Shown here one piece after another: positions 1 through 64,000 of a stretch of 64,000 bases of DNA. The stretch is from assembly GCA_951406725.2 (NCBI GenBank), contig OX597829.1, positions 55,242,001-55,306,000 of the forward strand. Direction: 5' to 3'. The translations under genes were made by a program, and so were the position numbers. This DNA comes from Octopus vulgaris (taxonomy: Eukaryota). Below the pieces are notes generated by a model. The model saw only the letters and a list, made by a program, of their open reading frames with translations. It was not told the origin of the DNA and ran no database searches. Position 1 is the stretch's first letter. Each line of letters starts with the position of its first letter.

Positions 1-599
1 ACAGAGAAGAAAGCAAATGGTAACACATAACAAACAAGAATATATATATCTACAAAAGAGTGCGGTGATTAAACTGTTGTCTAAATCATGCAAAAATGAA
101 AATAAACACTGACATCTCATTTTAACAGATACATTTACCAAAATTACATGAAAATATCTTGAAATATTAAAGAGTAAATTTATTCAATAAAATCGCCATT
201 GGTTTCAACCACTTCAGTGGCGACAGTAGTTGTGCCTTTTGGCAAATGGATGCAAGAAACATCTGCCAACAGCAACAACATCTGAAACAACAAGACACAT
301 ATTACCAACATTACTATGACCATCACCATCGCCATCACAATCACCACTACCACAGAGACAACCAACATCACAAATACCAGCAAACCACAAAATACACCCA
401 AACCAAGGACAACCGCTAAGAAACAATATAAATTACGTCACCATAAATAAAAGCAACAAACAGTTAATGAAACCCACATTTCAACAGACAGCCATTACTC
501 AGAACGATTTCATCATACCAACAAAAACACCCAAACACACAAAATTTATTCAAACAACTCAAAAGATAACAGTAAAAAAACTTCATAAAAAAAGGAACT

Positions 600-1335
600 G
601 CTTATGGAAATACTCACAGCCGACCGGAAGGAGGAAACATCTCCACCTCCGAAGGAATAAGATAAAGTGGCCTTTTCTCACTTTCTTCCCTTCTGTCAAA
701 TATAGCCTTACACATTACCTGGGGTCATCTTTTCAGCAGAGCTGCCTACTCAATAATATCAGTTCGTAAGATAGATGCGGTGGTCATCAGCGAGAGAAGA
801 GTTTCCAATCCACAGGCCTTCGTTCCAATTTTCTATTTATCCCTAAGTCGACTGGGATTGAGGGGTGGAACTGCGGTGTTTTTTTTTAGGAAGGGTCTGG
901 ATCTCACATGTTCTTGGACCCAGAAGGTAAGGTGGTGGTCATGGATGTGAAAAGTAGTCAATGGGTACATTCAGATTAGCAACTGTTTATAATCCGACAG
1001 GGGTTTCTTTAGGATTCGGACATTTTCATAGGAAAGTTTCGCTTTTAGCGCTAGTACAGGACTGGCTCACCATCTTTGATGCACGTTTGAATTGCATGAT
1101 GCTTGCTGATAGGAAAGTGGGATTTAATAGTCTACCAAACCTGCTCAGATGTTCAACTTTCCGATTGAATTTTGCGAATGGCTAATGTGAGCAGAAACAA
1201 ATCGCATCGGATTATCCAGATCATACCTAGACAGCGTATTCCGTAGACCAGTAGATGAAGGTAGTATAGGTTGTCCACATTTTAAAATCTTCAGTTGCAC
1301 AGACCATACATTTTTGATCTGGAGGTCGAACTAGA
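600..1335 (+). mobile_element. Decayed L1/Tx1-like LINE fragment (AP-endonuclease domain)
   Basis: Frameshifted translation gives LGSSFQQSCLLNN..KIDAVVISE..GGTAVFFRKG..LDPEGKVVVMDV..GTFRLATVYNP..SYLD..CTDH, the motif order of an L1/Tx1 APE domain; many stops. Confidence 0.65.
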
Positions 1336-1949
1336 TAAATTTTATAGGTAGGGATCCGGTTACTGGCAGTCGAACGCTTCGCTCCCGGCGCGCGCCTTGA
1401 CGTATGAAGCAGGAATTGAGAATGCTACACGTCAACAACAAATGGCAGTTCGTTCTGAAAAGAGCGATTAGAGTAAAATCAACGAGGTTTAGTTAGGTCA
1501 TAGCAATAGAGAAGAAAAGAATAGAAAGATTTGAAAGTGGAGTTTGGGAAAGGCATCGAAACTGACGTGAGAATGGCCCTCAACACGAAGCTCAGAGGTC
1601 GCATTGTTTTTTATGGTGAATGTGTCATATTATTTGCTTCTTCCTGTAAAAAATGTTCTTCTGTGAGTCTGTCATACTTTTTGTCTGCTAATAATGCGAG
1701 TTATATTCTCTGGTTTGTTGCTCAAATCTTATTTTACGTTTTCTTTTATTTGGTCAATTTCAACGTCGGTCAACTGCTTCCGTTTTACAACATCTCTTGG
1801 AACATTCGCAAGTTTGTTGCTGTTTATGTTTAGCTTTCTCACCCAAATCGATATATTTGTTCAGTATTTAAAAACTTGTGATGTGGATAATACATGGAAG
1901 TGTAATAAGCTTCAAATACATGTTTATTGTCATCTCTAGATCATCCCTG

Positions 1950-2600
1950 TCTCTTGATTTGATTCGTTCTTGCTTGTGTTGGCCATGGAGAACCCTCAGA
2001 AAGTCTTGTCCTGCTGTAGAAGACTTCCAACCTCAAATTATTGGAAAGGTTTGAACCTGCTCGATCCCACCAGATGGCGATATATAGTCATCAAAAATGT
2101 GCGGCAGCACTTGTGTTCCAGGAATTTTCGTCTCGCTGATGTCTACCACATTTATGTCGAGCGAATCAAACCGTTGAGCAAGAGATTCTGCTTCCAAACA
2201 GATTCCATACTCCGAACCAGCCTACACCAAGTGTAGTCATTTTAGGTTAGAGAAAATAATATGAATAACTACTTACCTTGGCTTTCATGTGCGTCTGTTG
2301 AAATGGCCTACCTTTTATCTGAGGAGGAAATTGGGAAAGGCTTCGCTAGTAAGCTTTTCCTGGGACACACTGAATTCTCTGATGTCCAGGAGAATTTTTC
2401 CTCTAAGTTTTAATTCGTGTTCATATTAGTCTGTTTCAGCATTCTCTCAGAGGAAGTTTTTGGGAGGAGTTCAGTGAAAGAATCCCAGTCCTGTTGAGCT
2501 GGAGGGTCGATTTCACCCCCACAATCTCCTTATCTTCCTTCAGTGTGGCTAAAACTCTTGCCGTATCCAGATGAGCCCACGTTGTTGATTGGAATTCTAG
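1950..2600 (-). mobile_element. Decayed L1/Tx1-like fragment (ORF1 end and APE N-terminus), opposite orientation to the previous one
   Basis: Minus strand ~2220-2080 reads VRSMESVWKQNLLLNG / LDINVVDISETKI, similar to the APE start at 720-800. Confidence 0.5.
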
Positions 2601-2989
2601 TCAACCTCTTACCCATATAAAGGGAAACCATTATAAAGTTCTGGAAGGTGCATGTAATAGTTGCAATACTTCAGGCTTCTTGTTGGTCGATGTATATAAC
2701 AGCTACCGTCTGCGTATTGTTTTCCTTTATATATATACGTAGCACATCGCTCAGGCATTTTTCTTTTACTGCCGGAGTCGCAAATTTGTCTCCCCTCTTT
2801 GCGAGAAACGCACTTATACACAATGGTTTTTCGTTCAGATTTAGTTTTTGTTTTTTTCCTTTTCACTAAGAAACGTAGCTCCTGGTTTCACAATATCATT
2901 TTTGTAGCGGAGGGGGCCTTTATCTTTCAGATCTTACTTCGAATGCACGGTCGGCTGGTTAGAGAAGATAGACTTGTCATTGTTGCTAT

Positions 2990-3028
2990 TACTGATTTGT
3001 TGTTGTTTTGCACAGTTTTTTGTTGTCA

Positions 3029-3086
<58 letters not shown>

Positions 3087-3300
3087 GGTTGATGTAAATG
3101 TTGTTGACTTCATTCTCGATTCTGTCTCTAATTTCATTCTCGCTCATGTCCTCGTTCTTGTCGTTGTTCATGCTGTTGTTGCTAATGTTGTCGCTGTTGC
3201 TGCTGTTGTATACAGTCGTTGCTGTTATTGTTGTCGTTATATAGTTGTTGTTGTTGTTGTCACTGTTGCAGCTGCTTCTAGTATTTTCGCAGATGTTGCC
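2990..3300. repeat. (CTG)n microsatellite and degenerate (GTT/GCT)n tract
   Basis: Perfect (CTG)n ~3032-3086 within GTT-rich low-complexity sequence. Confidence 0.95.
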
Positions 3301-3585
3301 GTTGTCATGGCGGCAAGACAAAATTCCTTTCGTTAGATTCAATAAATTTATTTCAACCTCAACTTGCCTGCCACTGACGTCACGTTCCGTTTCCATGGAT
3401 ACATTAGCATTTAAAACTGGGTCGACGGAACGCTGGCCACCATCGATTATTAATTATTGCGTCGTGTGTTCCGACATTTTTTAAAGTTGGAAAAAATTTT
3501 CAAAATCTTTGTTTTTACAAGAAATTCAAAATAGATATCATTGAGTTGCATCCTCAGAAGAAGGCACAATTAGACAGAAATATTA

Positions 3586-3815
3586 CCTATTTCTTTATTA
3601 CCCACAAGGGGCTAAACATAGAGGGGACAAACAAGGACAGACATAGGTATTAAGTCGATTACATCGACCCCAGTGCATAACTGGTACTTAATTTATTGAC
3701 CCCGAAAGGATGAAAGGCAAAGTCGACCTCGGCGGAATTTGAACTCAGAACGTAACGACAGACGAAATACCGCTGAGCATTTCGCCCGGCGTGCTAACGT
3801 TTCTGCCAGCTCACC
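3586..3815 (-). mobile_element. tRNA-derived SINE family A (Meta-domain-like)
   Basis: Minus strand: A-box-like TGGCAGAAACGTTAGC, B-box GAGTTCAAATTCC, central GACTTTGCCTTTCATCCTTTCGGGGTC; same family at 20725, 25372, 35435, 37155. A partial copy lies at ~4175-4295. Confidence 0.85.
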
Positions 3816-4772
3816 CATTGTTACCCAGACAATATTAAGAATGAAATTATCTCAATATGACAGACTCTAAGCAGCCGAAAAGTTTCATGAAACTCTCAGA
3901 ACTTCACAAGCTCACTAACAAACACTTAGAATAATTCAACTATGACAATACTTGTTTTAACTTCCGGGTAAAATATACAAAAAGGATAATTTGGAAAAAT
4001 AGGATTCTGTAAGAAATCAACAGAGACCATTTAATGCAGTAGTGAGTTACGTTAAAATTAATTTAAATTAATTAAATAGGCGTTAAAATAACTTTCTTCG
4101 TAAAATTATGAATAAATATTGGATTCAATACAACGCTTCAATAATGGTGGAAAACGAAGTCTAACAAAAAAAAAGTTTCTTTATTACCCACAAGGGGCTA
4201 AACATAGAGGGGACAAACAAACGGATTAAGTCGATTACATCGACCCAAGTGCGTAACTGGTACTTAATTTATCGACCCCAAAACTATGAAAGGCAGCAGA
4301 TAATAGCGATATCTGCATATTTTCATTATTGAAAGAAAATATTTAAGTGAAATGTAAAAGACTAAATGGAGTTCATAGAAATGTTAAAAAATTAAATACT
4401 TAGGCAAAATTTGTAACCTAATTAAGGAAACTGAAAAGATAGTATAAGCATAATCTCATACATATAAAAAATGATTTTTATCAATATCTAAAGATTTGGA
4501 ACAACGCCAAAAAAAAAAAGAAAAAAATTCCAGATGCTGAGTGTAATAAAAATGCTAAATGATTGTTGATACTTTGGTAAGTATAAATACCAGGAACCAC
4601 GAACCAGACTTCGTTATAACCGAAGAACAGATAAATGCTTTGTAGGGGAAAAAAATTTGAAAATCAATTTGAAAAGCTCTTGATTTTGATAATAACCCAC
4701 TGCAGGGGTTGAAATTAGAAACTCTCTGAAATTTTTAGTTTTGAGAAAACGAGGATACCATGTCTACTAGTG

Positions 4773-4779
<7 letters not shown>

Positions 4780-4813
<34 letters not shown>

Positions 4814-5078
4814 GCACACACACACACATGCACGCACACACACAAACACACAGACACACAAACACACACATGCACGCACACACACAAACACACATACACG
4901 CATGCACACACACATATATACATAATACATACACGCGCACGCGTGCGTGGGGTTCATAAAAGTTTATATTTCCAAACGGTGATAAAATATTCGAAATATA
5001 AAGTTGACTGTATTTTATTAGAAATTCCGAATTTCATACCGCCGACTGTTCAAGTGATTGAAATTGGAAAACAGCGCA

Positions 5079-5128
<50 letters not shown>

Positions 5129-5203
5129 TATACGTACATGCATACATATTTGCATGCATACATACATACATACATACATACATACATACATACATACATA
5201 CAT

Positions 5204-5250
<47 letters not shown>
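4780..5250. repeat. Compound (CA)n/(TA)n/(TACA)n microsatellites
   Basis: Directly visible. Confidence 0.95.
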
Positions 5251-5672
<422 letters not shown>

Positions 5673-5689
5673 CATATATATATATACAT

Positions 5690-5983
5690 GCAATCATAGA
5701 CTCTCCTGTCGTTAGATGACATATGAGGGTTCGACAATTTCTTACCGAACAACCACACAGCAGATGATTTGTTTATAGGGATCAAATGTTTGTGTACTCA
5801 TAAGCTCATTTTCTCCATCAGGTCACCATTACCTGTACAGGTGCCACATGTCAGATGTCGAAATGATGACAGAGCAGCACGAAATGAAGTACTTTGCTCA
5901 AGAGCACAAACCAACGCCCAGTCGGGGAATCGAACCCACGATCCCGCAATCGTGAGTGCAACACCTTAACCACTGAGCCGCGT
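5690..5983 (-). mobile_element. tRNA-derived SINE family C
   Basis: Minus strand GCGGCTCAGTGGTTAAGG...GGGTTCGATTCCC (A/B boxes), then a CORE-like CTTGAGCAAAGTACTTCATTTC also seen in the 43468 copy. Confidence 0.75.
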
Positions 5984-6239
5984 GCGTGTGTGTTTATGCA
6001 TGTGTGTATGTGTGTGTGTGTGTGTGTGTGTGCGTGTGTATTTATGCATGTGTGTGTGTGTGTGTGTGTGTGCGTGTGCGCGTGTGTGTGTGTGTGTTTA
6101 TGATCCCTACAGTTTGTTCATCTATCTGATGTGTGGTTGTGGCTGGCTGCAACGATTATTTCATCCAACCATAAATGAATAACACCATGAACCTAACATT
6201 AATCGAATGTGTAATATCGCTCGTTATCTGAGAAATCTA

Positions 6240-7552
6240 TTAGAAGCAGGCGTGATTTTAAAACTGCATGTGTCCTTCTTGAATTTCATGTCTGCAATCC
6301 TATCCGATAATTCTATTTATCCTAATCTTCTGTGCATTGAAGCAGCTAACACAATGTTTGTTTGCTTGTTTTTTTAAACTTTTATTCAAGAACCGAGCAA
6401 CTAACATCAAAAAGAAAATTAAAAGTGTTTTGAACTTTTCGAGTGCACTGTAATCCTACAGACTTAGGACTTAAAATCATAAACCGAGTCTGGTTTTCGG
6501 TAACCAAAAACCCAAAAGTACATGTAGAATCGGATCTGATGGAACCAGACGCAGAGCAACCACAGAGTGGAGGGGAGTATATGTGGGAAAGTTTTAGAGT
6601 TCGAGTCTTAGGCATGTGCATCTCTAATTATATGAAACTTCAAATGATTAGATGTGATAGTCGTTTGGAAAATGTTAAAAAACAAAAATCGGAAAACTTA
6701 TTGAAAAACTGTTTGAGATCTGAAAAATTAACAGTCACCATTCGCTTGTCACAATAGCAACAACTGCAACAATCAATTTAAATCAGATGCAAACATGTAG
6801 ACAAGAAGATTTTGTATGTCAGGGCAAAGATATATAAAAGGCAAATTGTTTAATTTTGTTTATACTGACAGTGTTAAGTATAACAGTACTACAAAGCCCT
6901 GTTAACAATTAGACTTAGATTTAGGGTCTTTCTGCGTTGTGGGACGCAAAATGCAACGAGTTTCCTCAGGAGTTGTTGCTCTGTCGCAGTTCTTTCCGCT
7001 GCTGCACAACTACTCCTCATGGACTGTGTCTATGGCAGGCAGTCGGTTGTGATAATTTTCACACCTTGCTGTTACAGTATTGTCAATGCACTGTCGGCAT
7101 CTTACTCTCTTCCAAGATTCTTTTATTGGCAGGTGTGTTTCCAAATATTTCTTGCTTTTTGTTGTATTGCTTTATGTTTTCCCCAGATACTCCCTACACT
7201 CTGTGGTTGCTTTGCGTGTCTTGTTCCATCGGATACGATTCTACATGTACTTTTGGGTTTGGGTTAACGAAAACCAGACTGAATTTCTGATTTAAGTCGT
7301 CAGTAGGATTACGGTTCTCTTGAAAGCGTTCAAAATACTTTGAATTTTCTTTTCGATGTTAGTTGCTCGGTTCTAGGATAAAAGTTTTTTTTTAAAAAAA
7401 ACAAGCAAACAAACATTATATCAATAAGTAGAGCAATAACATATTAGCTTCAATGCACAAAAAATAATTAGAATAAACGAAATTGTCGGATAGGGTAGCA
7501 GGCATGAAATCCAAAAGAACACACGCAGTTATAAAATCACGCCTGCTTCTAA
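6240..7552. mobile_element. Non-autonomous DNA transposon / foldback element with ~350-bp imperfect TIRs
   Basis: 6240-6590 (TTAGAAGCAGGCGTGATTTT...) is the reverse complement of ~7177-7552 (...AAAATCACGCCTGCTTCTAA); ~590-bp non-coding core; no clear TSD. Confidence 0.8.
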
Positions 7553-7914
7553 TTTTATTTATGTGTACTTCTAGATGAAGGTCATGTGATACGGCATGTG
7601 TTCTGTACTATGTTGCATGAAGTCAATCATGACGTCACCATTCTATTCTGACAAGATAATTGACCAACAGATGGCGCCAACTGCAAAACAGAGAGCAGTA
7701 GAACCACTTGTATTTTTGTATTTTTTTTTTGTTTTTGCAAAACTCACAGGTTTCACATAAATGTGAAATAAATAAATTGAAATTGCATGTTATTTGAGCG
7801 CGAATAAAGAAGGAGGAATCGACTGAATTTTATATTAATTTTTGAGAATCATTGAATAAATGCAGAAAATTAGGATGATCACTGCATAGTTAGGGTGGGT
7901 ATATATATATATAA

Positions 7915-8058
7915 TGTTGGGCTTCTTTTCAGTTTCCTCCTACGAAATCCACTCACAAAGCTTTGGTCGGGGCATGAGACTATAGTTGAAGACACTTGCT
8001 CACGATGTCAAGCAGTGGGACTGAACCGAAGATCATACGGTTGGGAACCGAGTTTCTC
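7915..8058 (-). mobile_element. SINE family B, 5' fragment
   Basis: Matches the head of the full copies at 22547 and 54961. Confidence 0.75.
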
Positions 8059-8146
8059 AATAATACACATATGTATCTACATACAAATGTCTGACTATGT
8101 GTGTATGTGCGCACGCGTCTGCATGCGTACGAGTGTGTGTGTGTGT

Positions 8147-8425
8147 GTGTGATGTGAGTCACGACGCCCCCTTGCGAGAAATAGACTGAACTGAGCGATT
8201 ACAAATAGTAGCGGTGGGAGTGAAGTTTGTGTGTTTGTTCGAGTTGAGTTGGCAGTGAAGTCGGAAGGTGCCGGTTGGTTAGTTCATCATTTGTTGGTTC
8301 GTGAAGAGATTGTTGGATCATTACGTTGTCATCACGACTGAATCGTTATCTTGTTTACTGTTACAACACTGGTACAGTCTATCTAAACCATCCGTCACAA
8401 TATCGTGGCGGTTCCACGATATTGG
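8147..8425 (+). mobile_element. Possible LTR followed by a PBS-like sequence
   Basis: TGTGATG...CGTCACA inverted termini (8147-8399), then TGGCGG a few bases downstream; no second LTR or coding region seen. Confidence 0.35.
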
Positions 8426-8694
8426 AGACGAAGGATACAACAGTGTGTGTGCGCCCTTTCGTTTGTGTCTCACCGTTTCACGACCAGTTTTAATTTGGCT
8501 GTGCAAATGTTTCCAAAATGTACAGTCACCAACCTGAACTAAGCAGCGATCATCCTAAGTTTTAGCACTCAAAAATTCATATAAAATTTGTTTATTTTAT
8601 CTTTCGAGTTTTCGAGTTAAATTTCACAACAATTAATCTGTCCTCGTTCAAGAACAGTGTTGGAGAGCATAAATATTAAAGTTGTAGTTGAGAA

Positions 8695-9160
8695 AAAGTT
8701 TGGAACCCCTATCTTGCTCAGAACATTGACCTCCTGGAATCTGTTCAGAGACGTGCAACCAAACGCATACCCTCCATCAGACACCTACCATACTCTGAGC
8801 GCCTTGTTTCCCTGGGCATGGATTCACTGAAGCTCCGGCGTCTGGAGACGGACTTGGTAAACACCCACAAAGTTATCAACCACCTCACCAACAACAACAC
8901 TGAACACCTTTTTGATCTCCATGTGTCCAACACACGTGGACATGCCTACAAAGTCAGAAAACAACACAGCTCCCATGACTTTCGGAAACATTTTTTCACG
9001 CTCAGAGTTGCTGAAGCATGGAACAAACTGCCTGCGTCAGTTGTTGACTGCCATGACACTGCATCCTTTAAGGCCCTCATGCTTTCCGAAATCCGCCGAA
9101 ACTACACCTGATTATATATACAATTTAGATGAGTTGTAGTGCACCTGAGCACTGTACACA

Positions 9161-9249
<89 letters not shown>
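8695..9249 (+). mobile_element. CR1-clade LINE 3' end with hairpin and (TTA)n tail
   Basis: Open frame VWNPYLAQNIDLLESVQRRATKRI..YSERLVSLG..LRRLETDL..TRGH..FFTLRVAEAWNKLP (CR1 ORF2 C-terminus); 3' UTR hairpin AGTGC-ACCTGA-GCACT; (TTA)n 9161-9249. Confidence 0.9.
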
Positions 9250-9389
9250 CGGAAATCAATTACCTGTATTATATTGATTCTCGCCGGGTATCAACTTGTC
9301 AACATATTGACTTCTGCTCAGTGCTCTATGAACTTTGTAAAGGCTGTGATGATGTTTGTCATGGACAGCTGCAACAAAGATTCTGAAGA

Positions 9390-9850
9390 AGCGGCCGGCA
9401 ACAATGTGATGGTATTTGGGTTTGCCTCCAGTGAGGATGACATCACACAGCTTCGCTTTTCTTAACAGGGCTTTAGGCTCAATTCACACGGCTCTGAGAA
9501 GCCGCTGGAGACCGTGGTTGGAGAGGGTTGCTGCTGAAAGGCCGTATATGGGGCAGCAGTTTTCGGTTCCTTGCCACAAAAGAGTCAGAAGTGGTTGTCA
9601 GAGAATTTCAACAACTTCAGCAGCCCTAATTTCTGGCCTCTTAATTCCTCTAATTGTAATCCCATGGATTACTACATGTGAGGTGCGATGAAAAAAAAGA
9701 CACCAACCACTCTGCCTTCAACACCAAGCCTAATCTGGTGGCCAAGATCAAGAAGGCATTCGAAGATCTTCCCAGGGATACAGCGAAGAATGCTTGCGTC
9801 AGGTTCCCGAGCCGTCTTGAAATCATGGTGGAAGATGAGGGCGGCTACAT
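9390..9850 (+). pseudogene. Tc1/mariner (maT-like) transposase C-terminal fragment
   Basis: MVFGFASSE..PWLERVA..SQKWLSENF..NSSNCNPMDYY..IKKAFEDLP..NACVRFPSRLEIMVEDEGGY; frameshifted. Confidence 0.8.
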
Positions 9851-9949
9851 GGCGGAAGAAGGCGATAACGGTTCTGGATTGACACCCCTTTTATGCTGCA
9901 AAGATGAATCTCTTTTGCTTTTTACAATTTGCTACTGTGCTACAAATAT

Positions 9950-12375
9950 TCAATACCAATTACAGTACAATAGATAAAGAATGAAGAGTGGGAAAGCCCT
10001 TGGACCATCGGGTATCATTGCCGAATTGATTAAAATATCTGGTGGTGTGCGATACAATCTAGTCACCTGCATAGTTAATCAGGTTATTCAGGAAGGCGTC
10101 ATCTCCAAAGACTGGTGTAGCAGTATTATAGTCAGCTGCTACAAGGATAAAGGTAATGCCTTAGATAGAAACAACCACAGAGGTATCAAACTGCTAGACA
10201 AAGTCAAGAAAATTACAGATAGAGAGAGTTATATCTCAACTAATTAGGTATAGAATTAAACTGGATGAGATGCAGTTTGGTTTTGTTCCTGGAAGAAGTA
10301 CCACAGATGCCATCTTCATAGTGAGACAGTAGCAAGGAAAGCATTTGGCCAAAAGTAAGCCATTGTCAATCTGGAGAAAGCTTTCGACAAGGTTCCCCGC
10401 TCTCTTATTTGGTTAGAGTGGTTCAAGCCATGTACAGTGATGCTGTCAGTAAGGTGAGAGTTGGCCTTGAATACAGGATGAATTTAACGTACAAGTTGGA
10501 GTACACCAGGGATCAGTTCTTAGTCCACTCTTATTCATCATAGTTCTCCAGGCCATAACAGATGAGTTCTAAACTGGATGGCCATGGGAACAATTATATG
10601 CTGATGATCTTGCTCTTATTGCAGAATCTGAAGCAGAATTGTAAAAGAAGTTTCGGGTTTGGGAGCAAAACCTGGAACCAAAGGGCCTTAAAGTTAACTA
10701 AGCTAAGACTAAAGTTGTTGTTAGCGAGAAAGGAGATAAGGCTTTCATTCCGGCTGGCAAATGGCTCTGTTCGATATGTAGGAAAGGAGTGGCCAAGTGT
10801 AAGCTATTGACGCATAAAAGATGCAATGGAATTATGGGAAGATAAGGTTGCTTTCGTGTGTGGCACATGTGCAAGAACAGTAAGGACTAAGAGCATGAGG
10901 GACTTAAACTCACTCAAATGCCCAAGAGGTTCTCTTGAGGTAGTAGACAGTTTCTGCTATTTAGGTGGACAAATTAGCCAAGGTGGTGGATGCTCTGAAA
11001 GCATTGTTTCTAGAATAAGAATAGGATGGAGGAAGTTTAGAGAACTACTACCTCTGTTGGCAGCAAAAGGACTCTCCCTCTCTCAGAGTATAAGGTAGAT
11101 TGTATGATGCTTGTGTGAGACATGGGCTCTGACTGCGGAGGACATGCGTAGGCTGGAGAGGAATGAAGGTAGTATGCTCCGTTGGATTTGCAACATCAGT
11201 GTGCATGTCTGACAAAGTACAACTGTGTTGAGAGAAAAGTTAGGCATAAGAAGGATTAAATGGGGTCTGCAGGAGAGGAGAATGTGTTGGTTTAGACATG
11301 TGATGTATATGAGTGAAGACAGCTGTATACAGAAGTGCCTGTTGCTGAAAGTGGATGATACCTGTGGAAGAGAGAGATCCAGGAAGACATGGGATGAAGT
11401 GGTGAGGACTGACCTTAGGATGTTGGGGGCTCATGGAGGAAATGACACTAGACTGAGATGTTTGGAGATATGAAGTTCTTGAGAAGACCCGTTCACAAAA
11501 CCGAGTATTAGAAGAGTTGTGTCCCACACACTCAATCCTAAGAAATCAAACTACAACTCCTCTTCTAACTGCATCTTTCTCTTCCTCGCGTTTCCTTTGC
11601 ATAAATCACGATTGTTTTCCAATCCCTTTTCTTGCCCTCACTGCCCTGCTCACTGTATCACTGCTCCCCACATACCCCATCATCCACACCCTATTTTTCT
11701 ACCCAGGTTCTACACTCATATTCTTATTACTTGTAAGTATACCCTAGCACTACACCTCTCTTCTGCTCTTTCTTACACTTTTGCTGCTTCCTACTCTCTC
11801 TCTCTCTCTCTCTTTCCCTTTGATCACTCTCGCCTTCTCTTGTTTTTCCTCTGACTTGGTAACCAAGTATCACCTTTACATCAGCACACCTGTTTCTGAT
11901 CTCTTTCTTGTACCTCTCTCTCTCATTATCTCAATGGGTAACCATGCATCTCCTCTGTAGCAAGACACCTGCTTCTGTCTCTCTGTCACACTCTAACCTT
12001 TCATCCTCTGACACAAGTTCCCCTCAAATGCCCTACCCCTCTCATAATTCCTTGTCTTGTGAATTACTTGGTGACCATGCCAGTGCTGGTGCCGTGTTAA
12101 AAGCATCCAGTCCACACCGTAATGTGGTTGGCATTTGGAAGGGCATCTAGCTGTAAAACTCTTGCCAAAACTAACATCGCCTCTGCTAGTGTCACGTAAA
12201 AAGCACAGAGTCCACTCTGCAGAGAGGTTGGTGTTAGGAAGGGCAACCATTCGTTAAATCCCTGTCAAAACAGACACAGCAGCCTAGGCTAGTTTTTCCA
12301 CCTGGCTGGTTCCTATCAACCATCCTAACCGTGCATGCATGGAAGATGGACGTTAAACGACGATAATGATAATGT
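9950..12375 (+). mobile_element. RTE-clade LINE, decayed RT region plus 3' UTR
   Basis: KSGKALGPSGIIAELIK, NHRGIKLLD, QFGFVPGRSTTDAIF, LEKAFDKVPR, GVHQGSVLSPLLF, LYADDL, FCYLG, GWRKFREL; ends ATGGACGTTAAACGACGATAATGATAATG (short tandem tail). Confidence 0.9.
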
Positions 12376-12419
12376 TACATTCATTTACGTGTTGCAATAA
12401 TGCAGAACTTCATTATTTA

Positions 12420-12592
12420 CATTATTTACATTATTTGCATTTGACGGATATTTGTCCTCATCTTGTTTGTTGTTAACACAACGTTTCGGCTGATATACCC
12501 TCCAACCGATAGAATATATCAGCCGAAACGTTGTGTTAACAACAAACAAGATGAGGACAAATATCCGTCAAATGTAAATAATGTAAATAATG
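12420..12592. repeat. Foldback of a PLE pLTR fragment (arms 12420-12497 / 12515-12592)
   Basis: Near-perfect palindrome. The right arm TATATCAGCCGAAACGTTGTGTTAAC... matches the hammerhead-bearing repeat at 31520-31675. Confidence 0.85.
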
Positions 12593-12699
12593 TTCATAAT
12601 TCCTCATTTCTTGAATATAGAACTGTATGTTCACTAACGTCGTAAAGTCTGTACCAGGCTTTAAAACTTGCCGTATAAGGTTTTTAGAGATAATTCAAA

Positions 12700-13050
12700 C
12701 CGTGTGGTCCTGCGTTCAGTCACACCCTGTGGCACTTTTGACAACTATCTTCTTTTATTGCCCCAAGTCAACAAAAGCTTTATGAATAGATTTGGGAGAT
12801 GGAAACCGCGTGGAAGCCCGTCGTATATGCATGTGTATATGTCTTTGTGTTCGTGATCGTCTTCCAAACGCTTAACAACCAGTGTTAATTTGTTTATCTT
12901 TCCGAAACGTAGCAGTTCGACAAAGCAGGCCGATAGAATAAACGTCAGGCTTAAGAAAATAAACAAACAAAAATACTGATTTGTTTAACTAAAACCTTTC
13001 AAGTCGGTGCCCCAGCATGGCTGCAGTCCATGAAACAAGTAGAAGTTAAA
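12700..13050 (+). mobile_element. SINE family B, diverged copy
   Basis: Colinear similarity with 22547-22962. Confidence 0.7.
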
Positions 13051-13086
13051 AGATAATCTACAATCCGTTCAATATTATTTTTTATC

Positions 13087-13283
13087 TTTTATTTATTTGG
13101 GCCATTAGACTTTGGCCATGCTGGGGCAACACTTTCTAGATTTTCAGTCGAACGAATCAACTCTGGACCAATTTTTTAAATCTGGCACTTATTTTATCGT
13201 TATTTTGCCGAACTGCTAAGTTATGGGAACGTAAGCACACCAGCACCAGTTGTCAAGCGATGGTGGTGGACAAACACAGACAC

Positions 13284-13359
<76 letters not shown>

Positions 13360-13525
13360 TACACACATACACAATGGGCTTCTTATAGTTTCTATCTGCC
13401 AAATTCACTCACAAGGTATTTTTAGGCCGAAGGCTATGATTGAAGACACTTGCCCAAGATACAATGCAATGGGACTGAACCTTGAACCGTGTGGTTGGGA
13501 ACCAAATTTCTTACCACACACGCTG
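13087..13525 (-). mobile_element. SINE family B with internal (CA)n
   Basis: Colinear similarity with 54961-55388. Confidence 0.8.
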
Positions 13526-13998
13526 CATCTTCACAACTAAAATAAATAAATAAATAAATTTTAACCATTCGATAAATTCATTGAGAAATAATTAACTACT
13601 TTGTTAATAAAGTGTTAATGAAGTGATTTTGGACACTGTTTGCTGGATCCACTTCTTAGTGTAATTTGCATTTCTTTACAGTTAATCAGTAAATAAAGCG
13701 AGAGAGTGCAGAAATTTCCATAGGCGAAGCGCATTCGATGTGGAATACAAACTGCTTCCCTACCAAACATGCCTGGCGTACAGTCCTCACAGCCAAATTC
13801 CCTCTGGAAGTTTCAAATCAGGATCATAAATTTTGTGAAATTTGCCCGCTAGTTAATAACTTCCGGTTCGCTTCGCAATACCCACTCCTCTCTCTCCAGT
13901 TTTATGTATGTACGCCAAACATATTCCTCAACGCTTTCATTAAAGACATTTGAACAAAAATGTAAATCTTCATTCTGTCCGCGTATCACTCCCAATTT

Positions 13999-14179
13999 CT
14001 CTTCTTCTTCTTCTTCTTCTTCTTCTTCTTCTTCTTCTTCTTCTTCTTCTTCTTCTTCTTCTTCTTCTTCTTCTTCTTCTTCTTCTTCTTCTTCTTCTTC
14101 TTCTTCTTCTTCTTCTTCTTCTTCTTCTTCTTCTTCTTCTTCTTCTTCTTCTTCTTCTTCTTCTTCTTCTTCTTCTTCT
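13999..14179. repeat. (TTC)n microsatellite, ~60 units
   Basis: Directly visible. Confidence 0.98.
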
Positions 14180-14292
14180 CTGTCTTTCTAGCCCCACTTA
14201 GAATTTCACTTTGTCTAGATTTCTACGTGTTTGTTGTCTCACACATACACACGCAAATACCCCCCCACACACACACACATTATAGTGGAGTA

Positions 14293-14379
14293 GGCCGGTT
14301 TATAGGGTTACCCTGGGTTTCTCGCTCACAAGGGGTTTAGCCTTACGGCGTATCTTCAGACTCCAAACACTGCTGGCCT
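14293..14379 (-). ncRNA. Type I minimal hammerhead ribozyme in a PLE 3' pLTR
   Basis: Minus strand: GGAGU CUGAAGA U ACGC CGUAAGG..CCUUGUG A GCG A GAAA CCC A GGG UA ACCCU; core CUGAAGA/GAAA/GUA; imperfect stem I extended by AGGCC/GGCCU. Confidence 0.7.
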
Positions 14380-14555
14380 GAGATTTCTTTAAAATATAGA
14401 GGAGAAACAGCCTCGTTTTAAAGGTAAAACCCTAGGTGATTATCTTCCTTTGTCATCGATCTTGCGAAGGTAAACAATTGTTTCCCTTTGGCATTGGTTA
14501 TTGGTTTCCGGCAATAGTGCCACCCTACGGATTCCAAAAAGCCTGCAGGTATTTC

Positions 14556-14810
14556 CTAAAATGCAAGCCCGAAAATCTCTGTCCTGGAGTTCAGGATGCC
14601 CCCTGGCACGAGCGAATCTTTAAGGATCCTCGTGCGTTCGGCAATGCATAACTTGCACTGTTTCGTCCCGTTGATGTAGGAGCCTGGGTTCTTGAGTATT
14701 CTCCATGCGATCGAGTATGGAATTTCTTCCTCTCTTAGTTGCCAGATATGGCCGGCTAGCAACGTCATGTATCTCCTTTGCGGGAAGGACTGTTTTAATG
14801 AAGTCTCGTC
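14556..14810 (-). pseudogene. Penelope-like element GIY-YIG endonuclease C-terminal fragment
   Basis: TLLAGHIWQLREEEIPYSIAWRILKNPGSY..CKLCIAERTRI..LNSRTEI resembles the PLE endonuclease tail pattern (HIW..W.I..C.LC..E..I..LN.R.E). Confidence 0.8.
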
Positions 14811-15190
14811 ATGTCCCTACCTTCGAAAGTGGAGTAGATGAAACAGTGAACAACTGGTGAAGGGAATGTTCTTTATGTTGCCTGTCTCGTTTATCTGTTT
14901 GTTTCTTTCGTTGTTCGAACAAAAGTTCGTTTTCTATGTTTTTATTTTTTATGTTCTTGTCTCTCATTTTGTCTACGTTTCTTTTACGCCCTGTACCCAT
15001 ATATGCATGTATTTATACATATATATGTAGGTATGTAATACATGTATGTATACATGCATATATTTATAATATATATATATATGTATATATATATGTATTT
15101 ATGTATAAATGTAACGGTTAGCATAGTTGCCTTCTAAGCAGTCGATCCGGGTTCGACTTCCGGCCAACGCATCCCTTTATTTTATTTATA

Positions 15191-17625
15191 GGCGCAGGAG
15201 TGGCTGTGTGGCAAGTAGCTTGCTTACTTTTACTACAGGAGAGTTCTTGCTGCTTGAAGTCACGTCTTTCGTCGTGAAATATTGAACTTTGAGGTTCGAC
15301 TACAGGTAGGCGTTTGTTGTATTTTCTTGGGGGCTTATTGGAGTTTGTTGCCCTGTATTTAATATTTTTTGGTGAGCAACAGTCTCCACTCTGCTTCAGA
15401 CATTTGCCTGTCTGTGGTCGTGCGTAAAGACTCACTTTGCAGTGAGAATTGTGTTTTGAGGAGGCGCAAAAATTAATTTGTTTGCGAAAAGTGTCTTCGT
15501 GTTTGTGAATTTCCACTGGATTACCAAGGAATACCAAGGCAGGAAGGACTATTTTTGCGACTGGAGTACCTGTATTATTACGGAGTTGCGGAATTGTGTT
15601 GCGTGGATTGAACTGTCTTCCTTCGTTCTTTTTTTCTGCTCTGTCTTTCCGTTCTTTTTTGTGTTTATTACTGAACTTTTATTTAGAACTTTGAACTTTT
15701 TGGTTGAACTCTTTCCCTTCTTTTTGTGTTTTAAAATCATGGCAACAAAGAAAACCACTGTGCTGGAGTGGGAAATTGTGCCCCCTAAGCAGTGGATAGA
15801 GGACCGAAATGAGAGAATGGTGGCGTTAAGGATGTACTCCAAGTCCCTTGACACCATCACTGTATTCTCTCAGGTCGAAATTGAAAAAAGAGTTGGCAGA
15901 ATACCTGCCAACTGTCAAGTATATTGCAAGGGGTGTCAAATTTGCAACAGTGTGGTTGCTGTTTGACACCCCTAAAGAGGCTAGGATGTTTGCTAGTCAG
16001 CCCCTGGAAGGGAAACAAATTTTGCTTCTCCCCACATATCGGGGGTGGAAATTGATAAGAGCCTGGGTGAGTGGCTGCCACCCGGAATAGAGCCTGAATG
16101 GATAGAGGATACTATCCGCCGGGGTCTGGGTGGCAGCGGAGCCAGGCTCTTGAATGTTAGAATGCTTCCTGTGGCTGATTGGGTGGGGTCGAAAGCAATT
16201 TTGACTCTACGGACCCAATCAGCCAAAGATCTGGTTTCCCTAGATATTCTAAAGATGGCCGGTTCTAGGCATACGGTAATCTTAAGGGACGCCCCCCCCC
16301 ACCAAGTGTCACCTGTTCCTGGAATCGGACCACATCAAGAAGAATTGCCCCAACTACCATGCAAGGGCACTGGAAAAATTAACAGTGGAGGATGTTTTTC
16401 CTCCAACGGGGCCTCTTGATTATATAACGGAGGTAGAGGTAGAGGAGGAGGTAACCCCCTCGAAAGGAAAAAAGAAAGAAGGTGGGCAACAATTGTTGCC
16501 CACCAATGGATTCTGAGCCGGCGGGAGGGAAAGAGGGACTCCCAGACAAGTTGGAGGAATTCCACCCTCCCGTCGAGAAGAGAAAAAAAAAGAAAAAGAA
16601 AAAAAAAAGAATGGGACATCAACTGCCAGCATGCCCCGAAACCTGCTGGTGGGAAGTGTGCCACCGACAGAGGGAGCAGTGGTCCATCCCAGAAGAATGG
16701 AAGACGAGTTCGTCGTATTATTTCTGAAGGTAGGGGCAATAGATAGCTCCGTAAGGAAGCGAGCTTTGAGGGAGGAGCCCTTAGCCTTGACTGGAGGGAG
16801 GAGTTGGCCTTCGCAGTTGACTGCGAAGGACATGTCGGAGGCCAACATGTGACAGGCTCCTTCATGAAGGACTCGTACAGAATTGTAATTTGGGAACCCG
16901 ACCGGGATCCGGGGCAGTACCTATGGGCAGCCCACAGCCTGGTCGGGGGCGAAAAAGTATAGGCTTAGCGCCGAAATGTGTAAATGTGCATTAATATTGT
17001 TGTTACTTCTGTAAGAGGGTTATTACCTCAAGATGTGACTTTTTAAATGAACAACGTTATAGAGAAGCAGAGGGTCGGCGGACGCTTTCTGTATTCTCCC
17101 ATTTTTATCATAATTGCACTATCATCATTCGCCTCATCAATGTCTTGTCCAGCCCGTAAAGCTACCCATCTTTGTACTGTCTCTATGGCAAATTTGATAA
17201 AATAAAGTAGCTTGCTTACCAACCACATGGTTCCGGGTTCATTCCCACTGCGTGGCACCTTAGCATGTGTCTTCTACTATAGCCTCGGGCTGACCAAAGC
17301 CTTGTGAGTGGATTTGGTAGACTGAAAGAAGCCCGTCGTATGTATGTATGTATGTATGTATGTATGTATGTATGTATGTATGTATGTATGTATGTATGTA
17401 TGTATGTATGTATGTGTGTGTATGTTTGTATGTCTGTGCTTGTCCCCCTAACATCGCTTGACAACCGATGCTGTTGTGTTTACGTTCCCGTGACTTAGCG
17501 GTTCGGCAAAAGAGACCGATAGAATAAGTACTAGGCTTCCAAAGAATAAGTCCTGTGGTCGATTTGCTCGACTAAAGGCGGTGCTCCAGCATGGCCGCAG
17601 TCAAATGACTGAAACAAGTATAAGA
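15191..17625 (+). mobile_element. SINE family B split by a 2-kb insertion (pieces 15191-15227 and 17205-17625)
   Basis: Head GGCGCAGGAGTGGCTGTGTGGCAAGTAGCTTGCTTAC resumes at 17205 as AAGTAGCTTGCTTACCAACCACATGG... Confidence 0.9.
15228..17204 (+). mobile_element. ORF1-only (HAL1-like) non-LTR retroelement with 15-bp TSD
   Basis: TSD AAGTAGCTTGCTTAC at 15213-15227 and 17205-17219; ~500-bp T-rich 5' UTR; frameshifted ORF from ATG 15739 with degenerate CX2CX4HX4C knuckle (CHLFLESDHIKKNC, 16307-16348) and a K/E-rich region; ends ATAAAATAA; no RT/EN motifs recognised. Confidence 0.7.
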
Positions 17626-17626
17626 G

Positions 17627-18478
<852 letters not shown>

Positions 18479-19032
18479 AAGTTTAAAGGACGGATAGAAG
18501 GCAGTTCATTCCGTGTCACACGTGTTTCCATAACAATGTATTTATTGATTACGTGTGCAATCATGTGTATTACGTTTTTAACAAAATGCAGGCCACATCA
18601 TCAGAACTGAAAACTGCACAGGTAACAAAATCGGTTAGACCCAACGTTCGATCCGGGTAAAAAAAAAAAATAAAGAAAAAGAAGCAGCCCACACCTTAAA
18701 AAATTTTTAAAAATACAAAAAAAAAAGAAGAAGAAAGAAGCATCCTCCCAATTAAAAAAAAATGGATAAAATCATACCATTAATAGGAGTGCTAAGAAAA
18801 ACAGAAACAGCCAATAAGGCGGTTTAGTTATCGTCCCAAAGACCGAACAAGAAAAAAAAAGGTGTGGTTATATTCATAAACATCTTGACAAAGATTTATA
18901 GCTGCGATAATGATATTCGACCTGCGTCTGGCATCAAGATAATCAAGCCGGCGCCCAAGTTGTAATTTAATTTTATTTCGTTCATAATCTTTTAATGATT
19001 TCTGTAAATATTTTTTTTCACATACAGCTTCA

Positions 19033-19189
19033 GGCATGGGTGTGTGGCAAGAAGCCTGTTTCCCAACCACATGGTTCCGGGTTCAGTCTCAATACCTGAC
19101 ACCTTGGGCAAGTGTCAGTAGATTTGGTAGACGGAAAGTGAAAGAAGTCTGTCGTATATATATATGCGTGCGCGCATGTATATATATGT

Positions 19190-19228
<39 letters not shown>

Positions 19229-19438
19229 TGAATTTGTTCCCCCGTCCGTCACCGGTTGACAACCGGTGTTGGTGCATTTACGCCCCAGTGCCCTAGCAGT
19301 TTGGCAAAAGAGACCGATAGAATAAATACTAGGCTTAAAAGATAAAAATCTTGCGTTCGATTTGTTCGACTAAAATTGCTCGGGGCGGTGCCCCAGCATG
19401 GCCGCAATCAAATGACTGAAACTAATAAAAGAATAAAG
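19033..19438 (+). mobile_element. SINE family B
   Basis: Head, central GGATTTGGTAGACGGAAA.. segment, (TG)n and tail CCCCAGCATGGCCGCA.. as in other copies. Confidence 0.85.
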
Positions 19439-19555
19439 GAACACACACACACAAGCATGCGCGCACACACACATACAAACATTTTGTTGTGTCTGGGAAC
19501 ACGAGCATAGCTGCGGGTGGGGTCACCGGTTCAATTCCCATTCATTTATTATTTA

Positions 19556-19957
19556 CTAGCAGTATCGCCCGGCGTTGCTCGGGTTTGTAAGGGAAATAAC
19601 TATATAAGCATTTTTAGAGAGTTATAGCCAAAAAATAGCCAAAAAAATGCATTAAAAATGGAAAAAAAAATGATGGTAAATTTTTTAAAAATCGTTGACA
19701 CATCGTAGACATTTTTAGAGAGTTACTTCCCTTATATAATAGCGAAAAAATGCATTAAAATGGAAAAAAATGATGATAAATTTTTTTTTAAATCGTAGAC
19801 TCATCGTAGACGCGCGCTAATACCCAGAAGGGCTCGATATGAATCACGACTATAAGATACCCGGTTTTGGTTAAACTGCACCGCAAAATGTGAGAGTAGT
19901 TAGGAATCTAAATCGTAGGAGACAGACAGCACACGACCTTACTTTTATATATAAAGA
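19556..19957 (-). mobile_element. Non-autonomous Helitron
   Basis: Minus strand begins A|TCTTTATATATAAAAG and ends with hairpin CCCGAGCAACGCCGGG + CGATACTG + CTAG|T; a closely related copy lies at 44971-45276. Confidence 0.85.
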
Positions 19958-20233
19958 TATATATTTTTTCCTTTTCCCAAATTTCCCTCGCTTTTGCAAC
20001 CTTGTCAGTAGATGTTCACTCTGTCTATTATCGGGGCTGCGTATATTTGTGTATGTATAGCACATACATACGCAAAAATGGATAAAATCATACCATTAAT
20101 TCAACAATTAAGTTTAATTTGTTAAAATATTATCGTGCTGCAGCACGAAGTTTTGTCAGTGAACAGGTCGCGGTCTCAAAGCGACGAAAATATTTTGACA
20201 AATTAAATGGCTTGCAAACACCTTCCACGATGC

Positions 20234-20305
<72 letters not shown>

Positions 20306-20392
20306 GAAGTGATTTTTAGATTCTCAAACGCAGGATAATGCTAATAATATAGCTACCCCTATTTTACAGAAAAAAGTGTTGGCGTCCGGCTA

Positions 20393-20541
20393 TACGACGG
20401 GCTTCTTTCAGTTTCCGTCTACCAAATCCACTCACAAGGTTTTGGTCGGCCCGAGGCTATAGTAGAAGACATTTGCCCAAGGTGCCATGCAGTGGAACTG
20501 AACCCAGAACTATGTGGTTGGTAAGCAAGCTACTTACCACA
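20393..20541 (-). mobile_element. SINE family B, 5' half
   Basis: Matches family B head and central segment. Confidence 0.85.
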
Positions 20542-20724
20542 CACACACACACATACACATACATGTGGGGATATACTTGCATAGTAAGTGACTTCATCTG
20601 AGATCGAGTGCTGAAACAAAATCAATTGCAGCGTGTAATTGTTTGTAAGACATTTAAGAACACACAAAAACTATTGTTTCACTTCAACATTTAAATATAA
20701 TTTGTGTCGAAAATACATACATAT

Positions 20725-20934
20725 CTTTTCTACTCTTGACGCAAGGCCCGAAATTTTTGAGGCGGGGACCAGTCAATTAGATCGACCCCAGTACGCAACT
20801 GGTACTTAATGTATCAACCCCCGAATGGATGAAAGGCAAAGTCGACCTCGGTGGAATTTGAACTCAGAACGTAACGGCAGACGAAATACCGCTAAGCATT
20901 TCACCCGGCGTGCTAACGATTCTGCCAGCTCGCT
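20725..20934 (-). mobile_element. SINE family A
   Basis: A/B boxes plus Meta-like central domain. A short head fragment also lies at ~20991-21016 before (TATC)n. Confidence 0.85.
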
Positions 20935-21013
20935 GTCTTATGAACACATATATCATGAACTAACTGTTACTTTCTCAGATGCAGTACGAAAAGGCGGCGA
21001 GCTGGCAAAAACG

Positions 21014-21130
<117 letters not shown>

Positions 21131-22546
21131 ATTCGATCCCTCACAGTTTTTATTTTTGGTCTCTTTCACCCAACGCACCGGCAGCATAATTTTAAAGACA
21201 CTATCTGTTCACCTCAGTGTCTTCCATTCTTACCATTTTAGGAAAATAGCTGAATGATTTACTTTCTTGCAACCATTTCTAAGAAGTGTTTGTAGAACGT
21301 GTAATTTCACAAAGACCAGCCGCAAGGCGCTGGCAGCTTATAAGGAGATGTACACTGTATCAAGACAAAAGGAAATTACTTTTTTTAAGCAGATGCCGAG
21401 AGACATCTTGAACTTCGCCAAAGACTTTCAGAAAAACAATGTAGAAACTGTACTTTGTTATAGAATTACAAGAGAACAATACAAGAAGCTGCTAAATATT
21501 ACTTATTCCGGATATAAAACAACGGTTCATGCTGTAATCTCTATGTAATTCGAGTTGAATCTCTTTTGCCGCTTCATCTCGAACTGTAATACTGAGCGTC
21601 GATTTATTTCCCCGACAACATTGGTTGTTATGCTTTACCTAACTGCCAACTCTTTATTAACTCCGTCTGAGAAAACGAACTCTATAAAATAATTTTAAAA
21701 ATATTTCTATGATTTTACAAATTTTTATTGAAATAATTAGTGACTAATATTAATTCCAATACCTTGAAATCAATAATTCTAATGTTGTCACCTCCCATTA
21801 ATCAACAAACTGTACCAAAAATTTATGTTAGTGTTTATTTAGTGAAACAGTTTCTTTGATAATACATCATTTAATCTGTTTACGTTGGTTATATTTTAAG
21901 TATTTATTTCGTTGTTGTTGTTTAGATATGTAATCAAAGACGTTCTAACAACAGCGACCATTTCATCTTTTTAGGTGTTTGTTGAAGACTATGATAGACA
22001 ATGTATCTTTCAACTTTTTTTTTAAGAAAATCGGTAGGATATCGATTTGAGGGAGATTTGGTGACTAGTTCTTGCAGATCATGTTATTTCTCATACTACC
22101 ACGTTGACCCAGTCTCCCTAATTGGAAATTGTTGTTCATTATTAATGTTAAAGATAACGGCTTATAAGTTCTATAAGTTACTGACCATCTTAAACATAAA
22201 TCATCCATTTTAAAACTGAAAACAGAAAACAGAAAACAGATGGTTAAATGATTTCCCGACTGGTTTTCTATATTCATTTGATGAACTTTTTTCGCTTTAA
22301 TGAAATATTTTAAAACTTATTGGATTTTAGAATGAAAATCTTTAATTTTTAAATGATACTTAGATGACCGTTACTGTTAAAATCATCATATGTTAATTGT
22401 ATTGACAGAACACACAACTGTAGACATAATTTCTAATCGCATGAATTAAACACAGATTTCATGAAATCTATGTATATATTTATTTCCTTCCATGTGGTTT
22501 TTCTACATTATTTTATGTATAAATATTCTTACCGACAATATTAATT

Positions 22547-22714
22547 AGGAGTGGCTGTCTGGTAAGTAGCTTGCTTACCAACCACATGGTTCAGGGTTCA
22601 GTCCCACTGCGTGGCACCTTGGGCAAGTGTCTTCTACTATAGCCTCGAGCCGACCAAATGGTGTGAGTGGATTTGGTAGACGGAAACTGAAAGAAGCCCA
22701 TTGTATATATGTAT

Positions 22715-22747
<33 letters not shown>

Positions 22748-22962
22748 CGTTTGTGTGTCTGTGTTTGCCCCCCCCCCAACATCGCTTGACAACCGATGCT
22801 GGTGTGTTTACATCCCCGTAACTTAGCGGTTCCGCAAAAGTAACCGGTAAAATAAGTACTAGGCTTACAAAGAATAAGTCCTGGGGTCGATTTGCTCGAC
22901 TAAAGGTGGTGCTCCAGCATGGCCACAGTCAAATGACTGAAACAAGTAAAAAGAGTAAAAGA
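22547..22962 (+). mobile_element. SINE family B (tRNA head + CORE-like segment), near full length
   Basis: GGAGTGGCTGTCTGGTAAG (A box), GGGTTCAGTCCC (B box), GGCACCTTGGGCAAGTG (CORE-like), internal microsatellite, tail GAAACAAGTAAAAGAGTAAAAG. Confidence 0.9.
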
Positions 22963-23286
22963 ATAATTCAGATTCAGAAATAATTGCTTGCCGAAAGGTC
23001 TTTTAAACTATTGTTTCAGCTTCTCAATTGTTTTTCTTTTTTAAAATTTCTCAACAAGCGAGAAGCAGAGAAGCAGAGAAGCAGAGGTCGTTGTTGTGTC
23101 GACGCAATGGACAAAGTTTGAGGAGTATATTTTGTGAGCTGTACACGGAATTTCGGGCTGTTATATTAACCATAGTTAAATAAATCCATGTTGAAACATT
23201 TAGAGACTTAAATCTCTATAACAAACAACAGAAATTGTTTGGAAAATTTTAACTGACGTAGGCTTTAATCTATTTGATATAATGTA

Positions 23287-23614
<328 letters not shown>

Positions 23615-24610
23615 TTATAAAAGTTGGCTATCCTCGTATCCCGGTATCACCAAATATCGTTTTAATTCAATATATCTTTCGGCTTTACGATGACTGTAAC
23701 CTTAGTAATTAAGTAATTTCTTACACAGTTTGACAAAAACAGAAATGATTATTGACACGGCCAAAATGTGTTTGGTGGGTGCTAATTATGAATGACAAAT
23801 AATTGTTTCAATGAAGAACTCGTAAGGAGAGCAGGGCTGAAAGAGAAGGCTGTCAGAAACAAGAAAATAATAGGACAGGGAATTAGCATTTAAGAAATTA
23901 AACGTGTCAGCAATTTCGCATGTGTCACTTATATTTGTATTTTTGTGTACTCTTAATTTTGTCAGAAAGTCACGCGTCTGTATACTTTAGGTTTATGAAG
24001 GAAGTATTTAACTTAGATTATACTTAAGTAGACATTAGACTAAATTAAGGTCTTGATTTATGTGTAAAATTGGCCGTGTTGTGGCATAACGGCAACTGCT
24101 GTCAATAGCCAGGTAGCAAGGTATTAAATTTGATCGGGATTGAAAAGTTTAAGAGAGAAGTGAAAGTAAATGAAAACAAAACTATGTGGTGAATATATCA
24201 AACCATATTGATAAGGTAGTAAATAGCACGATTGTAAGTTTTACAGGCTGATTTATGGATGATATCATTCTTGATTGTATGGTGGTGCTATAACCGTATG
24301 TGATAGCACGTAACGCTGTGTTAAAAATTTCGTTTGTTTCTTAGTTCAAAATAGATATGAAATATAATCTTTGAAAATCTTTACAAACTGTTGAATTTGA
24401 TACAAAAACAACAAAGAAGGATTTCTCCCGCATTTCACTCTTGGGAGGAAAGAGTGTTCAACGAATTTAATGCAGGTGTAAGGAAAAAAGCACAGCGTGG
24501 AAATGTATAAAAGAACAGGCAGGTGTATCGACTTTATGTAGTGGTGGTACGTAAATTGTTAGTTCGAAGGATCAGGTATAGTTGTATTAGAAGTTCAAGG
24601 GAAAGAGCGA

Positions 24611-24664
<54 letters not shown>

Positions 24665-25371
24665 AAGAGAGGACAGAGCAAGTTGTGTCGCAGGTGGTGT
24701 AGTTTTGGGGTGTCTGAGAAGTAAGTTTTGCTTGTCAATCGGATGCCCCCCCCTTTTTTTTTAGATGTTTATGTGTTCAAATTCTGCTTAATTTTAGACG
24801 TGTGAGTTGTACAACAACGTAGACACACATTTGTACTGTGTAAAGAGTTAGCAACTGTTCAGTGTTGAATTAGAAGCTCATCTTTTGATATGCAGATACA
24901 GTCAAATTATACATGTGGTCACCAAAAGATATCTTTAAAGATCTCAAGATCTAGCATGTATAAAACTTGTGAAGAGTGTAGCTATGGTCTGTTCAAAAGC
25001 TAGGAAATATAATAATGGTTTTTTATTTAGTTGATTTGGTCTGGAGGAAGAGGTTTTAAAATTTTGTTTCCAACTTGTATCTGTTACCTCACTTTAGATT
25101 TCAGAACAAAATTTATTTCAGAAACAGTTTTATATATTTCCCGTGGCGCTACCTTAACTTCAGATCCTGTTCTCATGTTTTATCTGTTCTTCGATTTGTG
25201 ATGCATCGAAAATGTCAATTTTTCCTTTTATACTTTTAAAATATTTGCAAAAATCTACGAGCAATGAAGCAAGTTATTTTTCTCTGACATAAAAAGCGAA
25301 CTGCAATTTCATATTTATATTCGATGAAAATTCATTTTAAGAAGTTCAGCTTTTTAATATCAAGTTACATA

Positions 25372-25590
25372 AAGGCAGTGCGCTGGCAGAATCATTAGCA
25401 CTCCGATCAAAACGCTGAGCGGCATTTCGTCCGTATTTACGTTCCGAGTTCAAATTTAGCTGAAATTGACTTTGCTTACATCCTTTCGAGATTGATGAAA
25501 TACGAACTAATTGGGAATTGAGTTCGATGTAATCGGCTTACCTCTCTTCCCCAAATAGCTGCCCTTGTGCCAAAATTTGAAATCAATATA
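25372..25590 (+). mobile_element. SINE family A, old diverged copy
   Basis: CTGGCAGAATCATTAGCAC..GAGTTCAAATT..GACTTTGCTTACATCCTTTCG. Confidence 0.75.
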
Positions 25591-25816
25591 AAATTGCATT
25601 AACTTTTCAGAACACAAGACGACAGCGTAGACAATCATCATACCAAAGGATAAGTGCTATTAGTTTGAATTTAGTCAGTTATCGAAGATTTAAATTTAAT
25701 CAAGTCAAATACCGAGTATGATAATTTAACCAGTAGGTATTCTTGCGATAGAATTCAGCAAAGCCATTCTATAACATTGCGTTTCGTCTAAGTAAACACT
25801 TCTTTTTTAACATTTA

Positions 25817-27089
25817 GTATATCAAAAAGTTCCGGACTAGTTATGTTTAATAAAAATTAATTTATTTGTCTAAGTTTTAACATCATCTCCTTCGAAATAG
25901 TCACTCTGCGCAGCAATAAACCGCTCCCAGCGTTGCTGCTACATTTGGAATCCGTTGTGGAAATCGTTTTCCGTAAGCGAGCCGAGGACCTCCTCTGAAC
26001 GGTGTTGAGTTGCATTTTCATTTGGGGAAGAGATGGAAATCTGCAGGTGCTAAATCTGGCAAACAGGACAGGTGCGGAAGCGATGCCATGTTGTTTTTAG
26101 TGAGAAACTCACAAATGAGGAAAGCTCGGTGACAGGATGGCATTGTCGTCGTGAAGAAGCTGATTCTTCGCGCTCGACAGATCCGATCGTTTTCGCCGAA
26201 TGTTCTCCCTCAAACGCTTCGAAACGTCTCGAATGACGCTCTGGCCCTGGGGGACAAATTCCCGATGCATAATACCAAGTATGTCGAAAAAACAAAACGA
26301 AAAAAACGATGAGCTGCGGCTCTGTCAAGCCTTCTTCGATCGTGGAGATGAAGGGATCTTCCATTGTGGAGACTGCTGCTTTGTCACAGGGTCTATCCGT
26401 AGACCTAACTTTTGTCACCAGCGAGGATCCTCGACATGAAGGATGGGTCATCAGCGGCACGCTGACGGAGATCTTGACAGACTTCCAGGCGATGTTCTTT
26501 CTGTTCAGTGGTCAGCAGGCGGGGTGGGGGGGGCAAACTTGGTGTGTCCCTGCCAAGTTTCAATTCAGACCTTAAGATTGCCTGCACGGACCCATTCAAC
26601 GAATCAACAACATCAGCAACTTCGTTTGTTGTCCTCCCACGATCCTCAGGCACAAGCTGATAAAATTTTCTCCACATTTCCAGGAGTGACGCTCATGGCA
26701 GATCTTCAAGATCGCTCATCGTCTTCCAGGGACGTTCTTTTGCTTTTGAAGCGCTCGTCCCACTCGAAACATCGCGTACGACCCATAGCCTTGTCGCCGT
26801 AAGCTTGCCGAAGCGTGCTCAATATCACTGTAGCAGACTTCTCAAGTTTAACTCGAAAGTTCTTGTTGGCTCTTTGTTCCAACTTCCTGTCCATGACAAA
26901 ATCACAGACTATCGCATACACGTGATCACAAAAACACAAATTTCACAACTTGAGAAATAAATACAGCAATATCACTCTGCACACTGTCCCATGAAGGTCA
27001 CTGCTAGCACTCACTGTGCACATAACCGTGTGCTGTCATCTGTTGGTGCGCTACAGAACTAGACCGGGTAGTTTTTTTATACCACCTCG
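25817..27089 (-). mobile_element. Mariner transposon, decayed
   Basis: TIR-like TACGAGGTGGTATAAAAAAACTACCCGGTCTAG (right end, with TA) vs TATCAAAAAGTTCCGGACTAG (left, truncated); transposase MDRKLEQRANKNFRVKLEKSAT..FEWDERFKSKRTSLEDDERS..RLLTTEQKEHRLEVCQDL..RILAGDKS; frameshifted. Confidence 0.9.
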
Positions 27090-27099
27090 TATATAACGT

Positions 27100-27152
27100 A
27101 CATACATACACACGCAAACATACATACATACATACATACATACATACATACA

Positions 27153-27184
<32 letters not shown>

Positions 27185-27475
27185 CATATACATATATGCA
27201 TACATATATACTTACGTACGTACGTACAAAAATACATACATACAATCATATACACATACATACATACATACATAAATTCATATACACGTACATACGTGCA
27301 TACATATATACCTACGTACGTACGTACATACATACATTCATATAGACATACATACATGCATACATATATACTTACGTACGTACATACATACATACATACA
27401 TACATACATACATACATACATAAACAAATGTATGGATGTATACATATATGTATATTTATATGTGTGTGTGTGTGC
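27100..27475. repeat. Degenerate (TACA)n microsatellite
   Basis: Directly visible. Confidence 0.9.
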
Positions 27476-27663
27476 TTTAAAATATAAAGAAAAACGCCTT
27501 ATATCGATGGATAATTTATTCTAAATAACGAAATTGTAACAAGTTTGAAGAAGAATTAAAATTTATGCGAAAATGGTGATTATATTGGAGAAAATTAAGT
27601 TTTAATGTCAGCATATTAGGATTTTATAGAAGTGGACTTTATAACTCAACGTAGAGGGAGAAA

Positions 27664-27746
<83 letters not shown>

Positions 27747-28439
27747 GGAGAAAGCGGATGGTAGAAATGGAACTCGCACGCACACACAGAGAAAATACTA
27801 TAAAATTCCAAGCGAGATTATATTACAAGCAGAGGACGCAGGGGGTCCAGTCTTGTATATTATACATGGTGTCCTTTCTCCTTTTTGGGAATTTGATCAG
27901 AAGGAGATTTGGCTGCTATTTCTAGCAAATGAATCGATCACATTGACGGCCTCCGCAACTTTTGCTTTAAGTAATAGCAAAATAAAAATGAAAAGTGACT
28001 TCCAAAGTAAACAAGAAGGAAGTAGATTCTCCTTTTGGTAATACATCACGTACGACAGTTTGGGCCAAATACCGGAAGTCACAAGAGTAATGAATGAATG
28101 TCATCTGATAACATCAGCTTTAATATCAATTTTCTGCAGATAACATGCGTGTTGTTTTGAATTCAATCTTAGATTTGGATATCTTTTCCCGAATACTAAA
28201 ACGCTGAATCCAAAATTCACGTATGCACGCGCGCGCACACACGCAAACGCACCTATTCTTACGTCTGCATAAAAACACTATAAACGCATACAAACAGCAA
28301 ACGCATACAAACAGCAGACACACGCATACACACTCACACACACATACACACACACTCTCTCTCTCTCACACACTCTCTATCTCTCACTCTCTCTCTCACA
28401 CACACTCTCTATCTCTCACTCTCTCTCTCTGACTCTTTC

Positions 28440-28510
<71 letters not shown>

Positions 28511-29339
28511 CATGTATGTTATAACCCGGATTTCGAAGCCGTATCAAAACACTCCGAGCAGCCAAGATTTGTTTGGCCGACTTTGCTCATCCCTGGGCTG
28601 AGTGGAAAGACTCACTAACAACATTCGATCGGCAGCTGACGGTTAAAGCCAAGTTGATGCTGTTAAACATACCCAACTTCCTGCTTAACTTCATTTCAAA
28701 AAACCAATTAGCAGAACTCACCGATATATTTTTCTTAATTTTTTTTTAGTTTTTATTTCTTTCAGTCATTACGGATCTTTTTTGTTTGCCTGCACCGGTG
28801 GAAATTTTAAAGTTTAGTAAAAATTTTAATATTTGGTGTATTAATTTAATTTTCCACGCTGAATCTCAGGGTGATAATTCACTTTTTCCAGAAATTAAAA
28901 AAGAAAAAAATTACAGAGTTTTAAAGTTTGATCAGAAAACAGGACCTGGAAGCTGTCATTTTGTGTGTGACAGCACGTGTTGTCAAATGTAAACAAATGA
29001 GATATTGGTGGTATTCTGCTTTATGCATGCCATAACTTTTTTTTACTTTAGGGAACTTTCAGAAAACTTTTGCGAATATGTTCTCTAAACACGGTACTTC
29101 ATAATGATTATGCAAAAAAAAAAAAAAAGAAGACAGAAATTGTGTGATTTAAGGCCTATTTAGCTATTAGTTTTTGAACATTTCACGACCACTTTAAGCA
29201 TCTAGTAAGCGAAAAATGACCACATGGGTAGCTCACTTTTGTTATGCTCCACTTTAGTATACTATATATATATATATATATATATATAATAAAAGAATCT
29301 AAAAATACCTTAGGCAGTGACCGGAATAACAACAACAAC

Positions 29340-29840
29340 AACAATAAACCTGTTAAACTTATAAACCGGATATTATTATAAAAAGATCAAACAAAAAAGG
29401 TGTGTTTATTAATTGACATGAGTATTCCTTGCGATCACAATATAGCGGTGAAAGAATTTGACAAGATCAGTAAATATAAAGACTTGCTAATAGAAATTGA
29501 AAAAATGTGGCATCTCAAGGCGACTGCAGTACCAATGATTGTAGGATCTCTAGGAATGATGAAAAAAAGGTACTGAAACCTATTTGAAAATGACACCAGG
29601 CTTACCATCCCTACAGGAAGTGCAAAAAATCCTGTTAATTGGAACGGCTCATGTACTGAGAAGAGCATTATCGCTGTGAAAACAACATCCATTCATGAAT
29701 TTATTTATTTTAAATACATATTTTACCTTTGAATTTGCGTGTGTAATCTGGGAATGCATACAATGAGCTTCTCTGCCCTAGGTGTACGGAAAACACTCGG
29801 CGAGAAACGGAAGAAAATTTGAAGAAAGGAAAATAATAAT
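29340..29840 (+). mobile_element. R4/Dong-like LINE 3' fragment (restriction-like endonuclease)
   Basis: KPDIIIKDQTKKVCLLIDMSIPCDHNIAVKEFDKISKYKDLLIEIEKMWHL..PMIVGSLG = PD..D..K REL domain. Confidence 0.85.
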
Positions 29841-29849
29841 TAATAATCC

Positions 29850-29892
<43 letters not shown>

Positions 29893-29929
29893 AATAATAA
29901 TAATAAAATAATAATAATAATAATAATAA

Positions 29930-30015
<86 letters not shown>
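29850..30015. repeat. (CAT)n and (TAA)n microsatellites
   Basis: Directly visible. Confidence 0.95.
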
Positions 30016-30018
<3 letters not shown>

Positions 30019-31498
30019 AATAAAAGAATTAGACCAAAGCCAAACTTACAAATACTTAGGAATCCATGAACTAGATAAGACACAACACACACAAATGAAA
30101 GAGAAAATAAAAAAAGAATATTATAGACGAGTTAGATCAATACTAAACACAGAGCTCAATGCTAAAAACAAGATAATAGGTATCAACACTTTAGCTGTCC
30201 CAGTTATAAGTTACAGCTACAATATCCTTAACTGGACACGAAATGAACTGACCAAAATAGATAGGAAAACAAGAAAAATAATGACAGGATCTAGGATGCA
30301 TCACCCAAAATCTGACATAGAAAGACTATATATACAACGTATGGAAGGTGGTAGAGGCCTTATACAGCTGGAAAACTACTATAAAATAACCACCATAGGA
30401 CTGCAAAAATATCTACTTCAGAAGGAAGGAAAACTGATCCAGATAGCGGCAAAACACGAGCAAAACAAAAAACTGTTCTCAGTATTTAAGGAAGCTGACA
30501 AATACAAACAAGAAATCATACCACCTAATAAACATGAAGAAGAAGAAGAAGATGAAGAAACAACAAAAGCTATAAAACAAATGAAATCCAAACTAAAAAC
30601 AGAACAGCAACGAACCATGATAAAACGATGGCAAGAAAAGCCCCTTCATGGTAAATACTGCACTAAACTAAACGCAAAAGAAATAGACAAAGAAAAATCC
30701 CAGCAATGGTTGAGAAGCTCAGGACTCAAAGCAGAAACAGAGGGATTTTTAATTGCAGCACAAGACCAAAGCCTCCCCACCAGAAATTACCAAAAACATG
30801 TAATGAAAAGAAATATTACAAGTAACTGCAGAATATGTGGAGATGGACAAGAAACAATAAATCATATTATCTCTAGCTGCCCAGTCCTGGCTAAGAAGGA
30901 ATATATTCACAGACATGACAGAGTTGGAACCTACATACATTGGAAGCTATGCCAACATTATGGAATAACAACAGAAAAAAGATGGTATAGGCACACACCA
31001 GAAAAGGTCACAGAAAACGAGAAAGCAACCATACTCTGGGATATGCCGATACACACAGATAGAGAAATTAAGGCCAACAGACCAGATATAGTTGTCAGAG
31101 ATCATGAAGAAAAAAATGCTTTTTAATTGATGTATCAATACCGGCAGATGACAACGTGTCTCTAAAAGAAATGGAGAAACTCTCAAAATACAAAGACCTG
31201 GAAATAGAGGTAACTAGAATGTGGAATCTGAAAACAGAAACAATTCCTATCATAGTAGGTGCATTAGGCATGATAAAAAAATATTCAGACAAATACATAA
31301 CAAAAACACCAGGACTTACAAACACATATAACATACAGAAAATTGCACTACTAGGCACTGCCCACATCCTACGCAGAACACTTTCCATACAATAACCATC
31401 AGAGCATCACAACAAATCACAGCACCTACCCAAGGCACACAGAGCTGCGCTCGGTAGTGAAGTGAAAGCACGCTATAAAAATAAAAATAAAACTACTG
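30016..31498 (+). mobile_element. 5'-truncated R4/Dong-like LINE inserted in (TAA)n
   Basis: YKYLGI, ORF 30095-31126 with GGRGL, CCHC motif CRICGDGQETINHIISSC, RHD, RPDIV; one frameshift, then LIDVSIP..KLSKYKDL..IIVGALG; (TAA)n on both sides. Confidence 0.92.
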
Positions 31499-31519
31499 AA
31501 TAATAATAATAATAATAAT

Positions 31520-31675
31520 AATAAAAGAATCTAAAAATGCTTTAGGAATGAGAACCCAGGTTCGAAATTTCCCCCAAGACACCTGATGAATGCTGGAGGG
31601 TATATCAGCCGAAACGTTGTGTTAACAAATAAGAGGAAGATAAACATCCGTCAAATGTAAATAATGTAAATAATG
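31520..31675 (+). mobile_element. PLE pLTR fragment with minimal hammerhead (31578-31623)
   Basis: GACAC CUGAUGA A UGCUG-gaggguauau-CAGCC GAAA CG UU GUGUU; its start AATAAAAGAATCTAAAAAT is also found at 29288. Confidence 0.7.
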
Positions 31676-32011
31676 AACTAAAAATTGAATGAAAGAAGAA
31701 ATGTGAGAAGGGTGAGAAGGAAGTGTATAGAGAAAAGTGGAAGGTTAAAAAACCGGAAAACGAAAAAGCAATCCGAAAGAAGCAAAATGGTGGTGGTGGT
31801 GGTGGTGGTGGGAGACAGTGTACGCGTGCATATATGTGTGTGTGTGCATGTGTGTATGTATATGACTGTGTGGTAAAATGTTTGCTATCAATCGTCACGG
31901 TTGTGGAGTCAGTCTCACTGCTCGACACTTTATGTGTCGTCTACAATAGCGTTGTGGATACCAAAGCCCTGTGAGCGGATTTGGTAGGCGGAAACTGAAA
32001 GAAACCCGTCG

Positions 32012-32057
<46 letters not shown>

Positions 32058-32338
32058 TATATATAATTATACCATATGTTACATATATATTACATTTTAC
32101 TTTGATACGGTGTGGACTAAGATCCTCGTTGGCAGGCTGCTGCTATGTATAGAGTGTTAAACACTTTCGATATGCCAATTAGGGGCTCCTTCATAGAGTA
32201 ACTGCTGCATCTGTTGAGTATATAAACAGCTTGGTTGCTGTTTCTCTGGAGGCTGTCGATTAAGGTTGTTCATCATTTTTTTCAGTCTGCGGAGAAATGG
32301 TTAAAATGTACCCTCTTTATAATTAAACCATATATTAC

Positions 32339-32409
<71 letters not shown>

Positions 32410-32415
32410 ATATAG

Positions 32416-32452
<37 letters not shown>

Positions 32453-32454
32453 AA

Positions 32455-32750
32455 TTCTTGACAACAGGTATTGGTTTGTTTACGCCCCCATTACTAATCG
32501 GTTCGGCAAAATGAATCTGCTAGAATAAGTGCCAAGTTGGAGTTCATTCGTTCCACAAAAATTTGAAGGATGTGCACCAGCATGGCCGCAGTCTAATGAC
32601 TGAAACAAGTAAAATATAACACACACACACACACACACATACATGTACAGGCGCGGATAGATACTTCAAGCAAGTGTCCTCTACTGTAGCCCAGTTCCAA
32701 CCAAATTTCTGTGAATAGGTTTGGTAGATAGAACCTGAAAGAAGCCCGAT
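32455..32750. mobile_element. SINE family B fragments (tail on +, central part on -)
   Basis: Similarity to full copies. Confidence 0.65.
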
Positions 32751-32785
32751 ATATGTATGTGTGTATGTATGTATGTATGTGGGTG

Positions 32786-32825
<40 letters not shown>

Positions 32826-32989
32826 GTATGTAAGTATATAAGGATGTATGTTTGCACGTGTATGTATGTCTGTCTGTCTGTCTTTTATGTATTTAATCAT
32901 TTAAATCATTCCTCTGTGGAAGGTGCTGGTTTCTAACAAAGCTTCATTATTGGAATGTGGATAATGAAGACAACGTCACAATTTGAACT

Positions 32990-34420
32990 TGAAAAAAGTC
33001 TTGCATAGTTTTACTGTTCCATTTACAGATTGTATTTATAATGTGCGAATCAGGTGGTTGATTTCTTTTTCTGAAAATCCAAGATTATCCAGACTTACAG
33101 TTCGGCATTTACTTACAAAATCAAGTGTTCCAATTAATTATTGGTAAATTTGTGATCCGGATATAGAAGCTGAAGGTTTCGAAGCAGTTGTCCATAATTA
33201 TCTCTTTTCTCTTTGATTTTCAAAGAGCTTTTCACAGCAGCAGGACCGCTGACCTTTATGGCGGTACATGCTTTTTCTTGTCTGTCCCACAATAACCAGC
33301 TTGTTATCCTTACATTTGACATGTTTTGATGGGGATGTTCGACCAGTATTCCTTGTGCTGATAGATGTGTACACATTCAACAATGGACGGATTCTCTATA
33401 TTTATTCCAGGGCAGTCTTTTACCCGAATGGCATTGTATATTGTTTTTGCGACAACGTCATGTCGCATAGGGAGGTGGTACCTCGATGGCATTTTTGGGC
33501 AGCTGCTAATCATATGTGTGATATCTTACACAGAAATATGACATCATCTACATTTACGGTTGTAACTTGGAACTCCAATGACTTCAGTGTTGAACAGGAA
33601 TTTTTGTAGCAACCTCCTGTTCCTAGATTGCAAATGCATAACCTCCAAAGTGTCACAAATCCATGAGAAGTTTCGTGCCATGTCAATATTACTATCTTCT
33701 TCAAGTCTTCGAGAAGCATACCCATGCAGAGTCTTTTTTTTTGGTATGCCGAGTGTTTCACCTCCCGGTTTTTGAAGTATGCTAGTCCGGCTAGTTTGGA
33801 GTCGTATGGGAGATTATCAGGAAGAGAGCGCTTCATGAGGACCTCGCTTCCAACACGTAGGATATTGTTCTCTTCACGCTTCAACACTAAGTTGATGTAT
33901 TTATTTTTGCTGCTGTTGTTTAGCAGCTGCTCTCTGAACGACACTATGTGACATTCAAAAGCTCTCTGCACTGATTTCAAGCCCCCTACCTCCTTTATCT
34001 GTTCATAGGTAGAGCCTGTCAATATCACTATTTTTGTGGAGATTTCCAGTTGCTATAAGAATCTTGTGGGGTTTTCATGTCTCTGGAGCGGATTTCTTCT
34101 ACAGACCAGTCAAGTATCTCAAATATTGGAGTCTGCACTGGTACTGAAAATGCACTGTAGGACACTGTCTTGCTATAAGAGGAGAGTTCAGATAGCCATA
34201 TTTTACTTAATCTGGTGTAATATTCTTGGGTCACTCTACCTTTATTCACGGTACCTTGGTATGATATATTTTCATCAATGCCAAGGTACTTGTAGCATTC
34301 TTTGTGTGAGTCGGGAGAGATAGTGAGATCATTGATGCTGACATTTACCAATGCACCATTTCTTTTTATCAATAATAGAGTTGTCGTCATTCTTGACGAC
34401 ACGGGTATGCTAGTAAGTAT
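32990..34420 (-). mobile_element. Decayed R4-like (REL-endonuclease) LINE
   Basis: CYKYLGIDEN..EYYTRLSKIWLSELSSY, GGLKS, SHMISSCPKM..MRHDVVAK, KEKRDNYGQL; same domain order as 30016-31498. Confidence 0.8.
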
Positions 34421-34532
34421 ATAAACAGCTAACATACTTTTTGTGAACACAAGTGAGTATGCAGTTCTTGGTGAGGGGGTAATAAACTTTGAAACTAGCC
34501 AAATAAATCCCCCTTTCCTGGTCACAGAGAGA

Positions 34533-34586
<54 letters not shown>

Positions 34587-34722
34587 CTGGGGTTTAAGTA
34601 CTTTGTTTACTCTTTACAAAGTTAAATTGCTTGTTTTTTTATTATTCTAAAACACCCACTCACAAGGCTTACGTTACAATTTTTACTCACACGAAGCTGC
34701 TACGCACTACTTCTGTAAATTG

Positions 34723-35012
34723 ATGTATGTATGTATGTATGTATGTATGTATGTATGTATGTATGTATGTATGTATGTATGTATGTATGTATGTATGTAT
34801 GTATGTATGTATGAATGTATGTATGTATGTATGTATGTATGTATGTATGTATGTATGTATGTATGTATGTATGTATGTATGTATGCATGTATGTATGTAT
34901 GTATGTATGTATGTATGTTTGTATGTGTGTGTGTATGTGAGTGTGTCAATACATGTACATATGTGTGTGTGCGTGCGTGGGTGTGTGTGTGTATGTGTGT
35001 GTGTGTGTGTGC
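34723..35012. repeat. (TATG)n/(TG)n microsatellite
   Basis: Directly visible. Confidence 0.95.
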
Positions 35013-35434
35013 GTAAAATGTGTTTGTGAGCGCATTGTCAATAGACGTTGTATGTTTCCAATGTACGTACATCTAAAAATCACAGATGGTCGAGAATTAG
35101 TTTAAATAAGAAGACGGTAAATCCGTAATTTGTGACGGTTGACATATTCTTAAATAAACACCAAATGTTTTGTAAAGTATAAGTATGGTTACCTATCAAA
35201 TTGTTTCGTGGAAACAAAGGACTTCTCTAGATGAAACCTCTTTCCAGTTTACATTTAGGAGGATCAAATAACCTGTCTTTGATTTTCTCATTAACTCGCC
35301 ACATTCTAGTAGCCTTTGTAGATAAAAAAAAAGAAAAAAGCCAAACAAATCAGGAGAGGAAACCAAAACTATTTCGTTGCTCTTTCGCCATTTGAAAATA
35401 AAAGGAAACTGTTTTGTTAGAAAGGAAATTATTT

Positions 35435-36206
35435 CAGGTGGCGAGCTGGCAGTATCGTTAGCATTCCGGGCGAAATGATTAGCGGTATTTCGTCTGCCGC
35501 TACGTTGTGAGTTCGAATTCCGCCGAGGTCGACTTTGCCTTTCATCCTTTCGGGGTCGATAAATTAAGTACCAGTTACGCACTGGGGTCGATGTAATCCA
35601 CTTAATACCTATGTCTGTCCTTGTTTGTCCACTCTGTGTTTAGCCCCTTGTGGGTAATAAAGAAATAGGTATTTCGTCTGCCGTTACGTTCTGAGTTCAA
35701 ATTCCGTCGAGATCGACTTTGCCTTTCATCCTTTCGGGGTCGATAAATTAAGTACCAGTAACGCACTGGGATCGATGTAATCGACTTAATCCATTTGTCT
35801 GTCCCTGTTTGTCCCTTCTGTGTTTAGCTCCTTGTGGGTAGTAAAGAAATAGGTATTTCGTCCGTCGCTACGTCCTGGGTTCAAATTCCGCCGAGGTCGA
35901 CTTTGCCTTTCATCCTTTCGGGGTCGATTAAATAAGTACCAGTTATGCACTGGGGTCGATCTAATCGATTGGCCCCTTCCCCCAAAAAGAATATAAGGCG
36001 GCGAGCTTGGCAGAAACGTTAGCACGTCGGGCGAAATACTAAGCGGTATTTCGTCTGTCTTTACGTTCTGAGTTCAAATTCCGCCGAGATCGACTTTGCC
36101 TTTCATCCTTTCGGGGTCGATAAATTAAGTACTAGTTGCGTACTGGAGTCGATCTAATCGACTGGCCCTCTCACCCAAAATTTCGGGATTTGTACCTAGA
36201 ATAGAA
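35435..36206 (+). mobile_element. Four-unit tandem SINE family A multimer bounded by a 16-bp TSD
   Basis: Units start ~35436, 35668, 35852, 35996; AGAAAGGAAATTATTT at 35419-35434 and 36207-36222. Confidence 0.85.
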
Positions 36207-36477
36207 AGAAAGGAAATTATTTTATGGTATTTTCTTACAATGAATTACGCTAAAGCTGAAAGACAGGCGGAAAACAAAAAAATATTTTACAGACAATGAG
36301 ATATTCCAGTAAACCATTGAATCCTATGACGTTTTACACATTTCGCATAGCTGTATCTTTGTTTCATCGTAGCTGTTAATCAGCAGTTGTGTAAATGAAA
36401 TACTTCTAACCAAGTTATTCGCCAGACGACAGGAGGTTAATTCAATTTATTTAAAATTTGGGTTTTTCCTTCGACTC

Positions 36478-36516
<39 letters not shown>

Positions 36517-36556
36517 ATTTATGTATGTATGTTTTATAAATATATGTATATGTATG

Positions 36557-36608
<52 letters not shown>

Positions 36609-36682
36609 CGAATGTGTGAGTGTGTGCGCGTTTGTATGTGTGTGTGTTGTGCGTGTGTGTAATATATATATATATATATATA

Positions 36683-37122
<440 letters not shown>

Positions 37123-37154
37123 GTCTTCTCCTGTTGATGTATATACACACCTCA

Positions 37155-37636
37155 AGGCGAGCAAGTCGGGCGAAATGCTTAGTGGTGTTTCGTCTGCCGT
37201 TACGTTCTGAGTTCATATTCCGCTGAGGCCGGGTTGCGGATCTGTGGAATAAGCTGCCGGACGAGATGGTGAAGATGCCGACGACCGCTCGGTTCAAAGT
37301 CTCTCTTGACCAGAAATGGCCTGAACTCTTTGCATGACATAACTCCATGTCCCCCTACATGGCCTTGCTTTTTGCTTTTTGAGCCAAAAAATTAACTTAA
37401 CTAACTTAACTTAGGCCGACTTTGCCTTTTTATCCTTTCGGGGTCGATAAATTAAGTACCACTTTCATACTAGGGTGGATCTAATCAACTGCCACCCCCC
37501 ACAAACAAAAAAAAAAAATTGAGCCTTGTGCCTAGAGTAGAAAAGAATCGTTACCGCGTTGGGCGAAATGCAGCATTTCGTTCATCTTTACGTTCCGAGT
37601 TCAAATTCCGCCGAGGTCGACTTTGCCTTTCATCTT
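37155..37636 (+). mobile_element. SINE family A (interrupted by a CR1 fragment) followed by a second partial copy
   Basis: The SINE resumes at AGGCCGACTTTGCC (37413). Confidence 0.8.
37232..37412 (+). mobile_element. Short CR1 3' end with (TTAAC)n tail and 6-bp TSD
   Basis: RVADLWNKLPDEMVKMPTTARFKVSLDQKW*; AGGCCG duplicated at 37226-37231 and 37413-37418. Confidence 0.85.
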
Positions 37637-37945
37637 CTCGTGGTTTCCGAGCGTTCCATTATGGAGGCTGGTAATATCAGCCTCCATGTTGAAATTACCA
37701 ACACCCTTGATCATGATTCTTGAAAAATTGCTGAATTGTCCGCATGAAACCATTTGTAGCATTGTTACTCTGCATATAACGTATCGCGGATTACAATTTT
37801 CCAACCGGCCAATTAATGGGTTAATTTCTTGTGTCGCGAATTATAAGGGTGTGTCTCTGTGATTCGGATATAATAAATACCACTTGTCAGAGTCGTGGTC
37901 GACGAGCCGCAGTTTTCACGCAACCATCGCTCACACGCACGCACG

Positions 37946-38108
<163 letters not shown>

Positions 38109-38574
38109 AATTGTATGCGCCCCCATAACATACATTCATGATTACGTAGCATTTAATCTTTTAATTACTATAACAGCCTGTTTCTCTCAGTTAATTTTAA
38201 ATTCTAATTTTAATGTTAATTTTTGTAACTTAAACATTTTGCAAACAAATTGGAGGTATTTGTATTCCTCTGGCTTTCGACTCTTTCCGTATAACTTTGG
38301 TTTAACATCAGGGGAGTATATGAACTGTTAAATTCTTTGACGACTTCCTCTCTGTCATTCCGCTGATACGATATCACGTGCCTTTATATATTTTATGGCC
38401 GCTGAATTTCAAGAAATACTTTCGTGTGAAAATGCCCTTACCTGCCCACCCACCTGCCCACTTCCCTCCCTACCTACATACGTGACCATCATTGACCATT
38501 GGATGGGCATTGGTAAGGTCTACTTTTGTCATGAGTAGGCAGCCATCATATATATATATATATACTTTTGTTTT

Positions 38575-39110
38575 GTTAATGCTGCAAGAACATCCCAAAA
38601 AACAGTGACTCAGAGTTTCACGTTTTCGTTCGTCGAGCTGTTGTGCTCAAGACACTGCTCGGCGTGTTGGTACAGAACCGATGATCTCTTTTCTTCCTTA
38701 AGTTCCCTCCAATGTTTCATTTACCCGCTTTCCTATGCTCCGTGTCGTTTCCCCTGCGTATGTCGTTGTCTTGTTACTGCATCGTCCCTCTATACATCTT
38801 ATTCTATAGACTACATTTCTGGGTTTACAGTTTATTTGTGGGCTAAATCTACACACAGTACAGTTCCTATCCGTACAGGGGTTCTACTAAAAGGGTAGGT
38901 TCTACCGATTAGGGATTTGATAGGGTTGCCTGGTCTTTCAATAACCTTAATCCTTAGCTTACGTTTGTCTAGGGCCCTTCTAAAGCGGTACGCCAGTTCG
39001 CCTCTAGGGGTGGTGTCGACGAACATGACACTCTGGTATTTGTGGCTATCATACCAAGAGTTGGCCTTCCCTATTTTCTTCTTAGTCCTTTCAATAGTGT
39101 TCCATGACAC
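38575..39110 (-). pseudogene. Penelope-like element linker + GIY-YIG endonuclease fragment
   Basis: SVMFVDTTPRGELA..IKVIERPG.., then NCKPRNVVYRIRC..GET..SSVLYQHAEQC (VVY..YxGET pattern); frameshifted. Confidence 0.75.
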
Positions 39111-39346
39111 ACAAATAAGAAAGAAGAAAGCAAAGGACCACTGATGCGGTGTGACGAAAGAACTCTGGCCGAAATAAGATTAAGATTAATGTAAAAAATA
39201 AATAACGCTGAAGCAAAGTAACACCAAATATATAGTGCGTGTGTTTTTATTGGCTAAACTGGCAAAATGACCATTCCTAAATACAACAATATCTGTTTCA
39301 ACACACGATTTCACATCAAAAATCTTGCAAAACAAATATATAAACG

Positions 39347-39421
<75 letters not shown>

Positions 39422-39960
39422 TTGTGCATTCGTGACCAAGGAAGACTATCACTGACCATTGCTCATGCTAAATATCGGCAATGCCTGCGCATAAGGTTAT
39501 TGCACCCACAGTCGGATTCATCCAGGTTCGCACCCGCGGCTCCACGGTAAGGCTTGCAAAACACTTTACAGACTCTCTTCACTCTAGTTACATGATCCAG
39601 AAACATGGCAAAGCAAGATATCCACATACATACACACACACACACATACATACATACATACATACATACATACACACATACATACATGCACACATACACA
39701 CATACATGCATGCATACATACACACATACATACACACATACACACGTACTCACATACACAATTACATACATACATATACATACATAACATACGTACATAC
39801 ATGCTTACACACGTACATACATAGACATATACATACATAGATACATACACATATACATACACATATACATGCATACACACATACATTCATACATACATAC
39901 TTACACACGTACATAAGCACATACAGACACAACATTTTACTTTTCTATCTATATGCTATA

Positions 39961-40250
39961 TCTTACATAATAAAACTGAAAATGTGTGTGTGTGTGTGTC
40001 TATCGCTATGTCCCCGTTTTGCGCCAAAACTGCTCGACCGATTTTTTCTTAAACTTCACACGCATATTGCTTATGTGTCTGGGGAGGTTTTAAGTATAAA
40101 TTGATTTCGACAATATGTTCGGGTAAACGGCAGGAGGAATAACATTTGGGTGTGAGTAATTATTTTTAAGCTTGCAAGGGAAATAACCCATTCCCTCCTG
40201 GAAATAACCACCAAGGGAAATAACCCTTTCAATTCCACTAAGGACGAATT
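39961..40250 (+). mobile_element. Probable Helitron 5' portion
   Basis: A|TCTTACATAATAAAA..(TG)n..CGACCGATTTTTCTTAAACTT resembles the start of the 59500-60305 Helitron; no 3' hairpin/CTAG found. Confidence 0.45.
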
Positions 40251-40664
40251 AAATTAAGCTGGTGTGTGTAGAAGTAAAGCCTTACGGCAGGGATACAAGA
40301 TTTCACAGGCACAGGGAAGAATATAGATGTTGCACTGATAGCGGCCGAACCAAGAAAGAAAGGTCAGGCTTGGCTGAACACCGGTCATGTGGGGAGAGAA
40401 GAGAGAAAGGTAGAGGCAGAGGAACAGAAGAAATAAGGAGGGGCGAGAAAAATGACAGGGAGACAGTGAAGTGAAAAGAGGAGGGAAAGTGGGCACGAAG
40501 AGAAGGTAAAGAAATGTGAGAGAGGGGGAACAAAAGAACAAAGAGTGGAATGAACGGAGTAAGCGTGAAAGGGTTGATAGAAAGAAGGAATAAAAGAATA
40601 GAGTCGTACAAGATTCAGATAAATAAATACTTACATATAAGAGACCAAAGTGTACGTATGCCAG

Positions 40665-40698
<34 letters not shown>

Positions 40699-40918
40699 TG
40701 TATGTATGTATGTATGTATGTATGTATGTATGTATGTATGTATGTATGTATGTATGTGTGTATGTATGTATGTATGTATGTATGTATGTATGTATGTATG
40801 TATGTATGTGTGTATGTATGTATATATATATATATATGCTATGATGGACCGTGAAGTCTGGCGTAACATAGTAAATTCCATTGTCTCGACCACGGTCGAA
40901 CAATGATGATGATGATGA

Positions 40919-40995
<77 letters not shown>

Positions 40996-41089
40996 AGTAT
41001 GTATATATGTATGTATGTATGTATACAAATACAAAATGGGACAAGAACGCAAAACATCCAGATAGACGATACAAAGAAAACAAGGACGG

Positions 41090-41136
<47 letters not shown>

Positions 41137-41138
<2 letters not shown>

Positions 41139-43120
41139 CGAAATTATTGCAAGACATCCTGGATCTAAGGATTGGTGCCTCATGGACCATGTTATCACTA
41201 AGAAGCGAGATATTAGGGACTTTAACATTACACATTCCTTTCGTCACACTTGCTATCTCTCTGACCATTTTCTTCTCCGTAGCAAGGCTATGCCCCCCCT
41301 ATGCCCCATCTGGAACACACAAGACTACAAATCATCAGCGCCTAAGCGCATCAATGTTCTGCCTTTGAAAACTACCGAAAAGCAGACTGAGCTCTCTATC
41401 AAGTTGGAAACTGCACTCAACAGTGTTGATATCAATGATGACACAGAATTATCTTGGAAGGCTCTGCGTGATGCAACACACTCTGCACCTGTAGAGGTTC
41501 TTGGGCTTCCTGTTCAGACAAAATGTACAGCCCCCATAAAACATGGATAAATGATAAGATCCAGAAAAGAGAATGCTTATAAGAAATGCAGAGGCCAAAT
41601 CCAAGGACAGATGAAGGAGACGTGGTGGTCTTTCAAGGCTGCTGAACTCCAAGAAGACAGAAAGTGTATGGTTCTGAAGAGCACGGTGTTGAAGAGAGGT
41701 GTCTGTGATAATCATCGTGGGATATCACTTTTTTGTCTGTCGCTGGTAAGATTTTTGCTCGACTCATTCTTGACGAGATTATTAAACACGTTGTAAATGA
41801 TATCTATCCAGAATCACATTGTGGATTTCGTTGTGATCGTGGCACTATCGACATGATCTTTTCCCCTCGACAGGTCATGGAGAAGGTATGTGAGAAAAAT
41901 CAAGAGTTCTTCATGGTATTAGTTGATCTTACTAAGGCCTTCGACACCAGCAAGAACTATGGAAAGTTCTGACAAAGCTTGGTATACCTGACAAGATGTT
42001 GAATGTTATTATCTCCTTTCATAAGAGAATAAAAGCTGTTGTGTCCGGTGGTGAATTTTCGGTTTCCGTCAATGTCACAAACGCACAAAACAAGATTGTG
42101 TTATGACCCCTGTTTTGTTTGCACTCTTCTTTTCAGTGATGCTGAGGTATGCTTTTGGTGGCATACAAAGTGGTATAAAATTCCAGTTTCGAACAAGTGG
42201 TGGACTATTCAATCATCAGCATTTCGAAGTCAGAACACTGCTACGCACCATTATCATTCGTCATCAACTTTTTGCAGATGCTGCTGCACTAGTAGCAACC
42301 TCTTTAAAGGAAGCTCAGGAACTTCTATACCGGTTTTCTTCTGCATGTAAAGCCTTTGGTTTGGCCATCAGTATAAAGAAGACAGAAGTAATCCACCAAC
42401 CTTGCTCTACTCCTAAACAAATTCGAGGTGTCAAGCAGAGGCCACCAGTTCACAATTCTCCTGACACTCCTATACAGGTTGATGGGAATAGCTTAAATTA
42501 TGTGAAGTCATTTACATATCTTGGTAGTATAGTGAAATTGAGTGCTTCCCTTGATGATGAAATCGTTAACTGTCTTGCAAAGGCAACCAACGCATTTGGC
42601 AAACACCGTCAACGCCTATGGAATGAAAGGGGCATCAAACTTGGTAGCAAAGTAAAGGTCTATAAAGTAGCCATTCTTACTACTCTCTTGAATGAGTGTC
42701 CGAAGAATACCCACAGTCCTCATGTACAGCCAGCCTGAGAGTGGGCACAGGAATGTTGGTTGATCATGGCTCAGATATAAGGACAAGCTAAAGAGTGACC
42801 TCTTAGAACTGAAGATTGCTCACAACACCTTTGAGTGAACAGCCTTGGAACGGACAAAATGGGGAACGTTGTGTGAAAATGGTATTAGGACCTTTGTTGC
42901 AACCAGCATTAACAGGCTTTGGGGTGCAAGGCAAAGGAGAAAGGCGGGTGAAAATATACCACCTGCACTGACCTGTGATCCTCATACTTGCAGGATCTGT
43001 GACCTTCTTTGCAAATCATTAGGTGGACTTAAATGTCACATTCGACATTAGCATTATGACTGACAAAGAAAGAGTATGTTGTCAGAGCCTCATATGTTGA
43101 AACCGACGGGAGAGTTCATA
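41137..43120 (+). mobile_element. RTE (BovB-like) LINE, internally deleted
   Basis: APE end [21 protein letters not shown]; RT CDNHRGISL, PESHCGFR..GTIDMIF, LVDLTKAFDT, LFADAAAL, FTYLGS; C-terminal C2H2 CRICDLLCKSLGGLKCHIRH. Confidence 0.9.
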
Positions 43121-43467
43121 TCATATATGTATATATTTAGTCTGTTACTCTGTTACTTGTTACAGTCATTAGACTGCGGTCGTGATGGAGCACCACCTTA
43201 ACGGACTTATTCTTTGTAAGCCTAGTACTTATTCTACAGGTCTCCTCTGTTGTCAAGCGATGGTAGGGAGACAAGCAGACACAAACACACGCAAATACAT
43301 GCATTTATACATACATACATACATACATACATACATACATACATACATACATACATACATACATACATACATACAAACATACATATATACATACATACGT
43401 ATATATACATACAAACGTATATATACATACATACGTACACACATATATATGTATATATATACATGTC

Positions 43468-43730
43468 GAGGCGCGTAGCTTAGTGGTTAGGGTGTCAGCA
43501 CCATGATCGTAAGATTGTGGATTCGATTCCTGGAACGGACGACACGTTGTGATCTTGAGCAAAACACTTCATTTCACGTTATTCCAGTCCACTCAGCCGG
43601 CAAAAATAAGTAATGCTGCGATGGATTGGTGTCCCGTACAGCTGGGGAACACATACGCCATAGAAACCGGGAACTCGGGCTCATGAGCCTGGCTAGGCTT
43701 TAAAAAAAAGGGCGCATTTATTTATTTTAT
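43468..43730 (+). mobile_element. tRNA-derived SINE family C (CORE-like + V-domain-like)
   Basis: TAGCTTAGTGGTTAG / GATTCGATTCC boxes; CTGCGATGGATTGGTGTCCCGTACAG resembles the V-SINE domain; (TTTA)n tail. Confidence 0.75.
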
Positions 43731-43752
43731 TATATATATATATATATACATA

Positions 43753-45328
43753 CAGGGTCTTGCAGATTAATTGAGACCAGTTTTAAGCAGTTGACTTACT
43801 AGGTTTAGCATTTTAGCTTTTCACAAAACCTTTCTTGCTTGAAAATCTAATCTTCCTCTTTATTTCTCAGGTAAATAGCGAACTGATTCAGCAACAGAAA
43901 ATCATGGAACAACATAATCGTTCCGCCATTATTGTTTTGGTGTGCACCGGGTACACGGCCAATAGAATTCTTTAGTTGACGAAACTGTCAAAAGCAACAG
44001 TTTATTATGTCTAAAAACAATTTAAAGAAGAGGGAAAGGTTGACAGGTAAGAACAAAAGACTCGAAGTGATTCGAAACGCAATCCAAAGTTTCTCGCCGT
44101 CTCAAACGCTCGATTGAAGCCAACCCATTTACCTCCATGACAGCTCTTGCAAAGAAACGCAATGTGTTCCTTTTCACGGTGTCCAGAGCTGTGAACAGGA
44201 GCCTAGGCATGACTAGCTATGTTCCACGATGCGGTCACCTCCTAACAGCCAAGGCCAAAGCAATCAGAGCCGAGAGGTGCCCAAGGTTTCTGTCATTCAT
44301 GAAGCATCAAGGTGCAAGAAAAAGTCTCGTGTTGTGGACGAGAAGTTCATTGTGGACGCTAAGGTGAATTGGAGAGATTCTCGGTTGATTGCATACAATT
44401 CTTTTGACTTCCCCCACTGTGTTTGAGACTAAGAATCCTGCCTCTGTGATGGTATTTGAAGCCGTGGCGAGTGATAGAAGTGTCATGGATTCACACTTCA
44501 TTAAATCTAGTGCAAAGGAGTATCTGGACATCCTGAAGAACTCTCTGTTACCTTGGATGGAGCTGAAGTTTGGGCTTGACAATGTAGTGCTTATTTAAGA
44601 TTCTGCACCACGCTATGGGTTAAAAGCAACATAGGCCTTCCTTGGTGAGAAGGTATCATTTTTTGTGAGGGCCAACATCTGGCCCAGTAATAGCCCACAT
44701 CTCAACCTTCTCGATTACTTTTTATGGGGTGTACTTAAAGCAAGGACCAATGCTTCACCACACTCAAATCTCAACAGTTTGAAGACCTGCATCGTCCGTG
44801 CGACGCGCAAAATCAAAAACGCGGAGGTTGTGGCAGCTACAAAAAAATTTCATTCTCGTGTGGAGGCAGTAATTGCCCAAAAGGGCAGCCATATTGCGTA
44901 ATAGATATTTTAGTTGCAATAAATGTTACATTAAAATTATATCTGTCTACTACCATTATTTTAGTATTTACTAGCAGTATCGCCCGGCGTTGCTCGGGTT
45001 TGTAAGGGAAATAACTATATAAGCATTTTTAGAGAGTTACTTCCCTTATATAACCCGAGCAAAAATCATTAAAAATGCGGAAAAATGATGGTAAATTTTT
45101 TTTTAATTGTAGACTCATCGTAGACGCGCGCTAATACCCAGAAGGGCTCGATATGAATGACGACTATAAGATACCCGCTTTTGGTTAAACTGCACCGCAA
45201 AATGTGGGAGTAGTTAGGAATCTAAATCGGAGGAGACAGAGTCTCACACACACAACTTCAGTTTTATATTTAAAGATAAGCAGTTTTATGCATTGTAAAA
45301 ATTATCTCAATTCATCTGCAAGATCCTG
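43753..45328 (+). mobile_element. maT (DD37D) Tc1/mariner transposon, near full length and decayed, containing a Helitron
   Basis: TIRs CAGGGTCTTGCAGATTAATTGAGA / TCTCAATTCATCTGCAAGATCCTG; TA on the left; transposase ~43903-44901 with DEK, and exactly 37 codons between DSAP and the D of SPHLNLLDY. Confidence 0.9.
44971..45276 (-). mobile_element. Non-autonomous Helitron (same family as 19556-19957)
   Basis: 5' TC, 3' hairpin + CTAG, inserted at A|T. Confidence 0.85.
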
Positions 45329-45345
45329 TTTATATATATATATGT

Positions 45346-45449
<104 letters not shown>

Positions 45450-45567
45450 TAATAGAGAAATGATGCAAAATGTATAAATGGATGATGAGTGAAGCACCCA
45501 GTTTCGATTCCCTGTTGTTATCCGTAGATTTATTGCAGGAACTTCGTAGTGGCGGTTGGGGTAACAT

Positions 45568-45949
45568 TATTAGTAAAATAGATGGAATGTGTAATCGATT
45601 TTATTATTTTATTGGGTACAGCACATGTTTCGATAATACTTATTATATTCCTTTCAACTTCAACTTCCTTTTCTTTCTCTGAACAGTTACAACAGCAAAG
45701 GCTCATCACATCATTTTCTCTAAACTGGAATGTATACTTTCCACGTTCATATTTGAATTTTTTGCGTTTCAATAATTTTTCTCTGTTTTTGTTCATTCTC
45801 GAATTTGCTGGACATATAGCGGTACGTTAACCGACTCAGGAAATCTCTAGAGAGACTTTTTACTGATGTTCCCGAAGAGGTCCAGAACGGGTCGAAACAT
45901 GTGTTGTACCCAATAAAATCTATTACGCACTCCAGCTATTTTATTAATA
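45568..45949 (+). mobile_element. PLE-like mini-element with inverted ends and degenerate hammerhead
   Basis: 45568-45633 is an imperfect reverse complement of 45892-45949; CCGAAGA GGUCC-agaac-GGGUC GAAAC AUGU GUU at 45872-45905. Confidence 0.6.
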
Positions 45950-45950
45950 C

Positions 45951-45994
<44 letters not shown>

Positions 45995-46378
45995 AGAACA
46001 AGTCAACATCATCGGTAACCACTGAGCCGCAGGTTTTATGTCGGAGTTATCCCAGTTACCTGAGTTGCCTTCTCCTAGAAGGATGCCCTAACAAAGGCTA
46101 GGAGTCCTTCACTCCCAATGGTTTAACAGCGCGATCGGGTATTCAGTCCGATTATTTCTATGTCCCCGCGCATGATACATTTATTGGATGGCTGTTGACT
46201 CTCAAGTGTTCCTCCGCCCTTTGACGGGTTTTGTTTTTCATCCCGCAGGGTGTCCAATACACACCCTCCTCACCAAGCAAGCTTGATGGGGTTGCCGGTT
46301 TAGTCGCCGACGACCGACCATGCAACAGGTTGTACTGGGTTACATGTTACCAGTAGCACTCGAAAGTGACCTGACATA
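45995..46378 (-). mobile_element. RTE 5'-UTR-derived non-autonomous element
   Basis: Minus strand has GGGCATCCTTCTAGGAGAAGGCAACTC and CTAAACCGGCAACCCC, motifs I associate with RTE 5' regions; no ORF. Confidence 0.5.
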
Positions 46379-46499
46379 AATAATAACAAGTTGCATGTGC
46401 ACTGCCCGTAATCTGTGCAATGGAATAATATGTTGTATAAAATTGTAAAATGAGAGGAAATAAATTTTGAGGATGAACAAGTCTCCATGTTTCGCAATC

Positions 46500-47575
46500 T
46501 TTCCCTGTTGATTTAACGTGGGCGGTCCCACGCGCACTTCATCCGATAGCGACGCGCACGCTGTCCTTCCGGTGGTTGTCTCGCTACACCAAAGCCGAGT
46601 CTAAGGCGCACACGAATAGTCATCGCCGGTCTCGTTTTTTACCGTGGACGGTGCCATCGCGCCTTGAAAGGTTAGCCATCGCTAATTAGCAAGCCCTCCT
46701 CCTTTGCACGCGTTCTAGGATGTCCGATCGCCAGGACAACCTAGTGCAAGAGATGAGGCACACAAGAGGGGTCGGTCGAACTCGGAAGCTCTCTCGACAC
46801 AGGCCACTCCCGTGTGCAGGTCGCTTTCGAGGCAGACCCCACTCAAGCGCCGCAGGGGACCCCAACGGCAGACCGGGGTCAAATTGGTCGCGCATCAGGA
46901 CCCCTACGTTTGGTGACCGCAGCCACCTCCCCAGAATCTAGTCCAACGCCAGCAACCTTTCTCATAAGGCGAAGGGGATCCCGGGGTGCCGGTGTATTAA
47001 GGTGGACGGCGCCATCCGTCAAGGAGTAGAGCTTCCCCACCGAAACGAACTAAGAGCGTGTCCGTAGCGGAAGGGTCATCTAATCCAAGACGCCGGTGTA
47101 TTATAGTGGTCGGTCCCACTCACCCCGAATCTACGCTCATCAGGATGCTCTGGCTATTATAGTGGGCAGCGCCACCGCCGATTTTCTGCAAGCGACCGAG
47201 CAAGGGATCAAGCAGGCCCCGACTTTAAGTGGACGAAGCCACGCGTCCAGGGGGTGAATCCATCCGCCTGCGGGATCGGCTGCAAATCCCTGGATGCACG
47301 GATCATAACCTCACCTAAACGCCCGGTATTTTCAAGTGGGCGGTTTCACCTTGCACCGGAGGGTGCGCGCTTGCCGGATTCATCTAACCATCTCCGGGTG
47401 CGGCTATAATTGGTGTGGTGCGGTATTGGGCCATTGGAAATGGATCGCCGCATGCCCACACATTAACACCCGTCCACCATGGGCGAGGTGAGGGTCTACG
47501 TACAATTGCGGGACCTCCGATTTTCGTGGACTAGCCACCCGTCCAGGCAGACGCTACGAACAACGACCTTACCTA
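46500..47575 (-). ncRNA. GC-rich non-coding island with a tandem array of predicted H-type pseudoknots
   Basis: Repeated minus-strand motif GUGG-(6-nt loop with CCG/CUG/UUCG)-CCAC-(A/U-rich linker)-CGG/CAG/CGGG at ~46505, 46625, 46904, 46988, 47092, 47150, 47218, 47323; see findings. Confidence 0.55.
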
Positions 47576-47642
47576 ATATATATATATATAAGAAATATTG
47601 AATTTCTAAATCTCTCGTAGAGACATGTACGGTGGTGGGGCG

Positions 47643-47767
47643 ATAGAATGGTTGTATACTGTCAATCTAACAAGAACGTGACAGTAGGGGGTACACTGCC
47701 TCCTAGGGCTATACAACGGTGGTGTACCCCCTACTGTCACGTTCTTGTTAGATTGACAGTATACAAC

Positions 47768-47775
<8 letters not shown>
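47643..47775. repeat. Hairpin (arms 47643-47700 / 47718-47775) between (TA)n tracts
   Basis: Near-perfect 58-bp arms; preceded by GAGACATGTACGGTGGTG (like the GAAAC..GUA half of a hammerhead). Confidence 0.85.
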
Positions 47776-47827
<52 letters not shown>

Positions 47828-47843
47828 CATTATACATACATAC

Positions 47844-47892
<49 letters not shown>

Positions 47893-47989
47893 CATATACA
47901 TAATATATGCATCAAATGAAATAAAAAACAGAACACAAATGAAATAACTGAATTTATTGTACCTACCTGACCTACGTTTTCAATTGGAC

Positions 47990-48255
47990 CGGATCCTGCA
48001 CGACAATCTGAAGTATATTTGCCACTTAGATGTGGCTAATCACTAAGGGTGGATGCTACTGTAGCTTGTAGCCCCAGGAGCACATCTTCTCCAGCTGGCT
48101 ATTGACACACTTTCTGTGCCCTATCAGTATTTGCAAAGGGAAGCCATCCTTCCCATCGTCGACCTGACGCGATGTACACGGACCCGGGTTTCTGGGTATT
48201 TTCCCCGTCGTCAGCGCACGACAATCACCGGTCTTCGATGCGAAGGGGTCTCAAT
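47990..48255 (+). mobile_element. Short LINE-derived (RTE/Ingi-like) non-autonomous element
   Basis: GC-rich; 3' stem-loop GGTCTTCGATGCGAAGGGGTCTC; CAC-TTTCT-GTG..CAGTA..GGGAAGC segment loosely like HDV-type 5' signatures. Confidence 0.35.
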
Positions 48256-48274
48256 GCAAATACATATATCCTTT

Positions 48275-48408
48275 ATACGACGGTCTTTTTTCAGCTTCCG
48301 GCCCAAGGCTATAGTAAAAGTAATTTGCCCAAGGTGCCACATAGTGGGACTGAACCTGGAACCATGTGGTTTGAAAGCAAGTTTCTTACGATGCAGCCAC
48401 TCCTGCAC
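48275..48408 (-). mobile_element. SINE family B fragment
   Basis: Head sequence match. Confidence 0.75.
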
Positions 48409-48807
48409 CTATACTAGCAATAATTATAACGATATAAAACATGGAAACTTGTTCATCCTCAAAATTTATTTCTTCTTATTTTACAATTTTATACAACATA
48501 TTATTTCATTGCACAGATGACGGGCAGTGCACATGCAACTTCTTCATGGTCTATCCATTTGTGGAGTCACCCACGGAATTACCCATCCGAGGAATTTACA
48601 GTGTGAATGACAACTGACATTAGTCATAAACGTTAAATATTAATCTTTGCGTTTAAACATAACCTGAAACATAACTGAGAGCCACCACGGTAGCCTCCCT
48701 GATAGTATATCCCTATAAGCTCACACACACACACACACACTCACACACACACTCACTCACACACACACACACACACACTCACACACACACACACGCTCAC
48801 ACACACG

Positions 48808-48881
<74 letters not shown>

Positions 48882-49794
48882 AGAGTACTTTCACGATATT
48901 GCCTTATATATTTTCTAATATAGAGCATTTTCCATTGTTTCCAAATTGTTACTACGCGTGTATGGTGTGTGTTTTTAAAAAGTTAATGAAAATCCGGCGA
49001 TGAAACCGATTCTGAATGTTTTTATTTAGTATCTTTCAAATATACCGACATTTGCCTAGTTTGTATTATAGTGCTTCCTAGCTTTTGCTGAACCATTTTG
49101 AGGTTGATTTAAAATATTAAATTTCATTTCCAGAAATTCAACTTCCTTGATACTAGAAATTCTGTTATTCAATCTTGAAAATATTTAACGAAATATAAAA
49201 TCATTTCAAGTTGAGCCTTAGAATGTGGTCTAGCATATCACCAAAAACGTCAGATAGAATTAAATGAAAGGAAATTGAAGTTAAGGACCGAAACACTTAC
49301 CTGAGGTGGGGTTTCTTTTGAAAAGATATTCTGCTGTTTAGCTCTGTTGAGAATTTCTTAAAACTAAATTGAGCATTAGTTTAGAATGTGGCCTATCCTA
49401 TTATCAAAGATATTAAATAAAAGAAAAGAAAAGGAAAATGAAAAACTGAAAAGAAAATGATCAACACAAATGAATAAATAAATTCAATCCAAACGAAAAC
49501 TTGTTAAAACAAAACCATGCAAATTTCGAAGCGTGTTATGCCCTTCGCATTTTATTCAGAATTATGTTTTTTAGCTAAAAGAATCTCGGAAGTAGTAATT
49601 AATCAACGAGCGGCATTCCACCAGCTACGCATCAGGACCAAGACACCTTGGAACTTATTCACTTCCCACATCTGGATCTTTGGATCTTACCGTTACATAT
49701 CATTACACACGCACACACACATACATGCATATAATTCGGGTGCATCTGACTTAAGTACCATATTCATTTGGATCTATATATATATATATATATC

Positions 49795-50096
49795 ACGTGA
49801 TCACGTGACCGACCAGACCATCAGATGTTGTTACACATCGCTGGTCACAATGCGTTCGCATTGTTTTTTAGCCTTCGAATGACGCCACCCCGCTGGCTAA
49901 GCGAGCAGGCCAACAGAAGAGTGAGAGAAAGAGTGGTGAAAGAGTACAGCAGGGATCACCACCCCCTGCCGGAGCCTCGTGGAGCTTCTTAGGTGTTTTC
50001 GCTCAATAAACACACACAACGCCCGGTCTGGGAATCGAAACCACGATCCTACGACCGCGAGTCTGCTGCCCTAAACACTGGGCCATTGCGCCTCCA
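49795..50096 (-). mobile_element. tRNA-derived SINE (family C-related head, distinct body)
   Basis: GGAGGCGCAATGGCCCAGTGTTTAGGGC..GGTTTCGATTCCC; ends in a CACGTGATCACGTG palindrome next to (TA)n. Confidence 0.75.
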
Positions 50097-50160
<64 letters not shown>

Positions 50161-50243
50161 GATTCAAATGAATATGGTACTTAAGTCAGATGCACCCGAA
50201 TTTTGTACGCTGTTATCCATATAAATCCATGGGGTGATTATAA

Positions 50244-50504
50244 TCAAAGTAAGCAACAAGAATATCTTCGGTATTTTGGTACGATCGTTTCACGCTACAT
50301 CATTTTATTAAACATTGTAAGTATTACATCAGTTTTAAAATGTTGGGCAATCATCAGCCATTCATAGAGGTTTTCCATCAGTACATATGAATGGCTGATG
50401 ATTGCTCAACATTTTAAAACTGATGTAATACTTACAATGTTTAATAGAATGATGTAGCGTGAAACGATCGTGCCAAATTACCGAAGATATTCTTGTTGCT
50501 TACT

Positions 50505-50508
<4 letters not shown>
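50244..50508. mobile_element. Foldback carrying two inverted hammerhead-like motifs
   Basis: Arms 50244-50366 / 50386-50508; each reads UGG CUGAUGA..long stem II..GAAAC GAUC GU(A/G) CCA. Confidence 0.75.
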
Positions 50509-50570
<62 letters not shown>

Positions 50571-50947
50571 TGGCAATGCATCCCTGTATCGCCCGGGTGT
50601 TATGATCTTCGGGCACATTGCATTATTTGCTCCTATCTTATGGGCAGAATCGGCGTCACTGATATATAGTTAATGGCATAATGGAAATTATTGTTTGGTT
50701 AAAAGTGAAGGGGAAAGGTACAATTTTCATGGGTTTGCATGCAAGTGCCTTCTGTTCTCAAGAAGGATCAGAAACTATGTATTGTTTCATCGTATAAAAG
50801 AGGGTTAATGCGATTTTGTCCAGAAATCACGTTTTCAAAGTTTTAATGTCCTCCCATTCCCACCGCAATTTCTTAATTTGTAACTTTTTTCCAAATTTTT
50901 TTTTTTGTTATCCACGTAAAAAAATACAGAGATTATGAATCTGGGAA

Positions 50948-51067
<120 letters not shown>

Positions 51068-52253
51068 TATAGTTTAATTTTTCTTAAAGAAACACTCAAT
51101 GCCCCTTTCCCCAGCTCGGTCATCCATCACCTACTCGCTTTCAAAAAGCTAAAATCTCCCAATCTTTCACTTTCGTCTACTGTTTCATGCATGCGTAGAA
51201 TTCTACTGAAATAGCAGAAGTAAAAAAATACCAGACCACCACCAGAAAACCTGTCATGCTAGAAACAACAAGCAAACGACATTATTTCTAAAGAAACTTC
51301 CCCGCTTTCCAAAAAGCTGAAATTGAAACATTGGGAGTTTGTATCTTTTTGAAAGTGGTAAGGTAATGGGTAAAATTCTTAAAGATTCGTACTCTCTGTT
51401 TTTCTCCGTGGATTACCAAGAATAAAAATTAAAAAAATAAAAATTGAATTTGGTGTGGAGAGGAAGAAAAATAAAATAACGTGTTTGTGGGTGAAAACCT
51501 AATCTCCAGTATCGCAAAGATAGGAATCGGAAGAAATTTAGGAAAAAAATAAGGGGTCGGGGGCACAAATGTCATCTCGGACATGCTAGAAAGAAGTGGT
51601 AAAGGACAGGATTTTTGGGAAAACTTCCTTTAAAGTTTATATCGGAAATCAGTTTTTAAATACGCTCATCATAAACACAAATTACACAATAGAAAATGGT
51701 CACTTCAATTGGATTTGAGCCGTAAATTTGCGCATGCACACAGCAAGAAATAACAATTCGTACAGAAGTTTTACCTAGAGTGCGTGTGTGTGTGTGTGTA
51801 TGTGTGTATGTGTGTGTGTGTGAAAAGTAAGTTGTCTTATAGCATTCTTTCGTTTGAAGAAACAAAGTTGTCAACTCGATCATGTGGAATCATATGATTG
51901 TTCGTTAATTTCTGTAAAAGTTTTAACATTACTTTATGCTTTGAAGAGAGCAGAAATTGAAAGAGAAGAGAAAGTGAAAAGGCAATATTTGCTTTAAAGT
52001 GAGAGCAGAAAGTGAAAGATGTACGTGTATATGAAATGGAGTGTGTGTGTGAGAGAGAGAGAGAGATAGAGAAAGAGAGAGAGAGAAAGAGAGTAAGAGA
52101 GACAGATAGAGAAAGCGAGAGAGAAAGAGAGTAAGAGAGCGCGAGAGATAGTGAAAGAGAGACAGAAAGAGAGTAAGAGAGAGAGAGTGAGTGAGTAAAG
52201 GTGTGTATTGTGATATATGAATTTTTTTGCATGTATGTGTAAGTGGCACTCAC

Positions 52254-52290
<37 letters not shown>

Positions 52291-53240
52291 TACACACGCA
52301 TACACACATTACCATTTATATACACGTACATAGATATATATGCATACATCTTTTTTGTGCGTGTGCATGAGAGAGAGAGGTTGAATTTCCTCATAACAAA
52401 TAGAGTAATGGATGTCTTTTAATGCAATGTTTTTGGTTGTGGCTTATGCTAATACAATATCTATGTGTACATTTTCATACATTTTTGTCTGAGTAGAATT
52501 CTACTCATGCGGGAAACATGAAGCGAAAGTGAAACATTAGAAGCAAGTCGAAATATGACCTCAAAATTGTGCGACCCTACCTCTTTTCCGAGGTTATTTT
52601 AGTAGTAAAAAGAGTTGTGCCAAAAACAGTTCATTTGGTAGATAGATAATAAGCAGCTTTCTTTATTATAATACACATGTGACTAATTCGGAGAAACATT
52701 ACTTTCATTATTCACACATCGTCACTCGCGTAATGCAACACATTGTCATTTTGGTTCAAATTGAAAGTGTGAAACTATTTTCACTTTCTAATGAAACCTG
52801 GTCGTTATAGAGCAGTGTATTTCAAATAGTTGGTTGTTGAAATAACGTAGAAAATATGTAAATGAAAATAAAGTTTATTTGACATTTGTAACTGATTTGA
52901 TTGTTCTGGTCTTAACATCAGTTGGTAAGAATAGAAGTCATTTGACAACACCATTTTTTTTGTAATTGGCTCTCCTGTTGCAGGTTCAATCTGTAGAATA
53001 TTGAAACGATAGCCATCTTGTCCATTCCACAGAATGAGAGAATACTGGGGAGCATCATAAGAGGGATGAATCTGTGAAACACGTTTAAGGTTGTTATCTC
53101 GAACACGAATGAGAATATCATGATATTAATGGGATCACCTATCATAAGGATGGCTACTTCATTAGATGTGTGCTTTAAAAACGGTGTGAAATGTCCTTTA
53201 CTATAGTTTACCATAGAAGTAATGAACGCGGAAACACACA

Positions 53241-53341
<101 letters not shown>

Positions 53342-54960
53342 GGCACATATACACTCATAGAATTGATAATACTGAAAACAGCAAAACGTACACAGACGAA
53401 GTTCAAGAAACGAAATGTAGTCAATATAGGTGCAAAACATACTTTCTGTAGCATAGTTATGCTAAAAAAACTTGTTTTAGGTAATATTTCTCAAAGAAAT
53501 ATTCCAGCTTTGTAAAGCCACCAGTTTAGCAACAGTTACTATTCGTCACCATTGTAACAAAGTACAGAAAGTCAACATTTATTTGGAACATATACTAAAT
53601 GTCATAAAATTCACGATTGAATGAATGTGACGTTGAAGAAAATGAAACTCCAAGAAAACTCAGAAGGCTTAATTCAATTTTTCATTCAAAAATGATTTAT
53701 TATTTTACAATTTTGAAACGAACTCTGAACCAAGTGTACACAAAGGAATACGTCGATGTTGTAAACGTTAATTAATTTAAAACATTTGCTGAAGGATGTA
53801 TGTAGCAGGACATAAATTGATTTGACACTACTATATATTTTAACTGTGTATGGTTATATAGGCTGTAGAATAAATATTAACGCAGTAAAAAGGTTGCGCG
53901 GCGTTGAATACTCACACTGATAAGGCAGCATAACAGGAATACGATAAGGAACGTAGGACTGTTAAAAAAACATTATCTTCAAACTGGTTATAAGGAGTGG
54001 AATATCATTTCTGTAATTTTATTGAAAGAGCCCCTCATACTTTCTACGCTAAGTTTACGAATTTGTTATAATAACCAGAATAACACTTTTTTTCAGATGT
54101 ATTTGCGAGTAATGTGTGTGCTGTCAAATCAACCAAATCTTCATGTTGGTTATGAAAACCAGAATAATATTTCACCACATAAGTAGTGATAATCGTTAAT
54201 GCTGTTTCAACCACAACTCTCCGTGATGAAAAGGAAAATTCAAACACTGATATTTCAAAGAGAACACTGTTGTTCGTTCAAAGTCCAGGGCGCAACTAAA
54301 CTAAACTCTTTCAAAATCGGCGCGCTTCACTGTTGGGCGGTACAGTCGCATACATATACAAAGACAGACACATACAAACATACATTCACGCACACCTCAG
54401 GCCAATCTCTGTCCCTGTGTGTGTATGTCTGTTTTAATTGTGTGTGTGTGTGTGTTACAAAAATGTATGTATACTGACAAACGCATACACTGTCACACAC
54501 ATGTATTTCTCAGTCATCGGCCTAGTATACATAATGAATGCGCGAACACATATATAAAATGTGACGTCGTCGTGGTTAAGATGGTGGTAAAAAATGTCGT
54601 TTACGATAGGTTACTAAAAGAAAAATTATAATGTTAAAGTTTTGTAATGCAAATATTTGAATGAAAATACAGTTTAGTTGGTAACCGAAAGCTTACTAAA
54701 TCTTTTGATAGCCCATACGTCAGAATCGGCAACTCGGTTTTGGAATGCATAAGGAACATACGCACACACACACATTCACACTCACACACACAAACTCTTT
54801 TATAGATATAGATGTGCTTGTATATAGGTTTTTATATATGTATGTGTATTTTATGTGTATATTAATACACATAAATATGTGCATGTATGTATTTGTAGAA
54901 CGCTCAGCTGAAGACATATGTATGTATGTCTATATATATATACATGTATGTGTGTGTATT

Positions 54961-55174
54961 ACTCTTTTACTCCTTTACTAGTTTCAGTCATTTGACTGCG
55001 GCCATGCTGGAGCACCGCCTTTAGTCGAGGAAATCGACCCCGGGACTTATTCTTTGTAAGCCCAGTACTTATTCTATCGGTCTCTTTTGCCAAACCGCTA
55101 AGTGACGGAGACGTAAACACACCAGCATCGGTTGTCAAGCTAGGGAGACAAACACAGACATACAATCACACACA

Positions 55175-55224
<50 letters not shown>

Positions 55225-55388
55225 TACGACAGGCTTCTTTCAGTTTCCGTCTACCAAATCCACTCGCAAGGCATTGGTCGGCCCGAGGCTATAGTAGAAG
55301 GCACTTGCCCAAGATGCCACGCAGTGGGACTGAACCCGGAACCATGTGGTTGGTTAGTAAGCTACTTACCACACAGCCACTCCTGCGC
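54961..55388 (-). mobile_element. SINE family B, full length, low divergence
   Basis: Near-identical to 22547-22962 and 17205-17625. Confidence 0.92.
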
Positions 55389-56282
55389 TTGTATATATAT
55401 GTATGTAAAATATATTCTTTCATTTACACTTTATATCTGTGTATGTGTGTTCGTACACTATTCTCCTAGGCTTTCTCTATTACTAATAATCTTATACTTC
55501 CTACTTTTCACTTCTGTTTCCATCATCTTGACATAACCATCGATACTTGACATTAGTTTCTTCTTTAATGTTAAATTGGCCTCTTTCTTTCCCCCTTATA
55601 TGTACCCTTATATTATTCATTCTTTTCTTTCTTATCTGTATCTCCCTGTTTTCTCTACCTAGTTCTCTCCCCCTTTAGCATATTTCTTTATCCTTATCGT
55701 CCCTTTTTCTGTCTTTCACCCGTTACTTTGCTTCCTTCTATAATTGCCATCGTTTCTTCTCCTTTCTTTCCTTCTATTTGCGGCATTATATATCCCATCT
55801 ATAGTTTCTATTATTTTAATCTTTCATTATAATTTCGACTCTAAATGCCTAGTTTTGCAATCCTGTTATTCCTTTTATTTGCAATTCCTATTTTTTGGAT
55901 ACACACTGTCCATTTTTAATGACTTTTACGCAAAGTTGTTTTCGATTTAATCTTTCTATTTAAGTTAACCATCTCACCGTTGGCGGCCTGCATACACCGT
56001 ACTTTTGAAATGAATCACCCAATCATATTCAATTGCGTATTCGTTGAACTGTTAATAACTATTATGTATATCTACTCAATTTTATGTTCGATATTATCGA
56101 AACTATTCGACGAACAGTCATGCGAAACTCTAAATAACAATTTGTGAAAATATTTTTCGACTTTAATAAATAGCATATTACTCTGCTTTTGGCATTTGCG
56201 TACTATTTTTATAATATTGTTTAGTATTTATATGCTTTGCTTGCTCGTGTATATATAATATAATATAATATAATATAATATA

Positions 56283-56362
<80 letters not shown>

Positions 56363-56720
56363 TCTGTGTAATTTCCCCTTGTTAGCAATTAACATGGAAA
56401 AAATAGATAAATAGTTACCAGGGAAGATTACATTGTTTTACACCATTGTATTCCTTTGGAATAATATCAGTGATATCTTCGAAACATGTGTCGGAAGTAA
56501 AAGAATTTGAATAATATCTGCGTTTAACTCCATTTATATATATATATATATAATATTATATTATGCTTTCATCCAAAATGAAGATGAACACCATTCCTCC
56601 ATGTGATCGGCTTCAAAAACTGTAAAGACATTAAGATACTTTTTTTGTTATGAGACCAATGGTAGCTTAAATACATAAATAAAGAATTTTATTCAGCAAT
56701 GCACTCATTCTCGTCGTTCG

Positions 56721-56728
56721 AAATTTAC

Positions 56729-56799
<71 letters not shown>

Positions 56800-56805
56800 G
56801 TGTGT

Positions 56806-56849
<44 letters not shown>

Positions 56850-57050
56850 ACACACATATATGTTACAACCATCCAGCATTCTGAACACCTTTTTTCTTTC
56901 ATATGTATTAAATCTGTACATCACCCCCAATACTTCTAACATACATAAGTATGTATATATATGTTCAGAATGCTGGGTGGTTGTAACATATATGTGTGTG
57001 TATACACACACACACACACGTATATATATATACACACACACACGTAAATT

Positions 57051-57051
<1 letters not shown>
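56721..57051. repeat. Inverted duplication including microsatellites (arms ~56721-56887 / 56962-57051)
   Basis: CATATATGTTACAACCATCCAGCATTCTGAACA vs TGTTCAGAATGCTGGGTGGTTGTAACATATATG; outer AAATTTACGTGTG / CACACGTAAATTT. Confidence 0.75.
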
Positions 57052-57083
<32 letters not shown>

Positions 57084-57112
57084 TTATGTACATACATACA
57101 TACATACATACA

Positions 57113-57148
<36 letters not shown>

Positions 57149-57289
57149 TATTTATATAATACCGGGTGTGTTAGCTGCATGAGAACAAAATTTCAAGAAT
57201 CATAAGTAGTTCAAATTAATTTAATTAAGGTTTGGACCACCTTAATCCTTAATTAAATGTTCTCTCTTATTTCCAGGCACAACATAGAA

Positions 57290-58515
57290 GCTTTGAATTT
57301 AATGCAGACGAATTTAACGCCTGCTTTCCTCGTCGCCTCAATCACCAACCACTGTGATTTTGAATACGCAGCCTACTTAAATGACGCCAGGTTCTTCGTG
57401 TTTAAGACCAGAGAAGAGATCCTGGCTTCTAGCAGATATGCAAAACTACCAATAATGTGTTGTACATTATCAGAAGGGTACGCCTGAAGGTCAGTATCAT
57501 CTACATTAAGGAGTTCCATGTTCGAAGTTTCCGACCTGAAGTTGAACGTTCTCAAGTTGAAGACTCTTCAAGTACTTCTGAACTGTAAGAGGACGCCATT
57601 ATCATAATCATGGAATGCATGCATAAGCAGAAAAGCAAAGAATATCGAAAGGAGCGTGGGAGCAGGAATATCGTCTTGCTTTACTCCCTTCTTCAGACAA
57701 TTTACCGCTGTAGACGAGCCAAGTGTTGGTGCAACTGCTTAAACATATTGACAAACAGTGATGGGTACCCGATCTTTTAAAGGAGTGGACCGCAGTGTAT
57801 CTCTGTTAACTGAATGAAAACTTTTCGTTAAATAACAAACATTTGATATATAGTCATCTGCTGTTCAGTTCGTTTCACTTATATCTGTCGGGCAGAATAT
57901 GATAATATCGATTATTCATCTGCCTGACATAAAAACTACTTTGTTATCCAAGAATGACAGTAGGACAGATATATTCCGTCATCCTGTTCAATAAAAGTCT
58001 GTCAATCACTTTGCAGGATTGTGACGCCACAGTAGTGGTCACAAACTCCAGTTTTATTTTATCCTTGAAAAATGACACTCAAATGCCATCAATGCATTCT
58101 TTTAGTATAGGGGTGCCAGTGCAGCTCTTGGTGATGGGGTTAAATACTACATGTGTTACCGTTTCGCTTTCAGCCTTCAGCAGCTCGACAGGAAAGTCAT
58201 CTCGGCATGGTGCTCCACCGGAATTTATCGGTTTGAAAACCATTTTCCCTTCATCCTAAGATGTTAATTAATCCGTTGTGAATTTTATACAAAGCATTGA
58301 GTAAGACTCTCTATAAACATTACCATCGACTGCTGACGGGTTGTCGAATAAACCAGTGAAGCGTTCTTGCCAGCACAACAGGAATTTTACTGGTTCTTTG
58401 ATGATAATAGTGTTGTCCTTGGAATTCAAAGGAACTACAGAAGAAGCTGGTCGGACCAAACACTCCTCTTAGAAGACCATAAAACAGTCTTGAATTCTTT
58501 GCATCGTTAGTTCTT
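57290..58515 (-). mobile_element. Heavily decayed RTE (BovB-like) LINE
   Basis: DAKNSRLFYGLLRGVFGP..WQERFTGLFDNPSAV; GVKQDDIPAPTLLSIFFAF. Confidence 0.75.
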
Positions 58516-58671
58516 ATGCATACATACATACGTACATACATACATACACATACATACATACATACATACATACATACATACATACATACATACATGCATG
58601 CATGCATATACATACATACATACATACATACATACACAAACATACATACAAACACAAACATAAATACATAC

Positions 58672-60305
<1,634 letters not shown>

Positions 60306-60315
60306 TATATATATA

Positions 60316-61833
60316 AACTGAACCACTAAAGAAACGTCGCACACATACTAAATAAAACCGGTTTATGAACAGACTACCATAGTATTGATTGAAGATTGCT
60401 AATTAAGAAACTGCTCTTTCCTAATGATAAAACGTCATTTACTGAAACATGCTTGATGTCACATGATGTGACGTGATGACGGGCTGTCCTGGATCCGAAG
60501 AGATGAATTCAATATCTCGTATGACCACCATTAGCGTTGATTACCCCCAGGCGTCTTATGTACATCGAATACATCAAACGATTGATGAAGACCATGGGGA
60601 TAGTGGCCCACACTCTCTTAAAACTTGCAGAGAGTTGTGCTATAGTTGTCAGCCTTGGATGGATGTTATTTAGCCTTCTAAGCCTTCGTTCCATAAGTAC
60701 GGGGTTCAAGTCCGGACTTAGGGCAAGACATGGCAGTGTCTGGATGTTGTGCGGTTGGGGGAAGTCTGTTGTCAACCTGGCAGTATGGGCACAGGCGTTG
60801 TCGTATTGGGACACGTGATTCCGATGAAAGGCAAAGTATAACATAATGTGAGACCTCAATACTTGGTCGATGTAATGAGCTGCGATTGCTTCATTGCCCG
60901 GCCTTGGCCGATGTTCTGGAAGACCACCGGTCCAAGTTTCTGGTTAAGTGCAATCCCGCACAACACCATGATGCTCTCTCCTCCCCACGAGTCTCTCTCC
61001 ACCACACAGCCATCGGCATGACGTTCACCTCTTCTTCTCCAAATCCTAGCTCTGTCACAGAAATGCAATATCGACTTCCGTAAGAGAAGACTACAGTCCT
61101 CCACTACTGATATCACCAGTTTTGATGTCTTTGGGGCCACTGCAGACGTGCCCGTCGATGACGATCTGTGAGGGTGGGGCCCCGAGCTGGACGTCGACAT
61201 GACAGATTGAAAGATCTCAGCCGGCGGCAAACTGTCTCTGCACAAACGGGTCTGTGGTGAACCCTAAGATCTGTCTAGCTGATTTCGTTGCCCTCCAGAA
61301 TTAGTCCTGCGAGTGCTGTTGGTGCAGGTAGCGATTATGACGAGCCGTTGTAACCCTGGTCGGCCGCTTCGTGGACGATCATCCGTGCTGTTTGTGGTAT
61401 TGTATCATTCCCACAGCTGCTCAATTGTCCGAATACTGCAGTTCAGTTCGTTAGCAGTGACCCATGGACATTGACCAGCATGGAGACGTCCTATGGCTTG
61501 CTCCCACTGATTTCGTGTCAATCTTGGCATGCTTGCTGCTTTCGGGAAACGAATGATAGGCTGGGTGCCTTTTATAACCAATGAGTCAATGTTTTAACCC
61601 TGCATCATGCTTTTCATAAGGATGCGTTCGCGAGCATTACCATGTTCATGAAAAGTGAGTGAGTCCGAACCCTACATGCAATCCTTGTGTTTTCAAAAGA
61701 GAGTGGTGGTGTGGGTCAGTGACATCTTCTTAATATCAAACTACCTAGAAATGTGATAAAAGCCATATAATCTCAATATCGTGTGTGAAACAAATAATCT
61801 TTTACAGTACGACTTTTCTTTTGTGGTTCAGTA
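60316..61833 (-). mobile_element. Tc1-like transposon, near full length and decayed
   Basis: TIRs ACTGAACCACTAAAGAAACGTCGCAC / GTACGACTTTTCTTTTGTGGTTCAGT in TA context; transposase MPRLTRNQWEQAIGRL..GRPG.., WGGESIMVLCGI, DNACAHTAR..LSPDLNPV..NANGGHTRY. Confidence 0.9.
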
Positions 61834-61859
61834 TATATATATATTTGTGTGGGTGTGTA

Positions 61860-61911
<52 letters not shown>

Positions 61912-61926
61912 TGTGTGTGTGTGTAA

Positions 61927-62642
61927 TTTTAAATTAATAATAAAAGTGTAAAATTTATTAATTAAATTAATTAATTAACAATTTCACCAAGTAGATCGGT
62001 ACGTTAAAATAAGCTTTATTGGTAAAATTATCCACACAATTATAATTAGGGTTCAGCTAATTGCTTCACCACATACCGAATTTAGAAATAGGAGTTAAAA
62101 TTCCTTTTCTGCTACTACAAGAATCTCCATGACGGTAATTATTAATTAATTAATTAATTAATTAATTAATTAATTAATTAATTAATTCAATTAATAAATT
62201 TTACCCTTTTATTTTTAATTTAAAATTATAATTTACTCCATGATAGAATTCTGCAGTTTTCTGCAGTATTGCTCGTAGCATACACGTGGGCATGGAGTTT
62301 GGATACTGTAATCATATTCGGCCCTGTAAATTTCGGAAGTATTGGTTGGATATCTGTTACATGATGTCGCTCGATTGTGTGCATATTCAGCCTTAGCACT
62401 TTCAAATCTTATAATTGGTAATACTATACTGAAGAGAGAAGTAAGTAAAATTTAAATTACTTTAATCTCGAAACGCGTATATAGTTAATCCTATTTGTGT
62501 TGATTCATTGTTTTTCCCTTTGCCTTCGTAAAAAAGTATGTTTACCGTCATGGAGATTCTTATAGTAGCAGAAAAGGAATTTTGACTCCTATTTCTAAAT
62601 TCAGTATGTGGTGAAGCAATTAGCTGAACCCTAATTATAATT
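61927..62642 (+). mobile_element. PLE-like mini-element(s) with overlapping inverted repeats and a hammerhead
   Basis: 62038-62138 = reverse complement of 62542-62642; ~61927-61975 = reverse complement of ~62165-62228; flanked by (TG)n and (TA)n. Confidence 0.75.
62423..62485 (+). ncRNA. Type I minimal hammerhead ribozyme, canonical core
   Basis: ACUAUA CUGAAGA GAGA..UCUC GAAA C GC GUA UAUAGU. Confidence 0.85.
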
Positions 62643-62676
62643 ATATATATATGTATATATAAATGTACATATATGA

Positions 62677-62774
<98 letters not shown>

Positions 62775-62885
62775 ACATACATACATACATACATACATAC
62801 ATACATACATACCTACAATAATTTTTTACATAATGAGATAAAAAAACCCAGGCTGTGTAGATTTTAGAACATTTATAGATAGAAG

Positions 62886-62937
62886 GTCTTACAGATGTTT
62901 CTATGATATTTATTAATTATATCCCTTCATCGGAGAC
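62886..62937 (-). ncRNA. Degenerate PLE-type hammerhead
   Basis: Minus strand GUCU CCGAUGA AGG GAUAU..AUAUC AUA GAAAC AUCU GUA AGAC; U4C change and broken stem II base. Confidence 0.5.
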
Positions 62938-63145
62938 GGTGTGAGAGGATGGTTAAGTCATAGTTGGTTTAGATATGATACAAAATAGAGAGTGAGGTGG
63001 AGGAAAGAAAATAGATGTGAGATATGTGTGGGTATTGAATTTGTAGATCCATTTTTTTTAGGCAGAATGGTATATATGAGAAAAATCCAACAGTTTTTTA
63101 AATTGTTCATTCCATTCTTGGAATGAACAATTTTAAGCAGTTGGA

Positions 63146-63272
63146 TCATCATCATCATCATCACCACCACCACCACCACCACCACCACCACCACCATCAC
63201 CACCATTGTCATCATCATCGTCATCATCATCATCATAATCATCATAATCATCACCACCACCACCACCATCAC

Positions 63273-63317
<45 letters not shown>

Positions 63318-63330
63318 TATTATTATTAAT
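63146..63330. repeat. (CAT)n/(CAC)n/(TAT)n microsatellite
   Basis: Directly visible. Confidence 0.95.
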
Positions 63331-64000
63331 AGTTATATATTATTATTAATAGTTATATATTATCGCCTGATCGTCGCGCCTTGCCCCAGTTTACACTTGA
63401 CCAAACCGGAGCGCATGCTCTTCCGCTTTCTGTGAAAGGGATGCATTCCACTGGTCAGCCGCTTCATTCGCTGTCAACACCCGTTGGGCGTGCCGTGGCT
63501 GTTGATGCACCTATAGGTGCTGTGGCTGCGACATCTCCAGTGAGCAGGTGTTGTTGCCGTTTACCTGACACGATTTCCCACAGCTCGTCTCTTTGCCTGA
63601 GCTGCAGTCCTGGTTCAAGCGTACACTGAGGCAAGGCGTCAGGTAACTAGAATGTCGTTAAGTGCTCTCAGCCTTCTCTCAGTCGAGCAATGCGGTCAGT
63701 GGAAGTTCCACTCGTGCTTTCCATAGAGGGCTAGTAGCGGGAAAATGACGTTTTTGGGGTAACTCAGGGTGTCGATTAGAATGAATTGGCTGGTCTGTTC
63801 CGGACCGAAGCCTATGGATGACTTCCAGAAATCCCTGGTCTGGCAGTGCAACCGGGGGGGGGGGGGCATTGCCGGTTTGGGATAAACTCTACAGGCATAG
63901 AAGTGCTGTCAGATGGGTTTGCACGACGTTTATATGAATCCTCGTTGCTTAACAATGAAAAGATTATTATTACTATTATTGTCTTCACATTCTGATTTGA

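Follow-up and report, generated by a model that had tools for sequence, protein, structure and literature searches.

A likely R2-dependent non-coding element in Octopus vulgaris with a body of repeated, predicted docking pseudoknots

Cryo-EM of the A-clade R2 of a bird and a turtle has captured the R2 protein bound to a 3' pseudoknot-hinge-stem, and the available text of these reports describes a hinge that is read by sequence by the bird protein, a zinc finger 3 that touches the pseudoknot and a compensatory mutant that rescues insertion (PMC12180492, PMC12222951). The finch 3' element consists, in the portion of the supplement available, of S1 GGUGG/CCACC, a 9-nt U/A loop, S2 CGGG/CCCG and the hinge GAAAAG (PMC12180492 supplement). 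Another closely related system is the R2 SIDE of Drosophila willistoni, which is described in the accessible part of its source as a 529 bp element with a 5' R2 ribozyme, an R2 3' end, a non-coding centre without R2 identity, no ORF and an autonomous partner (Eickbush and Eickbush 2012, PMC3414825). Duplications of 28S at R2 5' ends and upstream cleavage are also known, as far as the available part of PMC3774820 goes.

The locus described here is a GC-rich island in a 64,000-nt stretch of the Octopus vulgaris genome (contig OX597829.1, positions 55,242,001 to 55,306,000), the whole of which is called the window. This island is the 3' two-thirds of an old, dispersed non-coding element of ~1.7 kb, which shares with the R2 SIDE as described in PMC3414825 the R2-type ribozyme pattern and 3' end, the non-coding centre, the lack of an ORF and the presence of an autonomous partner, and differs from it in size, in a centre made of docking-pseudoknot look-alikes, in an A-clade-like partner, in being found as old dispersed fragments outside assembled rDNA and in a ribozyme that is putative. 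Its sequence makes it a likely parasite of the R2 SIDE type, with a body composed of arrayed, predicted docking pseudoknots. The literature searched (outside subscription journals and bioRxiv supplements) contained neither an R2 SIDE outside Drosophila nor a retroelement with such an array; in their available text, PMC5035012 names oyster R2 and no octopus or non-autonomous R2, and PMC12203849 and PMC4370867 describe neither an R2 SIDE outside Drosophila nor an array of this kind. The family may already be named in Repbase or Dfam.

The island and its dispersed family

The island has a GC content of 58% compared to 38% in the whole window and a CpG observed/expected ratio of 1.04 compared to 0.79, and the only overlapping stop-to-stop frame of at least 100 aa is exactly 100 aa long, so that the GC- and CpG-rich block without a credible ORF of the preliminary description was confirmed. 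The repeated motif reported there also stands, in the form of the S1 hairpin: the pattern GUGG-N5-7-CCAC with at most one mismatch occurs 11 times in the island and 1.8 ± 1.3 times in 1000 shuffles of it, none of which reached 11 (the remaining 63 kb of the window hold 30 occurrences). Six units were recovered unprompted as an ungapped repeat family and all seven main units proposed earlier are present at their coordinates (Table 1). An A-C mismatch is present in S1 of the units at 47015, 46657 and 47349. Among the sites previously listed as weaker units, 46505 is the R2 terminal pseudoknot and 47517 and 46849 are ends of diverged units, while 47467 and 47399 flank a longer hairpin and form no compact unit. 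The minus strand, claimed as the RNA sense, folds modestly below its shuffles (z -2.24, 0/20) whereas the plus strand does not (z -0.63, 6/20), and the R2 polarity of the 3' end gives an independent pointer to the same strand.

Table 1. Parts of the island copy in the window (positions within the 64,000-nt stretch).
Feature	Positions	Strand	Basis
Non-coding R2-dependent element, fragment cut at both ends	46493..47575	-	genome matches, alignment of copies
R2-type 3' end, 83-86% identity to R2 3' ends of the same genome	46493..46585	-	alignment
GAAAG hinge and first arm of the terminal stem; the window copy ends here	46493..46503	-	
Terminal pseudoknot U13: S1 GUGG/CCAC, A-rich L3, S2 CC/GG; predicted R2-protein docking site	46504..46531	-	architecture compared with the available text of PMC12180492
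Internal unit U12: CCG/CGG, long L3, no hinge	46626..46657	-	
Diverged unit U11: GGUC/GACC, weak S1	46820..46842	-	
Internal unit U10: S2 CUGC/GUAG, each pair kept in 12-14 of 13-15 copies	46904..46927	-	
Internal unit U9: CCG/CGG	46988..47015	-	
Internal unit U8: CCG/CGG; 21/24 nt match an R2 terminal unit	47093..47120	-	
Internal unit U7: CUG with CAG or CGG; S2 paired in 12/12 copies	47150..47175	-	
Internal unit U6: UCG/CGG; alternative fold possible	47219..47242	-	
Internal unit U5: CCG/CGG	47323..47349	-	
Internal unit U2: duplicate type of U6; S2 broken in the window copy	47517..47538	-	

A search of the 2.8 Gb genome with the island recovered 42 matches at 72-94% identity. Raw candidates amounted to 691, a figure likely inflated by an unrelated high-copy repeat whose edge the window copy adjoins; single positions of the island give 11-22 matches. 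Contigs of this repeat connect 46491 to 47573 with 20 other letters in between, and two 108-nt inverted arms that are 94% complementary (46385-46492 and 48437-48544) were rejected as terminal repeats of the element, being part of the same repeat (326 candidates). Elsewhere in the window, a ~134-nt near-palindrome at 47643-47776, beside a TA microsatellite and with very high summed contig depth, is probably a MITE-like repeat, and a 398-aa open frame at 29930-31126 of the plus strand, with a zf-RVT match below cut-off (E 1e-5) and a weak tblastn match to R2 protein, is probably a LINE fragment.

The longest copy, L002, which was found by walking outward, includes both ribozyme and 3' junction within about 1.7 kb and has no frame longer than 152 aa; the window fragment spans about positions 500-1600 of a copy of this type and is without the ribozyme and the last ~20 nt. 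In L023, L022 and L028 the first units follow immediately on the ribozyme. Both ends are missing from most copies and inversions occur in some; subfamilies are about 25% apart, and no long near-identical young copy is present among the family copies examined. Contigs of the close relatives B and C cross the junction between the window copy and its flank at 46462; likewise, the close relatives C and D contain the L002 copy at about 99%, which makes these insertions likely older than the split of the species. Of two read sets presumed to be RNA, one yielded a few low-depth contigs of other copies and the other none, which speaks neither for nor against expression. The window copy is dead.

Some members of the family and its surroundings show further features. 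In L002 (2530-2680), L004 and L005 the 3' end is of a second type: a long hairpin, in which changes are compensatory, comes after the hinge. L002 carries an extra fold-back ahead of its 28S bases. L004 sits in the decayed end of another non-LTR element, which lies ~300 nt upstream in sense, has a restriction-like endonuclease motif followed by TAA repeats, and is presumably R4/Dong-like. At L142 (G000:C11, near 16913867), a GC-rich stretch of ~330 nt ends in a unit with the motif of the array; BLAST does not match this stretch to the island family, and it is possibly a third related element.

Ends, putative ribozyme and partner of the element

Both ends of the element tie it to R2. In six copies (L028, L029, L032, L035, L037 and L041), 28S bases that cover the R2 site or lie directly downstream of it precede the ribozyme core and form a hairpin with the element's own bases; the start of three of these copies (L037, L029 and L041) lies 9-11 nt ahead of the site, where a ribozyme cut would put it. 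L002 and L022 start with TAAGG, and at the other end L128 stops with TAGCC and L002 continues into downstream 28S for about 27 nt. The longer copies have in common with R2 a putative ribozyme core, recognized by sequence pattern, that consists of P2, P3, L3, P1' and J4/2 (CNAA), with compensatory differences between family and R2 in P3 (ACC/GGU compared to GCC/GGC) and likewise in P2; the seven bases after P3 pair, in the predicted register, with 28S bases -11 to -5. At its 3' end the window copy matches the R2 3' ends of L071, L057, L066 and L077 over 80-93 nt. R2 protein gave no tblastn match in any of the family loci.

An autonomous partner is available in the same genome. A full-length R2 in the rDNA array (L072, G000:C20, about 24065616-24070365, minus strand) has an intact 1276-aa ORF with an RT domain and zinc fingers of the order CCHH-CCHC-CCHH, and its best PDB matches are vertebrate R2 (9nl2, 9dou and 9nl3, with 9nl2/9dou at about 1e-157 to 1e-153), ahead of silkworm R2. 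A 1311-aa R2 ORF lies outside rDNA (L082), several diverged R2 subfamilies coexist, and R2 3' UTRs vary in length and sequence; the three that were scanned hold one or two S1-type sites each and no array. A search for the 28S stretch gave 25 sites, of which six are empty rDNA units; most others mark the 3' junction of either an R2 subfamily or a second non-coding element. The ten upstream junctions in assembled rDNA comprise six empty sites, one R2 and three of another element, with the island family in 0/10.

The second non-coding R2-site element (L047, L048, L055, L069, L070 and L079, on several contigs) is ~1.8 kb long with poly-T tracts. It is inserted at the R2 site, as the island family likely was, and resembles that family in ribozyme core, terminal module and length. 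The two match over no more than about 42 nt in the ribozyme and 34 nt at the 3' end; the second element, which retains long 28S flanks and holds no unit array, is a separate family.

The terminal module links the element to the structurally solved R2 complexes. All 13 R2-site 3' ends examined (11 R2 and two of the second element) show GUGG/CCAC, a 9-11-nt A-rich loop, GG, a GAA hinge and a hairpin, and the sequence of this hairpin differs among R2 subfamilies; in the R2 ends L066, L050, L052, L058, L059 and L067, the pseudoknot-hinge-stem layout and the S2 CC/GG persist with fully exchanged terminal hairpins. The last unit of the island (U13) is this module, of which the window copy has the hinge and first stem arm. 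Compared by eye with the finch element as given in the available text of PMC12180492, the octopus module has the same GGUGG/CCACC-type S1, one- or two-base L1, 9-11-nt A/U-rich L3, purine hinge, 3' hairpin and 28S junction, but S2 is CC/GG (terminal) or CCG/CGG (internal) instead of CGGG/CCCG, with two Watson-Crick pairs in the terminal S2 against four in finch. Moreover, the A-clade element appears in that text once per element, whereas the octopus element has about 11 such units, about ten of them internal and without hinge and stem. With both ends, the ribozyme pattern and a candidate partner in place, the island family is very probably an R2-dependent element, and the serial pseudoknot modules, protein-binding array or mobile-RNA body of the preliminary description pointed in the right direction although its identity as an R2-dependent non-autonomous retroelement was missed.

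Conservation and pairing of the units

The units were compared in an alignment of 64 rows, obtained from 72 distinct pieces after removal of four that are R2 ends, three that were inverted or stray and one that was a misplaced row. Departures, counted excluding C>T and G>A, are rarest in S1 (0.020), followed by S2 (0.038), and more frequent in L1 (0.113), L2 (0.121) and L3 (0.088), with other G/C columns at 0.054; S1 columns are conserved above other G/C columns (0/5000 draws), and S2 is not significantly so (748/5000). S2 is paired in 321/390 cells overall and in 298/341 without U1, whose S2 register is off by one in the alignment, and U13, whose S2 is alignment-dependent. A GAA hinge follows an internal unit in 1/127 unit copies. 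Consensus energy of the whole element is below that of column shuffles, a lenient control, in 11/11 windows (at most 2/30 shuffles as low), and in 9/11 windows the sense strand has a lower energy than the antisense. Internal units and terminal module have in common S1, loop length and an A-rich L3, and U8, the sole internal unit that BLAST aligned to an R2 terminal unit, does so weakly (24 nt, E 0.005). U1/U2 and U5/U6 sit in a visibly duplicated module, whereas the spacers between most units have no BLAST-detectable similarity to each other. On these sequence features, the internal units are probably homologous to the terminal pseudoknot.

The second helix, formed between loop and tail, was said earlier to be kept by compensatory changes. 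Statistically it is at chance: a generic H-type pseudoknot scan of the island gave nine matches with 8.1 ± 2.4 expected, a 3-nt loop-tail pairing with free spacing and hairpins fixed was found in 8/11 compared to 7.2 with random tails (879/2000), and Watson-Crick-only pairing in 6 compared to 4.35 (448/2000). What survives of the claim is CUG/CAG as one clear between-unit double change, with up to two more; in that unit (U7), nine of the 12 copies have CAG and three CGG, so that the change, fixed across copies, is ancestral yet represents one event only. The proposed fifth S2 pair of CUGCG/CGUAG at 46927 is particular to the window copy. Within units, nearly all double changes across copies are CG>UA or GC>AU, and they match CpG decay on both arms. 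A genome-wide pattern with the middle S2 pair left free gave 13/13 paired matches that are non-independent (8 CCG/CGG, 4 CUG/CAG, 1 CUG/CGG, 0 mismatched), with two matches in the control. A metagenome scan for R2 3' ends with the unit motif returned two matches, namely plain rDNA and an R2 that is unrelated and ends differently, and thus provided no cross-species covariation set. L130, a metagenome contig with an R2-like ORF end, a very short 3' UTR and a 28S junction, has a 3' structure unlike the octopus module. The claimed covariation is therefore weak as statistics and the support for pseudoknots comes mainly from homology to a solved structure, by analogy with which it is rather probable that the internal units fold as pseudoknots.

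Known RNA families gave little guidance. Rfam returned nothing at gathering score for the window region and L002, and the resemblance suggested to the tobamovirus upstream pseudoknot and to the pistol ribozyme found neither an Rfam match nor a conserved catalytic core; a scrambled-hammerhead reading was likewise rejected, since its core words are not conserved and CUGA-like words vary between copies (by eye). RF01079 (RF_site3), a frameshift pseudoknot of luteovirus origin, matched in the L002/window search at 18.6 and 16.4 bits (gathering 50; E 2.8 and 9.9). Like the units, it is compact in geometry and pairs a CA-CCG-U loop with CGG; with scores so far below gathering and no ORF to frameshift in the island, it is an analogue, not a member.

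Origin and possible role of the array

On balance, the island is best explained as a truncated copy of a ~1.7-kb protein-less element that was likely a passenger of R2, the units of which are likely hinge-less duplicates of a predicted R2-binding 3' pseudoknot, kept as extra landing sites. Master copies would reside at the R2 site of 28S and be read as part of the rRNA transcript, from which an HDV-like ribozyme with the seven 28S bases as P1 would free the RNA about 11 nt upstream of the site. R2 protein acting in trans would then bind the terminal pseudoknot-hinge-stem and copy the RNA by target-primed reverse transcription. The body may have been enlarged by duplication or template jumps of the 3' module, the internal copies keeping the pseudoknot and losing the hinge, so that they could bind without priming mid-RNA; dispersed fragments, including the window copy, would be dead off-target captures. 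That S1 was retained while the hinge was lost agrees with additional binding that does not prime internally. However, the hinge is the part read by sequence in bird R2, and hinge-less units may therefore bind poorly or not at all. Additionally, copies cut at both ends and with inversions depart from the canonical pattern of target-primed reverse transcription, which counts against this explanation, as does the absence of the family from the ten assembled upstream junctions. That extra binding is the reason why the internal units were kept is accordingly a tentative proposal, and it is doubtful, though conceivable, that tenfold hinge-less docking knots act as a multivalent sponge that takes R2 protein from autonomous RNA and feeds one productive 3' end.

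The most serious competitor, a real one although less probable, keeps the R2-dependent element and regards its internal units as passive leftovers of 3'-end duplication or template jumping that bind nothing. The non-significant S2 tests, the hinge lost from internal units, the location of U1/U2 and U5/U6 in a visibly duplicated module and S2 departures that resemble neutral CpG decay are all as expected for such leftovers; what they do not account for is an S1 held tighter than other G/C columns across ~25%-diverged subfamilies while the loops drift (0.088-0.121 compared to 0.020), and units that persist between spacers most of which have lost detectable similarity. It is less probable still that the units serve stability or compaction of the RNA, as nuclease blocks or in nucleolar protection, instead of protein docking. 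The folding of the whole element, lower in energy in the sense strand, and the compact luteovirus-like geometry with its weak RF01079 matches would suit such a role, whereas the S1 of the units agrees in sequence, and not in shape alone, with that of the known R2 docking element, and fragment ends are not enriched at units in four tests (3' ends 13/49, p 0.20; 5' ends 5/51, p 0.99), which also leaves the exonuclease blocks suggested earlier, and blocks to the reverse transcriptase, without support.

The remaining two readings concern the identity of the island itself. That an autonomous R2 subfamily, extinct or unassembled, supplied the island as its long 3' UTR is very improbable and largely refuted already: the R2 3' end in common and the variable R2 3' UTRs of this genome speak for it, but L002 is complete in ~1.7 kb with no frame above 152 aa, other copies pass from ribozyme directly to units, no family locus matches R2 protein, and the three scanned R2 3' UTRs hold isolated S1-type sites and not an array. 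It is scarcely credible, despite the luteovirus-like shape of the units, that the island stems from an endogenised RNA virus or viroid-like agent or is a host gene for a non-coding RNA, since both ends are R2- and 28S-derived, which already refutes this; in addition, no Rfam family reaches gathering score and the copies decay and fragment like dead mobile elements.

As a passenger of R2, the octopus family extends what is found in the literature searched, where R2 SIDEs are known from Drosophila only and are short, the island family being three times longer. An invertebrate three-finger R2 also ends in a pseudoknot-hinge-stem, with a swapped S2 pair, and the bird and turtle R2 proteins whose docking element was solved in 2025 are those used for RNA-only gene insertion. 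If the sponge reading were true, retrotransposon and passenger would compete by avidity and R2 activity would perhaps be damped. The pseudoknot variants of the family, some hinged and others hinge-less, form a natural series that could be used to test what R2 protein recognizes and whether template capture rises with extra knots.
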